From: a virus | DNA length: 64,000 nt | IMG/VR virus record: IMGVR_UViG_3300049893_000724 | Location: 32,001 to 96,000 of that record | Reading direction: 5' to 3' (one strand) | In this document: positions 1 through 64,000 of the stretch, piece after piece | Position numbering within the stretch: the stretch's first letter is position 1 | How the letters are laid out: each line of letters begins with the position of its first letter | The notes under the pieces: generated by a model | Seen by the model: only the letters and a program-made list of their open reading frames with translations | The model's database searches: none | Told to the model about the DNA's origin: nothing | Position numbers and translations under genes: made by a program

Positions 1-298
1 CAATTTCACGGGTAGCAACAAGAGACCTAACAATATAGATTTTTTCGTAAGGAGATCTTTCGTCAAGAACATCTCTCAGTGCATTGTAGAGTGCAATGAA
101 CGTTTTACCCGTTCCAGCACATCCATATGCAACAATATTTTGATCCAATTTATAGGACTTAAAAAACTCTTCTTGATTATCAGTAAGAGGATCAATAGTC
201 CTCATCAAATCAGAGTTAATAGGTTTTTTACGTTTCATTTGTTTATTACTCATACCAAATGGAACTGGTGTTTTTGGAGTGTTTCTTTTTGCTGGCAT
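1..298 (-). CDS. phoH: PhoH family ATPase, 5' part (runs off the window start)
   Basis: Manual translation from ATG at 298 gives MPAKRNTPKTPVPFGMSNKQMKRKKPINSDLMRTIDPLTDNQ...VAYGCAGTGKTFIALY...KIYIVRSLVATREI; Walker A GCAGTGKT plus the PhoH-type IYIVRS motif. Not in the ORF track. Confidence 0.92.
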   Translation of the reverse strand, partial: MPAKRNTPKTPVPFGMSNKQMKRKKPINSDLMRTIDPLTDNQEEFFKSYKLDQNIVAYGCAGTGKTFIALYNALRDVLDERSPYEKIYIVRSLVATREI

Positions 299-305
299 AG
301 GAGTA

Positions 306-554
306 TCAAATTGGTTTTACTTTAGATCCAGGTGCTTTCGATGCTTTATGTAAAACATCATTCCATCCTGGATGGGACTTTTTCAGTCTGTCATAAATTT
401 CACCAACTTCTCCTGCAGAAGGACATGTTGATGGATCTGACCAATCTCTATCCCAATCTGGATTATCTTTCTTCCACTGATCCCAGTCATGAACACTCAT
501 GCTCACTTCTTTCTGTTCACCAGTAGTTTTGTTAATAACAGGATATGTTGCCAT
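306..554 (-). CDS. Conserved cyanophage-type hypothetical protein (82 aa)
   Basis: ORF track MATYPVINKTTGEQKE...; packed in operon directly before phoH. Confidence 0.75.
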   Translation of the reverse strand: MATYPVINKTTGEQKEVSMSVHDWDQWKKDNPDWDRDWSDPSTCPSAGEVGEIYDRLKKSHPGWNDVLHKASKAPGSKVKPI

Positions 555-579
555 AAATTACATAAAAATATAGGAATAT

Positions 580-1269
580 TTATTCAATGGTAATTGAAGG
601 TGCGTCTACACATTCAGAACACCCATCACGTTTCCATCCAAGTGCTTCTGATACTGCAGGAAATTGGCAAGTAAAAATACAACGAATCAACTCTGCGATT
701 TCCATATGTTCTTTTTGAGTTCCGTGTGCAGAACGAAGATCAATATAATGGATCCACGAACGCACAGAGCCGGTCATATAGAGGCGTGTGGGCGTCGCTA
801 AGGGCAGTACGAACCTTGCACACTCTTTTGCCACTCCCTTGTCTAGAAGACGATTATAGATGCGTAGAGACTGCTCAAAATGCATTCTAATGTCTTCACA
901 CAAAGTCAGTTTCAAATAATCAGGAATATCATCAATACTGTTCTGACGATTTTTAGTATCCTGACGACGCAACTCAGGAAGAGGAATAGATTTACCTAAA
1001 AGACTTGCATCAGCATAGCGTTGTGAAAATTCTTGATATGTGAAAGAACGATGGCGAAGGATTTGAGCCGCGATGCCACGAGTCGTGTTAATCTCCACTG
1101 TCATCGTCGCTTGTTCGAAGATGCTCCAGTGTTGATGCTGAATACAATACTTAAGAAGACCGGAGAACTTTTCGTTTTCTTGATTAGCAGGATTACTCAC
1201 ACGGGCACAGTATGCCATATGCTTTTCTGCATCTGGAGTAACACTAATGAGTTTTACTTCTGGTTTCAT
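580..1269 (-). CDS. thyX: FAD-dependent thymidylate synthase ThyX
   Basis: RHRSFTYQEFSQRY ThyX signature. Start moved to MKPEVKL (1269) because a separate upstream ORF ends at 1280. Confidence 0.96.
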   Translation of the reverse strand: MKPEVKLISVTPDAEKHMAYCARVSNPANQENEKFSGLLKYCIQHQHWSIFEQATMTVEINTTRGIAAQILRHRSFTYQEFSQRYADASLLGKSIPLPELRRQDTKNRQNSIDDIPDYLKLTLCEDIRMHFEQSLRIYNRLLDKGVAKECARFVLPLATPTRLYMTGSVRSWIHYIDLRSAHGTQKEHMEIAELIRCIFTCQFPAVSEALGWKRDGCSECVDAPSITIE

Positions 1270-1279
1270 AAACTCAAAC

Positions 1280-1459
1280 TCAGTCGGGATATCCATCATC
1301 ATCTCCATCATAAAATACTTCGTCGTAATCAGAAATGTAAGGTGCTACTTCTTCGTAGGATGCTTTATATGCGTCCACGTCTGAGTAAACTTCAGACTTT
1401 AAAGAGTCAACTAGTAACTCCAAATTATGGACGATCAGTTTAAGTTTTTCTTTGTCCAT
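1280..1459 (-). CDS. Small acidic hypothetical protein (59 aa)
   Basis: Manual translation MDKEKLKLIVHNLELLVDSLKSEVYSDVDAY...DGDDDGYPD*; lies just after a TTGACA-17-TATAAT promoter. Confidence 0.75.
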   Translation of the reverse strand: MDKEKLKLIVHNLELLVDSLKSEVYSDVDAYKASYEEVAPYISDYDEVFYDGDDDGYPD

Positions 1460-1480
1460 TTTTATAACACTGACGTAACA

Positions 1481-1509
1481 ATTATAGTTAAAAAAAAGGG
1501 AGGTGTCAA
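1481..1509 (-). promoter_or_regulatory. sigma70-type early promoter
   Basis: Minus strand TTGACA (1509-1504), 17 nt, TATAAT (1486-1481). Confidence 0.85.
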
Positions 1510-1515
1510 CCTCCC
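1490..1515 (-). terminator. Intrinsic terminator whose loop is the -35 hexamer
   Basis: GGGAGG-TTGACA-CCTCCC followed by T8 on the minus strand. Confidence 0.8.
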
Positions 1516-1522
1516 AGAGTTA

Positions 1523-1621
1523 TTATTTTGCTGCTACTAGCGTAGCAAGAGATGCCTTTTGGCGTCTCTCTTCTTTTTGTTTTTGTTCTTTAATGATTTG
1601 TAGGAAGTTAAGTTTCTTCAT
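1523..1621 (-). CDS. Small basic peptide (32 aa)
   Basis: MKKLNFLQIIKEQKQKEERRQKASLATLVAAK*; ATGA overlap with the upstream gene stop. Confidence 0.6.
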   Translation of the reverse strand: MKKLNFLQIIKEQKQKEERRQKASLATLVAAK

Positions 1622-1770
1622 TTTACCCTCTCCATGGAAGACTTGTTTCCATTTTCATCAACATAAAACATTGTTCCACGGTAGATTTCTACGTGTGGTT
1701 CACGCTTAAATGTTTGATTGGGGCGTTCGATGGTGTTATATTCTACACCACGGTATACTACTTTTGACAT
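1618..1770 (-). CDS. DUF4278-like small protein (50 aa)
   Basis: MSKVVYRGVEYNTIERPNQTFKREPHVEIYRGTMFYVDENGNKSSMERVK*; two YRG motifs typical of DUF4278; AGGAG SD upstream. Confidence 0.75.
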   Translation of the reverse strand: MSKVVYRGVEYNTIERPNQTFKREPHVEIYRGTMFYVDENGNKSSMERVK

Positions 1771-1802
1771 TAGGTTTCTCCTTAATGGTTTAGGTTAAAG
1801 AG

Positions 1803-1853
1803 CGTTCCTTCAGTCGGCGTTTGCGTTCGCTATTTGAGAATAGCGAATGAACG
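1803..1853 (-). ncRNA. Glutamine riboswitch-like aptamer 2 (Downstream-peptide / glnA type)
   Basis: CGTTCA-TTCGCTATT-CTCA-AATAGCGAA-CGCAAACGCCGACTGAAGGAACG; P1 CGTTC/GAACG, 9-bp P2, upstream of the DUF4278-like gene. Confidence 0.75.
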
Positions 1854-1855
1854 AT

Positions 1856-2105
1856 CCGTTCCGCGTCGGCTTACTTCCGTCCTATTCAGTTCAGCACCTA
1901 GTCACAACATCCTTTCGGAGTTCTAATAGCAGTCGGTCTTCCATCTTTTGGTAAACTACATCGTCGTTTTTAACAATGTCCATTAGTTCCCACGCCGCAT
2001 TGCAACTTATTCTAACTGGATATTCAGTTTTAAGTTGCGGTGAGGCAAAAGAAAGAAGTGGAACCCATGCTAAAAGCAAAAGTGCTTTAGTCATAGGATG
2101 AACGG
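1856..2105 (-). ncRNA. Glutamine riboswitch-like aptamer 1, split by an ORF in its P2 loop
   Basis: 5' half CCGTTCA-TCCTAT (2105-2093); 3' half ATAGGA-CGGAAGTAAGCCGACGCGGAACGG (1885-1856). Confidence 0.6.
1891..2094 (-). CDS. Hypothetical protein with signal-peptide-like N-terminus (67 aa)
   Basis: ORF track; hydrophobic N-terminus MTKALLLLAWVPLLSFA, two Cys. Confidence 0.65.
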   Translation of the reverse strand: MTKALLLLAWVPLLSFASPQLKTEYPVRISCNAAWELMDIVKNDDVVYQKMEDRLLLELRKDVVTRC

Positions 2106-2173
2106 TAGGGGATTATTATACCCCTATTCAACCTATATAGCAAGTTTTGTGTGTATTTCCTGATACAATTTTC

Positions 2174-2500
2174 CTATCGCTCAATATAACTTAACGTATG
2201 ATTGGTTGCGTAAAGTTGTTGAATGATAATATCACATCCAATCTTAGGATTACAATCTCCACAGGTATATACATCAACTGCTGCTTTACCTTCTTCGGGC
2301 CAAGTATGAATACTAATATGACTTTCAGACAATAAACAAATCACAGTAACTCCTTGTGGTTCAAACTTTTTTGAAATTGTTTGAACCACTGTAGCACCAC
2401 TTGCTACCGCTGCATTTTCTAATAGGTCTATAAGGCAACGTTCATCGTCCAAAAGAACAAACGAACAACCATATAAATTAAGTAGATAATGTTTCCCCAT
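2174..2500 (-). CDS. speD: S-adenosylmethionine decarboxylase proenzyme family
   Basis: LSESHISIHTWPE pyruvoyl self-cleavage motif, DVYTCG. Confidence 0.92.
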   Translation of the reverse strand: MGKHYLLNLYGCSFVLLDDERCLIDLLENAAVASGATVVQTISKKFEPQGVTVICLLSESHISIHTWPEEGKAAVDVYTCGDCNPKIGCDIIIQQLYATNHTLSYIER

Positions 2501-2678
2501 TCTCTTCTGCTTCTTTAATCAATTGACTCACATACGTTTCAGTTCCATCCATAGTCTTAACTTCAAAAATTGAAGATCTTTGGTACTTTTTTATCTTCTT
2601 ATATCTTTTAAGAAGTTTTTTTACCTCTTCTTTGTAAATTGCAACTTCAATTTTTTCTTCACTAAAACCTTCACTCAT
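2478..2678 (-). CDS. Hypothetical protein
   Basis: ORF track; likely start MSEGFSEEK at 2678. Confidence 0.65.
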   Translation of the reverse strand: MSEGFSEEKIEVAIYKEEVKKLLKRYKKIKKYQRSSIFEVKTMDGTETYVSQLIKEAEENGETLST

Positions 2679-2980
2679 TTTCTTTTTTTCTTTTCTGGTT
2701 GTTTGTATCCCCAAAGTTTAGGGTTAGTTCTACCGTATCCAAAATCAATTTTTTGGACTGCACCTGGACCATACTTATCATAGTACATATCAAAGATACG
2801 TACTCTAGTACCTCTTACGAGATCGATATAATCTTTTCCATCAAGATTGTACCAAATCAAATAGGCATCATTTGGAAAAGAAGAATCTTTTGCAGTTTCA
2901 ACCGTTGTTTTTTCTAGAAGAATTTCGCATCCATAGTTGCTGGGCAGAACACTTCTGTCTTCTCTTCCATTATCTGCCAT
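2675..2980 (-). CDS. Hypothetical protein
   Basis: ORF track; likely start MADNGRE at 2980; overlaps neighbours as in an operon. Confidence 0.7.
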   Translation of the reverse strand: MADNGREDRSVLPSNYGCEILLEKTTVETAKDSSFPNDAYLIWYNLDGKDYIDLVRGTRVRIFDMYYDKYGPGAVQKIDFGYGRTNPKLWGYKQPEKKKRK

Positions 2981-3006
2981 ACGCTTCTCCGTACTTACTG
3001 CAACTG

Positions 3007-3579
3007 TCATGAACGCCCACCCCATTGAATATCGGGGTATGCCTCTTTTACATTTTCATGAGTGATTTTGTATTTAGTTTGTAACTTCTTATCCTTTACA
3101 AGGCACAGTAGTTCTGCTTCTCTGGGATGCAAACCTTCAAGAAGGTTAATGAACATCATTTCTCTACGAATAGTTGTCAGAGAATTGTTACCACCACGAA
3201 CATAGTGATAAAGATTTTGATACTCTCTTCGAAGAGAAGTTTTTCCAAGACCCTGAAGGTCTTGAGTAGTTGCAGATTCTCCACCTGCAGCTTCTCTAGA
3301 AAGATTATCAGAAAGATTTCCAGAATAAACGTTTTGATCTTTTACATCACCATAAGGAACAGGTCCCTCTGGGAGAAGAGAGATTACAGTCTCATCAAAA
3401 TTCCAAATCAAAACAGATTTAATAGAGGGATGCTCGTAAGTTTTTAAAACCTCTACTTTCTTTTCATTACTTCTTTGTTTTGATGCAAGTTCTAGAACTT
3501 CAAAAACAAATGGATTTGTGGGAAGAGATGGGATTGGTTCTTCAGTCTTCTTCCTCGTCTTCGTAGTCGTCATAGTCAT
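3007..3579 (-). CDS. Conserved T4-like phage hypothetical protein
   Basis: ORF track; motifs LLPEGPVPY and RREMMFINLLEGLHPREAELL. Confidence 0.8.
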   Translation of the reverse strand: MTMTTTKTRKKTEEPIPSLPTNPFVFEVLELASKQRSNEKKVEVLKTYEHPSIKSVLIWNFDETVISLLPEGPVPYGDVKDQNVYSGNLSDNLSREAAGGESATTQDLQGLGKTSLRREYQNLYHYVRGGNNSLTTIRREMMFINLLEGLHPREAELLCLVKDKKLQTKYKITHENVKEAYPDIQWGGRS

Positions 3580-3763
3580 TTTCAAATCGTACTGCTAAAA
3601 TTTCGTCTGGTATTACATTCCCATTTGAGTCAAACATCTCTGGGTGTGTATAGACTGGCGAAGTTTGATAAAAATGCTCCTTTGCCATCCATCCTATTAC
3701 TCCACCAACAAAAAAGAACATTATAGAAACTAGAGTGCCGATGGTGAGTGTTACTGCTAACAT
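3542..3763 (-). CDS. Small membrane protein
   Basis: One hydrophobic segment then acidic tail. Confidence 0.65.
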   Translation of the reverse strand: MLAVTLTIGTLVSIMFFFVGGVIGWMAKEHFYQTSPVYTHPEMFDSNGNVIPDEILAVRFENDYDDYEDEEED

Positions 3764-3781
3764 TTTCCTTCTCCAGAGAGT

Positions 3782-4006
3782 TTATTTTTTCCTAATATCA
3801 AAATGAAATTCTATAAAGAAGTGAAACTCTCTGCGGAATAGAGAGATCATCTTACCAAACTTCACTTGAAAAGTCTTTGGTTTTTCTGATCTTCTCCTCC
3901 TATTGCGTAATAATAATTCAACACCCCGATTAATCTGGGGTTCTGACTTATTTAGTTTGCTTCTTGCGTCTTCCTGGTCGTCTATCATGACTGTATTTCC
4001 AGGCAT
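3782..4006 (-). CDS. Hypothetical protein (start uncertain)
   Basis: ORF track; fills the operon gap. Confidence 0.5.
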   Translation of the reverse strand: MPGNTVMIDDQEDARSKLNKSEPQINRGVELLLRNRRRRSEKPKTFQVKFGKMISLFRREFHFFIEFHFDIRKK

Positions 4007-4307
4007 CTTCTAGGATGCTATACAAATAGTTTCTAATTTTTCTTGCTTCGGGTTTTGGTAGATAACCATATCCCTCACGAAGTTGTTTATGTATTTCATC
4101 AGCGCCACCTTCAAGATAGTCATCAAGATCCATTACAAGGCTATTAATTTCATTTGCAGTGGCACTTTCAATAAACTCTTCAACTTCGTGGCGTTTTGTT
4201 CCACGAATTTTTAAGTAATCATAGAACTTTAAAACAAATTGTCCTTTGAAAGCATAGTCGATTGCTTTCTCAACATCACCATAAACTTCGTGAAAATTGC
4301 TGTCCAT
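3948..4307 (-). CDS. Hypothetical protein
   Basis: ORF track; start overlaps the glutaredoxin stop. Confidence 0.75.
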   Translation of the reverse strand: MDSNFHEVYGDVEKAIDYAFKGQFVLKFYDYLKIRGTKRHEVEEFIESATANEINSLVMDLDDYLEGGADEIHKQLREGYGYLPKPEARKIRNYLYSILEDAWKYSHDRRPGRRKKQTK

Positions 4308-4543
4308 TAAACTAGATTTTGCTCCTTCAGGTATTGAACAGTATCAGTGCATCCACCAATATGTTTATCGTCAACAATGACTTGAGGGAAAGTGGAACCC
4401 TCTCCAAATTCTGCGTAAAACTCTTCACGAGTAAAATCTGTATTCAATTTGTAGACAACATGCTGCAACTCTGCTAATTGTAGCACCTGTTCCACTTTTG
4501 TGCAATATGGACAACCATCTTTTGAATAAATTGTGAACTTCAT
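4307..4543 (-). CDS. grx: Glutaredoxin (NrdC-like)
   Basis: CPYC active site, TFPQV, IGGC. Confidence 0.93.
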   Translation of the reverse strand: MKFTIYSKDGCPYCTKVEQVLQLAELQHVVYKLNTDFTREEFYAEFGEGSTFPQVIVDDKHIGGCTDTVQYLKEQNLV

Positions 4544-4563
4544 ATCTTTTATAAAACTGAAAT

Positions 4564-4875
4564 TTATTTAGCGTTAACTGGAATCCCTTGTCCTTCAGGG
4601 AGTTTAATTTGTGGGAGTTTTTCTGGTTCACGGACTTCCCAAGAACCACCAACTCCACCGTCCATATTTACAATAATCTCATTGGTTGGTAATGCCTTGG
4701 GTATCTCAACATCAATCACTGGACTCATGAGTGTTTTGTTTTTTACAATCTCACGATTTGGTGTGTCCAGACTCATCACCATTTTTGCATCTTCAAGGTT
4801 ACCACAATCACAAATTTTTTTATGAGTTCTTCTTTCTCTTACTGTGAAATAGTCTTCACTGTTGTACTTGTTCAT
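4564..4875 (-). CDS. Hypothetical protein
   Basis: ORF track, 103 aa. Confidence 0.7.
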   Translation of the reverse strand: MNKYNSEDYFTVRERRTHKKICDCGNLEDAKMVMSLDTPNREIVKNKTLMSPVIDVEIPKALPTNEIIVNMDGGVGGSWEVREPEKLPQIKLPEGQGIPVNAK

Positions 4876-4984
4876 CTTCTAAATTATTTTCCTTATTATA
4901 GGTCTCTTGTGGTTTTCTGTAAAGATTAGGCCAAGTATCTCTAATTATTTCTGCCAACTTGTAAGGTGTTTCTGTTGTTATCAT
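4856..4984 (-). CDS. Small hypothetical protein (42 aa)
   Basis: Manual translation MITTETPYKLAEIIRDTWPNLYRKPQETYNKENNLEDEQVQQ*. Confidence 0.55.
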   Translation of the reverse strand: MITTETPYKLAEIIRDTWPNLYRKPQETYNKENNLEDEQVQQ

Positions 4985-5055
4985 AAATCTTGTGATACTG
5001 CTACTATAAACATAAAAATTCCAAAAAGAATAAAAGTAATTAGAATACCAAGCAT

Positions 5056-5079
5056 AAAAAAAGGAGTTCAGAGAACTCC
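5056..5079 (-). terminator. Intrinsic terminator after psbD
   Basis: GGAGTTC-TCT-GAACTCC followed by T7. Confidence 0.8.
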
Positions 5080-5089
5080 CTTATTTAGA

Positions 5090-6151
5090 TCAGAGTGCGT
5101 TGCCTCGTGGCAAGACTTCCTCTGGGAACACAAAGTTCTCGTGAGGTTGGTCTACTGGTGCCATCCACGCACGGAGACCTTCATTGAGAAGGATATTCTT
5201 GGTATAGAAAGTTTCAAACTCGGGGTCTTCTGCTGCTCGAATCTCCTGACTTACAAAGTCGTAAGCACGAAGATTGAGAGCGAGACCAATGATACCAATA
5301 GAAGAAGTCCAGAGACCCATGACGGGAACGAAAAGCATAAAGAAATGAAGCCAACGCTTATTGGAAAAAGCAATCCCAAAAATCTGCGACCAGAAACGGT
5401 TCGCAGTAACCATCGAGTAAGTCTCTTCTTCTTGGGTTGGTTCAAATGCTTTAAAAGTGTTTGCTTTGTCGCCATCTTCAAATAGTGTGTTTTCTACAGT
5501 TGCTCCATGAATCGCACAGAGCAGTGCTCCACCTAGTATACCAGCAACTCCCATCATATGGAAGGGGTTGAGGGTCCAGTTGTGGAAACCCTGAAGGAAC
5601 AATAGGAACCTGAAGATTGCTGCGACACCAAAGGAAGGTGCGAAGAACCAACTGGATTGACCTAGTGGATACATCAGGAAGACGCTGACGAACACAGCGA
5701 TAGGTCCAGAGAATGCGATTGCGTTATAAGGACGAATGCCCACAAGTCGGGCAATCTCAAACTGGCGAAGCATGAATCCGATTAAGCTGAAAGCCCCGTG
5801 GAGCGCCACAAAAGGCCAGAGTCCCCCAAGTTGGACCCAGCGGACGAAATCTCCCTGAGCCTCAGGACCCCATAGGAGTAGGAGAGAATGTCCGAGAGCG
5901 TCAGCAGGAGTAGAAACAGCAGCAGTAAGAAAGTTGCACCCCTCAAGATATGAACTCGCAATGCCGTGGGTGTACCAACTGGTAGCAAAGGTGGTTCCTG
6001 TAAGCCACCCGCCAAGAGCAAGATAAGCTGTAGGGAAAAGGAGAAGGCCAGACCAACCGACAAACACAAACCGATCACGCTTAAGCCAATCATCGAGAAC
6101 ATCGAACCACCCCCGTTGTTGAATAGGTTGTGAAAGTGTAGATGAAACCAT
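5090..6151 (-). CDS. psbD: Photosystem II D2 protein
   Basis: [34 protein letters not shown]-terminal [10 protein letters not shown]. Confidence 0.99.
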
Positions 6152-6165
6152 TTATTCCTCCATAG

Positions 6166-6192
6166 AAAAGAAAAGGGGATCCGAAGATCCCC
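6166..6192 (-). terminator. Intrinsic terminator between psbA and psbD
   Basis: GGGGATC-TTCG-GATCCCC then TTTTCTTTT. Confidence 0.8.
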
Positions 6193-6212
6193 AGTGAATA
6201 TTGGTTGTTAAG

Positions 6213-7292
6213 TCAACCGATTGCAGGTGCAGTGAGAGCAACAGGAGTTGACTCAGCAGCAGCAAGATCCAGAGGGAAGTTGTGTGCGTTCCTCTCGTGC
6301 ATCACCTCCATGCCCAGACCAGCGCGGTTCAGTACATCAGCCCAGGTGTTAAGAACACGACCTTGTGAGTCAATGATCGACTGGTTGAAGTTGAATCCGT
6401 TGAGGTTGAAGGCCATCGTGGAAACACCAAGAGCGGTGAACCAGATACCTACAACAGGCCATGCAGCGAGGAAGAAGTGAAGTGAACGAGAGTTGTTGAA
6501 CGAAGCGTACTGGAAGATCAGACGACCAAAGTAGCCGTGTGCAGCAACGATGTTATAGGTCTCTTCTTCTTGACCGAACTTGTAACCGTAGTTCTGTGAC
6601 TCGTTCTCGGTGGTTTCACGAACCAGCGAGGAAGTAACCAGAGAACCGTGCATAGCACTGAACAAAGAACCACCGAACACACCAGCAACTCCAAGCATAT
6701 GGAAGGGGTGCATCAGGATGTTGTGCTCTGCCTGGAACACAAGCATATAGTTGAACGTACCAGAGATACCCAGAGGCATCGCGTCAGAGAAAGAACCCTG
6801 ACCAAAAGGATACACAAGGAACACTGCGCTTGCAGCAGCAACAGGTGCAGAGTAAGCAACGCAGATCCAAGGACGCATACCCAAACGGTAGGAAAGTTCC
6901 CACTCACGACCCATATAAGCATAGATGCCGATGAGGAAGTGGAAGACTACCAGTTGGAAAGGTCCACCGTTGTAAAGCCACTCATCTAGGGAAGCAGCTT
7001 CCCAGATGGGGTAAAAGTGAAGTCCAATAGCATTGGACGACGGAATCACAGCACCAGAGATGATGTTGTTTCCGTACATGAGTGAACCAGCAACGGGTTC
7101 ACGGATACCATCGATGTCCACAGGAGGAGCAGCGATGAATGCAACGATGAAGCAGATTGTTGCAGCAAGCAGGCAAGGAATCATCAGAACGCCGAACCAA
7201 CCCACATAGAGGCGGTTGTCGGTGCTGGTGATCCACTCGCAGAATTGTTCCCAAGTATTCGATTGTCGTTGTTGAGCGATTGAAGCAGTCAT
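6213..7292 (-). CDS. psbA: Photosystem II D1 protein
   Basis: [33 protein letters not shown]; uninterrupted (no intron). Confidence 0.99.
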
Positions 7293-7299
7293 TTTTTTA

Positions 7300-7412
7300 A
7301 ACAGTTAGTAAGACCATCAGGGGAATGGTGGAGTTACTATGCTCCCCGCACCCTCAGCGGGGATATGAGAGACGTGATTTATACACCCATAGGTCTCGGT
7401 TAACGGGTGTTT
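7300..7412 (-). ncRNA. Structured psbA 5' leader, PhotoRC-II-like motif
   Basis: CCGAGACC...TCACGTCTCTCATATCCCCGCTGAGGGTGCGGGGAGCATAGTAACTCCACCATTCCCCTGATGGTCTTAC with several hairpins; resembles cyanophage psbA leaders as I recall them. Confidence 0.6.
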
Positions 7413-7460
7413 AACAATGTTAAGATTTATGAGAAATCCGTAACATTTGTTTACCTATTT

Positions 7461-7489
7461 ATCATACTACGGTTTGTTGCCAGTGTCAA
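7461..7489 (-). promoter_or_regulatory. sigma70-type promoter of psbA
   Basis: TTGACA (7489-7484), 17 nt, TATGAT (7466-7461). Confidence 0.75.
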
Positions 7490-7511
7490 CCCTCAAAATG
7501 GGGACATTCTG

Positions 7512-7518
7512 CTAAATA
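7512..7518 (+). promoter_or_regulatory. T4-type late promoter candidate for the plus-strand operon
   Basis: CTAAATA ending 26 nt before the ATG at 7544; (C/A)TAAATA precedes many genes in this window. Confidence 0.5.
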
Positions 7519-7543
7519 CTTGCAGTGTTTATCACAGAGAAAA

Positions 7544-8005
7544 ATGAAAAGACTTCTACTAGCCTTTTCGTTATTCTTTATCACTCCTGTAAGTGCTGCT
7601 GAAATTACATCAAAAATCACTGACTCTATCCAATTAGGCGTTCAGGGCGCAGCGATTCAAACAGAAAGAGTAGGCGGACAATATGCCGTCTCAGGTACAA
7701 ATATTAATGTCACAACTCTTGGTGGAGTTGGTGGAGCAGGCTCTTATGCTATCAACACAAACGGTCAAGCATTTAGTTTCACTGAATCAACTCGCACTGC
7801 AGATACGGCAGTCACCACTGAAACTGTCTCTGCTGGAGCAATTGCTTCTCCCCACACTTATGGGAGTTCTACTACTCAGTTAGCAGGAGACAAAGGTTCT
7901 CTTGCTGGTACATTGTCACCAACTGGTGTTCCTACTGTAACTGCTGGTGGTCCTGGAACCACTGCTACAGCACAACGTAGTATTGAATTGAGCGTATTCA
8001 AATGA
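7544..8005 (+). CDS. Exported Gly/Thr-rich hypothetical protein
   Basis: Signal peptide MKRLLLAFSLFFITPVSAA; start moved to 7544. Confidence 0.8.
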   Translation: MKRLLLAFSLFFITPVSAAEITSKITDSIQLGVQGAAIQTERVGGQYAVSGTNINVTTLGGVGGAGSYAINTNGQAFSFTESTRTADTAVTTETVSAGAIASPHTYGSSTTQLAGDKGSLAGTLSPTGVPTVTAGGPGTTATAQRSIELSVFK

Positions 8006-8361
8006 GAAGGACCCTAGTGGCATTGATGCTGCTAGGGTTTTCCTCCCCCGCCATAGCGAATACGGTTGTGCCTAATTTTACAAGGGGGACGATTACAGCA
8101 GAGACCAAATCTCATACTGAAATCATAGAAACCATTAAACAAATAGAGTATACCACTGGAACTTCTTATACTGTCACTGGCACCAATATCAATATCCCCG
8201 GAACTCCTGCTCCAGGAGCGAATTATACGATTGTAAATCAAGGTGCTCCATTCCAGTTTAGTGAAACAACACTTGGACCTGGTGTGGCAAAAGAAACATG
8301 GATCGAAAGAACTACTACAACCGATTCTACAACAAACTCTATATCTGTCTTTACGCAATAG
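8002..8361 (+). CDS. Exported Thr-rich hypothetical protein, paralogue of the preceding gene
   Basis: Signal peptide; shared Y.V.GTNIN, Y.I...G..F.F.E.T and C-terminal SVF motifs. Confidence 0.8.
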   Translation: MRRTLVALMLLGFSSPAIANTVVPNFTRGTITAETKSHTEIIETIKQIEYTTGTSYTVTGTNINIPGTPAPGANYTIVNQGAPFQFSETTLGPGVAKETWIERTTTTDSTTNSISVFTQ

Positions 8362-8879
8362 GACTTTATGTATCGCCAGTGCTGGCTCAAACAGCTCCTA
8401 GTAATACTAATATCGCTGGGCCTTCTGCTAGTGCTACTGGAAACGTTACAAACCAAGCGGTCCAAGTCCTCCAGGGTCCATACGCAATCAACACGTATGG
8501 TTCTGGAGTTAGTTGTCAAGGGCCGACAATGAGTTTGTCTCCATTTGTAATGGGAAGTTTGAATGGAAGTCAAGACCCAACAACATACCAAACTCAAAAC
8601 GGAAATGCCGGATTCTCAATGGGTTTTAACTTTCCTCTTGATGGAAGTCTTACAGAGATATGTAAATCAAGAGCACGAGTAGAAATCTCAAGGCAACAAG
8701 CAGAAGCAGATAAAGCAAGATTAGATTTTGAACTGGTTAGATTATTAAAGTGCGGTGAAGCATTAAAAGCAGGAATCAGTTTTCACCCAGACAGTCCATA
8801 CGCAAAAATATGTGCTGATGTTGTTGTGAGATATCCAAAAATTGCGGATGTTGTCAATGGAAATAAGACCAATAAGTAA
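8298..8879 (+). CDS. Exported hypothetical protein with four Cys and a helical C-terminus
   Basis: ORF track; hydrophobic N-terminal segment ending VSPVLA. Confidence 0.8.
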   Translation: MDRKNYYNRFYNKLYICLYAIGLYVSPVLAQTAPSNTNIAGPSASATGNVTNQAVQVLQGPYAINTYGSGVSCQGPTMSLSPFVMGSLNGSQDPTTYQTQNGNAGFSMGFNFPLDGSLTEICKSRARVEISRQQAEADKARLDFELVRLLKCGEALKAGISFHPDSPYAKICADVVVRYPKIADVVNGNKTNK

Positions 8880-9543
8880 CATCGGTTCTCCAAACATTAA
8901 TATTGCTGGACCTAGTGTTATACCAACAATCAATCCACCAGTCAGCAAGAGTGTAGAAGTTCCCGTTGTACGTGGAATGGATCTTCCTGTGATTCTGATG
9001 CCTGATACCAGAATCAAATATCCAACTGTTGATGTTCCAACTCAAGAAGAGTTTGATGCTGCGGTAAGAGCAGAAAGAGAAAAACAAGCACAGGAACAAC
9101 AAGAGAAGTCAAGAGGACTTCCAGACACAAAACCAGTTGTTCCTCAAGTTCAAGTTCCTGTTATTGATAAACAAGAAAATAAAAATATCGCTGAAGAAAC
9201 TAGTACAAATAATAATCTAGGAGTACCTGTCATTGAAGTACCGATCGTCGGGCAAGTTCCAATACCACCTAAAGAACAAGTTATTCTTGCTGGCACCACT
9301 GCTACTGCTTCTGTTGCTGCGGCTCTTGTTGGCAAATCTTTGGTGGAATGGATGGTAAAGAAGTTTAAACCAGTTGTTGAAAGAATATTCGCACAAATCA
9401 AAAAGGCATTGAATAGGGATGTAACTGACTATGAGTTACAACTATTCTTTGCCTATGAACATCAAAAGAAAGTCAATAAGATTTTAAAGAAAGAGTTTAA
9501 GAAACAAAAGTTAGAGCAATACAAGAAAGCTCATAACAAATGA
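8857..9543 (+). CDS. Pro-rich hypothetical protein with a C-terminal hydrophobic helix
   Basis: ORF track; likely start MEIRPIS at 8857. Confidence 0.75.
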   Translation: MEIRPISNIGSPNINIAGPSVIPTINPPVSKSVEVPVVRGMDLPVILMPDTRIKYPTVDVPTQEEFDAAVRAEREKQAQEQQEKSRGLPDTKPVVPQVQVPVIDKQENKNIAEETSTNNNLGVPVIEVPIVGQVPIPPKEQVILAGTTATASVAAALVGKSLVEWMVKKFKPVVERIFAQIKKALNRDVTDYELQLFFAYEHQKKVNKILKKEFKKQKLEQYKKAHNK

Positions 9544-9957
9544 TTATTTCTTACGCTTTGCATCAAGTTCAGCAAAGTTCTTAACTTTTGTTCCACCATC
9601 ATAATTCCAAGCATATCCTTCAGTAATCATTTGATTATTGAGAGATACTGCTTCTCCATTGATAAACAAGTGTCCAATGATTCTACCATACTTTTCAGTA
9701 GAATCTGGAAGTTCTGTCTTAATGATAATATCTTTGGCACCTTCTACTCTGTGCTTGAGCCATTCTTTTGATTCAAGCCCATATTTTTTCTCATTCGCAT
9801 CAGCTGTGCGGCTCTCTGGGGTATCGACACCAGCAAGACGAATTCGCTTAGTAAGGGAGATATCAAAACCCAAATCAATATCAGCGTCAATAGTGTCGCC
9901 ATCTACCACCTTATGAATTTCACGTATTCTATAAATGTAAGGATCCTTGTCTGGCAT
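9544..9957 (-). CDS. Staphylococcal nuclease (thermonuclease) family protein
   Basis: VVDGDTI, RIRLAGVDTPES, EKYGRIIG. Confidence 0.9.
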   Translation of the reverse strand: MPDKDPYIYRIREIHKVVDGDTIDADIDLGFDISLTKRIRLAGVDTPESRTADANEKKYGLESKEWLKHRVEGAKDIIIKTELPDSTEKYGRIIGHLFINGEAVSLNNQMITEGYAWNYDGGTKVKNFAELDAKRKK

Positions 9958-9960
9958 TTG

Positions 9961-10170
9961 TTAGAATAGTTTAAACTTCTCAGTATTTAGTTTAGGAATA
10001 GGCAACTTTTCAAATGCTTTACTTACTTGGTTCTCTACAACCTTACCAACAAACTCTTCTGGGTTGTTAAGAATTGCTTCTGCTCTCTTATAAGTCATAT
10101 AAGCACCATAACAAAGTGCTCCACTAATTGCCAGACTCGTCGCTGACAGAATGATTGCTAGGTTCTTCAT
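9961..10170 (-). CDS. Small membrane-anchored hypothetical protein
   Basis: N-terminal hydrophobic helix. Confidence 0.65.
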   Translation of the reverse strand: MKNLAIILSATSLAISGALCYGAYMTYKRAEAILNNPEEFVGKVVENQVSKAFEKLPIPKLNTEKFKLF

Positions 10171-10278
10171 TTTTCATTTCCTCATTTGCTAATCGTAGTA
10201 TGTAATAGATTATGTACAGAACAAATACTAAACCAACTCCCAAGATTGTAATAACACCATATGGGAAGTCTTGTGGCA

Positions 10279-11025
10279 TCAGTATTTACCCTCTACACAA
10301 TAATCTGCTTTTTTATTTGGAGTATATTCCTTATAACCTTCTTGTGGTTTCATCCATCCACAACCAATCAACCATTCCATCGTAAGTGGTGTCGGTCTGA
10401 TCTGTTCCCACAAAGGACCTTTGGCACACATTTCTAGGTGCTTTGCTGTAGTATTTGATTGTTCCTCTGCCCAGTTTGCATCAGCCTCCCAAGGCACAGC
10501 ACGGGACATTCCCATACTCTCATAAGCAAGTTTTGTATTTTTCATCACCCAAGCAGGAATCTCTGCATCCTGATGAACCTGTGCCATAAAAGATGTTTTG
10601 AGACCGCCACCCATACAGTCCTGAACGACGTGCCATCCTTCGTGACGCATTGTTCCTAGAAATTCTCTAGGGTCTTGAAGGAGAGATTCGTTTACATAGA
10701 AGCGATTGTATTCTGGTTTGTAGAGGCCAACAGTTCTTGGAGTAAAATATCTTGATGGTCCAACATAAACAGGAACACCAAGTTTATCGAGTCCGGCAAG
10801 AATACGTTTGATTTCCTCTCTGAAATTATCAAACTCCTTTCCTTTGATAAGAGCAGAGTCTGGTGTAAGTTGTTCTACACCTTCAGTACATTCTCTTAAA
10901 ATCATACAACCCATCGCTGCCAGACTGTATGCTGGAACGGTGGGTTGTTTTTTGATTATTGTGTTTGCGGTTGATGGAGCAATCAGAGTTAATGATAAAC
11001 CAATTGCTGTGAGGAATTTTTTCAT
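10279..11025 (-). CDS. Exported HExxH zinc-metallopeptidase-like protein
   Basis: Signal peptide MKKFLTAIGLSL; MRHEGWHVVQDC motif. Confidence 0.7.
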   Translation of the reverse strand: MKKFLTAIGLSLTLIAPSTANTIIKKQPTVPAYSLAAMGCMILRECTEGVEQLTPDSALIKGKEFDNFREEIKRILAGLDKLGVPVYVGPSRYFTPRTVGLYKPEYNRFYVNESLLQDPREFLGTMRHEGWHVVQDCMGGGLKTSFMAQVHQDAEIPAWVMKNTKLAYESMGMSRAVPWEADANWAEEQSNTTAKHLEMCAKGPLWEQIRPTPLTMEWLIGCGWMKPQEGYKEYTPNKKADYCVEGKY

Positions 11026-11216
11026 TATCGCCCCTCTTGTTGATGTATCCAAACTTTCAAATCTTTTACATACTTTCTTAAGGTTTCTGCTTGAGAAAAG
11101 TGCCACTCATCACCTGTCTTTAGATGCTGTCGCATATGTTCATCAACAGCATCAAGACACTTTTTAATTACAGGGTTCCAAGGTTCCCGTATAGGAGTAT
11201 TCCATTCTCTTGGCAT
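11025..11216 (-). CDS. Hypothetical protein
   Basis: ORF track; coupled to the next gene. Confidence 0.65.
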   Translation of the reverse strand: MPREWNTPIREPWNPVIKKCLDAVDEHMRQHLKTGDEWHFSQAETLRKYVKDLKVWIHQQEGR

Positions 11217-11222
11217 AATACC

Positions 11223-11339
11223 TCATTTTTTCTTTCCACCATTTTTTGCTTTATTTGCATTAGCATTGCCAGAGTTCTGCTTCTTGTTATTAGCAGAGCC
11301 TGCTCCACCTTTTTTTGCTTTGTTTGCGGACTTTGCCAT
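11223..11339 (-). CDS. Very basic low-complexity peptide (38 aa)
   Basis: MAKSANKAKKGGAGSANNKKQNSGNANANKAKNGGKKK*; start overlaps the upstream stop. Confidence 0.6.
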   Translation of the reverse strand: MAKSANKAKKGGAGSANNKKQNSGNANANKAKNGGKKK

Positions 11340-11680
11340 TAGGCTCCTGTGCGAGGTTGAACGAATCCTTCCTCAAGTGCTTCAACTCTTTCTTCAAGAC
11401 TTGCAGCAGGTGCTTCAGCGGTAGGTGCTGGTGGTTCTGGTGGGGTTTCTACAACTTCTTCTCTACGTGGTTCTTCTTTCTTTTCGTCTTCATCACCACC
11501 TTTCTTCATCGTATTAATACCGAAAGTCGCAGCGGAGGCAGTAAAGACAGTCGCAATAAAGGTAGGATCCATTTTGGATAACATACCTGCATAACTAGCG
11601 GTAAGAAGAGCAGCAGACCAACTCAAGATAGCAATACGAATAACTTGTCCCATAGCTTTCTCTCTTTTGTTGTTTTCCAT
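11339..11680 (-). CDS. Two-helix membrane protein with Glu/Pro-rich tail
   Basis: Two hydrophobic segments followed by a charged tail. Confidence 0.7.
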   Translation of the reverse strand: MENNKREKAMGQVIRIAILSWSAALLTASYAGMLSKMDPTFIATVFTASAATFGINTMKKGGDEDEKKEEPRREEVVETPPEPPAPTAEAPAASLEERVEALEEGFVQPRTGA

Positions 11681-11714
11681 CAGTCTGTGCGATGATGTCC
11701 TTTTTATTTAGGAT

Positions 11715-14060
11715 TTAGAACCTAAATTTAACCTTTCCTGCAATAGAGTTAGTTGTAATACCATCACTTACACCGTGAGAACCCTCAACAAATAACATCT
11801 CTTTATAATCAACAGAAACAGTTACGCCATAAGAGTTATCAGTTCCATAGGCACCTTCTACACTCATACCAAATAAGTCCCTCTTCTTACCACCAAATCT
11901 GGTTTCAAGTTTGAGTCCTGCTTCACCAACGTGTGTGGTTTGGTTGTGTGTTTCAACAGTTCTTGCAGACTGAATAGAACCAGTTTCAGTGTATCCATTT
12001 CTCTTTACATTCTGAACGGAGTATCCAACAAATGGATGTAACCATTTTGTAAGATGCAGGTAAAGTCTATTAGATACCCACCACTCATTACCTGTCGTTT
12101 CACCTGCATTATTAAAGACACCCTCTACTGTTCTTGAATAGTTATACTTACTGTTTGCAATCGCAGCATTTGTATTCAGAGTCAGTGTGTTGCCGTGGAA
12201 GGTATTAAAGATACCGTGAATGTCTTTCTTCTGTTTTGCAGTTGAATCAACACCACGAAGATTGATATTTACATTATTATATTGATAACCAACAGTCCAA
12301 CCTTTGGATAAGTCTAACTCAAATCCACCACCGAAGATTTTACTATCAGCGGAATATCCATCAGCATTATATGACTGAATGAATCTGTTGTTCTCAAATA
12401 CTCTGAACTTTTGTTTGGTTCTTGATGGTTCGTGATTGAGAAGTCCATTAATCGCACCACTCATATTATCAAGAACTTCAAGTTGGTCTACACGTCCATA
12501 AAGAGAATCATATGTATGAGTGATTCCTACATCATTCCAGAGTTCGTAGGTAGTAACAGGAGTTCCATTTGTTATTGTATCATTTCCAGATGAATCAGTT
12601 GTCGTTGTAACTGGTGTGGTTACAATCGTTCTCACCATTGGAGTGGTGGTTGTTTTAGTATGATGTCTTGCAATCCTTTGAACTCCACTATTCTCTGATG
12701 GAGTATGCTCCGTAATAGTTACGTTTAGAACTGGAAGAGTCGTAGATACCGCATTAGATATTGCAGCAGAAGGACGGGTGATTGCTGTGGTTTGTAGTGT
12801 GCTCGCAGTTACAGCAGAAGTTCCAGAACCATCAGAAGATGAAGATGTAACTACTGGTGTTCCTGATGAAGTCGTTGTAGTTCCGTCAGACCAGGTGGTG
12901 GTTGTGACTGGTGTGGTGGTTGTGGTGGTGGTTGTAACAGGAATGGTTGTTACAACTGTATCAACATAAGTTCTTACACCTGGATGTCCATCAGAAGAAG
13001 TGAATGTTTCAGTTCTGGTTACATAAGAAGTTTCAGTTCTTGTGGATGATGATGTTGAGGTAGTTACAGAACTTGAAGTTGAAGTTCCTGTTGATGTTGG
13101 TGCTGGGGGTGGAGTTGGTGTTGCTGGTGGTGTTGAACCATCGGCAGAACCAGTATCAGTAACTGTAAATGATGTTGGAGAAGCACCACCTGCTCCACCA
13201 GCAACGGCAGTAGAACCAGCAGCAAATGCAGATGGTCCAAAAATATATGCGTATTGGATATTAATAATGTCTCCAATATTAATACCAGAGAACATAAATG
13301 CAACGCCAATCGTATAATCACCATTACCACTATTCACACCATTATAATAATCAACTGGATTAGTAGTCCAAGCATTACTTACACCAGTATTGGAGTTTGT
13401 TGCTGCTGTGAAAAGTCCAAGTGCATATTTGGATGCAAGTGCTTCTGATAAAACTACATTCGTTGCTGGAATACCACCAGAATATCCCCTGGTATTATTC
13501 GTTGCCGAACTATCGCCCGCTGCTGCTCTTGCATCTGGGTCAGTGAAACGACCAAAGTAAAGAGTTGGAACGGCAACAGAAAACTCTAAACGAGTATTAA
13601 TATCAACAAAGTGCTGACTATCGTTAAATCTTACATCGTGTTCGATATTAAAGTTTGATGTAGAACCAGACCATACAGCACGATTATCATAGGTTACTCC
13701 ACGATATGATACACCAGAATAATCTACGTTTGTTCCTGTGACTGGATTACTTGGTCCGTATGAAGCATTATTGTTAGAGTGATTAAAAATAATCGCACCA
13801 GACGCATCTAAACCCTTAATCGTCCATCCTTCAAATGGAGTTCCTGGTGTGAGGTAATCGTATGCTGGATTAAAAGTGGAAGTACAGGTGGAATCATAGA
13901 GAATACCTGGTGCGGTGTTACCTTGCGAACCAATCGTCCCTCTATCTGATGTACCTATCTTTACACAGTTACCCTGTAAAGTAACATTTCCTGCTAATGC
14001 TGTTGGTGCCCCAAGCAAAAGGGCTGACGCTGCTGCGAGCGCCCTTGTGGTGTAAGACAT
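11715..14060 (-). CDS. Autotransporter-like outer-membrane protein with Thr/Ser-rich stalk
   Basis: Signal peptide; Pro/Thr linker and poly-Thr region; C-terminal amphipathic beta-strands (FGGGFELDL, WTVGYQY) ending in KFRF. Confidence 0.7.
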   Translation of the reverse strand: MSYTTRALAAASALLLGAPTALAGNVTLQGNCVKIGTSDRGTIGSQGNTAPGILYDSTCTSTFNPAYDYLTPGTPFEGWTIKGLDASGAIIFNHSNNNASYGPSNPVTGTNVDYSGVSYRGVTYDNRAVWSGSTSNFNIEHDVRFNDSQHFVDINTRLEFSVAVPTLYFGRFTDPDARAAAGDSSATNNTRGYSGGIPATNVVLSEALASKYALGLFTAATNSNTGVSNAWTTNPVDYYNGVNSGNGDYTIGVAFMFSGINIGDIINIQYAYIFGPSAFAAGSTAVAGGAGGASPTSFTVTDTGSADGSTPPATPTPPPAPTSTGTSTSSSVTTSTSSSTRTETSYVTRTETFTSSDGHPGVRTYVDTVVTTIPVTTTTTTTTPVTTTTWSDGTTTTSSGTPVVTSSSSDGSGTSAVTASTLQTTAITRPSAAISNAVSTTLPVLNVTITEHTPSENSGVQRIARHHTKTTTTPMVRTIVTTPVTTTTDSSGNDTITNGTPVTTYELWNDVGITHTYDSLYGRVDQLEVLDNMSGAINGLLNHEPSRTKQKFRVFENNRFIQSYNADGYSADSKIFGGGFELDLSKGWTVGYQYNNVNINLRGVDSTAKQKKDIHGIFNTFHGNTLTLNTNAAIANSKYNYSRTVEGVFNNAGETTGNEWWVSNRLYLHLTKWLHPFVGYSVQNVKRNGYTETGSIQSARTVETHNQTTHVGEAGLKLETRFGGKKRDLFGMSVEGAYGTDNSYGVTVSVDYKEMLFVEGSHGVSDGITTNSIAGKVKFRF

Positions 14061-14201
14061 AAAAAGTCCTCTATTACTTAGTGTGTACTAAACAAAACAG
14101 ACCGAAGTTTGTTTAAAAGTAAAGTATTCACCAAGTCTTAGAGGACTTGGAGTATGTAGATTCAGATCAGAAGATCAAGAATCAGTATTGATTGCAACTA
14201 T

Positions 14202-14870
14202 TTATCCCTTTTTCCACGCTTCTCCTTCTGCTTTTCTTCTACGTGCTAAACCTGCTTCAACATTAGAACCAGGATTGCGGTAGAGATAAAGAGCATCGGG
14301 AACTAAGTCCCACTCTTTATTCTTCAGGCGTTTAGTAATAGTATTAAAGTTATCGCCACCGTAAAAACCGGCACCAAGATTATAAGCAAAGCTGAGCAGA
14401 GCGCCTCTTTTTCCATCTGACATTTCATTCCAATGTGGGATTTTACGAAGTGCAGGTAGAAACTCTTTCTTACACTGCTCGATGAGAAGTGCGTCTGCTT
14501 CTGCCTGTGTTAATGTATCACCAAGTTTAAATGCTGAACCATCCTTCTTACGAGTGGAACCCCAACCGATTGTGATTGGAAGGCCTCCAGTCAGAGGGTC
14601 AGGATATGCTTTGAGATGACATCCCTCAAACTCTTTAATTAATTTGATGCCCATCATAGGAACATCATCACCACCTGTTACAGGAGCTGCAGCAGCTGGG
14701 GTTGCTGGTGCAGCACTAGTCTTTTTTCCTCTAAAAATCTCCGCCCACTCTACGTTATCACCAAGATATTCAACGGGGAGATTGTCTTCTAACCACTGGA
14801 CTGCCTTGACGTGGTTAGGATTTCTTTCATCATAGAATTGAAAGAAATTATGCAAATCGATACGTGCCAT
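14202..14870 (-). CDS. GH24 lysozyme / endolysin with extra N-terminal module
   Basis: IKEFEGCHLKAYPDP...TIGWGST, ALLSFAYNLG, GLARRRKAE; start MARIDL at 14870. Confidence 0.92.
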   Translation of the reverse strand: MARIDLHNFFQFYDERNPNHVKAVQWLEDNLPVEYLGDNVEWAEIFRGKKTSAAPATPAAAAPVTGGDDVPMMGIKLIKEFEGCHLKAYPDPLTGGLPITIGWGSTRKKDGSAFKLGDTLTQAEADALLIEQCKKEFLPALRKIPHWNEMSDGKRGALLSFAYNLGAGFYGGDNFNTITKRLKNKEWDLVPDALYLYRNPGSNVEAGLARRRKAEGEAWKKG

Positions 14871-14884
14871 TGTTGTGTCTCCTA

Positions 14885-15556
14885 TCAGTCGAAAATTCTG
14901 CCCCAACCATCGTTGCCACCTGGGCACCAACGATGCTTAAGAACTGCTTTGGTGTAAACGGTTTTCTTACCGTTAGTCACAGGTCCAGTATAGTTATCAT
15001 TGAGTGAACCATATGGATCGTTTACAAAATATCCCTTACCATCTGGAGTCTTACCGATTACAACACACATGTGCCCACCAGTAGGTGCAGATAAAGGACC
15101 GCGATGCAGGATACCAATAACGACAGGTTTCCCAGCATCAAGACTTTTATCAATATCAGCAAAAGAAAGATTGTAACTAAAGTGTGACTTAACTCCATAA
15201 CCTGCAAGTACTTTTGTTTGTACCGCATGGTCCGTAGTATCACCAATCGCAAATACTTTCTTAACATATTCATCGTCGCCCTTGATACTTCCTGGCTTGA
15301 GGAATGCAAGGCACATAGCACACGATGAACTGTTACAAGTTCTATGTGCATCTCTATAGTTGTCTACTTGGTTGAAGTATGGAACTGCGAGTACTTCTGG
15401 AGTTGGTGGCTTAGTTCTGAAGATACCAATCCAATCAGTCTCTGCATCGTCTAGGAATTTTTCTGGAAGTTTGTCTTCCAACCACTGAACGGCAGCAACG
15501 TGGTTTGCGTTCTTCTCATCATAAAACTTAAAAAAGTTATGAAGATCTAGGGTCAT
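14885..15556 (-). CDS. Peptidase C39-like cell-wall hydrolase with the same N-terminal module
   Basis: VPYFNQ, CNSSSCAM, GHMCVVIG, VNDPYG catalytic pattern. Confidence 0.82.
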   Translation of the reverse strand: MTLDLHNFFKFYDEKNANHVAAVQWLEDKLPEKFLDDAETDWIGIFRTKPPTPEVLAVPYFNQVDNYRDAHRTCNSSSCAMCLAFLKPGSIKGDDEYVKKVFAIGDTTDHAVQTKVLAGYGVKSHFSYNLSFADIDKSLDAGKPVVIGILHRGPLSAPTGGHMCVVIGKTPDGKGYFVNDPYGSLNDNYTGPVTNGKKTVYTKAVLKHRWCPGGNDGWGRIFD

Positions 15557-15621
15557 TGGATATTACTCTAAACACTCAGGTATTTATTAAAAAAGCGCCC
15601 TTTTGGGGCGCTCATTTATCT

Positions 15622-16149
15622 TCAAACTGTAGCACCAACTTTTACATCGGCAGCGACATAACTCAAAACATTTTCAGGTGTCGATACCTCATATGGGTCG
15701 GTGTCCGCATTGTCACGCAGACCGTCTTCCACGAATAGTTTCTCGATGATTCCATTATCCACGACCGCAGCATAACGCCAAGAGCGATCACCGAAACCAA
15801 GGTTAGACTTGTTGACGAGATATCCCATTGAGCGAGTAAAGTATGCATTGCCATCTGGAATGAGTTTTACTTTTTCGATGTTCTGGTCTTGTGCCCAGGC
15901 ATTCATCACAAAGCCATCATTAACAGAAATGCAGTAAATAGCATCGATACCAAGAGCAGCAAACTCTTCGTACTTCTCTTCAAATCCAGGCAACTGGTAA
16001 GCAGAGCAAGTAGGAGTGAATGCACCAGGCAGACTGAAAATAACTACACGCTTACCATTAAAAAGTTCAGTAGAAGTACGAGTTACAAATTCACCAGATT
16101 CACGAAACTGAAACTGAACTTCGGGAATAGTATAACCTTCTTTACGCAT
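15622..16149 (-). CDS. Type II peroxiredoxin (Prx5-like)
   Basis: PGAFTPTCS, CISVNDGFVMNAW, RSWRYA; GGAGG SD before MRKEG. Confidence 0.92.
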   Translation of the reverse strand: MRKEGYTIPEVQFQFRESGEFVTRTSTELFNGKRVVIFSLPGAFTPTCSAYQLPGFEEKYEEFAALGIDAIYCISVNDGFVMNAWAQDQNIEKVKLIPDGNAYFTRSMGYLVNKSNLGFGDRSWRYAAVVDNGIIEKLFVEDGLRDNADTDPYEVSTPENVLSYVAADVKVGATV

Positions 16150-16160
16150 TTTGACCTCCA

Positions 16161-16264
16161 TCACCATACGCCAGGAATGATTTGACCAGTGGCAGCATAA
16201 CTACCCATAGCAGCAATAATACCAATCATAGCTGCCCAACCGTTAATACGTTCTGCTCTTTCGT

Positions 16265-16268
<4 letters not shown>
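16161..16268 (-). CDS. hli: High-light-inducible protein (35 aa)
   Basis: MNERAERINGWAAMIGIIAAMGSYAATGQIIPGVW*; ExxNGWAAM chlorophyll-binding motif. Not in the ORF track. Confidence 0.92.
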
Positions 16269-16830
<562 letters not shown>

Positions 16831-16917
16831 TTAATAAGTCTCTGATAGTTGATTTACGGAATGTGCCAGTAAAACGAAAAAGGCAACACTCGTAATTGTA
16901 AAGATAATTGAAGTCAT
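16831..16917 (-). CDS. Small membrane peptide (28 aa)
   Basis: MTSIIFTITSVAFFVLLAHSVNQLSETY*. Confidence 0.5.
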   Translation of the reverse strand: MTSIIFTITSVAFFVLLAHSVNQLSETY

Positions 16918-16926
16918 TGTCAACCC

Positions 16927-17121
16927 TCAGAAGAGTCCGAAGTAGAGGTTGCCAGTGAAAGCGTAAGAAATAAACCCAGCAATAATGCCGACCATAGCCC
17001 AGCGTCCATTAGTCCTCTCCTTTACTTCATTAGGTGTAAGCATACCATAGTTCTCGTAGTACATAGTAGGCTCTTTGGCAAACATATTTTGTTGCCCATA
17101 TTCATTAGTTGTTACAGTCAT
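16927..17121 (-). CDS. hli: High-light-inducible protein
   Basis: ERTNGRWAMVG motif; start MTVTTNEYGQQNMFAKEP at 17121. Confidence 0.92.
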   Translation of the reverse strand: MTVTTNEYGQQNMFAKEPTMYYENYGMLTPNEVKERTNGRWAMVGIIAGFISYAFTGNLYFGLF

Positions 17122-17148
17122 TGTACATTCGTTAAGAATTGTTACACA

Positions 17149-17184
17149 ATTATATAGGAAAAATAAAGGGGTGTCAAGCACCCC
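17149..17184 (-). terminator. pstS terminator overlapping the hli promoter
   Basis: GGGGTG-CTTGA-CACCCC + TTTATTTTT; TTGACA (17177-17172), 17 nt, TATAAT (17154-17149). Confidence 0.75.
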
Positions 17185-17215
17185 TGGTAGTAATTTATAC
17201 TTATTTTGTTAAGAT

Positions 17216-18184
17216 TTACTGACCAATCTGTTTTACCTTGTTGCGAGCCTTGTTCAAAACAGAACCTGCAAGAGGGACATAACCCAGATCATCAGCAAGC
17301 AGTTGTGCCTTACCACTCAACATATAATTAAGAGCAGAACGAACATCATCTGCCTTTGCACCATTACCTTCCTTATAAGCAAGGACCCAAGTTAGCGTCG
17401 TAATAGGATAAGCATTAGGAGCAGAAGGATTAGGATCTTCGCCAGCAAGAGAAACGGGATCAAGTTTGATACCATTAACAGCAGCAAATCCACTTTTGAG
17501 AGTGGGAAGAATATAGTTTCCTGCCTTGTTTTGAAGAGAGGCGGACTGAAGTTGTTTGTTATTCTTCACAAATGCGTGTGAGAGATAACCGATAGAACCA
17601 GGAGTATTCACCAGGGTTCCAGCAACACCTTCATTACCTTTGGCACCAACACCAACTGGCCAGTTGATGGACTTGGCAGCACCTGCAGTCCAACCACCAA
17701 ATGCCTTCAGAGAGTTGGTAAAGGCAAATGTGGTGCCAGAACCATCAGAACGATAAACGACTTTGATGGCACCAGCAGCACAACCAAGTGCTTTCCAATC
17801 CTTGATATCACCTTGGAATACATCAACAACCTGCTTCTGGGTCAGACGCAGTTTGCATCCAGGTTTGTTGTAGGCAACGTCAATCGTACCAGCAGTCATA
17901 GGCAGTTGGACATAACCACGCTTGACTTTGGCACCATCCTTGGCGCTGATAGGTTCATCAGATGCAGCAAAGTCAACAGTTTCTTTGATAAACTGTTTGA
18001 TACCAGCGCCAGAACCAACTGACTGGTAGTTTACACGATTACCAGTGGCAGCAGAGTAATCGGCAAGCCAACGCTGGTAGAGAGGCGCAGGGAAGGTAGC
18101 ACCAGCACCATTCAGAGCGGGTCCTGCAAGTGCAACGGTAGGCATCAGAGCAAGACCAATTGTAGCAATGTGTTTGAGTTTCAT
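17216..18184 (-). CDS. pstS: Phosphate ABC transporter substrate-binding protein
   Basis: GAGATFPAPLY, NYQSVGSGAG, YRSDGSGTT, YPITTLTW. Confidence 0.96.
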   Translation of the reverse strand: MKLKHIATIGLALMPTVALAGPALNGAGATFPAPLYQRWLADYSAATGNRVNYQSVGSGAGIKQFIKETVDFAASDEPISAKDGAKVKRGYVQLPMTAGTIDVAYNKPGCKLRLTQKQVVDVFQGDIKDWKALGCAAGAIKVVYRSDGSGTTFAFTNSLKAFGGWTAGAAKSINWPVGVGAKGNEGVAGTLVNTPGSIGYLSHAFVKNNKQLQSASLQNKAGNYILPTLKSGFAAVNGIKLDPVSLAGEDPNPSAPNAYPITTLTWVLAYKEGNGAKADDVRSALNYMLSGKAQLLADDLGYVPLAGSVLNKARNKVKQIGQ

Positions 18185-18207
18185 TGGAATTAAAAAACTT
18201 CTTAGTA

Positions 18208-18240
18208 ATTGTACTTGATTAAGTTTAAAAGAAAGTTAAA
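18208..18240 (-). promoter_or_regulatory. Pho-box-like repeats and -10 box upstream of pstS
   Basis: TTTAACTT-TCT-TTTAAACT (11-nt period) followed by TACAAT. Confidence 0.5.
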
Positions 18241-18254
18241 TGTCACCAAACACC

Positions 18255-18280
18255 AAAAAAACCTCCCTGAAAGGAGGTTT
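18255..18280 (-). terminator. Intrinsic terminator after the porin gene
   Basis: AAACCTCC-TTTCAG-GGAGGTTT then T-run. Confidence 0.8.
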
Positions 18281-18298
18281 AAAGGTATCAGGATATTA

Positions 18299-19804
18299 TC
18301 AGAAACGGAAAGTCGTCTGAATAACACCACCATAGTTGTCCGAAGCATTCTTCAGACCTTGGTTGTTAGACACATAGAACACAGCAGGAGTTACACTGAT
18401 GTTGTCACTGACCTTGTAACGATAGAATGCTTCCCACATGAGAGCCTTCTTATCATCTGCAAGAGAAGCAGCATTACCAGGAGCGCCGATGGCAAAACCA
18501 GCAGCATTACCCTTGGCAAATACATCACTCCACTGAAGACCTGCCATCCAAGTCTGAGAGTTAGTAGCACCAGTAGGAGTTTGCTTACCAGCAGCATTCA
18601 GACTTACATCAGTCCAACCGTAGGAACCACTCACAGAAGGAATGATACCCGACTTCTTAGGTTGCCAGTATGCATTGATAGCATAGCTACTAGAAGTTTG
18701 TCCAGAAGCAAGAGCAGCAGAACCACCACCAATAGCATTGAAGTTACGAACACGGGTTCCTTCAGTGCCATAGCGGTAACCGAAAGCAATACCATACTGA
18801 GGAGCACGATAACCAACTTGAGCAAGAGTGTTCAGAGCACCAGTCTCATCAAACTGTCCCTTAGAAGAGTTGTCACCACTTTGAGCAACATAGTTCAGAG
18901 CAGCAGTAAGAGCAGGTTTGCCCTTCTTGACTTGTTGAGTCCACTCTACGCCGAAACCAGAACCAGTTGCCTTGTTATAGACACCAGGAGCACCAGCAAC
19001 AGCAAAGAAGTCCAGAATATCAGACTTATATGCGGTGGGCATCCATGCCATTTCAGTGTTACGAACGATAGCACCAGCAGTCAGATTCACACCTTTAGCA
19101 AGTGCTGGAAAACGGTAGTAGAGACGATCCAGTTGCAGTGCATTAGCATAGGTTTCTGCCTTGTCCAGTTTGAACAGGGAAGAAGAGGAACCGAAGGGTT
19201 GACTGGAGAAGTTACCAGTACGCAAACGGGTCTTGAGCAAATCCTTACCAGTAAAGGAAGTATCAAAACTCAGACGGAGATCATAATTGAAGGCAGTATT
19301 GCCAACGTTAGTGTTGTTAGCAAGACGAGCACCTTCTACACCACCCAGAACGAAGGTTGCTTCGCCCTTGAGTTTGGTAGTAGTAGAGAACTGTTGCGCT
19401 TCAAGAGAACCAATCTTCTTATCCAGTTTAGCGATTTGACCACGAAGAACAGTAAGTTCCTTAGCAAAATCGTTAGCAAGACGATTAAGTTCATCAGTGT
19501 TTTCGGTTACACGCTCAAGACAGGAGTTCAGCAGTGCTGCTGCCTCAAAACGAGTCAGAGTTTGACCACCAGCAAACTTGCTGTCAGTCATACCAGCGAT
19601 GCAACCATACTTTTCGATAAGATTGCCCAGGGCTTGATATGCCCAATCACCAGGCTTAACATCTGTAAATTGTGTGACGCTTGTAGCCTGTTCCGAAGAA
19701 GTGTATTGGTTGACTGCTGCCATATTAAGGTCTGCCGCATTCGCAGCAACAGGAGCAACCATTCCCAGAGCAACAGGTGCAAGCATCAGTTGTTTGAGTT
19801 TCAT
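18299..19804 (-). CDS. Cyanobacterial outer-membrane porin (SLH + OprB-type barrel, SomA/B-like)
   Basis: Signal peptide, SLH motif FTDVKPGDWAYQAL...TRFEAAALL, coiled coil, FSTTTKLKGE, C-terminal TTFRF. Confidence 0.92.
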   Translation of the reverse strand: MKLKQLMLAPVALGMVAPVAANAADLNMAAVNQYTSSEQATSVTQFTDVKPGDWAYQALGNLIEKYGCIAGMTDSKFAGGQTLTRFEAAALLNSCLERVTENTDELNRLANDFAKELTVLRGQIAKLDKKIGSLEAQQFSTTTKLKGEATFVLGGVEGARLANNTNVGNTAFNYDLRLSFDTSFTGKDLLKTRLRTGNFSSQPFGSSSSLFKLDKAETYANALQLDRLYYRFPALAKGVNLTAGAIVRNTEMAWMPTAYKSDILDFFAVAGAPGVYNKATGSGFGVEWTQQVKKGKPALTAALNYVAQSGDNSSKGQFDETGALNTLAQVGYRAPQYGIAFGYRYGTEGTRVRNFNAIGGGSAALASGQTSSSYAINAYWQPKKSGIIPSVSGSYGWTDVSLNAAGKQTPTGATNSQTWMAGLQWSDVFAKGNAAGFAIGAPGNAASLADDKKALMWEAFYRYKVSDNISVTPAVFYVSNNQGLKNASDNYGGVIQTTFRF

Positions 19805-19961
19805 AAAAGTTTGTTTTTAGTACTAAACGACATTGTACTTCAGGGTTAAATAAACCCCTTGTATTATGGGTCACATATAGACGCGAGTAGTTGGGGCGTC
19901 TTCTATGCGGGAGTATTTAGAGGTACTTAATCAAATCTTAAAAGACTATTAAGTTAACGGT

Positions 19962-20007
19962 ATCATAGCATAACCATATAAGATGTGTCAATTAAGAGAC
20001 GGTTAAG
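19962..20007 (-). promoter_or_regulatory. Porin promoter with adjacent Pho-box-like repeat
   Basis: CTTAACCG-TCT-CTTAATTG (11-nt period) overlapping TTGACA (19991-19986), 18 nt, TATGAT (19967-19962). Confidence 0.5.
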
Positions 20008-20818
20008 AATTTTCTTGTTGTTGGTGCATTGAATTTTCAGTTACCCGACCAAGATATGGATCATAATTCATATAATCTTTGATATCAATGGTTGCTCCAT
20101 TCTGTTCCCAAAACTGAGACTGTGCCTGATAATTTCCCTTATGAAAAGCATCTACGTGCTCTGGGTGAATACTAGATCCAAGCTCTGTTCTATAGAGAAG
20201 AAGAGGAATAGAATAAGTATTACCAGAATTATAAATCAGATCATCAGCGACTGGACGTGGTTTTACACCATTATCAAGTTTATATTTTTCTCCTCTTACG
20301 TGATGCTTTAGAAGTTTTTCGGCATGATGACGATTAATTAGATAGCAAGCCGTTGAGAAATCATTTACAAATCTTTTGTGAAGTTTAACGTGAATATCTC
20401 CGGTACAAATAATAGCAATCTGTACGATATCCCAGTCATAAGGAATGTTTGCATAAAAATCTTGCCAAGAAAAATTCCAATACCTGACTAAATCTAAACT
20501 GCAATCATCCTCCATCATAATCGCATATTGACTATCAGAAGTTTCATACCAATGTTTGATTGCTTTAAGATGAGAAGTAATACATCCAATCTCACCAGAA
20601 GTCATCATCTCAGGATAACGTCCAGTAAGAATATCACTTAGGTCATCTTCACGACCATCATATGCAGAAATGCGTGTGTAATTTTCTATCTCCCAGTATT
20701 TGAACTGGGATTCCATATACTCTTTTCTATCAGGTTGACCATCAAGATTCAAATAATAAATTGGACCGATACCTTTTAGTTTATATGCTGACTTATTTTT
20801 ATCATTAAGATCAAACAT
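20003..20818 (-). CDS. Glycosyltransferase family 25
   Basis: YYLNLD..PDRK, GEIGCITSH, IMMEDD, STACYLIN. Confidence 0.85.
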   Translation of the reverse strand: MFDLNDKNKSAYKLKGIGPIYYLNLDGQPDRKEYMESQFKYWEIENYTRISAYDGREDDLSDILTGRYPEMMTSGEIGCITSHLKAIKHWYETSDSQYAIMMEDDCSLDLVRYWNFSWQDFYANIPYDWDIVQIAIICTGDIHVKLHKRFVNDFSTACYLINRHHAEKLLKHHVRGEKYKLDNGVKPRPVADDLIYNSGNTYSIPLLLYRTELGSSIHPEHVDAFHKGNYQAQSQFWEQNGATIDIKDYMNYDPYLGRVTENSMHQQQENS

Positions 20819-21530
20819 GATATTTTGAATTGTTTTTCGCTAAGTGTACTATCTTTGGTTCAAAATTGCAATACGTTTCAAAAATTTCTGGATATGCAAA
20901 AGATGGTCCTAATAAATGAACGTTATCTTTGTTTTGAATAAAAAATTTATTTAAGTGGCTTTCATCGTGCCAAACTGCAATTACATTATCATCCAAATCT
21001 TTTTTAACTCTATCTTGCAACTCATTAATCATATCAAGAACTGCAGGAACCTTTCCTCCCCATAAGCATCCTTGATAATAAACAGAAGTGTCATCAGTAT
21101 CAGTTACACAAGCTCTTGAAAGTGGGTTGATTTCAAATGCACCTGGTAGTTGATCGTGAGGTGGCATTTGGAGATAATGGCAAGGATGATGCACTCCAAA
21201 GAGAGACTTTGTGCTATCAAAGAAGTCTTCTTCCGTAATCGTATTAACTACTAAAGCATCAGCATCAATAAAAACAAACCAGTCGTTTTGTGAGATGATG
21301 TCTTTTGCTTTTTGAATGATTTCAAAACGAGTTAGAGTAATATAAGGCCACTCCAAATGTTCTTGATAATATGGAATTAAATTATCTGGAGTCTCATTTA
21401 ACTCTCCGTCAGTAAAAACTAAAATAGTTTTTTCTGCATTTGGCAAAAAATACTTTTCAAGGTTCTCATAATAGTTTGGAAGAAAGTTTAAATATTCTCC
21501 CGTGCCTATAAAACAAATAGCAACTTTCAT
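20811..21530 (-). CDS. Glycosyltransferase family 6 (ABO-like)
   Basis: FIGTGEY, YYQGCLWGG, VWHDESHLNK. Confidence 0.88.
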   Translation of the reverse strand: MKVAICFIGTGEYLNFLPNYYENLEKYFLPNAEKTILVFTDGELNETPDNLIPYYQEHLEWPYITLTRFEIIQKAKDIISQNDWFVFIDADALVVNTITEEDFFDSTKSLFGVHHPCHYLQMPPHDQLPGAFEINPLSRACVTDTDDTSVYYQGCLWGGKVPAVLDMINELQDRVKKDLDDNVIAVWHDESHLNKFFIQNKDNVHLLGPSFAYPEIFETYCNFEPKIVHLAKNNSKYHV

Positions 21531-22321
21531 CAAATAACCATCCAATCTTCAGGAATTATGTCTTTAGTATCTAGGTGTTCATTATTTGAACCTTTAAACC
21601 AGTCTTTGGGAGAAACTACTTTTTCTTGTTCGGATAACCATGCTCCCCACCAACTAAAAGAACTGTTAGCAATAATATGTTTAGAACAGAGAGTCATTAA
21701 ACAAAGGTCAACATAATTTGAATTTCCTTCAGCAATCAAAAATCGATCTTCAGAAAAAATTTCTTGCTGATTACACCACTCTGGATCATCAGAAAAAACT
21801 AGAACTGTTGAGGTCTCATCAAACTCTTTCAATGCTTTTTTGTAATAATCAAGTTCAAGAGCAGTGTGATTTGGATTAGTGACATAATCTGTCCTACGAA
21901 TGTGTAATGAAATGGGTGAGTCTAGTTCAGATAACATTTCATTACAAGGTTCAAAAATTTCATCTTTGAAAGAAAAATCTCCTTTGATTTCATCTTTGAT
22001 ATGTTTGAAGTACTTTTCTGTTTGAAAATACCCTTGAATAGAAACCCAGTCTGGACATCCATTAAACAGTTTTTCGTCAAAAGAAAAACCACCTTCTACC
22101 ACTGTAGGGCGATCAACATCAATAAACTGAACGTTTAACTGAGTTGTATTAGAAAGTTTAAACGGATTGAATAATTGATGATCAGTCCATTCATTTTGAT
22201 TTTTTGTTGGTGGAATACAATACTCATATCCATTATTCCTAGCAATTCCTTTAAGAGAGGCAAATTGAAACATTTGGTTTCCAAGTCTACCAAATTGACC
22301 TAATGCATTAAAACCAATCAT
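21530..22321 (-). CDS. Alpha-1,2-fucosyltransferase (GT11)
   Basis: GRLGNQMFQ, GYFQTEKYF, HIRRTDY, ANSSFSWWGAWL. Confidence 0.92.
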   Translation of the reverse strand: MIGFNALGQFGRLGNQMFQFASLKGIARNNGYEYCIPPTKNQNEWTDHQLFNPFKLSNTTQLNVQFIDVDRPTVVEGGFSFDEKLFNGCPDWVSIQGYFQTEKYFKHIKDEIKGDFSFKDEIFEPCNEMLSELDSPISLHIRRTDYVTNPNHTALELDYYKKALKEFDETSTVLVFSDDPEWCNQQEIFSEDRFLIAEGNSNYVDLCLMTLCSKHIIANSSFSWWGAWLSEQEKVVSPKDWFKGSNNEHLDTKDIIPEDWMVI

Positions 22322-23262
22322 AACGCAATCACCTTTTCAACATTTGGTAGATAATAATTTTGAATGATATTTACCCAATCAAACTCTTTAGAATACTCTA
22401 AAATTTCTTTTCTGTTTTGTACAGAATAATTTCTATTCTCTATAATTTTTTCTTCAACGTATGAAATGTCCTCTACCTTGTCTTCAGGAATGATTGTAAT
22501 AAATTCCTTCGACTGATCTAAGTTTGCCTTTCCCCATTCAGTAACAACAACGCCAAGTCCTGCAGATAGAGCCTCCATACACACCAGAGGATGTGCTTCA
22601 CCATCGCTTAGTAGAACAAGATTTCCATATTCAGTTAACTGGTCGTGCAAAGTTGGTTTATCCCATTCACCAAGATAATTTTTAGAAGTATTAAACCTAC
22701 TGTCTGCATTATTACCAGCAAACCAAAGACTATCAATACTTTGGAACATATGCTGCCGTTTTCTATAATCTATCTTTGCAAGATAAATTGATCGATCAGG
22801 ATAAGCGGGAGTTTCAGAGTATCTAAATGCTTCGCAGTTAACTCCATTAGGAGTAACAAAAAGTTTTTCCTCTGGAATGTTCATCAAAATTTTATAGATG
22901 TTCTTAATCCCATCAGATAAACAAAAAATATTTGGTTTGATCTGAGCAAATGCATTGGCAATATTTGCATATCCACCGAACATTTCTGGTCTTTCCAAAT
23001 ACCCGAAGTGACTTGTAATTACTTTTGGATATTGAATGTATGGATAGACACCTATAAATTCGTCATAATGTACGTGTACAAAGTCAGGTCTAAATGCATT
23101 TATCTCATTAATGATTTGATTAGGATCTCTGGTGTTTACAATTTGAACTTCGTGTCCCAATTTTTTCAGAGCATTTCTAGTATCCCAAATTAGAATTTCA
23201 ACTGCCCCCCAGCCCGTAGGAGGAATTGGCATAATTCCAGGACCAACTAAAGTAATTTTCAT
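22318..23262 (-). CDS. GT-B glycosyltransferase (GT4-like)
   Basis: IPPTGWGAVE, VTPNGV, EAHPLVCMEAL. Confidence 0.8.
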   Translation of the reverse strand: MKITLVGPGIMPIPPTGWGAVEILIWDTRNALKKLGHEVQIVNTRDPNQIINEINAFRPDFVHVHYDEFIGVYPYIQYPKVITSHFGYLERPEMFGGYANIANAFAQIKPNIFCLSDGIKNIYKILMNIPEEKLFVTPNGVNCEAFRYSETPAYPDRSIYLAKIDYRKRQHMFQSIDSLWFAGNNADSRFNTSKNYLGEWDKPTLHDQLTEYGNLVLLSDGEAHPLVCMEALSAGLGVVVTEWGKANLDQSKEFITIIPEDKVEDISYVEEKIIENRNYSVQNRKEILEYSKEFDWVNIIQNYYLPNVEKVIAL

Positions 23263-24068
23263 CGCTTACCCAACTCCTCAAACAAAGCAGCGTGTTTACC
23301 ATTATAACGCTCATAGACCTCATAATCATTGGAATATAATTTTACAAGATAACCTAGAGCAATTTGTTCATTATTTACAAAGTTCTCTGCAATCATTTTA
23401 TTCAAGAAAATATCTTCAATGTCTGTTGCAACTTTTTTAAGAGACTCTACACCTCCACCAAACATCGATCCAAGAACATAAGATCTATTATCAAGAAGAT
23501 AACTCTTTGGAAGAATAGATGCATTCGCAAGATCTTTGTAATATTCCATATTCATTTGAACAAGGAATTTATCTCCCATCTGGTTCAGAGCTTCTATTGC
23601 GTTTGGACTTGGATAAGGAAGGTCCAAATCATAGTCATCAAAAAATCTAGATCCGCCAGCATCAACCCAAAAGAAGAATTTACTATCAAATGGATTTTTT
23701 TCTGCAGCAGTTGTTAACCACTTGAATTTGGAGTATTGAATTATGGAATACATTGAGTGCTGGCACTCAATTCTATTTGGATCGGAAATTTTGGTTTTAT
23801 ACTCATCCGAAGAAATAATTCCATCAATCTGTTCCTTGAGGTGATAATAAGGAATGTCATCGATAGTTTGTACAATCACTTCTGTTGGAAGATCCCCTCT
23901 CTTCTCTAAAATAAATGATTCAAGATCCTCAGTAACGAAGAAGATCATAGGGCATTTTAATTTAAGGGTGATTTCAAACCAATCAAGATATTCTTGCCAG
24001 GTTCTTCCATCCATCCCTTCTCTTTTAATATTAAAAAGAGCGGATACAATGGTAAAATCTTTATTCAT
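23259..24068 (-). CDS. HtrL/WlaTC-like putative glycosyltransferase
   Basis: TIVSALFNI, YSIIQYSKF, NPFDSKFFFWVDAG, NNEQIAL. Confidence 0.7.
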   Translation of the reverse strand: MNKDFTIVSALFNIKREGMDGRTWQEYLDWFEITLKLKCPMIFFVTEDLESFILEKRGDLPTEVIVQTIDDIPYYHLKEQIDGIISSDEYKTKISDPNRIECQHSMYSIIQYSKFKWLTTAAEKNPFDSKFFFWVDAGGSRFFDDYDLDLPYPSPNAIEALNQMGDKFLVQMNMEYYKDLANASILPKSYLLDNRSYVLGSMFGGGVESLKKVATDIEDIFLNKMIAENFVNNEQIALGYLVKLYSNDYEVYERYNGKHAALFEELGKR

Positions 24069-24795
24069 AATATTCTCTAAATTGATGAACTAATGGATTT
24101 GGTTTTGATTTCCAATCCGAATCTCTTGAACACTCTATAATTTCTGGATTAAAAACTTCTTCTTCTCCAACTAAAGCAAATAAAGTTGGGAGAAGTAAAT
24201 CGTGAGCGTACATAGCATAATATTCCATTGATAATCTATCAATGATATCTGGATTAGATTTTAGCACAGATAAACCTTTTAGGAAAGTTTTCACTTCAAA
24301 AATTCCAGGAGTTGCTCCCCAACAATCAATAACCTTCGCTCCCTCTATAGAAGATAAAACTTCTTTAAATCCAGGAAAAAGACCTTGATTAATTCTAGAT
24401 CCTAAAAGTTTTGCTGTCTTTGGTATTGTCAATTTTCCTCTTACTAAGGCATCAGGATCCAACATTAAAATATAATCAGTTTTGCAATAATCAATTGCCT
24501 TTTCCAATCTATTCAACGTAGCCCATGCACCACTTATAATTGCTTTTTGATTTTCTTCTTCTCTAAAGTTTCCGGTGATTAAATCTCCAGTAATGTGTTT
24601 TGTCGCTGAGATAGTATCTTCTTCCAAAGAAGTAGTAAGATTTTCATATTCTTTTTGAAGATATGAAAAATCCATTCCACCATCAGAAACCAAATATATT
24701 GGATTATCTGGATATATTTCTCTCAATTTTTTAATAGAATATTCTACTGCTCTTTTTTCATTATAGCAGGTATAAAAAAATCCAAGACTAGACAT
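24061..24795 (-). CDS. Putative GT-A glycosyltransferase
   Basis: IYLVSDGG, YILMLDPD. Confidence 0.65.
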   Translation of the reverse strand: MSSLGFFYTCYNEKRAVEYSIKKLREIYPDNPIYLVSDGGMDFSYLQKEYENLTTSLEEDTISATKHITGDLITGNFREEENQKAIISGAWATLNRLEKAIDYCKTDYILMLDPDALVRGKLTIPKTAKLLGSRINQGLFPGFKEVLSSIEGAKVIDCWGATPGIFEVKTFLKGLSVLKSNPDIIDRLSMEYYAMYAHDLLLPTLFALVGEEEVFNPEIIECSRDSDWKSKPNPLVHQFREYYE

Positions 24796-24796
24796 A

Positions 24797-25768
24797 TTAT
24801 AAGATCGAAATCAAACTATGTATTCTGTTTATATACGTATGATTTTCTTTTACAAATTTCATACCACTCTTTATTAAGGTATAATTACTTCTATTTTCCA
24901 TACCATCATAGAAGAGTTGTTCAGTGTTATCATTAAAAATACAATTTCCATCCAGTTCTTCATAGACTGATGGAGAATTTGTTAGTCCCAAATGACCGTA
25001 ACTTATGTTTTTAAAAACTCTACACGTTAACAATCCCTGTTTTAAATGTTGGGGACCTCTAATGTCTATACCAAGTATTGATTTTTTTGTTCTGGCAATT
25101 ACTTCATCAGTTGATAATGGATTAGACCAGGGATCATTATGTTTAAAATCAATATTGTTTTTTCGACAAGCATCTATAAAGGGAACAAAGTTTGAATAAT
25201 TTTCACAAACTCCACTTGGAGATATTGTACCAGAATAATAAATTAAATTCTCTCTTTCCAAATAGATATCATTCTCATCAAATTCTTCTGGAAGAAGATT
25301 GGTTGCCCAACTAATATAAACCTTATCATAATCATCCATTTCATAGTCAACATAATCGTTAACTACTCTGACTTTTTGATTTGTCTTTGGTACAAAATAA
25401 CACGCTGGGCCCAACTTGGTTGAGTTTTGTTTATCTACAGAATACTCTTGAATATGATCTTTAAAATTAACAGCAGTCATTCTAACATCAACATATCTTT
25501 CAGCATTCTGATATTTGATGGGAGAAGGGCAATACATTATATAATAACAACTTGTATCATTGATTGGTATATTCTTATCGGCAAATCCCTCCCCAATAAA
25601 CAAACAATTAGTATAATCAAAATCTAATGGATAATCATCATCGTGAAACCAATATACATCATATCCAAGATGCTTAAACGTTTTATAGTAAGATTCGTGA
25701 ACATATGAATGCGTATGGGAATATAGAGGATGTCCCCAAATTATTACTTTTGAATATTTCATTTGCAA
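24797..25768 (-). CDS. Putative glycosyltransferase (GT-B-like C-terminus)
   Basis: HTHSYVH, CRVFKNISYG, HTYINRI. Confidence 0.6.
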   Translation of the reverse strand: MQMKYSKVIIWGHPLYSHTHSYVHESYYKTFKHLGYDVYWFHDDDYPLDFDYTNCLFIGEGFADKNIPINDTSCYYIMYCPSPIKYQNAERYVDVRMTAVNFKDHIQEYSVDKQNSTKLGPACYFVPKTNQKVRVVNDYVDYEMDDYDKVYISWATNLLPEEFDENDIYLERENLIYYSGTISPSGVCENYSNFVPFIDACRKNNIDFKHNDPWSNPLSTDEVIARTKKSILGIDIRGPQHLKQGLLTCRVFKNISYGHLGLTNSPSVYEELDGNCIFNDNTEQLFYDGMENRSNYTLIKSGMKFVKENHTYINRIHSLISIL

Positions 25769-26694
25769 GAGTCGTAATAAGTATGTTCAGTAAACCACTG
25801 ATAAGTTTTAGCAAGACCAGATGCAAGACTGTGATTGGGTTTCCATCCCAAACTAATCATTTTTGAATAATCTAAAGGTCTATTGGGAGTTCCGTTCGGT
25901 CTAGATGTATCCCATTCAATTTCCCCAGTATATCCTACAACAGATGCAACAGTTTCTGCAAGTTCCTTAATACTCACATTATACCCAGATCCAACGTTAA
26001 TTAGCTCTGCATTTTCAAATTTGTCCATAGCAAAAAGACAAGCATCTGCCAAATCATCAGAATATAAAAATTCTCTCATTGGGGTTCCATCACCCCAGAA
26101 AGTTACAGTCTTTCCATTTGAATTATTAAACTTAGTCATCATAGCAGGAATGACGTGTCCGTTTTCGGGGTGAAAATTATCACCAGGACCATATAGATTA
26201 GAGGGCATTAAAGAGACACTTTTGAACCCATATTGTTTACGATATGCCTGAAGCATTTTGATTCCAGAAATCTTTGCAATAGCATATGCATCATTTGTTG
26301 GTTCAAGAAAACCCGTCAATAAAGATTCTTCCTTTACAGGAACCTCAGCAAACTTTGGATAGATGCAAACTGATCCTAGAAACAAAAACTTTTTAACTCC
26401 GTGCTTCCAAGAATTATGAATTAGATTTGTTTGAATTAAAATGTTTTCATAAATGAAATCTGCAGAATAAGTGTCATTTGCATAGATTCCACCAACGCGA
26501 GCAGCTGCATCAAAAACATATTCAGGTCTTTCAGTATTAAAAAAATCTTCTACATCATTTTGATTTAAAAGGTTTAATTCCTGACGAGTCTTTGTAATTA
26601 TATTTGTATATCCTCTTTCAATCAATGTTCTCACAATAGCAGAACCAACTAGACCTCGGTGTCCTGCGACAAATATTTTAGAGTCTTGTTTCAT
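25759..26694 (-). CDS. fcl: GDP-L-fucose synthase
   Basis: VAGHRGLVGSA, FLGSVCIYPK, YAIAK, MPSNLYGPGDNF. Confidence 0.95.
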   Translation of the reverse strand: MKQDSKIFVAGHRGLVGSAIVRTLIERGYTNIITKTRQELNLLNQNDVEDFFNTERPEYVFDAAARVGGIYANDTYSADFIYENILIQTNLIHNSWKHGVKKFLFLGSVCIYPKFAEVPVKEESLLTGFLEPTNDAYAIAKISGIKMLQAYRKQYGFKSVSLMPSNLYGPGDNFHPENGHVIPAMMTKFNNSNGKTVTFWGDGTPMREFLYSDDLADACLFAMDKFENAELINVGSGYNVSIKELAETVASVVGYTGEIEWDTSRPNGTPNRPLDYSKMISLGWKPNHSLASGLAKTYQWFTEHTYYDSCK

Positions 26695-26701
26695 AATAAA
26701 A

Positions 26702-27952
26702 TTAAGGAATTACAACTTCTGGATTTGGTAGGGGAAATACTAGCGTTTTTCCTTTGAACTTAGGACTATTAACAAAGAAATTTTTAAAGTGCCACGGTAG
26801 AATTACGAACACGTCACAGGCATCGATTACAGAATCTTCTGCTTGAATAGGAATCCAAGTGCCTGGAGTAAAGGAACCATCTTTATCTGGATTAACGTCA
26901 CCCACGACTTGAATATCATTTGGAGTAACGTTCCAAGTTTGTAGGGTAACATTTCCTTTCGTGCTTGCTCCAAGAGCTGCTACCTTTAGTCCTTGATCTT
27001 TAAACTGACTGATCAACTTCCAAAATTCTAACTTACATTGTTCAATACGGAAAGAAAAATCTTTCCAAGGTTCAAGAGTATCTAACTTAAGATCTAGTTC
27101 TTCTTGTATAAGATCGTTAACTCTTTCTGTTGCTTCTTGATACTTACTTTCTTTATTTGCAACGACTAGAGAAATACTACCACCATTCACCTCATTGAAT
27201 TCAAAGTCAATAATTTTAAAGTTAGAACGATCCATAATATACTTCAACTGCCTCATTCCATAATAAGACAGGTGTTCGTGACATACAGTATCAAAAGAAT
27301 TTACCCGAAGCATCTCAGGCATATAACTTTGTTCTAGAACCCAAATTCCATCTTCAGGATCCAATACAGAGTTTACTTCGCGTGCAAACTGACAAGGATC
27401 TTCAAGATCATAAAACATTGAGAATGATGTAATTAGTTTTGCTTTTTCATTCCCAAAACAAGACTTATATGTCTGCTCACTAAAAAAGTCTGGAATATAA
27501 TCTACGTGCTCTTTATAATATTTGGAAAACTTTTTGGAGGTTGGATCAATGCTCACCAACTTTAGATGTGGGGGAAAGAATCCAAGAAAAGTACCGTCAT
27601 TACCTGCAATATCAATTACAAGATCCTTTTCTTTCAAGTCAAGAAAACTTGCAATCTTTTCATACTTTCCTTGGAGATGTTTAACCATACTGGCATTCAG
27701 TCCAGATCGATACCCATACTCCTGACCATACATTGTAGGGAGATCAAAAGTATGCTCTAACTGAACGTGGCCACACCCACCAGTCTCTTCATTACACTTC
27801 ACAAGTGTAAGCGGACCTCTATACATTCCAGTATCGACAGTTTTAGGAAAAATTCCTGACAGATATTGATTTCCTAAATCTAAAACTGTAACGAGATGAT
27901 CATTGCCACAGATTCTACATTTTTCAATTTTATGAAACATATCAGTGCTCAT
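26702..27952 (-). CDS. NDP-hexose C-methyltransferase-like protein
   Basis: CRICG zinc site, [31 protein letters not shown]. Confidence 0.85.
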
Positions 27953-28943
27953 TAATACACATATCCTCAACTAATTGTTTAAATGAAGTCTTTGGTTCCC
28001 AACCAAGTTCCTTCTTTGCCTTAGAGGCATCACCCAATAAAGTTTCCACTTCAGCAGGTCGAAAATATTTAGGATCAATTATAACACAAACCAATCCAGT
28101 ATTGCTATCAATACCAACCTCGTCCAGACCTTTACCTTGCCATACAATATTCATACCAAAGTAAGGTGCTGCTTGCTCTACAAACTCACGAACAGAATAC
28201 TGAACACCAGTTGCGACCACATAATCATCAGGTTTATCTTGCTGAAGCATTAACCACATTGCTTCTACAAAGTCTCTAGCGTGTCCCCAATCACGTTTTG
28301 CATTCAGATTACCTAGAGTAAGAACTTCTTGCTTACCTTCGGATATTGCTTTTAGAGCCCTAGTAATCTTACGAGTTACAAATGTTTCACCACGTCTTGG
28401 AGATTCGTGGTTAAAAAGAATACCAGTGCAAGCATACATTCCATATGCTTCACGATAATTCTTTGTAATCCAATATCCATAAATCTTTGCTACACCATAA
28501 GGAGAGCGGGGATAAAAAGGAGTAGTTTCGCGCTGAGGAGTTTCTTGAACAAGACCGTAGAGTTCGCTTGTAGATGCTTGATAGATGCGTACACGGTCTT
28601 CCATACCCAGGAGACGCACTGCTTCAAGAACACGAAGAGTTCCCATAGCATCGACATCAGCAGTATATTCAGGCATCTCAAAGGATACCTTAACGTGACT
28701 CTGAGCACCAAGATTATAAATCTCATCTGGTTGAACTTTTTGTATGACTCTTACTATATTTGTAGAATCTGTTAAATCTCCGTAATGTAACTTAATATTT
28801 TGATACAAATGGTCAATACGATGAGTATTGATTAGGGAAGAGCGCCTGATGATACCGTGAACTTCATAACCTTTTTCTAGAAGAAGTTCAGCAAGGTATG
28901 ATCCATCTTGTCCCGTAATACCTGTGATTAATGCAACTTTCAT
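27942..28943 (-). CDS. gmd: GDP-mannose 4,6-dehydratase
   Basis: [40 protein letters not shown]. Confidence 0.97.
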
Positions 28944-28946
28944 AAG

Positions 28947-29696
28947 TTATCCTTTATGTCCAAATACCAAAAGATTTGCGTGAATTATTTTTATATTATT
29001 ATTATTCAAATGATGTTTGACGTGAAGTTCATTACACCACCACCCATCCATTTGAATTGATTGTTTGATAATGCCATCAATATGGTGGTAGATTCCACAA
29101 TAAGCATTCATCGATTCTGTTCGTCCTACAGCAAACCAATCGTGTGGCATACCATAAGGTAAACCTGTTGAATGACATAGGATTTCATCTTCTTTTAAAT
29201 TAAGAGCATTGAAATTAATAATTCCGTGTGGAGCAAAATCAAATCTGCACCTAACAACAAAATCATATTCAATGTTATTATCAACCGCGTATTTTTCTTT
29301 TATAAGATTAGACATCATTATACTATAGAACATACTATTTGTCATATTACACAAATACTGCTTACCAACTTCAAGACCACCCTCAACATCTCGAGCCCAT
29401 CCAGGTCCTTCATCAAGTTGTTTTTCTGTTATTTCATAACTTCTTTTCCAAATCTTTGGTTTTTCAACCATCATTCCTTTTGGTTGATAAAGGTTCTTAA
29501 TTTTATCAATCGCGTCTGCAGAGAAAGTCTTATGAGTTCTGTCTGGAATGACGGAATTATGACTTAAGTTATTAGGATCCCACCAAGTATGAACGAAAAC
29601 ATCAACATCATTACCATCAAGAATAGTTTGTTTTATGATAGGATGAATGATATCAATATCTCTGGGTTGCCCAGAAAAACAAAGTGCAATTTTCAT
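28947..29696 (-). CDS. Hypothetical protein, probable glycan-modifying enzyme
   Basis: MKIALCFSGQPR, YDFVVRCRFD, DWFAVG. Confidence 0.65.
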   Translation of the reverse strand: MKIALCFSGQPRDIDIIHPIIKQTILDGNDVDVFVHTWWDPNNLSHNSVIPDRTHKTFSADAIDKIKNLYQPKGMMVEKPKIWKRSYEITEKQLDEGPGWARDVEGGLEVGKQYLCNMTNSMFYSIMMSNLIKEKYAVDNNIEYDFVVRCRFDFAPHGIINFNALNLKEDEILCHSTGLPYGMPHDWFAVGRTESMNAYCGIYHHIDGIIKQSIQMDGWWCNELHVKHHLNNNNIKIIHANLLVFGHKG

Positions 29697-30469
29697 TAGA
29701 ATCCCTCCTCATCCCAACCTTCATTTGCCGAATCAAATGGCAGACAGTATATATTTCTTTTTGGCCAAATCATATGAACATCTCTTCTAGGAAATGATTT
29801 GAAATATTTTGGAGTAACTTCATCACTCACTTTTTTTGCCTCGTTCCAATTTGGTGATTGATCATAAAGATATTGATTCTCATTATCAACCATTTTTTTC
29901 ACTCTCTCATCAAATCTACTGCAATAATGAGCGCCAATATAAGTCTCTGGGCGAGTAAATAAATTCATCGCTCCGCTATAGTTGCTACTATTGATTCCCA
30001 TTCTTTCACAAACTTCATTAACTTCGTGAGGGGGATCAAAGAGGTTTATCATATCATTTCGATATCCCCAATAGACCCAATCCTTTGGATGAAAAAGATG
30101 ATGAAAATGATTTCCAACTACAAAGATTCTTCTGTCTTTTAAGTTGCTCATAAAAAAATCATACATCTGCTCAATCCCCTCCAGATTAAACAATTGATCA
30201 CTACGAAATTTTGCAACTAAATTTGAACTTGTTCTTTTAACACCAGCAAGTGATGTAGTCAGTTGCAAGTTTACATTTGCTGGACCAGGATATTTTTGAT
30301 ACGAGGGACTTCTAACAAACTCTACTTTATCAGAAAATACGGATTGATCTTTATCAATTTCCCAACAAGAAACAATAATCTTATCTACAAAAGATAATTT
30401 TATATAAGAAGAAATTACCTCATCAGTAAAGTCGGTATATGGACCCTGTACAATAAGATCTATTGTCAT
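29696..30469 (-). CDS. WavE-like LPS synthesis protein
   Basis: LIVQGP, IIVSCW, AKFRSDQ, PETYI. Confidence 0.6.
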   Translation of the reverse strand: MTIDLIVQGPYTDFTDEVISSYIKLSFVDKIIVSCWEIDKDQSVFSDKVEFVRSPSYQKYPGPANVNLQLTTSLAGVKRTSSNLVAKFRSDQLFNLEGIEQMYDFFMSNLKDRRIFVVGNHFHHLFHPKDWVYWGYRNDMINLFDPPHEVNEVCERMGINSSNYSGAMNLFTRPETYIGAHYCSRFDERVKKMVDNENQYLYDQSPNWNEAKKVSDEVTPKYFKSFPRRDVHMIWPKRNIYCLPFDSANEGWDEEGF

Positions 30470-30912
30470 ACAAATCCAGGATAATCTGTACAAACGCCAT
30501 AGGCATTATCAAAGAAAGTCGTATTTGTCAGTCCAAGAATATCTTCTTTAGATAAAAGTGGGATAATTGTATTATCATCAATTTTTTGTGTGAGATCGTG
30601 CAACCATATCTTTCCAGTTGAAGTATATGTAAAAGGATCTCCAGTATGGCAAAACGAATGATATGCCCAACATTCGACTGCTGCTTCAAGATTTTTACAA
30701 TGAATCCAGAGATAGTGCCGACGTTTGTCTAACCAATTATGATCAACTTTGTATTGGGGTTCATCGTGCCCTAACCACAACTCACCATTGATTGATCGGA
30801 TATCAATTTCAACATCATATCCACAACCAATAGCACAATCAATGTAACTGGGTCTGTTCTCTTTATCTAGAACAGGACCCTTAATGTTTCCGCGATGAGA
30901 TATAAGTTTCAT
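30466..30912 (-). CDS. Glycerophosphodiester phosphodiesterase-like protein
   Basis: ISHRGN, VEIDIR, LGHD, GVCTDY. Confidence 0.7.
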   Translation of the reverse strand: MKLISHRGNIKGPVLDKENRPSYIDCAIGCGYDVEIDIRSINGELWLGHDEPQYKVDHNWLDKRRHYLWIHCKNLEAAVECWAYHSFCHTGDPFTYTSTGKIWLHDLTQKIDDNTIIPLLSKEDILGLTNTTFFDNAYGVCTDYPGFV

Positions 30913-31220
30913 AGTTCTTCAATTCTCAATGATTTATCTTCAATAAACAAATCATAAAAAGGTTTATCTGCTCTTAGCTCATGGTACTTTGCGCCCCAAG
31001 CATTAAGTTGATCTCTAGTAAGTTCAGTCCAGTCGTTTTGCCTTCTACTTCCACGAGCAGTCCAATAAACAATAGTATGACCCTCATCATAAAGTTTATT
31101 GATCTTATCTATGTTTTCTGGAATTGGTTTTGCTTTAGTATAGTCGTGCTTTGTTCCAAAATCTACAGAGGTTTCTCGATGACAAATAGTTTCATCAATA
31201 TCAACATAAATGACTTTCAT
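30909..31220 (-). CDS. Small HAD-superfamily phosphatase (capsule-biosynthesis type)
   Basis: YVDIDETIC, WTARG, KPFYDLFIEDK. Confidence 0.8.
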   Translation of the reverse strand: MKVIYVDIDETICHRETSVDFGTKHDYTKAKPIPENIDKINKLYDEGHTIVYWTARGSRRQNDWTELTRDQLNAWGAKYHELRADKPFYDLFIEDKSLRIEEL

Positions 31221-31897
31221 TGATACAGTGTTCTCCTATAGTTTTCATTTGGGCAGGTATCGACATCAGCAACTTCTTGTTTGGTCAGAAACTTAACTCC
31301 ACCTAGAAGTTTTGCTCCAACAAAAATATCAGCAGATTTTTCACACATTAAAGTTGCAGCAGCGCAATCTTTCTTAGATGCAGATGCTGTAATTATACCA
31401 TGATTTTGTAGTAAGATCAACTTAGGAAAAAATCCTTCGTGATTCACGAATGCAGAGACGTGTTTTTCAACTAACTTCAAAATTGCTTGTCCAGGAGGAG
31501 CATAAGGAACCACACAGGACTTTGTACCATTTCTAACAATTTGATCAGGGAACCAACGATGATTTGCAAACTGATATAACTGACTTGAACAAAGAATTTT
31601 TGTGGTGTGTGGTGGATGAGTATGTGCAATAAAATTAACTTCTGGAAAAGTCTTCATAATCCAAGCGTGAAAAGAAGTTTCAATACTTGGTTTCTTATGA
31701 AGAAGTTCTATCTGTGCTCCATTAGTATTGCATAAGGTCAAATCTTCTTCAGAGAGTGTGTGGAGACTTGTTCCACTTGCCTTAATCAAAAAAGTATTTT
31801 CATCTTGGCGCATAGAAACATTTCCTTCACCACAAATGGTGTATTCACATATTTCATGAGCTAAATCTAAAAGTTCGTTAGTTTGTAAAATAGTCAT
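31217..31897 (-). CDS. Class II aldolase/adducin family protein
   Basis: EGNVSMR, KASG, PSIETSFH, HTHP, LLQNHG. Confidence 0.85.
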   Translation of the reverse strand: MTILQTNELLDLAHEICEYTICGEGNVSMRQDENTFLIKASGTSLHTLSEEDLTLCNTNGAQIELLHKKPSIETSFHAWIMKTFPEVNFIAHTHPPHTTKILCSSQLYQFANHRWFPDQIVRNGTKSCVVPYAPPGQAILKLVEKHVSAFVNHEGFFPKLILLQNHGIITASASKKDCAAATLMCEKSADIFVGAKLLGGVKFLTKQEVADVDTCPNENYRRTLYQ

Positions 31898-33437
31898 TTT
31901 CGTAAGAGTAAGGATGCCAGTCTACTTTATTAAAAAATGTTTGCCAATACTGATATGTTTTTAAATCGTTTGGTGTTCCCCAACAAATATATTCATCGAT
32001 TTCAAAGTTTTTAACTTTATAACCAAGATCTATTGATTCATTCAAAAGACTATCTATATAAAATTCCCCATTCACTCTAACATTATTTTTATATAAACTC
32101 TCAAGAGATTTCAAATATATTTCTTTATTTCTAAAGAACATAGTTCCAACTACTGCATACTCTTCAATTGGATTTTCCCAAATAAAATCTTTAACATAAA
32201 CATTTTTTACATATCCTTGATCATCAACATCTAACCAAGAATACATATTTGGATTATAGAAACTAGTGTAATTTTGTCGATAACTCCAAACAATCACATC
32301 ATTATTAATATCTTCAACTAAAGAGAAAAATTTATCAACATCATAAAGCATTCCATTATCACACGCTGATACTAGAATTGAAGAATCTGCATTTACAACT
32401 TCAACTAATTTTTCAGTAGTACACGCCTGGCCAGGAAGAACTCCATCAATCCACAAAACCTCTCCTGCTGGATGTGGCGCTGTCTGTTCTCTCAAACAAG
32501 CATAGATTGTCCTATCAGTTTTGGGTAAACAGCGAACTGCTTGCTCAAACATATTCCTGCCATTTACGGGAATAAATGGTTTTGGTTGCTCATAACCTTC
32601 TTTAGAAAATCTACTACCAGCACCTGCCATAGGAAAAACTAGAGTGCAATTTTCTAGTCTAACTTCTTTCTGACCTTCTAATGCTTTTCTATAATAATTA
32701 GACCACTTCAAATACATATCAAGATCTAATGGCGTTCCCCACTGCAGCATATGAGGAACTTCATAAACTAATGATGTTAAATTATTTTTACAGAGGAGAT
32801 TATAAATTAAACTTACATAATATTCGCCATTCAAGTTAACATCATCATTCATCATTTCTTGGAAGAATCTTTTAACATATTCTCCTCTTCTAAAGTAATA
32901 AGTTCCAGTAGAAGCAAACTCAGACATTTTATCGTCTGTGAATGGTTGCTTTTCGCGGACCTCTAATATCTTATTGTTTTCATCAACCTTACAAAATGCA
33001 TAATTATCACTACCCAACATATGTGGATGAAATCCAGTATAGCAAATTACGCACCCATCACACTGAGTTTCATTTACAAATTTTTCAAAGTCTTGGTAGT
33101 CCCAATACATTGAAAAATCACAGTAATTAATTACAACTTGTTCATCATCTTCAATTTCATCAAAAATGTGAGATACTGTATAAACAGGTCCAAACTTATG
33201 AGATGGGATAACAAAAACTTTTTTGTTCTCACATATATTTTCTAATAAATTTAGAACATCAGTTTCTTCTGAGTTCTTATCATTTACAATGAATATGAAT
33301 TCAGAATCTTTTGGATACAGATCTACAATATGTTGAATTACAGTTTTTCCATCTATTTCTAACAAATACTTTGGCAGTTGATATCCAGCTCTAGAAAATC
33401 TACTGCTCATCCCAGACATGGGAATAATAATTTTCAT
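31878..33437 (-). CDS. Tandem sugar-nucleotidyltransferase (two NTP-transferase domains)
   Basis: IIPMSGMSSRF...PK and second copy VFPMAGAGSRF...PK; each domain has GE(Y/F)Y and WGTP. Confidence 0.85.
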   Translation of the reverse strand: MKIIIPMSGMSSRFSRAGYQLPKYLLEIDGKTVIQHIVDLYPKDSEFIFIVNDKNSEETDVLNLLENICENKKVFVIPSHKFGPVYTVSHIFDEIEDDEQVVINYCDFSMYWDYQDFEKFVNETQCDGCVICYTGFHPHMLGSDNYAFCKVDENNKILEVREKQPFTDDKMSEFASTGTYYFRRGEYVKRFFQEMMNDDVNLNGEYYVSLIYNLLCKNNLTSLVYEVPHMLQWGTPLDLDMYLKWSNYYRKALEGQKEVRLENCTLVFPMAGAGSRFSKEGYEQPKPFIPVNGRNMFEQAVRCLPKTDRTIYACLREQTAPHPAGEVLWIDGVLPGQACTTEKLVEVVNADSSILVSACDNGMLYDVDKFFSLVEDINNDVIVWSYRQNYTSFYNPNMYSWLDVDDQGYVKNVYVKDFIWENPIEEYAVVGTMFFRNKEIYLKSLESLYKNNVRVNGEFYIDSLLNESIDLGYKVKNFEIDEYICWGTPNDLKTYQYWQTFFNKVDWHPYSYENDYFTN

Positions 33438-33463
33438 AGATAAAATTTTTCTTTATAATATGT

Positions 33464-33501
33464 ATTATACAAAAAAAGAGGAGTTTATACAACTCCTCTT
33501 T
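33464..33501 (-). terminator. Terminator with embedded promoter at the head of the glycosylation island
   Basis: AAGAGGAGTT/AACTCCTCTT stem + T-run; TTGTAT (33492-33487), 17 nt, TATAAT (33469-33464). Confidence 0.7.
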
Positions 33502-33504
33502 GAA

Positions 33505-33630
33505 ATTCAGGCTCGCCACTTGTTCTTTAACTGGAAACAAGAAACCAGGCGGGGTTGCCCCATCCGCACCACTTGCTCTTGAGAGAAGCAAGAAACTCAT
33601 AGGGGTCATTTTGACTCCACCACTTGATTT
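33505..33630 (-). ncRNA. manA/wcaG-like structured RNA
   Basis: Three CAAGTGGYG repeats, two GTTTCTTG..CAAG hairpin units and a GGGG-CAA-CCCC hairpin, upstream of nucleotide-sugar genes. Family name is from memory, not a search. Confidence 0.55.
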
Positions 33631-33857
33631 TAAGAAACCAAGAAAAGTTGGGATAGTTTTGATATCTCGGAAATACCAAAGAACGCGCACAAGAATAGCA
33701 CATCCCAAAGTTTAAGTTTGATTGCAAAAGGTACTGTGAGTAAACCTCCAATACATTTTAACAACAAACCATTTTTAAAATCTCCCCATAGCATGATTTG
33801 GTAACCAATAACGAGAAGAATATTTCCAATCCACCGAAGTAAATCAGATTTTGCCAT
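33630..33857 (-). CDS. Small multi-pass membrane protein
   Basis: ORF track; three hydrophobic segments. Confidence 0.7.
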   Translation of the reverse strand: MAKSDLLRWIGNILLVIGYQIMLWGDFKNGLLLKCIGGLLTVPFAIKLKLWDVLFLCAFFGISEISKLSQLFLVS

Positions 33858-33883
33858 AAGGGGTTTGCTCCCGACCAGTGCTG

Positions 33884-34129
33884 TTATAGACCATCCGTGT
33901 CTTCATCATCTCGTACATAACAAGGAACTCTATCTGGATCTAACCATTTCGCATATTCAATATCCTCCATTGCAGTAGAACATTGTAGAACATTATCAAA
34001 AAGATAAATGTCATTCCAGCGTTTGGTGTATTCGTTTTGCTTTTGCATACGGTAATCAGGTTTACCGTTGATTTCAAGGATACCTGCTTCAACAAAACGG
34101 TATCCTTCACGTTCCAGAAGAACTTTCAT
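33884..34129 (-). CDS. Hypothetical protein
   Basis: ORF track. Confidence 0.75.
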   Translation of the reverse strand: MKVLLEREGYRFVEAGILEINGKPDYRMQKQNEYTKRWNDIYLFDNVLQCSTAMEDIEYAKWLDPDRVPCYVRDDEDTDGL

Positions 34130-34341
34130 TATGCCTCAACTGTTTCAAGATCACTAGCGACGTATTCCATAAGCATCTCATAATCATCCAGAGGATCACC
34201 AGAAAATACTACACCTTCGTTCTCATAGTACCGACGAACCTTTTTGTAGAGTTTCGGATTCTTTACATCAAGGTAGAACTCGCCATTTGCGGCACCACGA
34301 AGGGTTTGAACGTCTTTCTTGAATTTTGCTGTGAGAGTCAT
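34129..34341 (-). CDS. Hypothetical protein
   Basis: ORF track; TTGACA-18-TATAAT upstream (34393-34364). Confidence 0.75.
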   Translation of the reverse strand: MTLTAKFKKDVQTLRGAANGEFYLDVKNPKLYKKVRRYYENEGVVFSGDPLDDYEMLMEYVASDLETVEA

Positions 34342-34394
34342 TGTTTTGAATGTTGACCTTAGTATTATAAGGGTTTGACAGGGTTTCTGTCAAG

Positions 34395-34467
34395 TGCTCC
34401 CTGCGAGGATCGAACTCGCCTATATCCGATTATGAGTCGGGTGCTTTCACCAGATAGCTAAAGGAGC
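34395..34467 (-). tRNA. tRNA with CAT anticodon (Ile2 or elongator Met)
   Basis: GCTCCTTTAGCTATCTGG...CCGA-CT-CAT-AA-TCGG...GTTCGATC...GGAGCA cloverleaf. Confidence 0.85.
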
Positions 34468-34471
34468 AAGG

Positions 34472-34543
34472 TAGGACCGCAGAGAATTGAACTCCGTTCA
34501 CACCGTTATAAGCAGTGGGCCTTAACCAATAGGCGACGATCCC
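34472..34543 (-). tRNA. tRNA-Ile(TAT)
   Basis: GGGATCG...CACTG-CT-TAT-AA-CGGTG...GTTCAATT...CGGTCCTA. Confidence 0.88.
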
Positions 34544-34551
34544 TTGCTAAA

Positions 34552-34782
34552 TTATGAACCTTCTTCGTGGTCAGTGTGAAGACGTATAAGTTCGTCATCC
34601 ACAACTGAATCCACTGCAAGTTTTATAGTTTCATTATAAGGGACTATTACTGCGTTCCTTTCTCCGTCTGTTATGATAAATGATTCTCCATTCTCAACTC
34701 TTTCTATCAGAGTATCAAAATTTGCTTGAAACTCTTCGACTGTAAATTTTTGGAGGTCCGTAATTTCTGGATACATTTTCAT
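34552..34782 (-). CDS. Phd/YefM antitoxin-like protein
   Basis: FTVEEFQANFDTLIERVENGESFIITDGERNAVIVP resembles the Phd N-terminal pattern; start trimmed to avoid tRNA-Pro. Confidence 0.6.
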   Translation of the reverse strand: MKMYPEITDLQKFTVEEFQANFDTLIERVENGESFIITDGERNAVIVPYNETIKLAVDSVVDDELIRLHTDHEEGS

Positions 34783-34799
34783 AAAGTGAAGTTTATGAG

Positions 34800-34873
34800 T
34801 CGGAATGACAGGATTCGAACCTGCGACATCTCGCTCCCAAAGCGAGTGCTCTACCAAACTGAGCTACATTCCG
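34800..34873 (-). tRNA. tRNA-Pro(TGG)
   Basis: CGGAATGTAGCTCAGTTTGG...CTCGC-TT-TGG-GA-GCGAG...GTTCGAATC. Confidence 0.95.
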
Positions 34874-35032
34874 TTATCTTTTAGTATAATAGCACTCGGT
34901 CTTTACGCTGTCAAGTCTATTCTTTTGTATTATGTATGAAAGCAATTCCCATAATGGGTAGAACAATAATACCAAATCCACAAGCACCTAACCAAATAGG
35001 ACTTGCTGCTAAAACTTCTACTAAGTGCAACA

Positions 35033-35251
35033 TTAGTATCCTCTCCAGGTTTTAAATTCGTGGTAAAAATATTGATCTACTGTATTATCCAGTGGGGCAT
35101 TATCTTCCCTATGTGCCCATTCTACACAAAATTCTACAATACGTCTATCGTGAAGTGAAGTGTGTCCCCACATTCTCACAAATGCTGATGCAGCAAAGTG
35201 GTATCTTTGTTTAGTGTGCGGTTCCATTTCCCTTATAATCTTTGGAGTCAT
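35033..35251 (-). CDS. Hypothetical protein (probable start MEPHTK, within ORF)
   Basis: ORF track. Confidence 0.6.
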   Translation of the reverse strand: MTPKIIREMEPHTKQRYHFAASAFVRMWGHTSLHDRRIVEFCVEWAHREDNAPLDNTVDQYFYHEFKTWRGY

Positions 35252-35333
35252 AGTATCCTCCTCGTGTTCCGAAATAGAGTGTTGCTAAAACAAAAGGAAC
35301 TGAAGCAAATAACAATAGTTTTCCCAATAACAT
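35211..35333 (-). CDS. ndhP: NDH-1 complex small subunit NdhP homologue (40 aa)
   Basis: MLLGKLLLFASVPFVLATLYFGTRGGYYDSKDYKGNGTAH*; one TM helix then FGTR.G.YD...Y.GNG.AH, matching the NdhP C-terminus as I recall it. TGATG overlap with PTOX. Not in the ORF track. Confidence 0.82.
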   Translation of the reverse strand: MLLGKLLLFASVPFVLATLYFGTRGGYYDSKDYKGNGTAH

Positions 35334-35833
35334 CAGACCATCTCCATTGCTCTTGAGAGTTCAATATAATGGTTCATCTCATCCACTGCGATCTCAGCGA
35401 TCTTGGTGTCCTCCTGATGGTCCCACAAGTAGTTGATATAAGTTTCGGTTGCGTGAAACTCAATCCCAGCATTCAAGTGATAAGCAGAAACGGGAGCAAT
35501 AAAATAATAACCCACCAAAATCCAATAATAGATGAGAACCAAATGATAAGCGAAAAAGCGATCAATCCAGCGATCTGCTCCGCCACGATGCTCCATTTCA
35601 ATAAGGTGTTCCGTTTCATTTAAGGTCTGTGCAAAGTGTTCTTTCATCAAATAATAATGAGATAAGTCTCTGAGTCCTAGTGATTCTTTGAGATGAAGCA
35701 CACTTACAAAAGCAAAGTAAGGTGCTCTGGCAATGGTCTCTAAAACCCAGAACCTTTGAATAGGAAAGTCACGATACAGAAAGTCAATGATTGATATCGT
35801 GACTGTTAGTATTGTATCGTTAAACTTTTTCAT
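35333..35833 (-). CDS. ptox: Plastoquinol terminal oxidase (PTOX)
   Basis: RFWVLETIARAPYF, NETEHL, EFHATETY, DEMNH di-iron ligands. Confidence 0.93.
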   Translation of the reverse strand: MKKFNDTILTVTISIIDFLYRDFPIQRFWVLETIARAPYFAFVSVLHLKESLGLRDLSHYYLMKEHFAQTLNETEHLIEMEHRGGADRWIDRFFAYHLVLIYYWILVGYYFIAPVSAYHLNAGIEFHATETYINYLWDHQEDTKIAEIAVDEMNHYIELSRAMEMV

Positions 35834-35919
35834 TGTGGATATGCGTGATTAAGTCCCCAGATAATAAAAAGTCCAATCGCACCAAAAAGTGTCATTGCTG
35901 TGTAGATAGTTTTACTCAT
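35830..35919 (-). CDS. Small membrane peptide (29 aa)
   Basis: MSKTIYTAMTLFGAIGLFIIWGLNHAYPQ*; ATGA overlap with the PTOX start. Confidence 0.55.
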   Translation of the reverse strand: MSKTIYTAMTLFGAIGLFIIWGLNHAYPQ

Positions 35920-36202
35920 CTTCTTCGTCCTCGTAAGTAGATGGTTCTTCGAATAGTTCGTCTATCTTTTGTTGTAAAACTCTGCGTTGTAGTTGTTCGA
36001 TATCTTCTTCGGTGATTCTTAACACTAGTAACGGGTCTCCTGGTTTAACGTCGTTTAACTCTGGATGTTTTACTTTTGGACTTTTAGAATACCCATATTG
36101 AGCATTCATAATCATCCAACCTTGCACAATCATTGAGAGTGCGATACCCACAAGTACAAACCAAGGAACTAAAAATATTAGTGGAGTGTAATGTTGAGCC
36201 AT
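35912..36202 (-). CDS. Membrane-anchored hypothetical protein
   Basis: N-terminal TM, KHPELND..PGDPLLVL. Confidence 0.7.
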   Translation of the reverse strand: MAQHYTPLIFLVPWFVLVGIALSMIVQGWMIMNAQYGYSKSPKVKHPELNDVKPGDPLLVLRITEEDIEQLQRRVLQQKIDELFEEPSTYEDEEDE

Positions 36203-36381
36203 GGGAACACAGGTGGAATGACCCCTATGAGTCTTAGTAATCCCTCAGCAAATAAAGCAAGAACCACCCAACCGACGCACATACTAATGATAGAAGCATT
36301 ACGGTTGTGTCTTCTGATAGCATCATCGATCATCTCCTGAACTTCAGAACGTGTAATAAACTCTTCTTGTTCGTGCATCAT
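36178..36381 (-). CDS. Small membrane hypothetical protein
   Basis: ORF track; C-terminal TM. Confidence 0.7.
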   Translation of the reverse strand: MMHEQEEFITRSEVQEMIDDAIRRHNRNASIISMCVGWVVLALFAEGLLRLIGVIPPVFPWLNITLH

Positions 36382-36527
36382 TTCTCGTCTCCAAGAAATT
36401 TTGCGAGAGGATCTCTTTTGGTTTTTAAAATTTCACACGCTCTATAGTAAAACATATTGTTGGTGTTGCCAGAAGCTTCAAAAGTTGCCTTGATCTTCAC
36501 CCAGTTATCATAGGTGTGTTGATCCAT
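36378..36527 (-). CDS. Small hypothetical protein (49 aa)
   Basis: Manual translation MDQHTYDNWVKIKATFEASGNTNNMFYYRACEIL...; ATGA-coupled. Confidence 0.6.
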   Translation of the reverse strand: MDQHTYDNWVKIKATFEASGNTNNMFYYRACEILKTKRDPLAKFLGDEK

Positions 36528-36641
36528 GAGGTTTATACTTGTGATACTACTATATACTAGTCACAAGTATTTCACAGTCAACATTTTGTGTTCATTACGT
36601 AACACTGTTGAAGAAAATGTTAAATTTGTAACTTATCTAAA

Positions 36642-36726
36642 CGGAAAGGGTGGGATTCGAACCCACGGATGCTTTCACATCGCTAGTTTTCAAGACTAGA
36701 GCCTTCAACCACTCGACCACCTTTCC
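36642..36726 (-). tRNA. tRNA-Ser(TGA)
   Basis: GGAAAGGTGGTCGAGTGG...CTAGT-CT-TGA-AA-ACTAG, long variable arm. Confidence 0.95.
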
Positions 36727-36737
36727 AGTGGGGAGGT

Positions 36738-36989
36738 TCAGCGAACCTCAAAGTCCAAACGCTTTACTTTGCGTTGGCGTCTTGCCTCTTGCCAGGCAAT
36801 ATCTTGTGAAGAGAGAACATTGGTTTTTTGTTCTTTCTGAATAGAGTTTAGCATTACAACTCGTGATAAGTCAACTGCGGAAATCTTATCACCACGAATT
36901 GTTGCCATATTTGGACAACCACAAGTGATTGTTTTCGTTGGGTGTCCAGTAAGTTCTTTATTGCAATCTTTGCATCTTATTGAAATCAT
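36738..36989 (-). CDS. Small Cys-rich hypothetical protein
   Basis: CKDC and CGC motifs. Confidence 0.7.
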   Translation of the reverse strand: MISIRCKDCNKELTGHPTKTITCGCPNMATIRGDKISAVDLSRVVMLNSIQKEQKTNVLSSQDIAWQEARRQRKVKRLDFEVR

Positions 36990-37004
36990 TGTTCTTCATC
37001 CTAC

Positions 37005-37439
37005 TCATTGTAAATGAGATCTTAACTGCCAAACAAATTTACCGTGAGACTCCATTAAATCTTGAACTAGATTTGCAGTTGCGTATTGCTTTTGCCCTTC
37101 AGACTCTTCTGAAATCTCCTGCATTAGTTCACAAAACTTTTCGTTGTTCTCAAGCAGTTCCTGAAGCATTTCTTTTGCTCCTGTTGAACTTGCTGCTTCT
37201 TTAATCTGAGTAACCTCAAGCATTCTTGAAAGAGAACTGAGAGGTTTTACATTCAGATAACGCATATGTTCTGAGAGACGATCAATCTCTTCAAACATAG
37301 TTTCGTACTGTCCACCAAAGAGTTGATGAAGTTGAGTGAAATCTTCACCAACTACATTCCAATGAAATGCCCAAGTTTTATGAAACAAAACAAAAAGTGA
37401 TGACTGAGCATCACTCAAGAGTTTAAATAGTTTTTCCAT
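37005..37439 (-). CDS. dps: Dps / ferritin-like DNA-protection protein
   Basis: HKTWAFHWNVVGEDFTQLHQLF, EIDRLSEHMR. Confidence 0.9.
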   Translation of the reverse strand: MEKLFKLLSDAQSSLFVLFHKTWAFHWNVVGEDFTQLHQLFGGQYETMFEEIDRLSEHMRYLNVKPLSSLSRMLEVTQIKEAASSTGAKEMLQELLENNEKFCELMQEISEESEGQKQYATANLVQDLMESHGKFVWQLRSHLQ

Positions 37440-37467
37440 TATACTCTTTTTTTAAATATTTATCAAG

Positions 37468-37539
37468 TGGGCGATGACGGATTCGAACCGCCGACCAATT
37501 GCGTGTAAAGCAACTGCGCTACCGCTGCGCTAATCGCCC
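37468..37539 (-). tRNA. tRNA-Val(TAC)
   Basis: GGGCGATTAGCGCAGCGG...GTTGC-TT-TAC-AC-GCAAT. Confidence 0.95.
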
Positions 37540-37543
37540 GTGT

Positions 37544-37672
37544 TATGTTTCCAGTAGCCACTCTTATCTCCCATAAGGAAGATGTAGGCATCGAACCTAC
37601 AAAGGACAGTCTCTAACGAAACCGCTGGGAATTCCACCCAGAACATAGTTGGAAGAACCAAAGTACTTCCAA
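37544..37672 (-). ncRNA. tRNA-like structured RNA of unknown identity
   Basis: T-arm TGTAGG-TTCGATG-CCTACA plus three further hairpins between tRNA-Asn and tRNA-Val. Confidence 0.5.
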
Positions 37673-37744
37673 CTCCCCCTCCTGGATTCGAACCAGGGAC
37701 CAAATGATTAACAGTCATCTGCGCTACCGCTGCGCCAAGGAGGA
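37673..37744 (-). tRNA. tRNA-Asn(GTT)
   Basis: TCCTCCTTGGCGCAGCGG...GATGA-CT-GTT-AA-TCATT. Confidence 0.95.
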
Positions 37745-37832
37745 ATGAGGAGAAGGAGTGCTCTTGGGCGAACCCGCAGGATCACTTCTCCTATTGGCGT
37801 CTTTCTAGGCTATCTGCCTAGCGACTACCAAG

Positions 37833-37903
37833 AGCGGGTAACCGGGTTCGAACCGGTGATTCCAACTTGGAAGGATGGCGTGTTACCGCTACACCATACC
37901 CGC
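37833..37903 (-). tRNA. tRNA-Gly(TCC)
   Basis: GCGGGTATGGTGTAGCGG...CCATC-CT-TCC-AA-GTTGG. Confidence 0.93.
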
Positions 37904-37947
37904 AGGTGAGAAACATAGAGGGGTGGTGGTGTCTCTACGTTTCTCAT

Positions 37948-37982
37948 ATGACAATTATAAGGTGTGGATTTATAATTGTCAA
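37948..37982. promoter_or_regulatory. Palindromic sigma70 promoter
   Basis: Minus TTGACA-17-TATAAT; plus ATGACA-17-TATAAT; 12-bp perfect inverted repeat. Confidence 0.75.
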
Positions 37983-37983
37983 G

Positions 37984-38065
37984 TGTCGATGAAAGGACTT
38001 GAACCTTCACAGAATACTCTACTGGAACCTAAACCCAGCGCGTCTACCAATTCCGCCACATCGAC
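37984..38065 (-). tRNA. tRNA-Leu(TAG)
   Basis: GTCGATGTGGCGGAATTGG...CTGGG-TT-TAG-GT-TCCAG, long variable arm. Confidence 0.95.
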
Positions 38066-38367
38066 TAATTACGAAGTTCTACGTGAACCTCACGATGACA
38101 GTTAGCACAAAGTATAGAACACTTGTCTAACTCTGCTTGTATTTTTTTCCAACTCCAAAGTCGCATCTTAGTCCAAGATGCTTCTTTTTCTATTGGATTA
38201 AGATGGTGAAATTCTAAAACATCTGGATACTTATCATATCCACATCTTTCACATTTTCCACCTTTGTATTCTACGGCATCAAGTTTTCTTTGACGCCATC
38301 TTTGAATACAATACTGATTGAAGGCAGATTTCTCTTCCTCCGTCATCAGTTTATATGGTTTACTCAT
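38065..38367 (-). CDS. HNH endonuclease (free-standing, homing-type)
   Basis: CERCG, LEFHHLNP, CSILCANCHREVH. Confidence 0.85.
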   Translation of the reverse strand: MSKPYKLMTEEEKSAFNQYCIQRWRQRKLDAVEYKGGKCERCGYDKYPDVLEFHHLNPIEKEASWTKMRLWSWKKIQAELDKCSILCANCHREVHVELRN

Positions 38368-38392
38368 TAGATTAGAATGTATAAGTCTAATC

Positions 38393-38400
38393 TATTTATA
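38393..38400 (-). promoter_or_regulatory. T4 late promoter
   Basis: Exact TATAAATA ending 26 nt upstream of the HNH ATG. Confidence 0.75.
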
Positions 38401-38407
38401 AACCAAA

Positions 38408-38480
38408 CAGGCACGGAGAGGGTCGAACTCCCAATCGACATCTTAGAAGGATGCTGCATTATCCATTATGCTACGTGCCC
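38408..38480 (-). tRNA. tRNA-Arg(TCT)
   Basis: GGGCACGTAGCATAATGG...GCATC-CT-TCT-AA-GATGT. Confidence 0.95.
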
Positions 38481-38572
38481 AAAAGACCTCCTGGTTTGTG
38501 CATCGTTGAGAGGCATAGGAGGGGCAGGACTTACACGGAGTTTGGACCCCCGCTGCCTATGAGAGTATTGTA

Positions 38573-38971
38573 TCAGTTCTTAGGGCAGTCGTCAACCCAT
38601 ACAGAACAAATCCTCATTTCACCTCCTAATAATCTTTGAGCTTCTGAGCTATCTGGAGCTTTCTCGCTTAACCGTGGCAAAGGTATTTTAGGTGTTCCAG
38701 TGTCTCCTGTCAAGCGTTCATATTCACGAATAGCTCTATCAACATCACGCTCGACTCTTCTTTCAATAATCTTAGGGTCTTTAAGCAGCACGTCGTTGAT
38801 TACAGTGCCTGGGAATAGGGACCTCTGAACCTCGTCTAAGAGGTCCCAGAGCGCCTCCTGGGACGCTCCAGTGCATTGGGAGAGAGTTGCTACGATACCA
38901 CTTAATACAACGCTTATAAGGATTATCTGGTTCTTATCTGGTTTCTTCTTTCCGAAGTTAAAATTAAACAT
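38573..38971 (-). CDS. Membrane-anchored hypothetical protein
   Basis: N-terminal hydrophobic segment; C-terminal Cys pair. Confidence 0.7.
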   Translation of the reverse strand: MFNFNFGKKKPDKNQIILISVVLSGIVATLSQCTGASQEALWDLLDEVQRSLFPGTVINDVLLKDPKIIERRVERDVDRAIREYERLTGDTGTPKIPLPRLSEKAPDSSEAQRLLGGEMRICSVWVDDCPKN

Positions 38972-39032
38972 AAAAAAAGGGGAGTAGCAACACTCCCCTC
39001 TATTTATTATTCAGTTGTTATATTTTATTGTA

Positions 39033-39665
39033 TCAAACTTCTACCGTGATCAGTTTGGAAGCATACTCATGAGCATACGAAGTGCGGGCACCATGATGCC
39101 CCCAACCAATCCAACTATACGCATAGTCCATGTAACGATTGATAGACTTACCTGGAGTTTTCATCCTGTCTTCAATACGTTGCCATTGAACCTCAGTCGT
39201 TAGATAACGAAGTTGCGTATGAAGTGATGATGGAGAACCACCATACTTCTTAGCAAAATCACCCAATCCATAATATCTGTTGGCAGATGTCCATTGGATC
39301 AGTCCATAACCGCCGTAGCAATTATAGTAACTGGTCCTGCTACCACCTTCACAAACATTAGGAACAAAAGTAGACTCTTGTCTAATGTTGCCCATGATAG
39401 TAGCAAGGGCGTTTCTGTCTTTAATACCACGCTCCTGGAAGAATGCCAGGGTAGCATTTTCATGTTCATTACACCCTTTACAAATTAGCCTTTTCTCTTT
39501 TGGCTTTTCAGCGGGAGCAACCTCTTTGGTCGCTGTCGTATCAAACTCCTTAATGATTGAGAATGGCACTGGAGGTGCCGTCAGAGGAGGAAATACAGGC
39601 AGTGTTGCCACATTGGTTGTAACCGTTGCCACAAGAGGCAGGGCTACTGTAAAGAAATTTTGCAC
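39033..39665 (-). CDS. Exported phage-tail-lysozyme-like cell-wall hydrolase
   Basis: ALATIMGNIRQES, GYGLIQWT; signal peptide; GTG start. Confidence 0.8.
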   Translation of the reverse strand: MQNFFTVALPLVATVTTNVATLPVFPPLTAPPVPFSIIKEFDTTATKEVAPAEKPKEKRLICKGCNEHENATLAFFQERGIKDRNALATIMGNIRQESTFVPNVCEGGSRTSYYNCYGGYGLIQWTSANRYYGLGDFAKKYGGSPSSLHTQLRYLTTEVQWQRIEDRMKTPGKSINRYMDYAYSWIGWGHHGARTSYAHEYASKLITVEV

Positions 39666-39794
39666 TAGTTTTAATTGAACTCTACATCCGTATAGGGAAA
39701 GCGCACTTCCCTCTTCTCAGAGGGCAGACCCCACGGCTCTAAATCAACTCAAAGTCTCATTATGAGAAAACCCACTTTTCAGTGGGTTATTAGC

Positions 39795-39823
39795 ATTATA
39801 AGTTTTTATTTAGATTTTGTCAA
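39795..39823 (-). promoter_or_regulatory. sigma70 promoter for the lysozyme-like gene
   Basis: TTGACA (39823-39818), 17 nt, TATAAT (39800-39795). Confidence 0.75.
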
Positions 39824-39993
39824 GATTCTGGTTCTAGAGAGACAATTTCTAATTCATCTCCTTCTGGTTCAATCCACTCATAGAACTCAGCAAGAATAGC
39901 ACGGGCATCCTCTTTTGGAATACTCATATCAGCAGCACGGTCAAGAGACCAAGTTCGTACATGAGCAACAATGTCTTCAGTCGTTGCATTCAT
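39820..39993 (-). CDS. Small acidic hypothetical protein
   Basis: Likely start MNATTEDIVAHV at 39993. Confidence 0.65.
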   Translation of the reverse strand: MNATTEDIVAHVRTWSLDRAADMSIPKEDARAILAEFYEWIEPEGDELEIVSLEPES

Positions 39994-40420
39994 AATAGTC
40001 TTTTCGGAAGTACCTGTTGAGGATGTTGCTATTGTAGTATCTGGGTACTCCACTGTCAAGGGACTCTGTGAGGACGTTATGTGCGAATAGCTGTCGCGTT
40101 TCCTCAAAGTTTGTTTTGCCCTTTGTTTTATGTAATGATAAAATAGTGCGCGTAAAATTCTCCCTACCATACTTATCTACATCTTCCTTAAGTTCTGGAC
40201 ATGATCCGTAGTATTTTTTCCAATCAGACTCCGACTTAACTTTTCTAGATTTTCCTCTTGGTGTGCGGAAACTCCAGAAATACTTTCTACCAATATAGTC
40301 ACGATTAGTTTGGTTGCAATGAATATGATATACAAAACCAAAATAATCTTGAATATCACTTGAACCAAATACCTCTCCATTGTAGGTCCAAGGATTTTCA
40401 TAGTCAATATCTATACTCAT
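39977..40420 (-). CDS. GIY-YIG endonuclease family protein
   Basis: FGFVYHI...YIGRKYFW, YYGS, FTRTIL, YYNSNI. Confidence 0.8.
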   Translation of the reverse strand: MSIDIDYENPWTYNGEVFGSSDIQDYFGFVYHIHCNQTNRDYIGRKYFWSFRTPRGKSRKVKSESDWKKYYGSCPELKEDVDKYGRENFTRTILSLHKTKGKTNFEETRQLFAHNVLTESLDSGVPRYYNSNILNRYFRKDYYECND

Positions 40421-40565
40421 CAAGAATGTATAACACTTCGTCCAGATATTTATGAGCAAGTCCTTTCATATCCATATCGTGCCTAACGTGCTCTGTGTGA
40501 AGTTGATTCTTGAGTTTTAAAACACGAACCTTAAGTTCTTCTTTCGTTATTTTATTTTTAGACAT
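40404..40565 (-). CDS. Small hypothetical protein (53 aa)
   Basis: Manual translation MSKNKITKEELKVRVLKLKNQL...DEYRY*. Confidence 0.6.
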   Translation of the reverse strand: MSKNKITKEELKVRVLKLKNQLHTEHVRHDMDMKGLAHKYLDEVLYILDEYRY

Positions 40566-40578
40566 AAAAAAGAGGAGC

Positions 40579-40761
40579 TTATTGCTCCTCTATGTAGTAA
40601 TTATTGTTCATCCATTCATTACAATAGTCATAATCTCCAAACAAATACTCATCACACTCTGCAGCGTCTTTATATGCGTTCAGGATTGCCTGTTCGCACC
40701 ATTCATCATAGTTTGAATCCTGAGAAAGTATTTTTGGTAACATCTTGCTTGATTCCACCAA
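40579..40761 (-). CDS. Small acidic hypothetical protein (start uncertain)
   Basis: ORF track; overlaps the nrdB end. Confidence 0.45.
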   Translation of the reverse strand: MVESSKMLPKILSQDSNYDEWCEQAILNAYKDAAECDEYLFGDYDYCNEWMNNNYYIEEQ

Positions 40762-41890
40762 CTACATATGATTCTACCTCCGTTTCCTGGGGAGCAACCT
40801 GAAGACCTTTGGAAGAAATCCAGTGCTGGGTCCAAGGAAGGGGATTATTGTTTGCTGAAATATCGTATTGGGGTTTTAATCCAATTGCTTTAAGTCTTCT
40901 GTTTGCAATCCATTCGACGTATTGCTGAAGAAGTTTGTCGTTCAGTCCAATCATGCTGCCATCTTTGAACAGATAATCTGCCCATCTCTTTTCTTCGTTT
41001 ACAGCACGATCAAACATCTTATACGTCCACTCCTCTTCTTCCTTCATAATCTGCTTCATTTCTGGATCATCACCATCACGCCATTTGTTTAAAATGTTTT
41101 GAGTGATAGCTAGATGTTGGTTTTCGTCTCTTGCGATAAGAGAGATGATCTTAGCGGATCCTTCCATAAGCTTAAGTTCGCCAAAGGCGAAACTACAAGC
41201 AAAACTAACGTAGAACCGAATACCTTCAAGAATGTTAACGTTTGCGACTGCTCTGTACAGTTTTCGTTTGACATCGTTGAGTGTTTCTTTTGCGTTTTGA
41301 ACTCCTTCAAGTCTGAACATCCAATCGTTGGAAGTTCCATAGTTTTGCGCTGACTGAATAAAGTCATCATATGATTCCGTAACGGTCTTAGCACGCTCCA
41401 GAATACGCTCATCCCTGATGATAGTATCAAATACCTCACTTGGGTCTGAATAAACGTTTTTAATGATGTAGGTGTATGAGCGACTATGGATCATCTCCAT
41501 AAATCCCCATACTTCCATACACGCCTCCAGTTCAGGAAGAGAGCAATATGGAATAAATGCCATACCAGGACCACGACCCTGAACTGAGTCAAGCATAATT
41601 TGATACTTTAAATTAGAAGTGTAGATATGCTTTTGTTCTGGGCGCAAAGTTTGATAGTCACCGCGATCCTTCTGGAGAGACACCTCTTCGGGTCTCCAGA
41701 AGTATCCAAGTTGCTGAGTAGTCAGTTTATCGAAGATAGGATATTTGTACGAATCATATCTCTGGATTCCAAGAGGTTGTCCAAAAAACATTGGTTGTTT
41801 TTTGGTGTCAACTTTTTCAGTATTAAAAACCGTCATTCCTTTGATTTGGGGTTCCTCTGTTGAGGAAATTTTAAACTGCACAGGATTCAC
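40706..41890 (-). CDS. nrdB: Ribonucleotide reductase class Ia beta subunit
   Basis: FWRPEEVSL, EMIHSRSY, LEGIRFYVSF, RDENQH, VAPQETE. Confidence 0.97.
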   Translation of the reverse strand: MNPVQFKISSTEEPQIKGMTVFNTEKVDTKKQPMFFGQPLGIQRYDSYKYPIFDKLTTQQLGYFWRPEEVSLQKDRGDYQTLRPEQKHIYTSNLKYQIMLDSVQGRGPGMAFIPYCSLPELEACMEVWGFMEMIHSRSYTYIIKNVYSDPSEVFDTIIRDERILERAKTVTESYDDFIQSAQNYGTSNDWMFRLEGVQNAKETLNDVKRKLYRAVANVNILEGIRFYVSFACSFAFGELKLMEGSAKIISLIARDENQHLAITQNILNKWRDGDDPEMKQIMKEEEEWTYKMFDRAVNEEKRWADYLFKDGSMIGLNDKLLQQYVEWIANRRLKAIGLKPQYDISANNNPLPWTQHWISSKGLQVAPQETEVESYVVGGIKQDVTKNTFSGFKL

Positions 41891-44168
41891 ACTCTCCCTC
41901 CTCTACTGAACTTAACTCACTTAGCAAATCTTGAAGTTTGGGTTTTTCTTCTTCTACCTCATCATTCTTCATATCGTGAGTGTTTTGGTAGTAAGAAGTT
42001 TTCCACCCATACTTGTATGTAGTCAAAAAGTCTTGTGCCATCACGGACACTGGGACTTCGTTATCTTCGTAATTCTCCGGATTATAGGACCAGTTTCCAG
42101 AAATCGCTTGATCAAAGAACTTTTGCATAACAGCAACAATATTGATATACCCACGATTGCTAGGCATATCCCACAGTAACGTGTAATTGTTCTTAAGGGT
42201 ATGATACTGAGGAACGATTTGCTTGAGTGGTCCCTTCTTAGATTTCTTAACGGACAAGAATCCACGGGGAGGTTCAATTCCATTGGTTGCGTTTGACACA
42301 ACGGAACTGCTCTCCGATGGCATCTGTGCGGACAGTGTTGAGTGCCTGAGGCCGTGTTCCAAGATTGATGCTCTAAGACCTTCCCAATCATGTTGATAAG
42401 ATACTGAAGTGATTTCGTCTACGTCTTTCTTGTATGTATCGATTGGAAGAAGACCATCCGCATACTTTGTGCGACCAAAGTATTCACAGTGCCCCTTTTC
42501 TTTTGCAAGTTGGTTAGATGCTTTCAGTAGATAATACTGGAATGACTCCGAGAGTCCATGGACGGCATCCCATGCTTCTTGGGAATCATAATTAAAACCA
42601 AGTTTTGCCAAATAGTGTGCGAGACCAATAAATCCTATACCAAGGGAACGACGTGCCTTAGTGGCGATTTCTGCTGCCTCTACGGGGTACTTCTGATAGT
42701 CAATTAACTCATCAAGTCCACGTACTGAAAGGTCACAAAGTTCCTCAAGTTCTTCATCAGACTTTACCTTTCCAACATTAATAGCGGAAAGAATGCATAG
42801 TGCAATCTCACCAAACTTATCATCAATATGATTGATTGGATATGTTGGCAAAGTAATCTCTTGGCAAAGATTACTCATATTAACTTTATCCTTGAACGAT
42901 GAGTGAGAATTGCAATGGTCAATGTTCATGATGTAGACACGACCCGTCTCCGCACGTTCTTTAAGTAAGTTAAGGATGAGTTCCTGCGCTTTAATAGTTT
43001 TTTTCTTAACGGACGGATCTTTTTCATATTGTACGTAGAGATCATCAAACTCAGGGAGTCCAAAGCTATCATAAAGTCCAGGGACATCATGCGGAGAGAA
43101 AAGCGTGATCTCACCGTCTTGAATAAATCTTTCATAGAACAACTTGCTAATTTGAATTGAATAGTCAAGTTTACGGACACGATTATCTTCCGTACCCTTG
43201 TTATTTTTAAGAACAAGAATATCTTCTATTTCTTGGTGCCAGATTGGAAAGTGGACAGTAGCACTTCCACCGCGAATCCCGTTTTGTGTACAACATCTGA
43301 CAGTTGCCTCAAACTTTTTGAGAAATGGGACAACACCGGTATGCTGAACTTCACCGCCTCTGATTTTACTGTTGATGCCACGGATGCGACCTGCGTTGAT
43401 ACCAATTCCTGCTCTTTGAGCAACATAGCGACCAATTGCCATATCAGAGCTGAAGATGCTATCAAGGGTGTCATCAACGTCAACAAGAACGCAACTTGCA
43501 AATTGACGAAGTGGGGTTCTAACACCTGCCATGATTGGTGTAGGAATGTTGATTTTGTGCTTGGAGATTGCGTCATAGTACCTCCTGACGTATGACATTC
43601 TGGTTTCTTTGGGATATTCTGCAAAGATAGTCAGTGCAATCATCATGTACATAAATTGCGGAGTCTCATAAACTCCACCACCGCTCCTATCCTGCACGAG
43701 GTACTTATCAACGACTTGACGTAGACCTGCATAAGTGAACAGATAGTCACGGTCATGATCAATAAATGAATTAGCTTTATCAATCTCTTCCCGTGAATAC
43801 TTTGCAAAGATGTCTTTATCATATACATCGATGTTGGTGCAAGTGTAGATATGCTGTTCAAGATGAGGAAGTTCTTTCATCTTTCCATAAAGTTGTTTAC
43901 GAACAGCAAAAAGAAGCAGACGGGCAGCAACGAACTGATAATTTGGGTGATCTAGATCAATCAGGTCAGAAGCAGAACGAATCAGAATCTCCTGAATCTC
44001 TGCAGTTGTAATACCATCATAAAATTGAATACCAGACTTCATCTCTACTTGACTCGCAGATACGCCTGCAAGACCCTTGCACGCCTCTTCAACCATCAAA
44101 TGCATCTTGTCTAGGTCAAGAGATTCAATACGTCCATCACGCTTTTGTACTTTTGTTCCGTTGCTCAT
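41871..44168 (-). CDS. nrdA: Ribonucleotide reductase class Ia alpha subunit
   Basis: N-terminal ATP cone, QFASC, MSNLCQEI, TSYYQ, C-terminal CESC. Confidence 0.97.
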   Translation of the reverse strand: MSNGTKVQKRDGRIESLDLDKMHLMVEEACKGLAGVSASQVEMKSGIQFYDGITTAEIQEILIRSASDLIDLDHPNYQFVAARLLLFAVRKQLYGKMKELPHLEQHIYTCTNIDVYDKDIFAKYSREEIDKANSFIDHDRDYLFTYAGLRQVVDKYLVQDRSGGGVYETPQFMYMMIALTIFAEYPKETRMSYVRRYYDAISKHKINIPTPIMAGVRTPLRQFASCVLVDVDDTLDSIFSSDMAIGRYVAQRAGIGINAGRIRGINSKIRGGEVQHTGVVPFLKKFEATVRCCTQNGIRGGSATVHFPIWHQEIEDILVLKNNKGTEDNRVRKLDYSIQISKLFYERFIQDGEITLFSPHDVPGLYDSFGLPEFDDLYVQYEKDPSVKKKTIKAQELILNLLKERAETGRVYIMNIDHCNSHSSFKDKVNMSNLCQEITLPTYPINHIDDKFGEIALCILSAINVGKVKSDEELEELCDLSVRGLDELIDYQKYPVEAAEIATKARRSLGIGFIGLAHYLAKLGFNYDSQEAWDAVHGLSESFQYYLLKASNQLAKEKGHCEYFGRTKYADGLLPIDTYKKDVDEITSVSYQHDWEGLRASILEHGLRHSTLSAQMPSESSSVVSNATNGIEPPRGFLSVKKSKKGPLKQIVPQYHTLKNNYTLLWDMPSNRGYINIVAVMQKFFDQAISGNWSYNPENYEDNEVPVSVMAQDFLTTYKYGWKTSYYQNTHDMKNDEVEEEKPKLQDLLSELSSVEEGECESCAV

Positions 44169-45139
44169 ATTTTCTTCCAGGTGGTAAATTTAAGTTTTGC
44201 TTCTAATCCAGAGTAAGTATTTAATTCTATCACAGACTGAACATCTAGTCCAGATAAAACCATATCATTAATATCTTTTTCTTTTATACTAGAGGGCCAG
44301 ATAACAATTTTTTCTCCTCGATCAATGGTGCGGGCGATTCTTGATACAATTTCTTGATTTCTTGGTTCGTTATCATAGATCCAAACAGGATTGCTAATCC
44401 CCCACTTATCAAGATCACCGTCAGCTCCGCAAAGAGCAATCGCGTTTGAAATGAAAGTGGAATCAAACGGACCTTCGGTGACGTAGATAGTTTTATCTTT
44501 TTGTAATTCATCAAGACCATATATTTTCGGGGCATTGTCATTCAACATTACAGTGATGTATTTAATCTTGCTAGGACTAAGTACTCTTCCCTGAAATCCG
44601 ACCAGAGTATTTTGATAAAACAAAGGAATAATAATCCTAGGTTCATCTCTTTCTGTGCTGTCGAATGTTAGTTGAAGAGAGTTAGTCCACTCCTTAAATT
44701 TTTCAGCGTAATAATAGTTATCTGGGTTTAACTTTCTGTTTACCAAATATTTTTTTGCGTCAGGATTTTCTGATGCTTTTGGCAAATCCAACTTTGGTTT
44801 GAACTTTGGTACTTCAAACTGAAACACTGGTTCTTCTACCGTAAAGTTTCTGCCAGTGTGACCTTCTTTAAATTTTTCAAATGTATATTGTTTATGAATA
44901 ACTGAATCAATCTCTTTCAGAAAATTATTGAAAGAGATATTGACTCCACAGTTATGACACTTGAAGTTTGTATTATTTTTGACTTGATACAGATATCCCC
45001 TTGCTTTATTCCTGTTCTTCTGGGAATCTCCGCAAATGGGGCATCGAAAGTTATAAAGATTATTTTTTACCTTTTTAAACTTTTGAAATCGCGCAGAAAT
45101 CAGATTGATGTATTTAACATCAACATAATCCATAATCAA
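44165..45139 (-). CDS. gp61: DNA primase (T4 gp61)
   Basis: CPICGDS zinc finger, CHNC, TEGPFD Toprim, KDINDM. Confidence 0.93.
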   Translation of the reverse strand: MIMDYVDVKYINLISARFQKFKKVKNNLYNFRCPICGDSQKNRNKARGYLYQVKNNTNFKCHNCGVNISFNNFLKEIDSVIHKQYTFEKFKEGHTGRNFTVEEPVFQFEVPKFKPKLDLPKASENPDAKKYLVNRKLNPDNYYYAEKFKEWTNSLQLTFDSTERDEPRIIIPLFYQNTLVGFQGRVLSPSKIKYITVMLNDNAPKIYGLDELQKDKTIYVTEGPFDSTFISNAIALCGADGDLDKWGISNPVWIYDNEPRNQEIVSRIARTIDRGEKIVIWPSSIKEKDINDMVLSGLDVQSVIELNTYSGLEAKLKFTTWKKI

Positions 45140-45297
45140 ACCTTGAAGGTCTATCTATTCTATCAGACTATTGTGCCTTGTCAAGGCAAAAATAGGTCAT
45201 GATTCCTGTCCATTTTATAACGGAATTTGTTATTTTTTGTAGAGAGTAAGCGGACAGTTTCTTTTTAGTTTTCATGGCAGCAAGTGCCAACACTCAA

Positions 45298-45645
45298 TTA
45301 TTTATTTTTTACTTGCTCTGTAACTGAATTAAATGAGGAAGTTATAAAATCTGTTACAAATGGAACAAATAATAAAGCGAGTGCTACAACACCTGCAGCC
45401 ATCCATCTAAATTTAAAGAGTTCTTCAACTTTTATTTCTAATTTTCCGATCTTTTCATTAGTATCTTCATCATTTCTCGCACAGTTAAAAATTCTTTCAT
45501 CATGAACTGCAAGCATCTTGCAGATGTTTTGATTGGTCTCACTTAGAGTTTGAATGGCAGCGTCTACACGCTCTACCATTTCCTCATGAATTTTTACTCT
45601 TTCTTCAAGAACTGCAACTTTAATTTTTGAATCTTGCCCAAACAT
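45298..45645 (-). CDS. Coiled-coil protein with C-terminal TM helix
   Basis: ORF track. Confidence 0.7.
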   Translation of the reverse strand: MFGQDSKIKVAVLEERVKIHEEMVERVDAAIQTLSETNQNICKMLAVHDERIFNCARNDEDTNEKIGKLEIKVEELFKFRWMAAGVVALALLFVPFVTDFITSSFNSVTEQVKNK

Positions 45646-45650
45646 TTCTC

Positions 45651-45866
45651 TTAGGGGGTTGATTTTTTCTTCATCCAGCGTTTGCGGGATCCTACACCTA
45701 AAGATGCATATTTCTTTCTTCTTGTTAACCCCATAACAGGATCAAATCCAGCAACGGGTCCTTTTGGATCCGAAGAACCACTAAAACCACCAGATCCCCC
45801 TGGAGCATTTGCAACCATTTGCTCTTTAATTATTGAAATAATTTTCTCAAGTTTCTTGGGATCCAT
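45651..45866 (-). CDS. Hypothetical protein
   Basis: ORF track; GPVAGFDP. Confidence 0.65.
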   Translation of the reverse strand: MDPKKLEKIISIIKEQMVANAPGGSGGFSGSSDPKGPVAGFDPVMGLTRRKKYASLGVGSRKRWMKKKSTP

Positions 45867-46239
45867 TGTAGATTTTATTGAGTTCGGTTAAACAATCTAA
45901 ATCAACTTTTATATCGTGTATACTAGACTTAGGATACTCAGGAAGTCTGTTCAAAAAAATAATAAAACTTTTCATAGAAGACCACAACTCTTTTTCAATT
46001 TTGAAAAATAGCATTGGAGTCGTTGCTTCACCAAAAATATTATAAAGAACAATAAAGTGGTTAAGAAGAAGGTGAGTTTTTAACTCACCTGTATTCTTAT
46101 ATCGTTTCAAAAGTCTTTTAATGTACTTGAAATGATTTAAGTCCTTTTCAAAATCTTCTCTGGTTACTGCCTGAGGATTTTCATAATTTTTAATAGCGAA
46201 TAAGAGGAAATTATCCTCATTCAATTCATTAAAGATCAT
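45847..46239 (-). CDS. Conserved T4-like phage hypothetical protein
   Basis: LLLNHFIVLYNIFG motif. Confidence 0.8.
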   Translation of the reverse strand: MIFNELNEDNFLLFAIKNYENPQAVTREDFEKDLNHFKYIKRLLKRYKNTGELKTHLLLNHFIVLYNIFGEATTPMLFFKIEKELWSSMKSFIIFLNRLPEYPKSSIHDIKVDLDCLTELNKIYNGSQET

Positions 46240-46245
46240 ATATTA

Positions 46246-47007
46246 TCAGACTAGTGGATTAGAGTCATAAAGTGGGGTGTTGCCAGTTGTAATACCAGAC
46301 ATTGCTACAAGAGTCTCTTTCTTAACTCTTAGATTGCCTTCAGCATCCATATAGGTTTGAATGCCGACCCATCCTTCGTGGGATAGTTCATATCTAGTCG
46401 TGGCGGCAGAATCCATTCCACCTTCAGCAACACCATAAATTGATGCTTCATATCCACCAGTAACTCTTGTAAAATCTACTATACTCCCAGCAGGAATTGC
46501 TGATGCAATTGTTGAAGCAAGCGAAACAGTTGTTGAAGCAATAGAAGTAACAACTCTAGAGACACTACCACTGACCAAAGTATCTCCAACAATAATTCCA
46601 GTGGTGCTAGCAATTGCAACAATATTAGTTCCAATGCCAGCAGTTAAAGATACAGTGGTTTCAACAGCAAGAGAAGTTTCGGTAGGATCAGTGAAAATTT
46701 GTTGATATCTTGGATCCTTAATTGTATATTTTGGAAGTTCGCTGATATCAAATTGAACTCCAGAAATTGCAGCTCCACTCAAACCACAAGTTCTTCCAAT
46801 CGATAATTGTGTGGTGCTTGCAATACCAACAATTACAGCATCACCATAATAAGTTCCAGTTCTGCTACCAAAACGAATCACATCTCCAGTTGCAGCAGCA
46901 CCAACTTGACCAAAGGTGGTTCCAGAACCAGTTACTACGCCAGTAGAATAGTCTAGAGATACTGTTCCTCCTGAACCTTTAGCATCATTATTTCCCCAGA
47001 GTGCCAT
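46246..47007 (-). CDS. Probable virion structural protein
   Basis: MALWG start, Gly/Thr-rich beta content, HEGWV; TATAAATA late promoter at 47049-47042. Confidence 0.65.
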   Translation of the reverse strand: MALWGNNDAKGSGGTVSLDYSTGVVTGSGTTFGQVGAAATGDVIRFGSRTGTYYGDAVIVGIASTTQLSIGRTCGLSGAAISGVQFDISELPKYTIKDPRYQQIFTDPTETSLAVETTVSLTAGIGTNIVAIASTTGIIVGDTLVSGSVSRVVTSIASTTVSLASTIASAIPAGSIVDFTRVTGGYEASIYGVAEGGMDSAATTRYELSHEGWVGIQTYMDAEGNLRVKKETLVAMSGITTGNTPLYDSNPLV

Positions 47008-47098
47008 GTTCTTTCTTCCGTAAGGTTAAATTTCTTAGAAATATTTATAAAAAATAGAGACCCTGAAAAAGGGTCTCTGTAAATTTTGATTGATTAAA

Positions 47099-47278
47099 TC
47101 AAGGAGTTAAATCTGTTGCACCCTTCTTTTTCAACTGTGCTTGTGCTTGAATAAGAATGAGCGAAAGAATGCCGTTTGATTTTACTTTTGGGTTTGCTCC
47201 CAGTGCCTCAGAAACCGCAAACAAAACGGTTGCGATTAGGGCTTGATTAGCAAGACACCAAGCGACGATTGCTGACAT
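47099..47278 (-). CDS. Small membrane protein (59 aa)
   Basis: MSAIVAWCLANQALIATVLFAVSEALGANPKVKSNGILSLILIQ...*; GGAGG SD. Confidence 0.65.
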   Translation of the reverse strand: MSAIVAWCLANQALIATVLFAVSEALGANPKVKSNGILSLILIQAQAQLKKKGATDLTP

Positions 47279-47323
47279 AATAACCTCCGTGTAAAGAGTG
47301 TATCCTGTCCTATTTAGGATTTA

Positions 47324-48865
47324 TCAACCACCAATTCCAGATACTGGTGTTCCAGCAGGAGTTTGGCGGATTGCTTGAAGTCTTCTTTGAAGAATATTAA
47401 TTTCAGCAGACTTTGCTCTTTGAGCAGCAACTTTTGCTTTTGGGTCTGGTTGTGTTGATTGTGGTTGGGTTTTTGGTTGAAGTTCCATTGCCTGCTCAGC
47501 CATTTTCTTGGCCATCTTAGTAGCAGTTGCATACATCACTTCTTTACCACGACCAGGATATCTCTTTTCAAAATCTGCTGCTTTGTCCTTCATAGACTTT
47601 ACAATGTCTTCTTTCTTTTTAGTTTCAGCAGCAGTCAGTGTTTTCTCATCGAGTTGAACTTCTTCCTTTCTAACATCAGCAAGAAGAGCATCTAACTTAC
47701 TAGTTCTTTTCTTTTTTGCAGGTGCCTTTGCTTTCGGTGCTGCTGCTTTCTTTGCCTTTGCTTTTGGTGGAGTTGTTGCACTGCCCTCCCAAGGATCAGA
47801 GGGTTTTTCTGCTTTCTTTTTAGTAGGTGGGGTATAAGAACCGCTACTTACTTTTTCTTTTTGTCCTGCACCAGCACCACGATAAGTTGATGGTTTTCTT
47901 GCTGCGGTGCTTGGTTTTTTATCACCTGCTTCCATTTTGCGGGCAACACCCAATGCACCTTTAGCAACCTTTCTTGCTCCAGTTGCTACTGCTTGTTTTG
48001 CTGCTTTTTTAACACCAGCAAGCCTCTTTTTAGCAGCACCTAAAAGACTTTGCTTTTTCTTTTCTGCTGTTGGAGTATCGTGACCAAAAGTTACCTTTGC
48101 TTCAGTAATTGCAAATTCGATTGCCTCTTCAATATCATCCTCTTCATAACCTTCAATTAAAAGTTCATCATAAACACTTTCAATGACATAATCCATCTCA
48201 TCAATTTCGACCATTTCCAAAAGAACTCCACCAAGACCTTCGATTGCTTCGCCAAGATCAAGTTTAGGGTTGATAACAATTTTGTTATTAACTTGCTTTT
48301 CTACAATTTTTTGATCCTGATCTTTTTTGGTTTCAATTTTATCAACAACTTCGATTAGATCCTCTCTCCAATTTGAATATCCCTCCTTTCTAACTCCAAT
48401 CGCTTTACCAATAGCTTTTCTGCGCTTATGAAGATACTTATCAGACTTATCAGTATCGCCGTCATTATCAATATCAGCGTCTTCCTTACCAACAGGATCT
48501 AATGCCTCAGCAACGGGATCCTTTGATCTGGATTTCCAAGTTCCACCATACTCTTTACCCATCTGAGATTTAAATGCTTTCACTGCTTTTTTTCTTACAG
48601 ATGCTTTTGGATGATCAGACACATTCTGGAGGGGTGTTCTTCCGCTAGGTGCTTCTCCCTGCTCTGGATCTACAAATGCTTCATCAACACCCATAGATTT
48701 TCTAGCAGCCTTTACCATATCTTTATGCGCCTTAGTCTTCATCATTTCTTGACGTGCTTTTTCGTTTTCTTCAGCACGCTTTTTCATATCAGTTTCAAGG
48801 TGCGAAGATTCCGCAACTTGCTCCAGATATACTCTGGAAATATCATTCAGAGGATTGATTGACAT
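47324..48865 (-). CDS. Highly charged probable internal virion protein
   Basis: Lys/Glu/Ala-rich with repeated hydrophobic-x-E motifs. Confidence 0.7.
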   Translation of the reverse strand: MSINPLNDISRVYLEQVAESSHLETDMKKRAEENEKARQEMMKTKAHKDMVKAARKSMGVDEAFVDPEQGEAPSGRTPLQNVSDHPKASVRKKAVKAFKSQMGKEYGGTWKSRSKDPVAEALDPVGKEDADIDNDGDTDKSDKYLHKRRKAIGKAIGVRKEGYSNWREDLIEVVDKIETKKDQDQKIVEKQVNNKIVINPKLDLGEAIEGLGGVLLEMVEIDEMDYVIESVYDELLIEGYEEDDIEEAIEFAITEAKVTFGHDTPTAEKKKQSLLGAAKKRLAGVKKAAKQAVATGARKVAKGALGVARKMEAGDKKPSTAARKPSTYRGAGAGQKEKVSSGSYTPPTKKKAEKPSDPWEGSATTPPKAKAKKAAAPKAKAPAKKKRTSKLDALLADVRKEEVQLDEKTLTAAETKKKEDIVKSMKDKAADFEKRYPGRGKEVMYATATKMAKKMAEQAMELQPKTQPQSTQPDPKAKVAAQRAKSAEINILQRRLQAIRQTPAGTPVSGIGG

Positions 48866-48866
48866 C

Positions 48867-50162
48867 TTAATAAGTACTTACTTTCTTTGCCTTATACTTA
48901 TTTATGAAATTGATGCCGTATGCCTTTCCACCTTTTTGAAGGTATTGTTTATTAGTTCCAACCGCACCTGGGGTCATTTTAGAATAATGAATAAAAGCTC
49001 CTTTTGTTCCAGTTAAAGTATTGGGATGAATTTTATCTCTCATTGGACTATCCATCTTAACTTCAGTATATTCCATCACATCTTTAATCCACGATTTAAA
49101 CATATGTCCATCTTCAGTCACACAAATAAGGTGATTGGTTCCTCTACGCATTACTTCACCAACCAATCCAGTATTTAAGTTTTGTACTGTATCACCAATT
49201 CTAAAAATATTTCCCATAACATAATTCTCACGAAGATTTCTCATATCAAACTTTGGTGCAATTTCCCAAAGATTATAATTTTCTTTCTTAACTTTTTCTT
49301 TCTTTGCACCCATCCCCTGACGAACAGCATTGAATAAATTTTGCGCCTCTCCATCATCAAGAGTTTTTGGAGTTCCTCTACGGAATGAAGCAAAGTCATT
49401 ATCAATAACTGCTTTTCTCATCTTAGATGCAGACATTCCTTCCACACCTTCTGCATCAGCATCACGAACACCTGCAGAGATCACACGAATTTGATCAAAG
49501 TTGTAAAGTTCGCCGTTATACTTTTGAGCAAGATTTTCAAACTCTGCTTGACGATCTGAACCAACAACGATATTGACTGAAGTATATCCGTCTTCGTTTG
49601 CAGTTACAAGAACATTGAAAATTGATTTCATCTCAGGGTCATTGATGATGTTATCCTTAAACTCAGGAAACATCTTCTTCATATACCCAACTTTTTTACT
49701 TGGATCCAGTGGGTTCTTCTTAGGATCCTGAGTTCTTGAAGGATAAATCTTAATATCACCACCAGCAGAAATTCTCTTCGCAGACTTGAGAAGTTTTTCG
49801 TGCCCTACTGTTGGTGGATTGAAGCGACCAAATACAATAGTTAAAGGTGGAAGTTCTTGCGGTTGCTCTTCAGGTGCCTGTGTCGCAGGTGCTGCCTGGG
49901 GTTGTGGTGCAGGTGCTTGTGCCGCTTGAGTTGGTTGCGGTGTTGGAGTTGGTGCAGCAGGTTGTCTTCCACCACCAGGTTCTGGTGCTCCTGCTTGCCT
50001 ACCATCAATGAACTTGAGTTTTCCTTTATCTGTCCTTGCTACCGTCTTTCCACTACGATCTACCCATCCTCCGTGACCGTCTCCACGAAGTCCAAGTTTT
50101 TTTGCCTGCATCGCCGCTTGCGATTCAGTTGCTTCAGATAAAAAATTGAGAAAACTCTTCAT
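48867..50162 (-). CDS. Cytidylyltransferase-like nucleotidyltransferase
   Basis: FGRFNPPTVGHEKL (HxGH), VVGSDR, MSASKMR. Confidence 0.85.
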   Translation of the reverse strand: MKSFLNFLSEATESQAAMQAKKLGLRGDGHGGWVDRSGKTVARTDKGKLKFIDGRQAGAPEPGGGRQPAAPTPTPQPTQAAQAPAPQPQAAPATQAPEEQPQELPPLTIVFGRFNPPTVGHEKLLKSAKRISAGGDIKIYPSRTQDPKKNPLDPSKKVGYMKKMFPEFKDNIINDPEMKSIFNVLVTANEDGYTSVNIVVGSDRQAEFENLAQKYNGELYNFDQIRVISAGVRDADAEGVEGMSASKMRKAVIDNDFASFRRGTPKTLDDGEAQNLFNAVRQGMGAKKEKVKKENYNLWEIAPKFDMRNLRENYVMGNIFRIGDTVQNLNTGLVGEVMRRGTNHLICVTEDGHMFKSWIKDVMEYTEVKMDSPMRDKIHPNTLTGTKGAFIHYSKMTPGAVGTNKQYLQKGGKAYGINFINKYKAKKVSTY

Positions 50163-50187
50163 ATTTTATATTAATATATTTTATTTA

Positions 50188-50979
50188 TTATTTGATATTT
50201 GCTATCAAATAATCAATGCTATCGGACTGTGTAATATCAAACGCAGATCTTGTTGGTTTTTTATCGATCAGTAAAGCTGTGCTAAATCTATAATTTGGAC
50301 TGCTACTACTTCCTTTTTTTCTAATTCTTAATTTTAGACTTCCATTAAATTTTATCATATCAGTAAATTTGGAAATACCAGCAGGATCTCTCCCCATATA
50401 ATAAGTTCCATATCCCCCAATGTGAATATAAAATATTTTTTTAGAATTATAAAAACTAGATAAAGTATTTGAATTTATTGGAATATACTTATCAGGAAAC
50501 TTTGAATAATCATATTCTTTATCTCCCCAAGTGATTTCTTGTCTTTTTGCTTTTTTTTCAAAAAGTCTGGGAATTCCAGAATTTCCCCAAGCAGTATTAG
50601 AATTTACGAAATCTTCAACTCCAAGTTGTTTTAAATTTTCTCTCATAGTTCTATCTTGAATGGTATTTTTTCCATCAAGATACCACTTTTTAGTAGAAAC
50701 ATTATACTTCAATCCACTTTGTCCATAATCTGCCTTTTCATCCAATTTTATTTCTAAATTATAAGATTGACCTTGCCATAAAAATTTGCAATCTGGAGCA
50801 CTATTATCAGCACCAGCAGGAGTAAATCCAGGAGGAACCAAATCTTGGTCTTTTAATAGATTAAAAATATATTCTTCATACAAAAAACCTTTATTATCAT
50901 AATTTATTGGTAGATCATAATAATCTTTATCTTGTACACTATCTTCGGTATGACGCTTTTTTGCTAATGTTTTAGCCAT
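50188..50979 (-). CDS. Putative PD-(D/E)xK restriction-endonuclease-like protein
   Basis: YEEYI...SAPDCKF...NLEIKL; very AT-rich; start MAKTLA at 50979 (the longer ORF runs through tRNA-Ala). Confidence 0.55.
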   Translation of the reverse strand: MAKTLAKKRHTEDSVQDKDYYDLPINYDNKGFLYEEYIFNLLKDQDLVPPGFTPAGADNSAPDCKFLWQGQSYNLEIKLDEKADYGQSGLKYNVSTKKWYLDGKNTIQDRTMRENLKQLGVEDFVNSNTAWGNSGIPRLFEKKAKRQEITWGDKEYDYSKFPDKYIPINSNTLSSFYNSKKIFYIHIGGYGTYYMGRDPAGISKFTDMIKFNGSLKLRIRKKGSSSSPNYRFSTALLIDKKPTRSAFDITQSDSIDYLIANIK

Positions 50980-51011
50980 CAAACTAATATACTCTTTTAA
51001 GTATTTAGAAG

Positions 51012-51084
51012 TGGAGAATAGGAGACTCGAACTCCTGACACCCGCCTTGCAAAGGCGATGCTCTACCAACTGAGCTAATTCCCC
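51012..51084 (-). tRNA. tRNA-Ala(TGC)
   Basis: GGGGAATTAGCTCAGTTGG...TCGCC-TT-TGC-AA-GGCGG; G3:U70 pair. Confidence 0.96.
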
Positions 51085-51094
51085 GAATACAGAT

Positions 51095-51123
51095 ATTATA
51101 AAACCCCTCAACTAAAAAGTCAA
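51095..51123 (-). promoter_or_regulatory. sigma70 promoter of tRNA-Ala
   Basis: TTGACT-17-TATAAT inside an AACCCC/GGGGTT inverted repeat. Confidence 0.7.
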
Positions 51124-51153
51124 GGGGTTAGAGCAACCTTCCGTGGTTATTTA

Positions 51154-51915
51154 TCAGTATTCGTATCTGCTATCATCAACAGACTTACCTGCTCTTCTTG
51201 CTGCTTTGTTTCCACTTCCTCTATCACCTGCACCAAAATCAGATTCTCCACCACGACCACCTCTCGTGGCACGTTTAGCTGGATCTGCACTTACCTTACG
51301 ACTATATGCTGTTCCACCTGGTTTGTTCATTACTTTCTTGTAACGCTCACCAGTTAGTGCTTCACCAATCTCAACTTCCTCATGCTGCTTACGGAGTTTT
51401 GCAAGCACAGCACCTGCTACCTTTTCACCACGCTCTTTGGAACCATAACGCTTCCCTGCAGAAGCAGCAATCTTGGCGAATGCCTTACCAGGTTTACCAA
51501 TATCTTTACCCGCTCTTGCTGCCTTTGCTGAATATGATGCTTCAAGGATAGCATCAATCTCTTCAGATGAAAGTTGCGCCATCATCTGTTCAGGATTTTC
51601 GTGTCCCTCGGTTTGGAGATACTCAAGAACAGTATCAAAAATATCTACTTCCTCATGGGTCATTCCGACCACGGATGGTTTGGTTTTCTTAGTAACCTTA
51701 TCGTAGAACTTGATGTCTCTTTCCATTTTTTCAGCATTTGCTTTTCCTGCTGATGGAGAAAGACGCTTTTCACCACCTCTTCTTTCGGCAGCAGATGCTT
51801 TTCTCATCTCAGTATCATGGCGTGAAGCACCTTTTACTGCCTCATCAATTTCTTCCTGAGGAGCATAAACTTCAGAATATGCTTCTATCAAACCTCTAAG
51901 TTCTTTGCTATCCAT
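51154..51915 (-). CDS. Charged probable internal virion protein
   Basis: LIEAY, IDEAV, ILEAS, IGEAL repeats; basic Gly-rich tail. Confidence 0.7.
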   Translation of the reverse strand: MDSKELRGLIEAYSEVYAPQEEIDEAVKGASRHDTEMRKASAAERRGGEKRLSPSAGKANAEKMERDIKFYDKVTKKTKPSVVGMTHEEVDIFDTVLEYLQTEGHENPEQMMAQLSSEEIDAILEASYSAKAARAGKDIGKPGKAFAKIAASAGKRYGSKERGEKVAGAVLAKLRKQHEEVEIGEALTGERYKKVMNKPGGTAYSRKVSADPAKRATRGGRGGESDFGAGDRGSGNKAARRAGKSVDDSRYEY

Positions 51916-51948
51916 TAGATTAACAATATCTTCTGATTTATTTATTAT

Positions 51949-52458
51949 TCAGACCAACTCCATTGGATAGTGCTCGGAATCAATATTAATCGTCTTCTTT
52001 CTTTTCTTTCTTGCTTCATTTACTGCCGAAAGTGTGAATAAATCAGAGTGCTTTTCACCAAACTTTCTTACAACTGTTCCAGCAAGTTTATTTGCTTCAT
52101 TCTCCGAAGGACTTCCAGCAGCACTATTTCCATGAACTCCGCTCCTATGTTGGCGATAATGAGTAAGTTCGTGAGCAACTGTTCTCAAAATATCCATTGT
52201 ATGACGACCTTGAATATCAATTACAATGCGATTATCTTTAATTTGACCAAATGCAGAAATTCTCTTTGCAAACTTCGGATCATCAATGAAATGTATTTTT
52301 GGAAGTTCTTTAATTCCCAGTTCTTTTTTTGCAAAAGGAAGAAATGTATGAACGATTTTTTCAAAGTGATCTTTACTAATTCCTTCTGCAACAAAAGACA
52401 GAGAAATGTTGAACATCTCCCTGTCTCTTTGAAATTTTCTCCACTCAGAAAAATACAT
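51949..52458 (-). CDS. HExxH zinc metallopeptidase-like protein
   Basis: LRTVAHELTHYRQ, ENEANK. Confidence 0.75.
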   Translation of the reverse strand: MYFSEWRKFQRDREMFNISLSFVAEGISKDHFEKIVHTFLPFAKKELGIKELPKIHFIDDPKFAKRISAFGQIKDNRIVIDIQGRHTMDILRTVAHELTHYRQHRSGVHGNSAAGSPSENEANKLAGTVVRKFGEKHSDLFTLSAVNEARKKRKKTINIDSEHYPMELV

Positions 52459-52475
52459 TGCCCTTTTCTAAGTAT

Positions 52476-52664
52476 TTATTCAACACCCAATACAGCACCA
52501 ATATTGTCATCAATTTGTTGAACTACAGAACGAATATCAGCAATACGAGGTGGAACACTTACTTCATCATAAGTATATCCTTTTTGTGCTTCAAATAAAA
52601 CTTGACGTACCGCTGCTGCAGCACGAACGTCTACTTTAATTGTTACTTGTTTTTCTTTAGTCAC
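52476..52664 (-). CDS. Hypothetical protein
   Basis: ORF track. Confidence 0.7.
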   Translation of the reverse strand: MTKEKQVTIKVDVRAAAAVRQVLFEAQKGYTYDEVSVPPRIADIRSVVQQIDDNIGAVLGVE

Positions 52665-53065
52665 AGGTCTCCCTCCTTACGATTTTCAGAACGTTCAATA
52701 GTAAAAGCACCCTCAGGATAACGAGCACTCAGTTTCTCAAAGTTCATTTGAATTACTTCTTCAAGAGAAATATCAAGACCAATACACGCTTGGGATACAT
52801 ACCACATAATATCTCCAAGTTCGCGCTTCAGGTGAAACAAGTTTTCTTCATTTACTGGTTTACCTTGGAAAATAATTTTCTTTACAACTTCAGTAAACTC
52901 TCCTGCTTCAGCGGACATTCCTACAGCAGCAGTAAGCAGTCGCTCGGTAGGAAACTCTTGCAGTTCCAAGTCATGAAGACGCTTGAGAAAATCACTATAT
53001 TGTTTGCTGGGGTTTGATGTGGTTGCATCAACGAATTCAACATATTTGTTAAGATCAATAGTCAT
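52661..53065 (-). CDS. mazG: MazG-like nucleotide pyrophosphohydrolase
   Basis: EAGEFTEVVKK, ELGDIMWYV, KLSARYP. Confidence 0.93.
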   Translation of the reverse strand: MTIDLNKYVEFVDATTSNPSKQYSDFLKRLHDLELQEFPTERLLTAAVGMSAEAGEFTEVVKKIIFQGKPVNEENLFHLKRELGDIMWYVSQACIGLDISLEEVIQMNFEKLSARYPEGAFTIERSENRKEGDL

Positions 53066-54441
53066 TAGAATTTAAATCCTTCGAATGATTTTTTAGGTTT
53101 CTTTTCTTCATAATCATACTCTTCTTCTTTTCCGTTGTCAAGAATATCTTGCTGAGCAGATTGTTCACAATCATAAAGACGCATCTTGGCACGATCAATA
53201 CCTACAATAAAACGCTTATGAATAGTAGGATCATTATATCTGTTCTTAAGTTGCTTAACTAGAATCTGTCCAAGCCCCTCCAACTCTTCAGTGCTAATAA
53301 GGGCAAACATAAGATCAGCAGTAGCAGGAAGACCAAAGGACTCAGAAGTATCAGTAAGTTCAACATCAGAAGAACCATAACCTGAACGAGTGGTCTGAGT
53401 AGCGGAGACAATTGGGACATTAAACTCGACGGCGAGGCCCCTAAGTTCCTCAGCAATTGCTTTGACAAAAGTATAAGAGTTGATGTTGCTGTTTCCGCGA
53501 TACCTACTGGAAGCACAAATATTAAGGTAATCAATGAAAATAATATCAGGTCTAAATGACTTTTTAAGTGCAAGTTCATTAAGAAGTGATTTAAAGTGTC
53601 CAGCATGAGCTGATGCTGTGGGGTATTCCTTAATTATAAGAGTTCCCTGAGTTTTCTTCGCAAGGTTGGTAACCTTGTTCTCAAACATTTGTTTGGGGAG
53701 ATCTGTGATGTCTTGAATAGGTACGTTAAGGAGGTTGGCATCAATTCGCTCAGCAATTCGCTCCTCCGCCATTTCAAGAGTGATGTAGAGAACGTTCCTG
53801 CCTTGCAATAAGACGGAAGAAGCCACATGGCACATAAAGAGACTCTTTCCGACACCCGTACCAGCCAAAGCGATATTGAGAGTCTTATTAGGTAAACCAC
53901 CTTTTGTGATTTTGTTGAAGTACTCCAAGTCGAATTCAATTTTGTCTTCCTTTTTATGGTAGGACTCATAGCGTAGTTCATAGTCTAACAGATAATCGTG
54001 CCCGATGTGGGTATCAAAAGATACTGCCAAGGCATCGGATAAAATACTAGGAATGCTATCACGATTTTTCTTTTCATCTTTACCATCTGCAATATGGATT
54101 GATTCCATCAAAGCAAGATAGATAGCACGATCACGACACCACTTCTCAGTAGTATCAACTAACCAATTAAATTCTGCTGGGACATCATCAAGACAACCAA
54201 TCAAATGAGTGATTTCTTTGAAAGAAGTATCATTAATATCTTGACGCTTCTCTACTTCAATACAAAGAACCTCTTTTGTCGCAGGTTCATTGTATTCTTG
54301 AATAAACTTCAAGATTTCTTCAAATACAACTTTCTGATTTGCATCCTCAAAGTATTCTCCTTTAATAAAAGGAATAACTTTGCGAACATATTCTTCATTA
54401 TGAAGAAGGTTGCGAAGAATCAGAAACTCAACTTTATCCAT
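53065..54441 (-). CDS. gp41: Replicative DnaB-like helicase (T4 gp41)
   Basis: AGTGVGKS, IFIDYLNI, SATQTTR, KQLKNRY. Confidence 0.96.
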   Translation of the reverse strand: MDKVEFLILRNLLHNEEYVRKVIPFIKGEYFEDANQKVVFEEILKFIQEYNEPATKEVLCIEVEKRQDINDTSFKEITHLIGCLDDVPAEFNWLVDTTEKWCRDRAIYLALMESIHIADGKDEKKNRDSIPSILSDALAVSFDTHIGHDYLLDYELRYESYHKKEDKIEFDLEYFNKITKGGLPNKTLNIALAGTGVGKSLFMCHVASSVLLQGRNVLYITLEMAEERIAERIDANLLNVPIQDITDLPKQMFENKVTNLAKKTQGTLIIKEYPTASAHAGHFKSLLNELALKKSFRPDIIFIDYLNICASSRYRGNSNINSYTFVKAIAEELRGLAVEFNVPIVSATQTTRSGYGSSDVELTDTSESFGLPATADLMFALISTEELEGLGQILVKQLKNRYNDPTIHKRFIVGIDRAKMRLYDCEQSAQQDILDNGKEEEYDYEEKKPKKSFEGFKF

Positions 54442-54970
54442 GGGGCATATCAAATACGAATGTTATTCTTGTCTCATCACCGATATTCACGGTGCCGTGT
54501 GGTAGTTTATTATTGAACCATAAAAGTGTACCAGGTTCTACAATCACACTATCAGTTCCACAGAAATACTGATACCTCCCAACGATGGAAAGGTGATATC
54601 TGTCTCTTGTTAAGTAATAAGTGCCTTCATCAATATGAGCACCTACCATTCCATCAACAGGAAGTGAAAGAAATCCACAACGATGCAGTTCTCTATTTCC
54701 AAAATGTTTGCGTATAATCTTTCGAATTTCGCTGTGATGGTGATATGCTGGAGTTTTAATACTGATCTCAGAATCCCCAACAAAATCTTCTTTAGTTTTG
54801 ACACCACCCATTATAAGTTGAAGAGCACTCACTGGCAAGTCAGCAAATCCTCTATCAACTAATGATTGGGAATCTTTCAGATGTTTCTGATGATCCCAAT
54901 CCTGTGGGTATTTTTTGAGTTGATCTACAACTTTAGATACGTTGATTCCAGTTTTGAGAACCTTGATCAC
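54434..54970 (-). CDS. 2OG-Fe(II) oxygenase (Asp/Asn beta-hydroxylase-like)
   Basis: HID, RYHL, WFNNKLPH, RITFVFD. Confidence 0.8.
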   Translation of the reverse strand: MIKVLKTGINVSKVVDQLKKYPQDWDHQKHLKDSQSLVDRGFADLPVSALQLIMGGVKTKEDFVGDSEISIKTPAYHHHSEIRKIIRKHFGNRELHRCGFLSLPVDGMVGAHIDEGTYYLTRDRYHLSIVGRYQYFCGTDSVIVEPGTLLWFNNKLPHGTVNIGDETRITFVFDMPHG

Positions 54971-55971
54971 GATCCGTAACTAAATTCTTCTCTTGCAATT
55001 TGGTCAAGTTTTTCCATCACTTCTTCTGTGAAGTATTCTTCTGGATTGGCAAGAATTTGTTTGGCATAGATCTTCTTACCATCCATCTCATAGCGTCCCG
55101 CTACATTCTTCCAGAGTCCACCAAGTTCACCAAGTTCCAGAAGACCATAGTAACGATCAAGGCCGCGCTCATCATAATACAAACGGACTTCAACATCTTT
55201 GTTCTCCTTACTCAGACGCGACTTAGCAGTCTTAGCTTTGATAATATTGCCGACCACTTCTGTTCCATCTTTTTCCTTCTTTTTGCTGAGATAGATGATC
55301 GTACTTGCTGCGTACTTGAGTCCAGAACCTCCGCCCATTTCTTTTGTTGGTACGTAAGCTCCGATGACATCGTATGTATGATTTGTGACAATGAGCGGAA
55401 CATTTGCCTGTCCTAGTTTAAGGGTTAACATTCGGAAAGCACCTTTAACAAGTTGCGATTTAGTCATATCACGAACTTGCTTATCGTTCAGTGCATCAGT
55501 AATTTCTTTCTCAGTGGAAAGCATACCAAGAGAGTCTAGCACAAACATACAAGGTTTGCGTTCTTCTACAGGTTTTTTTAAGTATAGGTCTACTGCCTTA
55601 AGTGCTTTAGTACGGAACTCCTCAATCGTAACGACATTAACAACAACAAGACGAGAAGTATCAATTCCACGCGATTCTACAAGGGATTTGGTGATAGCGG
55701 CTTCAGTATCAAAGTAGAGACAATAACCATCGGGGTGAGTATCAAGAAAATTCTTAACCACAGCGAGAGAGAAGAAAGTTTTTCCAGTAGAAGACTCTCC
55801 AGCAATAGCAGTAATCTTATTCCCAGATACACCACCAAATATGCTACCTGAAACCAGTGCATTAAAAATGTACGAACCCGTGTCAACATAAGTCTCAGTC
55901 TCATCAATATCGGACGCTAACTTAGTAAAGTCATCACCAATTTCTTTTACAATATCTTTAAGAAAATCCAT
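54967..55971 (-). CDS. uvsX: RecA-like recombinase UvsX
   Basis: GESSTGKT, FVLDSLG, MGGGSGLKY. Confidence 0.95.
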   Translation of the reverse strand: MDFLKDIVKEIGDDFTKLASDIDETETYVDTGSYIFNALVSGSIFGGVSGNKITAIAGESSTGKTFFSLAVVKNFLDTHPDGYCLYFDTEAAITKSLVESRGIDTSRLVVVNVVTIEEFRTKALKAVDLYLKKPVEERKPCMFVLDSLGMLSTEKEITDALNDKQVRDMTKSQLVKGAFRMLTLKLGQANVPLIVTNHTYDVIGAYVPTKEMGGGSGLKYAASTIIYLSKKKEKDGTEVVGNIIKAKTAKSRLSKENKDVEVRLYYDERGLDRYYGLLELGELGGLWKNVAGRYEMDGKKIYAKQILANPEEYFTEEVMEKLDQIAREEFSYGS

Positions 55972-56135
55972 CACGCTACCATCCCGTATTCTTCACGAAG
56001 TATTTTTTTATAAGGTAAACCCTGTTCTCTGAGTTCTTTTACAAGTTTAAGTTTTTGAAACAATGCAGTGTCTCCACCAAGAGCCATAGCATTAATAATA
56101 GTATTCAATTCTTGATCATTAATAGGTAGATCCAT
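55971..56135 (-). CDS. Small hypothetical protein (54 aa)
   Basis: Manual translation MDLPINDQELNTIINAMALGGD...YGMVA*; overlaps both neighbours. Confidence 0.65.
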   Translation of the reverse strand: MDLPINDQELNTIINAMALGGDTALFQKLKLVKELREQGLPYKKILREEYGMVA

Positions 56136-58630
56136 TAAGCAAAAAAGAGTTCAAGGTTTACAGTTTTTTCTACACTCCACCCAATAGAATCAAGGATAAT
56201 CTTGAGTGGTTCTAGAAATGCTTTCTCAAATTGTAAGTCATAGTCTATGTATTTGTCAAGATTAAGTTCCTTTGGAAAATCTTGAATAAACGAGATAACA
56301 TTCTCGTGAATTGTATTTGGTTTCTTAAGATAAACAAACTTAATCTTCTCACCGTTTTGAATGGCAGAATACTTATTAGTAAGTTTGTTCTTTTTAATAT
56401 AATGATTAAACAGAAGTGCTCCACGAACATGAATAGGCGTTCCCTTCACATAAATGTCTGATGATGATTGATACTTTTGAACATCAGATGCTGAACGTGG
56501 AAAAGAAATAGATTCTGGAGAAAGTGTCCTGAATTCAAGGCGACATTTGTCAATGAAACTAATCATATCGTCTTCAGTTCCACTCATCATAATATTGAAA
56601 GAATCTTTGAGCATTTTGCGGCAAGGTGCTGGTGTGGATGACTTGATTGCTTCAATACCTTTAATCTTCAGTTTTGGTTTCTCATAACGAACACCTTCAC
56701 TATCCCATACGCTGAGAATATATCGCTTTTTCGCAGTCCAAATGCCACGTTCAGCAATACACTCACGCTTCATAATCATTTTCTGTTCGTAGGCGTTTGC
56801 GTAGTCAGCCAATTCTTGGTAAGAACCTTCAATATACTTCTCAAGTTCCACCTTACAGATCTTATCAAGGAACGTGACAATGCCTTCAGTAGTTTTCTCT
56901 CTTCCCTTGAATATAGTTTCAACCAGAGGACCCATATTGATATAAAGAGAATCAGTATCAGATGCAATAACATAATCTTCACCATCCGTTTTGAGAACTT
57001 TGTTTAGATAAGAATTAACACGGTTCATAATCCACTGAATAGAAACCTGTCCAGAGAGAGTAATCGCTTCAGCATTTGCGAGTTTGTAATAACGGAAATA
57101 CTGATTGCCGATAGCACCATAAGCAGAGTTAAGTTGAATCTTACGTGCCATCTGAATGTTATTGCATCGGGCAATCTCTTTTACAAGTTCTTTATTCTTT
57201 GTCTTTTCATATTCTTGCTCTGCCGCAAGCATTTTCTTTTTGAAGATTACACGTTCATTATAAATTTTTTCCATCAGTTCAGGAAGAAATCCACGCACGT
57301 CTTTGCGATACATTGCACCGTTAGCACAAATCGCATAGTCCTTGTACAGTTCAAAATTAAGACTTTGGTTCAGGATTTTATCCACAGAGACTGTTGGATG
57401 CTTTTCTTCTACAAGAGTTTCTGGTGAGATGTTATACATCATAATCAGGTGGGGATATAGTGAGTTTAAGTCAAAACTCACTACCCAATCATACATTCCA
57501 GGGATGGGTTCTTTTACATAAGCACCAGCATACTTTTCGTCTTTCTGTGTTTTATTCTTTGGGGGAATAACAATGTCTCTCTTCTTCAAATAAGTGTAGA
57601 TAATATTATCCCACATACGAACTTGATAGAACACATCGGCATAATTTACTTTGGCATCATATGCCATCGTAAGTGCAAGTTCAATCAGTTTCATCTTGTC
57701 CTCAAGACGATCAACAAGTTCTACGTCAACAATGTTATATTCAATGAACTTCTGCCAACCTTGAGTGTAGAAATCTTTGAAGGTATCAAACTCAGAGTGA
57801 TCAAGTTTTTTAGAACCAAGTTCAACCTCAGCGATATAATCAAGGCGATATGATTCCTGATTTGTATAGGTGAACTTCTTATACAAATCAAGATAATCAA
57901 GTTGAGTCAAGCCACCCACATCGAAAGTGGTGTGCTTTCTTCCCTTGATATAAGTTTCACCCTCAGTGACAAGTCCCCAGTTGGAGAATCTCTTCATTAG
58001 TTTCTCACCAAGGACACGATTGAGTCGTTTGCAGATATAAGGAATATCATACAACTGAATATTCCAACCAGTAATCACATCAGGAACATTCACCATCCAA
58101 TAGTTGATGAAATGACTCAACAACTCATACTCAGAGGGACAGTGATGGTACGTCAAGTCCTTACGATTATGCTTGAAAGGTTTAACACCCCAAGTAATGA
58201 TTTCCTTAGTTGTATAGTCCTGAATAGTGATTGCAAGAATCTCTTCAGAGCAAGATTCCACATCAGGGAATCCTTCTTCAGAAGCAACCTCAATATCCAA
58301 AGTTACAAGTTTGATTTTACTGATATCAAACTTGATTTCATCCTCTGGATATTTTTCTGAGATGTATTGGTAGATATATCTGTCATTGCCGTAGATTTCA
58401 AATCCATCTACGCCTTCATACTTACTATAAAACTCACGACAGTCTTTTACTGTACCAGGTTTAACTGGTTCAACTTTTTCTCCACTTAATGTTCTATACT
58501 TAGAATCTTTTTTAGTTTTTACAAAAAGGGTTGGGAAGAACTCATCCCTTGTTTCAAATCTTTTACCATTCTCTACGCCACGAACCAAAAATTGATTTCC
58601 AATCAATTGAACATTAGTGTAAAATCTCAT
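56135..58630 (-). CDS. gp43: Family B DNA polymerase (T4 gp43)
   Basis: DIEV, SFDLNSLYP, KIQLNSAYG, ASDTDS; no intein or intron. Confidence 0.98.
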   Translation of the reverse strand: MRFYTNVQLIGNQFLVRGVENGKRFETRDEFFPTLFVKTKKDSKYRTLSGEKVEPVKPGTVKDCREFYSKYEGVDGFEIYGNDRYIYQYISEKYPEDEIKFDISKIKLVTLDIEVASEEGFPDVESCSEEILAITIQDYTTKEIITWGVKPFKHNRKDLTYHHCPSEYELLSHFINYWMVNVPDVITGWNIQLYDIPYICKRLNRVLGEKLMKRFSNWGLVTEGETYIKGRKHTTFDVGGLTQLDYLDLYKKFTYTNQESYRLDYIAEVELGSKKLDHSEFDTFKDFYTQGWQKFIEYNIVDVELVDRLEDKMKLIELALTMAYDAKVNYADVFYQVRMWDNIIYTYLKKRDIVIPPKNKTQKDEKYAGAYVKEPIPGMYDWVVSFDLNSLYPHLIMMYNISPETLVEEKHPTVSVDKILNQSLNFELYKDYAICANGAMYRKDVRGFLPELMEKIYNERVIFKKKMLAAEQEYEKTKNKELVKEIARCNNIQMARKIQLNSAYGAIGNQYFRYYKLANAEAITLSGQVSIQWIMNRVNSYLNKVLKTDGEDYVIASDTDSLYINMGPLVETIFKGREKTTEGIVTFLDKICKVELEKYIEGSYQELADYANAYEQKMIMKRECIAERGIWTAKKRYILSVWDSEGVRYEKPKLKIKGIEAIKSSTPAPCRKMLKDSFNIMMSGTEDDMISFIDKCRLEFRTLSPESISFPRSASDVQKYQSSSDIYVKGTPIHVRGALLFNHYIKKNKLTNKYSAIQNGEKIKFVYLKKPNTIHENVISFIQDFPKELNLDKYIDYDLQFEKAFLEPLKIILDSIGWSVEKTVNLELFFA

Positions 58631-58890
58631 TCTTTAATTAAGTCCTCATATTTTTCAAGTAGAGTCGGAGTTGGATCTGCTAAAGTTAAAATCTTGTCCG
58701 AACTCATCATAAATGTATCTTGCTTTGTAACTCCAAGCAAGAATGGTTCTAAAGTTTGGTCGCTTTTTACAACGAATGGATTAGTCAGTTTACAGTCTGG
58801 TTCTCCAATGTCAGCACCAACTTCTTCAATTTGTGTTATCAGAATTTGATTGTTCAGTAGTGCTAGTATCTTGATTGTTTTCGGTTCCAC
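58627..58890 (-). CDS. Small Sm-like hypothetical protein
   Basis: ORF track; similar in style to the upstream gene. Confidence 0.7.
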   Translation of the reverse strand: MEPKTIKILALLNNQILITQIEEVGADIGEPDCKLTNPFVVKSDQTLEPFLLGVTKQDTFMMSSDKILTLADPTPTLLEKYEDLIKE

Positions 58891-59209
58891 GGGATAAAAC
58901 GTCCTCCACGTACATTTCTGATAGTTTTACAATAGGTTCTACAATAGTCACAACCCAGTCTGCAGCAACTGGAATGACGTGATCTTTTGAAAGGGGCATC
59001 CAAGGATATAGAGATACTTGATATGCTGCCTTTTTCTGTTCTTCGGTGCTTTCTTCGGTTAAAAGACTAGGGTCTCTCATTTTAACCAAACAAGGTTTGT
59101 TAAGAAAATATCCAACCACTCTTCGGTCTTCATCCTCACCCACAACCATTTCTTTAATGTCAGAAATAATATCTTCTCCCGACTTTAAAAGTAAAAGTTT
59201 GATCGTCAT
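58826..59209 (-). CDS. Small Sm-like hypothetical protein
   Basis: MTIKLLLLKSGEDII, LYPWMPLSKD. Confidence 0.75.
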   Translation of the reverse strand: MTIKLLLLKSGEDIISDIKEMVVGEDEDRRVVGYFLNKPCLVKMRDPSLLTEESTEEQKKAAYQVSLYPWMPLSKDHVIPVAADWVVTIVEPIVKLSEMYVEDVLSRGTENNQDTSTTEQSNSDNTN

Positions 59210-59214
59210 TTGTA

Positions 59215-59238
59215 CTCCATACCTCCATACCTCCATAC
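59215..59238. repeat. 3 x CTCCATAC tandem repeat
   Basis: Three exact 8-mers; on the minus strand GTATGGAG x3 just before the ATG at 59209. Confidence 0.9.
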
Positions 59239-59267
59239 ATTCTACCAATAAAAAAAGGAGGAGTCAA
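59239..59267 (-). promoter_or_regulatory. sigma70 promoter overlapping a terminator
   Basis: TTGACT-17-TAGAAT; GAGGAG/CTCCTC stem + T7. Confidence 0.7.
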
Positions 59268-59316
59268 CCTGGATTTTGCCAGGAACTCCTCTTGCGCCGA
59301 CGATATTCAAAAGTAT

Positions 59317-59502
59317 TTATTCGCCGCCATTACCTCCACCCCCATTTCCACCATCTCCATCACCATTACCACCAGCACTTGAGCGACTTCTTACGGGAAC
59401 TGCGTATCCTTTTGGAATTCTTTTTGATTTACCTTGCGAATAAACAGTATGTGGAACTGCTCCTTGATATGCAATTTTTTGAAATTCGTCGAAAGATTTC
59501 AT
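59317..59502 (-). CDS. Small protein with Gly-rich tail
   Basis: MKSFDEFQKIA...GGNGDGDGGNGGGGNGGE. Confidence 0.6.
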   Translation of the reverse strand: MKSFDEFQKIAYQGAVPHTVYSQGKSKRIPKGYAVPVRSRSSAGGNGDGDGGNGGGGNGGE

Positions 59503-59515
59503 TTTTTATTTTTAT

Positions 59516-59950
59516 TTAGAGATAATCTTTTCGCTTGTGGTGATCAGGAACAATCCTACCAAGAGTAATATTCAGAAGCCCATCCTCAAAATCAACTGAT
59601 CTAACTTCCGTATCATCAGAGAGTGTCCACGCTCTCTTAAAACTCCGTTGAGCCAAACCTTTGTGGAGATAGTTGGACTCCGTTTCTTTATCTTCTTTTT
59701 GACCTTCAACAAAGAGTTTTCCATCTTGCGTGTAGACATAAACCTCCTTCTTTTTAAATCCAGCAAGAGCGAGTTCAAGTCTTGATTCTACATTACTGAC
59801 TTGAACTAAGTTATATGGTGGATAGTTTGTAGTGGTTTCGTGCAGATGGAAAAGACGGTCAAAGTATTCATCCATTCCGATTGAGTTGCGAGTAATCTTC
59901 TCCATTAGGGCAGGAAGATCCGCAGCAGTATAACGTGCAAGGTTAGTCAT
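59516..59950 (-). CDS. hsp20: Small heat-shock protein Hsp20
   Basis: NYPPYNL, LALAGF, HKGLAQRSF, DGLLNI. Confidence 0.95.
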   Translation of the reverse strand: MTNLARYTAADLPALMEKITRNSIGMDEYFDRLFHLHETTTNYPPYNLVQVSNVESRLELALAGFKKKEVYVYTQDGKLFVEGQKEDKETESNYLHKGLAQRSFKRAWTLSDDTEVRSVDFEDGLLNITLGRIVPDHHKRKDYL

Positions 59951-60004
59951 TTTAGTAGCTCCTTTAAAAGCGAGTTTGTGTTGTGTGGACCCTTACGGCA
60001 TCCA
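59951..60004 (-). promoter_or_regulatory. ROSE-like structured hsp20 leader
   Basis: GGATGCC-GTAA-GGGTCC hairpin, then CTCGCT-TTTA-AAGGAG pairing over the SD. Confidence 0.55.
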
Positions 60005-60058
60005 TTACTAATTATAAGAGAAACGAAAAAAAGAGGGGTGTTGATAACCCCCCCCCCT

Positions 60059-60406
60059 TCAAGCAACACGCTCAACATAGTAACCGTATTGTTTAGTGTC
60101 TTCTCGATAAGCTTTTGAGGTTTTCCATAAACGACCACCAACCTTATCACTACTCGGAACATTTGGACGACCAAGACCATCTTCCCAATCTTTTGGCGAA
60201 ACTGTTTTCCAAAACCAATCCCCAATTTCATAACTAGGGTCTCTCCAAGGATAGGAAAATCCACGACCCGAATAGTTACGTGCCTTTATCACAACATATG
60301 GACGTTGTTTTTTAGTGCCTCGTGAAAAAAGGGGAACCTCATGAGATGTTGATTCAAGTTTCATGGTTTCAATGTTAAACGTTCTGTCTAGTTGATTAAA
60401 AGTCAT
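60059..60406 (-). CDS. Hypothetical protein
   Basis: ORF track; follows a TTGACA-17-TACAAT promoter. Confidence 0.65.
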   Translation of the reverse strand: MTFNQLDRTFNIETMKLESTSHEVPLFSRGTKKQRPYVVIKARNYSGRGFSYPWRDPSYEIGDWFWKTVSPKDWEDGLGRPNVPSSDKVGGRLWKTSKAYREDTKQYGYYVERVA

Positions 60407-60439
60407 AATGTACTTGTATTGTCATTTAGTGTCCGTGTT

Positions 60440-60474
60440 ATTGTACCAATAAAAAAGACCCCTGTCAAGGGGTC
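60440..60474 (-). terminator. regA terminator with -35 hexamer as loop
   Basis: GACCCC-TTGACA-GGGGTC + T6; TACAAT 17 nt downstream of TTGACA. Confidence 0.8.
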
Positions 60475-60524
60475 TTTGGGTGTTCCGACTTTTGTAGAGT
60501 GCCGCACGAATGGCACAAGACTAT

Positions 60525-60962
60525 TTATTCTGCCTCAGCAGTTTTTCCTTTCTTACCAATATTATACTTCTGTTCCAAAATCCAATCGCCCTTGTCCTTA
60601 TATGCAAGAACTTTGATTTGGTTCAGAGGTGCAATGTCGTTTACACTGTCAGGTTTTACAACCGTGATTAGTCCCCAATCAGCAAGAAGACGGACAATGC
60701 GATTGCGGCGTTGAACGTCATTCACAGTCAGGTTAGCGTGCTTACCATCCAGGGCAAACAGTTCCTTAAAGTGAACGATGTAATATCTACCTTGCTTATG
60801 AAGAATGTGGCAAGATTGATAGAGTTTTTTCTCCTTACGCGATGCAACTCCGATACGGGTCAGGGTTTCACGAACTTTAAGGAAATCATCGGGTTCATTG
60901 AGAATGACCTCGACCATTTGGTCTTGAGCCCATTCTACTGTAGGTTCTACCGTGGTAGTCAT
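60525..60962 (-). CDS. regA: Translational repressor RegA
   Basis: FLKVRETLTRIG, LYQSCHILHKQG, HFKELF. Confidence 0.96.
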   Translation of the reverse strand: MTTTVEPTVEWAQDQMVEVILNEPDDFLKVRETLTRIGVASRKEKKLYQSCHILHKQGRYYIVHFKELFALDGKHANLTVNDVQRRNRIVRLLADWGLITVVKPDSVNDIAPLNQIKVLAYKDKGDWILEQKYNIGKKGKTAEAE

Positions 60963-61327
60963 TTGGATCCTCCAATATCAAGTCGTTGTTTAATAAAGTT
61001 AAGTTGTTCTTTTGTCAGGATTTTCAGTGCTTGGGATGCCTTCTCATTACTATAACCATAGTATGATTTAACACATTCTAAGTCTGTAACCTTATCCTTT
61101 CGGAGCCAGGGAGAAAATCTCTTCTTTTTCCTTAGACTATTTAGATAAAACGAATATTGCATATCTTTGTCAAGTTGATGATGCATATTCATTTCGTTTG
61201 CATACATTAAACAATCAATATGCCCAGACAAACAACGATTTACAATATATGGAGGATAAGACTTAATATCCTCTGCCAAATCTTCTTTTGTAAAATTAAT
61301 TGAGTTTAACCAGTCTTTGAGTTCCAT
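60959..61327 (-). CDS. gp62: Clamp loader small subunit (T4 gp62)
   Basis: YPPYIVNRCLS, YYGYSNEKA. Confidence 0.92.
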   Translation of the reverse strand: MELKDWLNSINFTKEDLAEDIKSYPPYIVNRCLSGHIDCLMYANEMNMHHQLDKDMQYSFYLNSLRKKKRFSPWLRKDKVTDLECVKSYYGYSNEKASQALKILTKEQLNFIKQRLDIGGSK

Positions 61328-62442
61328 TATCGAATAATTTGAATGTCATCATTATCTGTCCAGAGTTCGACCTTTGTCCTGAACCTATTTTCCTCTTTTA
61401 GTTTTTCATATCTCTTCGATGCCTTCTTTTTCCACCAAGAAATAATATTTTCTAAGTAATACTTATCCCAGTTTGGACCACGAAGAAGTTCAGTTTGTTC
61501 TCCAAGAATAACCTCACGAACATTTGAATATCCATACTCACAGATATAAAATCTTTTCTTTTGAGTGAGAGCAAAAGCAGCATTAATCACTTCATTGAAT
61601 GTAGAAAGTTTTTCTTTATCTTGAAGTGAATTACGGATGATGGAAATCATTTTAGTCTGACGCTTCATCTTTTTAGATGATGCTTTGTTGTCAGTAAGAG
61701 GAGTATTGTTATTGAGTAAAGTAAACCTATCGTGAAGTTTGTGAAATGCCTCATCGTGAAGCAAAGGGAGAAACTTACTTTCAGTCAGTCCCTTGTACCT
61801 CATAAAAGGTTTAAGACCATCATACTGAGATGCATCTGTAGTAGAACCATAGAGAGATGTGGTTTCAAACAAAGCAATATCTTTTTCAAATACTTTGTTT
61901 AGAGTTTCCCTTGCATAATGAGAACAACAGAAAAGAGCAAGAAGTTTACCGCCAAGATAATTATATCCAAACGGTTGAGAAGGAACAATCACAAAACCCA
62001 TCGCTGCATGGCGATTAAAAATAGAAAGGTCTGGTGCTTTTCCCAACCATTCATTTCTTGGTTTTGAATTGATAGTAGGTGAACCAAAACGAATAAATCC
62101 AAGAACTTTTTTTGTGTTCTTTTCAAATATCATCCAACGAAGTTCTCTACCAGGAATGTTCTCTTCATTATTATGCGAAGAAACTACCTTAAGAAGAGTA
62201 TTGTAATGTTCTTGAGGAAGTGCCTGCTGAAAACGATCTCCAATGAATTTAATATCAAACTCCATATCTTCAGGATGAATATCCTCATTGAAGAACTCAT
62301 CATGAAGAGGTGCTAAAGTATTAGTTCCTTTGATAACTTCCTTCTTTACAAAACGCAAGTAGTCTTCAATATTTCCCATTTGGGAAAAATACTTGATGAA
62401 TTCATCAGCAGCCCACTGAGCATCCTGTTCAGAAACGATCAT
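61327..62442 (-). CDS. DUF4338 / DruA-like protein
   Basis: GFIRFGSP, VPSQPFGYNYLGGKLLA, ETTSLYG. Confidence 0.6.
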   Translation of the reverse strand: MIVSEQDAQWAADEFIKYFSQMGNIEDYLRFVKKEVIKGTNTLAPLHDEFFNEDIHPEDMEFDIKFIGDRFQQALPQEHYNTLLKVVSSHNNEENIPGRELRWMIFEKNTKKVLGFIRFGSPTINSKPRNEWLGKAPDLSIFNRHAAMGFVIVPSQPFGYNYLGGKLLALFCCSHYARETLNKVFEKDIALFETTSLYGSTTDASQYDGLKPFMRYKGLTESKFLPLLHDEAFHKLHDRFTLLNNNTPLTDNKASSKKMKRQTKMISIIRNSLQDKEKLSTFNEVINAAFALTQKKRFYICEYGYSNVREVILGEQTELLRGPNWDKYYLENIISWWKKKASKRYEKLKEENRFRTKVELWTDNDDIQIIR

Positions 62443-63386
62443 TTGAACTCACACTCCACCATAATTTCTGTTAGGGCAGCAAGAAGATTTATTTCTTGGT
62501 CAGCAACGAACGCACATTGGTATTGATACTTAGCAATAATAAGAACGGCAGCAGGAATAGACTGGGGTGAAAGATTATCAAAAGCGGCGTCATAAACCCT
62601 GCGAAGTAGATTGCTAGCGTCGTTGTCCAGGTTCCCGACCACCCACTTTCGGACCTCAGTAAAGTTTTTATCTTTGAGATACTTGATAAGATCATTTGTT
62701 TTTACATCAGAAAAAGAAGCAAGAATACCAGAATTAATTTCGCCACCCGAAGAATAACGTTGGCACTCATTAAGAACTCGCCTCCAATCGGGGAAGTGTT
62801 TATTAATCAGTTCAAGGAGAACTTTGTTGTCAAACTTGACATTTTCCTTTTGAAGGATGTCTTGAAGGCGTCCATAAAATCCAGCAGCAAGTTGTGCCTT
62901 TTCTTTTCCCCTGATACTAAAGTCAACGACTGCACAACGGGAATGAAGGGGTTCAATGATTTTGTTTTTGTAGTTGCAGGTGAAGATAAATCGGCAGTTG
63001 TTAGCAAACTCCTCAATAGACGCCCGTAGGAGGAGTTGAACGTCGTTGGTTGTGTTATCTGCCTCATCAATGAGGATGACTTTGTGTTTAGCAGTTGACG
63101 AAAGTGATACGGTCGAAGCGAAGTTTTTCGCATTGTTTCTGACAGTATCAAGGAATCGACCCTCATCGGATCCATTGATGACATAAACATCGACTCCTAG
63201 TTCATTACAAAGTGCTTTAGCGACTGTAGTCTTACCACATCCAGCAGGACCAGCAAGAAGAAGATTTGGCACTTCTCCCTTATCTAGAAAATTTTTAAAA
63301 GTTTGTTTAGTTGCATCTGGAAGAATACAATCCTCAATAGTTTTGGGTCGATATTTCTCAACCCACAAAAATTCATCACGACTCAT
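62439..63386 (-). CDS. gp44: Clamp loader large subunit (T4 gp44)
   Basis: WVEKYRP, GPAGCGKT, DEAD, LHSRC; start MSRDEF at 63386. Confidence 0.96.
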   Translation of the reverse strand: MSRDEFLWVEKYRPKTIEDCILPDATKQTFKNFLDKGEVPNLLLAGPAGCGKTTVAKALCNELGVDVYVINGSDEGRFLDTVRNNAKNFASTVSLSSTAKHKVILIDEADNTTNDVQLLLRASIEEFANNCRFIFTCNYKNKIIEPLHSRCAVVDFSIRGKEKAQLAAGFYGRLQDILQKENVKFDNKVLLELINKHFPDWRRVLNECQRYSSGGEINSGILASFSDVKTNDLIKYLKDKNFTEVRKWVVGNLDNDASNLLRRVYDAAFDNLSPQSIPAAVLIIAKYQYQCAFVADQEINLLAALTEIMVECEFK

Positions 63387-63388
63387 AA

Positions 63389-63511
63389 TTAAATCCAATC
63401 TGGTTTTTTTAAATAAGAACTTGGGACAATTTCCAACCATTCTTTTCCATCAAAAATATACAACTTATGTGTATATTTGTGCAGGAAAACATCACCTTTT
63501 TGATATTTCAT
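63389..63511 (-). CDS. Small hypothetical protein (40 aa)
   Basis: Manual translation MKYQKGDVFLHKYTHKLYIFDGKEWLEIVPSSYLKKPDWI*. Confidence 0.5.
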   Translation of the reverse strand: MKYQKGDVFLHKYTHKLYIFDGKEWLEIVPSSYLKKPDWI

Positions 63512-64000
63512 ACCCATTCAGGTTTACGTTCTGGCATACGAAGATAATTATCCTTCACCCAAGGTTTTGAAGCAATGTACCTTTTATATGCAGTAAAGGT
63601 ATCAATACTATCGTCAAATTTCCATTCCTCAGGCATAGCACGAGCAAATGGAGTCACTTCTGTTATCTTGCCTTTGGGGAACAGATAATAAGCATCTACA
63701 AGAGTCTTGTAGCAGGAGTGAGTCTTATTATATCGCAATGCATACTCATCACACAAGTTCATACCCCACTTAATCAACCAATAGGCATTGTGGATATTAT
63801 CCAGTGCCCATTTGGTACAGGGATGATTACGAAACGCACCCTTTTCAGTTCTGTAGGGAGTGCCATCAGTTTTAGGTAGAGTGCCGTAGTTATGACCCCA
63901 TTTTTCAGATGCCACAATGGAAAGCATTTGGCAGCATTCCAGGGGCATCTTGACGATGTGTTTGTCGGGAAGACAGACGGCACTTTCTGCAGGCCAAGGT
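63508..64000 (-). CDS. Pyrimidine-dimer glycosylase-like protein, 5'-truncated by the window end
   Basis: Frame stays open to the window edge: ...LPDKHIVKMPLECCQML...NHPCTKW...FARAMP...YKRY...K. Confidence 0.7.
   Translation of the reverse strand, partial: PWPAESAVCLPDKHIVKMPLECCQMLSIVASEKWGHNYGTLPKTDGTPYRTEKGAFRNHPCTKWALDNIHNAYWLIKWGMNLCDEYALRYNKTHSCYKTLVDAYYLFPKGKITEVTPFARAMPEEWKFDDSIDTFTAYKRYIASKPWVKDNYLRMPERKPEWV

Follow-up and report, generated by a model that had tools for sequence, protein, structure and literature searches.

Glutamine riboswitches and a split relative in a cyanophage

A riboswitch is usually pictured as a compact 5′ leader, folded ahead of the gene that it controls. 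In cyanobacteria, a glutamine riboswitch turns on DUF4278 genes, and it has been proposed that the ligand melts a helix which is attached to P1 and blocks the ribosome site (PMC6212724). This type 1 RNA (RF01739), as found in the Synechocystis gifB/IF17 leader (PMC6212724, PMC2864571), has the strands CGUUC-A, ACGGAAGUA and GAAGGAACG in common with the cyanophage locus analyzed here, together with a P2 helix placed right after junction A, a DUF4278 gene downstream, occurrence in tandem and a P1-attached helix that blocks a ribosome site. Papers on phage glnA elements have handled them as ordinary leaders (PMC9964418, PMC2864571). The type 2 RNA (RF01704, Downstream-peptide) is likewise found in front of short DUF4278-type genes, namely in marine picocyanobacteria, and its strands CGUUCA, CGCA and GGAACGG resemble the inner of the two cores described below. 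We know of no nested gene in the RF01704 class.

The locus lies in a stretch of viral DNA of 64,000 nucleotides (positions 32,001 to 96,000 of IMG/VR record IMGVR_UViG_3300049893_000724), hereafter referred to as the window and numbered from its first letter. The source of the window is a T4-like cyanomyovirus, and sequence comparison gives Synechococcus and Prochlorococcus phages as the relatives of its DNA. The speD (2500-2174, minus strand) and thyX (1311-580) genes are found near the locus, while PhotoRC-II and wcaG RNAs, an abiF sRNA and a tRNA cluster are present elsewhere in the window. The locus is probably the nitrogen-sensing leader of an early cyanophage transcript of ~620 nt, in which an interlocked double-core glutamine riboswitch closes its P2 helix around a translated gene and would control two genes in opposite directions.

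Organization of the transcription unit

A sigma-70-type promoter is recognizable at 2115..2143 on the minus strand (TTGCTA, a 17-nt spacer and TATAAT at 2120-2115, with 10 of 12 matches to the consensus). A conserved inverted repeat, with arms at 2121-2126 and 2106-2111, places the -10 box in its loop, an arrangement also found upstream of most arrays of this kind. An NtcA-type box is present upstream.

All further elements are on the same strand. The first P1-type strand, CGUUC (2104-2100), whose likeliest partner is GAACG at 1803-1807 and whose same-unit alternative is GAACG at 1857-1861, is followed by junction A (2099) and by the 5′ strand of a first P2 helix, P2a (UCCUAU, 2098-2093), which holds the A and U of an AUG (2094-2092). 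This is the start codon of a nested ORF of 67 aa (2094-1891), separated by a 5-nt spacer, ACTGA, from the 3′ strand of P2a (AUAGGA, 1885-1880). Core strand a (1862..1879) comes next and consists of CGGAAGUAA, the glnA-type E-loop motif, and GCCGACGCG, as placed by alignment of compact relatives to the RF01739 consensus; CGGAAGTAAGCCGACGCG is the minus-strand sequence between ATAGGA and the following GAACG (1861-1857). With a loop or linker GAU and CGUUC (1853-1849), this GAACG makes up an inner hairpin (1849..1861). Unit 2 continues with its own junction A and a compact 9-bp hairpin, P2b (1847-1826; UUCGCUAUU and AAUAGCGAA with the loop CUCA), whose pair probability is ~1. From there, CGCAAACGCCGACTGAAG leads to the last P1-type strand, GAACG (1807-1803); core strand b (1803..1825) thus comprises CGCAAACGCCGACUGAAG and this GAACG, the candidate outer P1 3′ strand. 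Every element of an earlier, sequence-only reading of this DNA, and their order on the minus strand, was found where that reading had placed it. The sixth P1 pair that it had drawn, C2105-G1856, is not conserved, relatives having A, C, G, or T at the 5′ position.

Directly 3′ of P1, an expression platform (1778..1802) is predicted in which CUCUUUAA (1802-1795) pairs with UUAAGGAG (1785-1778), the latter including the Shine-Dalgarno sequence of the downstream gene. CTCTTTAA directly follows unit 2 and is able to pair with TTAAGGAG, the Shine-Dalgarno region of this gene. The anti-Shine-Dalgarno helix has a pair probability of ~1 and is clear in the window's leader type, which is not so for all other leader types. 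The gene itself (1770-1618) encodes an IF17-like DUF4278 protein of 50 aa with two YRG motifs. PF14105 scores 17.9 bits on this protein (E = 0.004), below its cut-off of 25.3 bits, and matches 36 of 40 orthologues (E <= 0.01; best 3e-7). More generally, a YRG gene comes next in at least 246 of 299 arrays. The DUF4278 gene overlaps through ATGA with an ORF for a basic 32-aa product (1621-1523), which together with an intrinsic terminator (1515-1498) marks the end of the transcription unit (region 1498..1621).

Contigs from RNA libraries of four studies span 1640-2120 and bridge the boundaries between ORF and aptamer (e.g., 1789-1931, 1862-1987, and 1958-2118); they cover small shares of the stretch, and transcript ends, strand, and level are not readable from them. 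They are compatible with a single RNA that holds both the ORF and the cores, carry-over of DNA being possible. One contig end, at 2118, carries an adapter and is not taken as a transcription start.

Relationship to the glutamine riboswitch families

At curated cut-offs, Rfam detects nothing at 1800-2110, where the halves of unit 1 are separated by a P2 insert of 219 nt. Relaxing the thresholds gives a full-length match of unit 2 to RF01739 (33.6 bits, E = 2e-5; curated cut-off 35). As for unit 1, the natural short-loop aptamer of contig L087 was used as a stand-in for the spliced unit, having the same P1, a TCCTA/TAGGA stem and the same core apart from one non-conserved base, and this RNA scores 38.1 bits on RF01739 (cut-off 35). 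The glnA-type identity previously proposed for the locus is supported by these two scores. Unit 1 of Synechococcus phage DSL-LC02 reaches 35.6 bits on the same model. The orthologous leaders of the cultured phages S-PM2, S-CREM1 and P-TIM68 are compact tandems of the same strands, the S-PM2 array measuring 99 nt, and they match RF01739 or RF01704, as does the compact orthologue of DSL-LC02. The S-CREM1 element had been annotated as glnA by its authors, with 44 bits (PMC9964418).

RF01704 has no match in the window at E <= 10. Relatives score 20.6-28.8 bits on this model, below its 33-bit cut-off and with non-standard pairs in the 3′ hairpin, and the compact first units of S-PM2 and P-TIM68 are weak matches of 24.6 and 28.8 bits, respectively. 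As to the features of type 1 RNAs, the P1 strands CGUUC/GAACG, junction A and a P2 hairpin directly after it are all present in the window, as are the E-loop motif ACGGAAGUA and the 3′ motif GAAGGAACG, which are carried by different units. The position in a leader before a DUF4278-like gene is likewise that of RF01739. As regards the short P3 hairpin between the E-loop and GAAGG, only one or two pairs are placed by the Rfam alignments.

A conserved protein family encoded within P2 loops

For the nested protein, public data contain 251 homologue clusters of 66-68 aa, and comparison of 57 distinct nucleotide versions gives a median dN/dS of 0.29 (median pairwise dN 0.13, dS 0.46). Judged from these comparisons, the nested ORF is a genuine gene under purifying selection, in line with the suggestion that a whole, real gene fills the P2 loop. 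A profile search for the wider superfamily, whose alignment was made of ORFs from P2 loops of aptamer units, retrieved 265 representative clusters, nearly all of 47-110 aa, which share two helices, preceded by a short hydrophobic N-terminus, and a pair of invariant cysteines (C31 and C67 in the window protein). The N-terminus of the nested protein looks like a Sec signal peptide, and an AlphaFold model (pLDDT 70) places a hairpin of two helices, at residues 31-43 and 49-64, between both cysteines. No family was found for this protein in Pfam or PHROGs, and the ESM Atlas gives just its own viral cluster.

The start codon does lie inside the P2 strand, as had been pointed out from the letters of the stretch. 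It has no Shine-Dalgarno sequence and is located at most ~25 nt from the likely 5′ end of the RNA; a free-standing paralogue in the same phage (G000:C1:177094-177249) has an ordinary Shine-Dalgarno sequence.

The split layout is repeated in hundreds of cyanophage contigs and is hence not a chance feature of the window. A scan for inter-unit junctions gave 120 phage contigs with 76 aptamer units whose P2 "loops" measure 138-243 nt, and all 76 are filled by an ORF that begins 3-7 nt into the P2 5′ strand. Among cultured phages, DSL-LC02 carries a nested ORF in its second unit. A separate analysis was seeded with the protein: loci from four subfamilies were fetched by protein similarity alone, with separate subfamily alignments, and were counted as wrapped if they had both halves, a GGAAC tail and four or more P2 pairs. 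This holds for 107 of 111, 116 of 119, 77 of 91, and 52 of 76 copies, i.e., 352 of 397 overall, and many of the misses are parsing problems or copies with only three contiguous P2 pairs (~20 copies). Genuinely unwrapped members are known as well: in L181 and L188 a terminator replaces the 3′ half, and L410, L412, L414, and L436 have no halves. Such members, and the paralogue of the same genome, indicate that the wrap is not strictly needed by the protein family. Nonetheless, wrapping in an aptamer, in either core, is nearly universal in the family and is its norm.

The position of the gene relative to the helix is constrained. Of 268 distinct ORF-bearing units, 265 have the A of the ATG at P2 nucleotides 4-8 and 166 have the stop codon within the aptamer core, with C-termini such as DAKAD* and GRK*; unlike in those units, the window ORF stops 5 nt before P2. 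Arrays with the ORF in unit 1 only, in unit 2 only, in both or in neither are all seen, and one subfamily occurs in either unit position. When bacterial and archaeal genomes were scanned for the glnA 3′ motif, the 120 matches listed included P2 regions of up to ~100 nt and no ORF-bearing unit. P2 therefore seems to be a naturally tolerant site, with a nested gene seen so far in cyanophage contigs only.

Closure of P2 around the gene

The occurrence of all array types, and of one subfamily in either position, could also be expected if the halves were recombination scars left by PeSL-like shuffling of small genes between near-identical aptamer repeats, in which case the long-range closure would be functionless and only the compact unit beside the ribosome site would regulate. 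PeSL-mediated shuffling is documented (PMC4122927). Some close relatives differ solely by the presence of the ORF, such as S-CREM1 and the window, and an in-frame ATG...TAA mini-ORF (MGRK) is kept in some compact units, as after an internal deletion. Scars would decay, however, and this is not what is seen: in the window's subfamily, ATAGGA is invariant in 42 distinct contexts, whereas the bases just upstream of it vary freely. Between subfamilies, P2 covaries. There are 94 distinct pairs of P2 strands, with C-G, U-A, and U-G at position 3 and A-U, U-A, and C-G at position 4, and the mean contiguous P2 measures 5.77 bp, versus 3.52 +/- 0.13 when the 3′ strands are shuffled among units, although the figures for positions 1-4 are inflated by the requirement for at least four P2 pairs in unit calling. 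In some units P2 even reaches 11-14 bp and is made up of the gene's first and last codons. The fixed position of the ATG in P2 and an outer helix that covaries across the nested gene (see below) also speak against functionless scars. We consider this reading very unlikely as an account of the whole layout; recombination and RNA function are nevertheless compatible with each other.

Folding predictions were made for the window RNA. The minimum-free-energy fold of a 346-nt RNA includes the long-range P1 and P2 pairs (z = -4.15); the probability of the long-range P2a in the unconstrained ensemble is only ~0.2. Compared across phages, the strands provide evidence that closure of P2 around the gene is selected. 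Covariation had been put forward as a check for both P1 and P2: it holds for P2 across subfamilies and for P1 when the strands are paired crosswise, and fails for P1 within a unit.

Crosswise pairing of the P1 strands

The P1-type strands follow each other as CGTTC, GAACG, CGTTC, and GAACG in 326 of 331 tandem pairs. The sequence-only reading drew them as two tandem aptamers, each with its own P1. Independent glnA-type aptamers of this kind, the first closing across the gene and the second compact, would act additively or cooperatively on the downstream gene. Tandem glnA RNAs are indeed known (PMC2864571), Rfam aligns single units within one unit (33-38 bits), the minimum-free-energy fold of the window RNA has the same-unit P1 for unit 1, and solitary-looking units, e.g., that of L242, could pair only within themselves.

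Natural variants of the P1 strands nonetheless argue against independent aptamers. As the window carries the consensus strands, crosswise pairing rests on other contigs, in which three combinations were found: CGTTC/CAACG/CGTTG/GAACG (L384, L421-423, L443, L649, L668, and L685), CGTTT/CAACG/CGTTG/AAACG (L674, L808, L811 and others), and CGTTT/GAACG/CGTTC/AAACG (L819). In all three, the outermost strands (5′ of unit 1, 3′ of unit 2) are perfectly complementary, and so are the two middle strands, whereas both same-unit helices have a mismatch at the junction-proximal pair; two mutational events and recombination might suffice to account for these variants. No variant with a change on a single side was present in a genuine aptamer context among the matches listed for two loose junction patterns, which mostly hit unrelated DNA and of which the filter for aptamer context left double variants only. 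With CGTTT/AAACG, the outer helix covaries across a nested gene.

Two further observations concern the choice between these pairings. The linker between units is 3-5 nt long in almost all of the 331 pairs, as expected if it is the loop of a hairpin. Moreover, unit 1 has no GAAGG before its GAACG and unit 2 has no GGAAGUA, so neither alone has both canonical motifs; crosswise pairing accounts for the union of ACGGAAGUA and GAAGGAACG in the outer core only, and for the lack of a P3 hairpin. Energetically, same-unit and crosswise folds of the window RNA are equivalent in a nearest-neighbor model (-93.5 and -94.1 kcal/mol), and the inner hairpin has a pair probability of ~0.76 in the unconstrained ensemble without ligand. 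Since the compensatory variants keep the crosswise helices and break the same-unit ones, the array is best read, on comparative grounds, as a single interlocked double core made of an outer helix, an inner hairpin and two P2 helices, and two independent aptamers appear improbable.

A model for the control of two genes

In the interlocked double core, CGUUC (2104-2100) would pair with GAACG (1807-1803) to form the outer P1, while the middle strands (1861-1857 and 1853-1849) would make the hairpin. The second core would then take the usual position of P3, and the P2 helix of the outer core, UCCUAU/AUAGGA, would close around the 67-codon gene. A 30S subunit bound to the nested AUG would cover the 5′ strands of both outer P1 and P2a, which would render initiation and folding mutually exclusive. 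Folding of the core at high glutamine would make the nested start codon inaccessible, and the CUCUUUAA/UUAAGGAG helix beside P1 would melt, as in the gifB riboswitch, turning on the DUF4278 gene. With low glutamine, the 5′ end would be open and the nested gene translated, and the downstream ribosome site would be sequestered. One ligand would in this way set two genes in opposite directions, although the direction in which glutamine would act on the nested gene is one that we purely infer. Control of two genes by a single ligand, and disruption of the aptamer by translation, had already been suggested in the sequence-only reading and are plausible. The choice between the two states may also be kinetic, since the 3′ half of the aptamer is transcribed ~220 nt after the 5′ half. 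A stronger form of this model, which we advance tentatively, is a bistable translational toggle: a domain-swapped double aptamer binding two ligands might select, on each mRNA, between the nested two-cysteine protein when nitrogen is low and an IF17-like regulator of glutamine synthetase when it is high.

Translation of the nested gene from the 5′ end could alternatively be constitutive, with ribosomes that, as on a leader peptide, unfold and reset the aptamer again and again, glutamine then controlling the DUF4278 gene only; where the stop codon lies in the core, ribosomes may pass on to the downstream gene. In the units with such a stop, to which the window does not belong, terminating ribosomes must unfold the core, and the 5′ half, transcribed 140-225 nt ahead of the 3′ half, is open to ribosomes before an aptamer can form. 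Leader ORFs in sensing leaders are also known, e.g., mgtL. The nested product, though, belongs to a conserved family under purifying selection and is not a short regulatory peptide, and the window ORF ends 5 nt before P2. In addition, that the start codon always lies inside P2 suggests that it is itself a regulated target. We therefore regard a sensor merely reset by translation as unlikely, and retain opposite control of the two genes as the preferred reading.

Comparison with known systems

In full-text literature searches, no paper was found on a gene inside a riboswitch aptamer or on interlocked glutamine aptamers, in agreement with the earlier impression that no such layout had been described. 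The sensor class is a known one; the architecture, as far as these searches show, is not. If the toggle is real, it would make this RNA the first known riboswitch with its own regulated gene inside the aptamer. Sensing and translation would be physically coupled here, since transcription of the whole gene must precede completion of the sensor, to which the start codon belongs, and coupling of this kind has not been described before. From the crosswise pairing, it further seems that the "tandem" glutamine aptamers common in cyanophages form one interlocked double sensor, which would alter how these arrays should be modeled, searched for and crystallized. Split elements escape covariance-model scans, and in hundreds of phage genomes the RNA goes unannotated by gene callers. 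The layout, with its IF17-like factor, two-cysteine family and NtcA-type box, also points to phage control of host nitrogen metabolism.

Compared with type 1 RNAs (RF01739), the cyanophage P2 encloses a translated gene of 50-69 codons whose start codon lies in the helix, the second core stands in place of P3, which the array does not have, and the P1 strands pair crosswise. The resemblance to type 2 (RF01704) is limited in that the 3′ hairpin of the pseudoknot that defines this class aligns with non-standard pairs in cyanophage units.

Outside the glutamine riboswitches, mgtL is a 17-codon ORF for a regulatory peptide located between stem-loops of the Mg2+-sensing leader of Salmonella mgtA. 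The two systems have in common an ORF in a ligand-sensing 5′ leader and a translation that competes with alternative RNA structures. In contrast to mgtL, the cyanophage ORF encodes a conserved protein family and lies inside one aptamer helix. Group I introns carry homing-endonuclease ORFs in their peripheral loops, and there, too, a structured RNA holds a protein-coding ORF in the loop that caps one of its helices, and this helix must still close. There, however, the RNA is a ribozyme and the gene selfish and mobile, whereas the cyanophage RNA is a metabolite sensor with a dedicated family of small proteins and a start codon within the helix.

PeSLs of T4-like phages (PMC2839356, PMC4122927) are similar in being short conserved regulatory repeats that flank small variable genes. 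Cassettes of this type plausibly drive the gain and loss of nested ORFs, and the -10 inverted repeat is another conserved element of the cyanophage arrays. PeSLs are promoter and terminator motifs of the DNA, whereas the cyanophage arrays are RNA folds whose helices covary across the gene that they enclose.

Variants of the array and of the nested gene

Two kinds of variant array bear on the crosswise fold, in which the 5' strand of unit 1 and the 3' strand of unit 2 form an outer helix and the two middle strands an inner one. In five phage contigs (L218, L220, L227, L231, and L277), the usual 3-nt linker between the units is replaced by one of approximately 21 nt carrying a small hairpin (ACCTA/TAGGT), which is consistent with the linker forming the inner helix's apical loop. 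In five others (L821, L829, L857, L859, and L862), the end of an upstream gene stands in the place of the first unit, leaving an orphan unit that retains CGTTG ... AAACG strands. Since these two strands are mismatched with each other, the orphans look like relics of the crosswise lineage.

Some compact first units, i.e., those that do not enclose a full gene, contain a 4-codon mini-ORF, ATG GGA CGN AAG TAA (MGRK*), as in S-PM2 (L001, 1263-1303) and DSL-LC02 (L003, 988-1033). Its frame matches the GRK* ends of one subfamily of nested genes. This is what one would predict had compact units formed when a nested gene was lost in frame.

Members of the two-cysteine family are also found without a complete wrap. 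The phage that the window comes from encodes a second member, of 55 aa, outside this stretch (G000:C1:177094-177249, minus strand of its own genome record); this gene has an ordinary AGGAGA ribosome site, and aptamer halves are absent. At another locus (L138, 1500-1890), a single 5' half precedes two family genes lying back to back. Neither the middle halves nor the final 3' half is present there, and the gene pair is followed by a hairpin; this arrangement looks like a decayed array.

Downstream genes and other RNA elements

On the minus strand, the stop codon of the DUF4278 gene shares an ATGA overlap with a 32-aa lysine-rich ORF (1523-1621), for which only weak PHROG matches were found. A terminator hairpin follows (1515-1498), and the next promoter, TTGACA-17-TATAAT with 12/12 matches, lies within 1481-1515. 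Of note, the loop of this hairpin doubles as the TTGACA -35 box.

Rfam models additionally identified, all on the minus strand of the window, a PhotoRC-II element (7329-7422, 83.8 bits), a wcaG RNA (33505-33600, 103.9 bits), an abiF sRNA (38486-38522, 49.3 bits), and ten tRNA genes (34395-38480 and 51012-51084).

Sequences upstream of the arrays

An NtcA-type box, GTA-N8-TAC, is present at 2153-2166 (minus strand), some 60 nt ahead of the first CGTTC. This motif occurs within 100 nt upstream of 221 of the 297 distinct arrays (shuffled controls: 8), in most cases between -70 and -55. In the window, its 32-nt spacing to the TATAAT box exceeds the canonical 22 nt, which makes the start site tentative.

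This -10 box itself lies inside an inverted repeat, TAGGGG/CCCCTA (2106-2126, minus strand), that is kept upstream of most arrays, with at least five pairs in 136 of 183 cases and compensatory changes among GGGG/CCCC, GAGG/CCTC, and GGAG/CTCC. In this respect the repeat recalls the promoter/stem-loop cassettes (PeSLs) known from T4-like phages.
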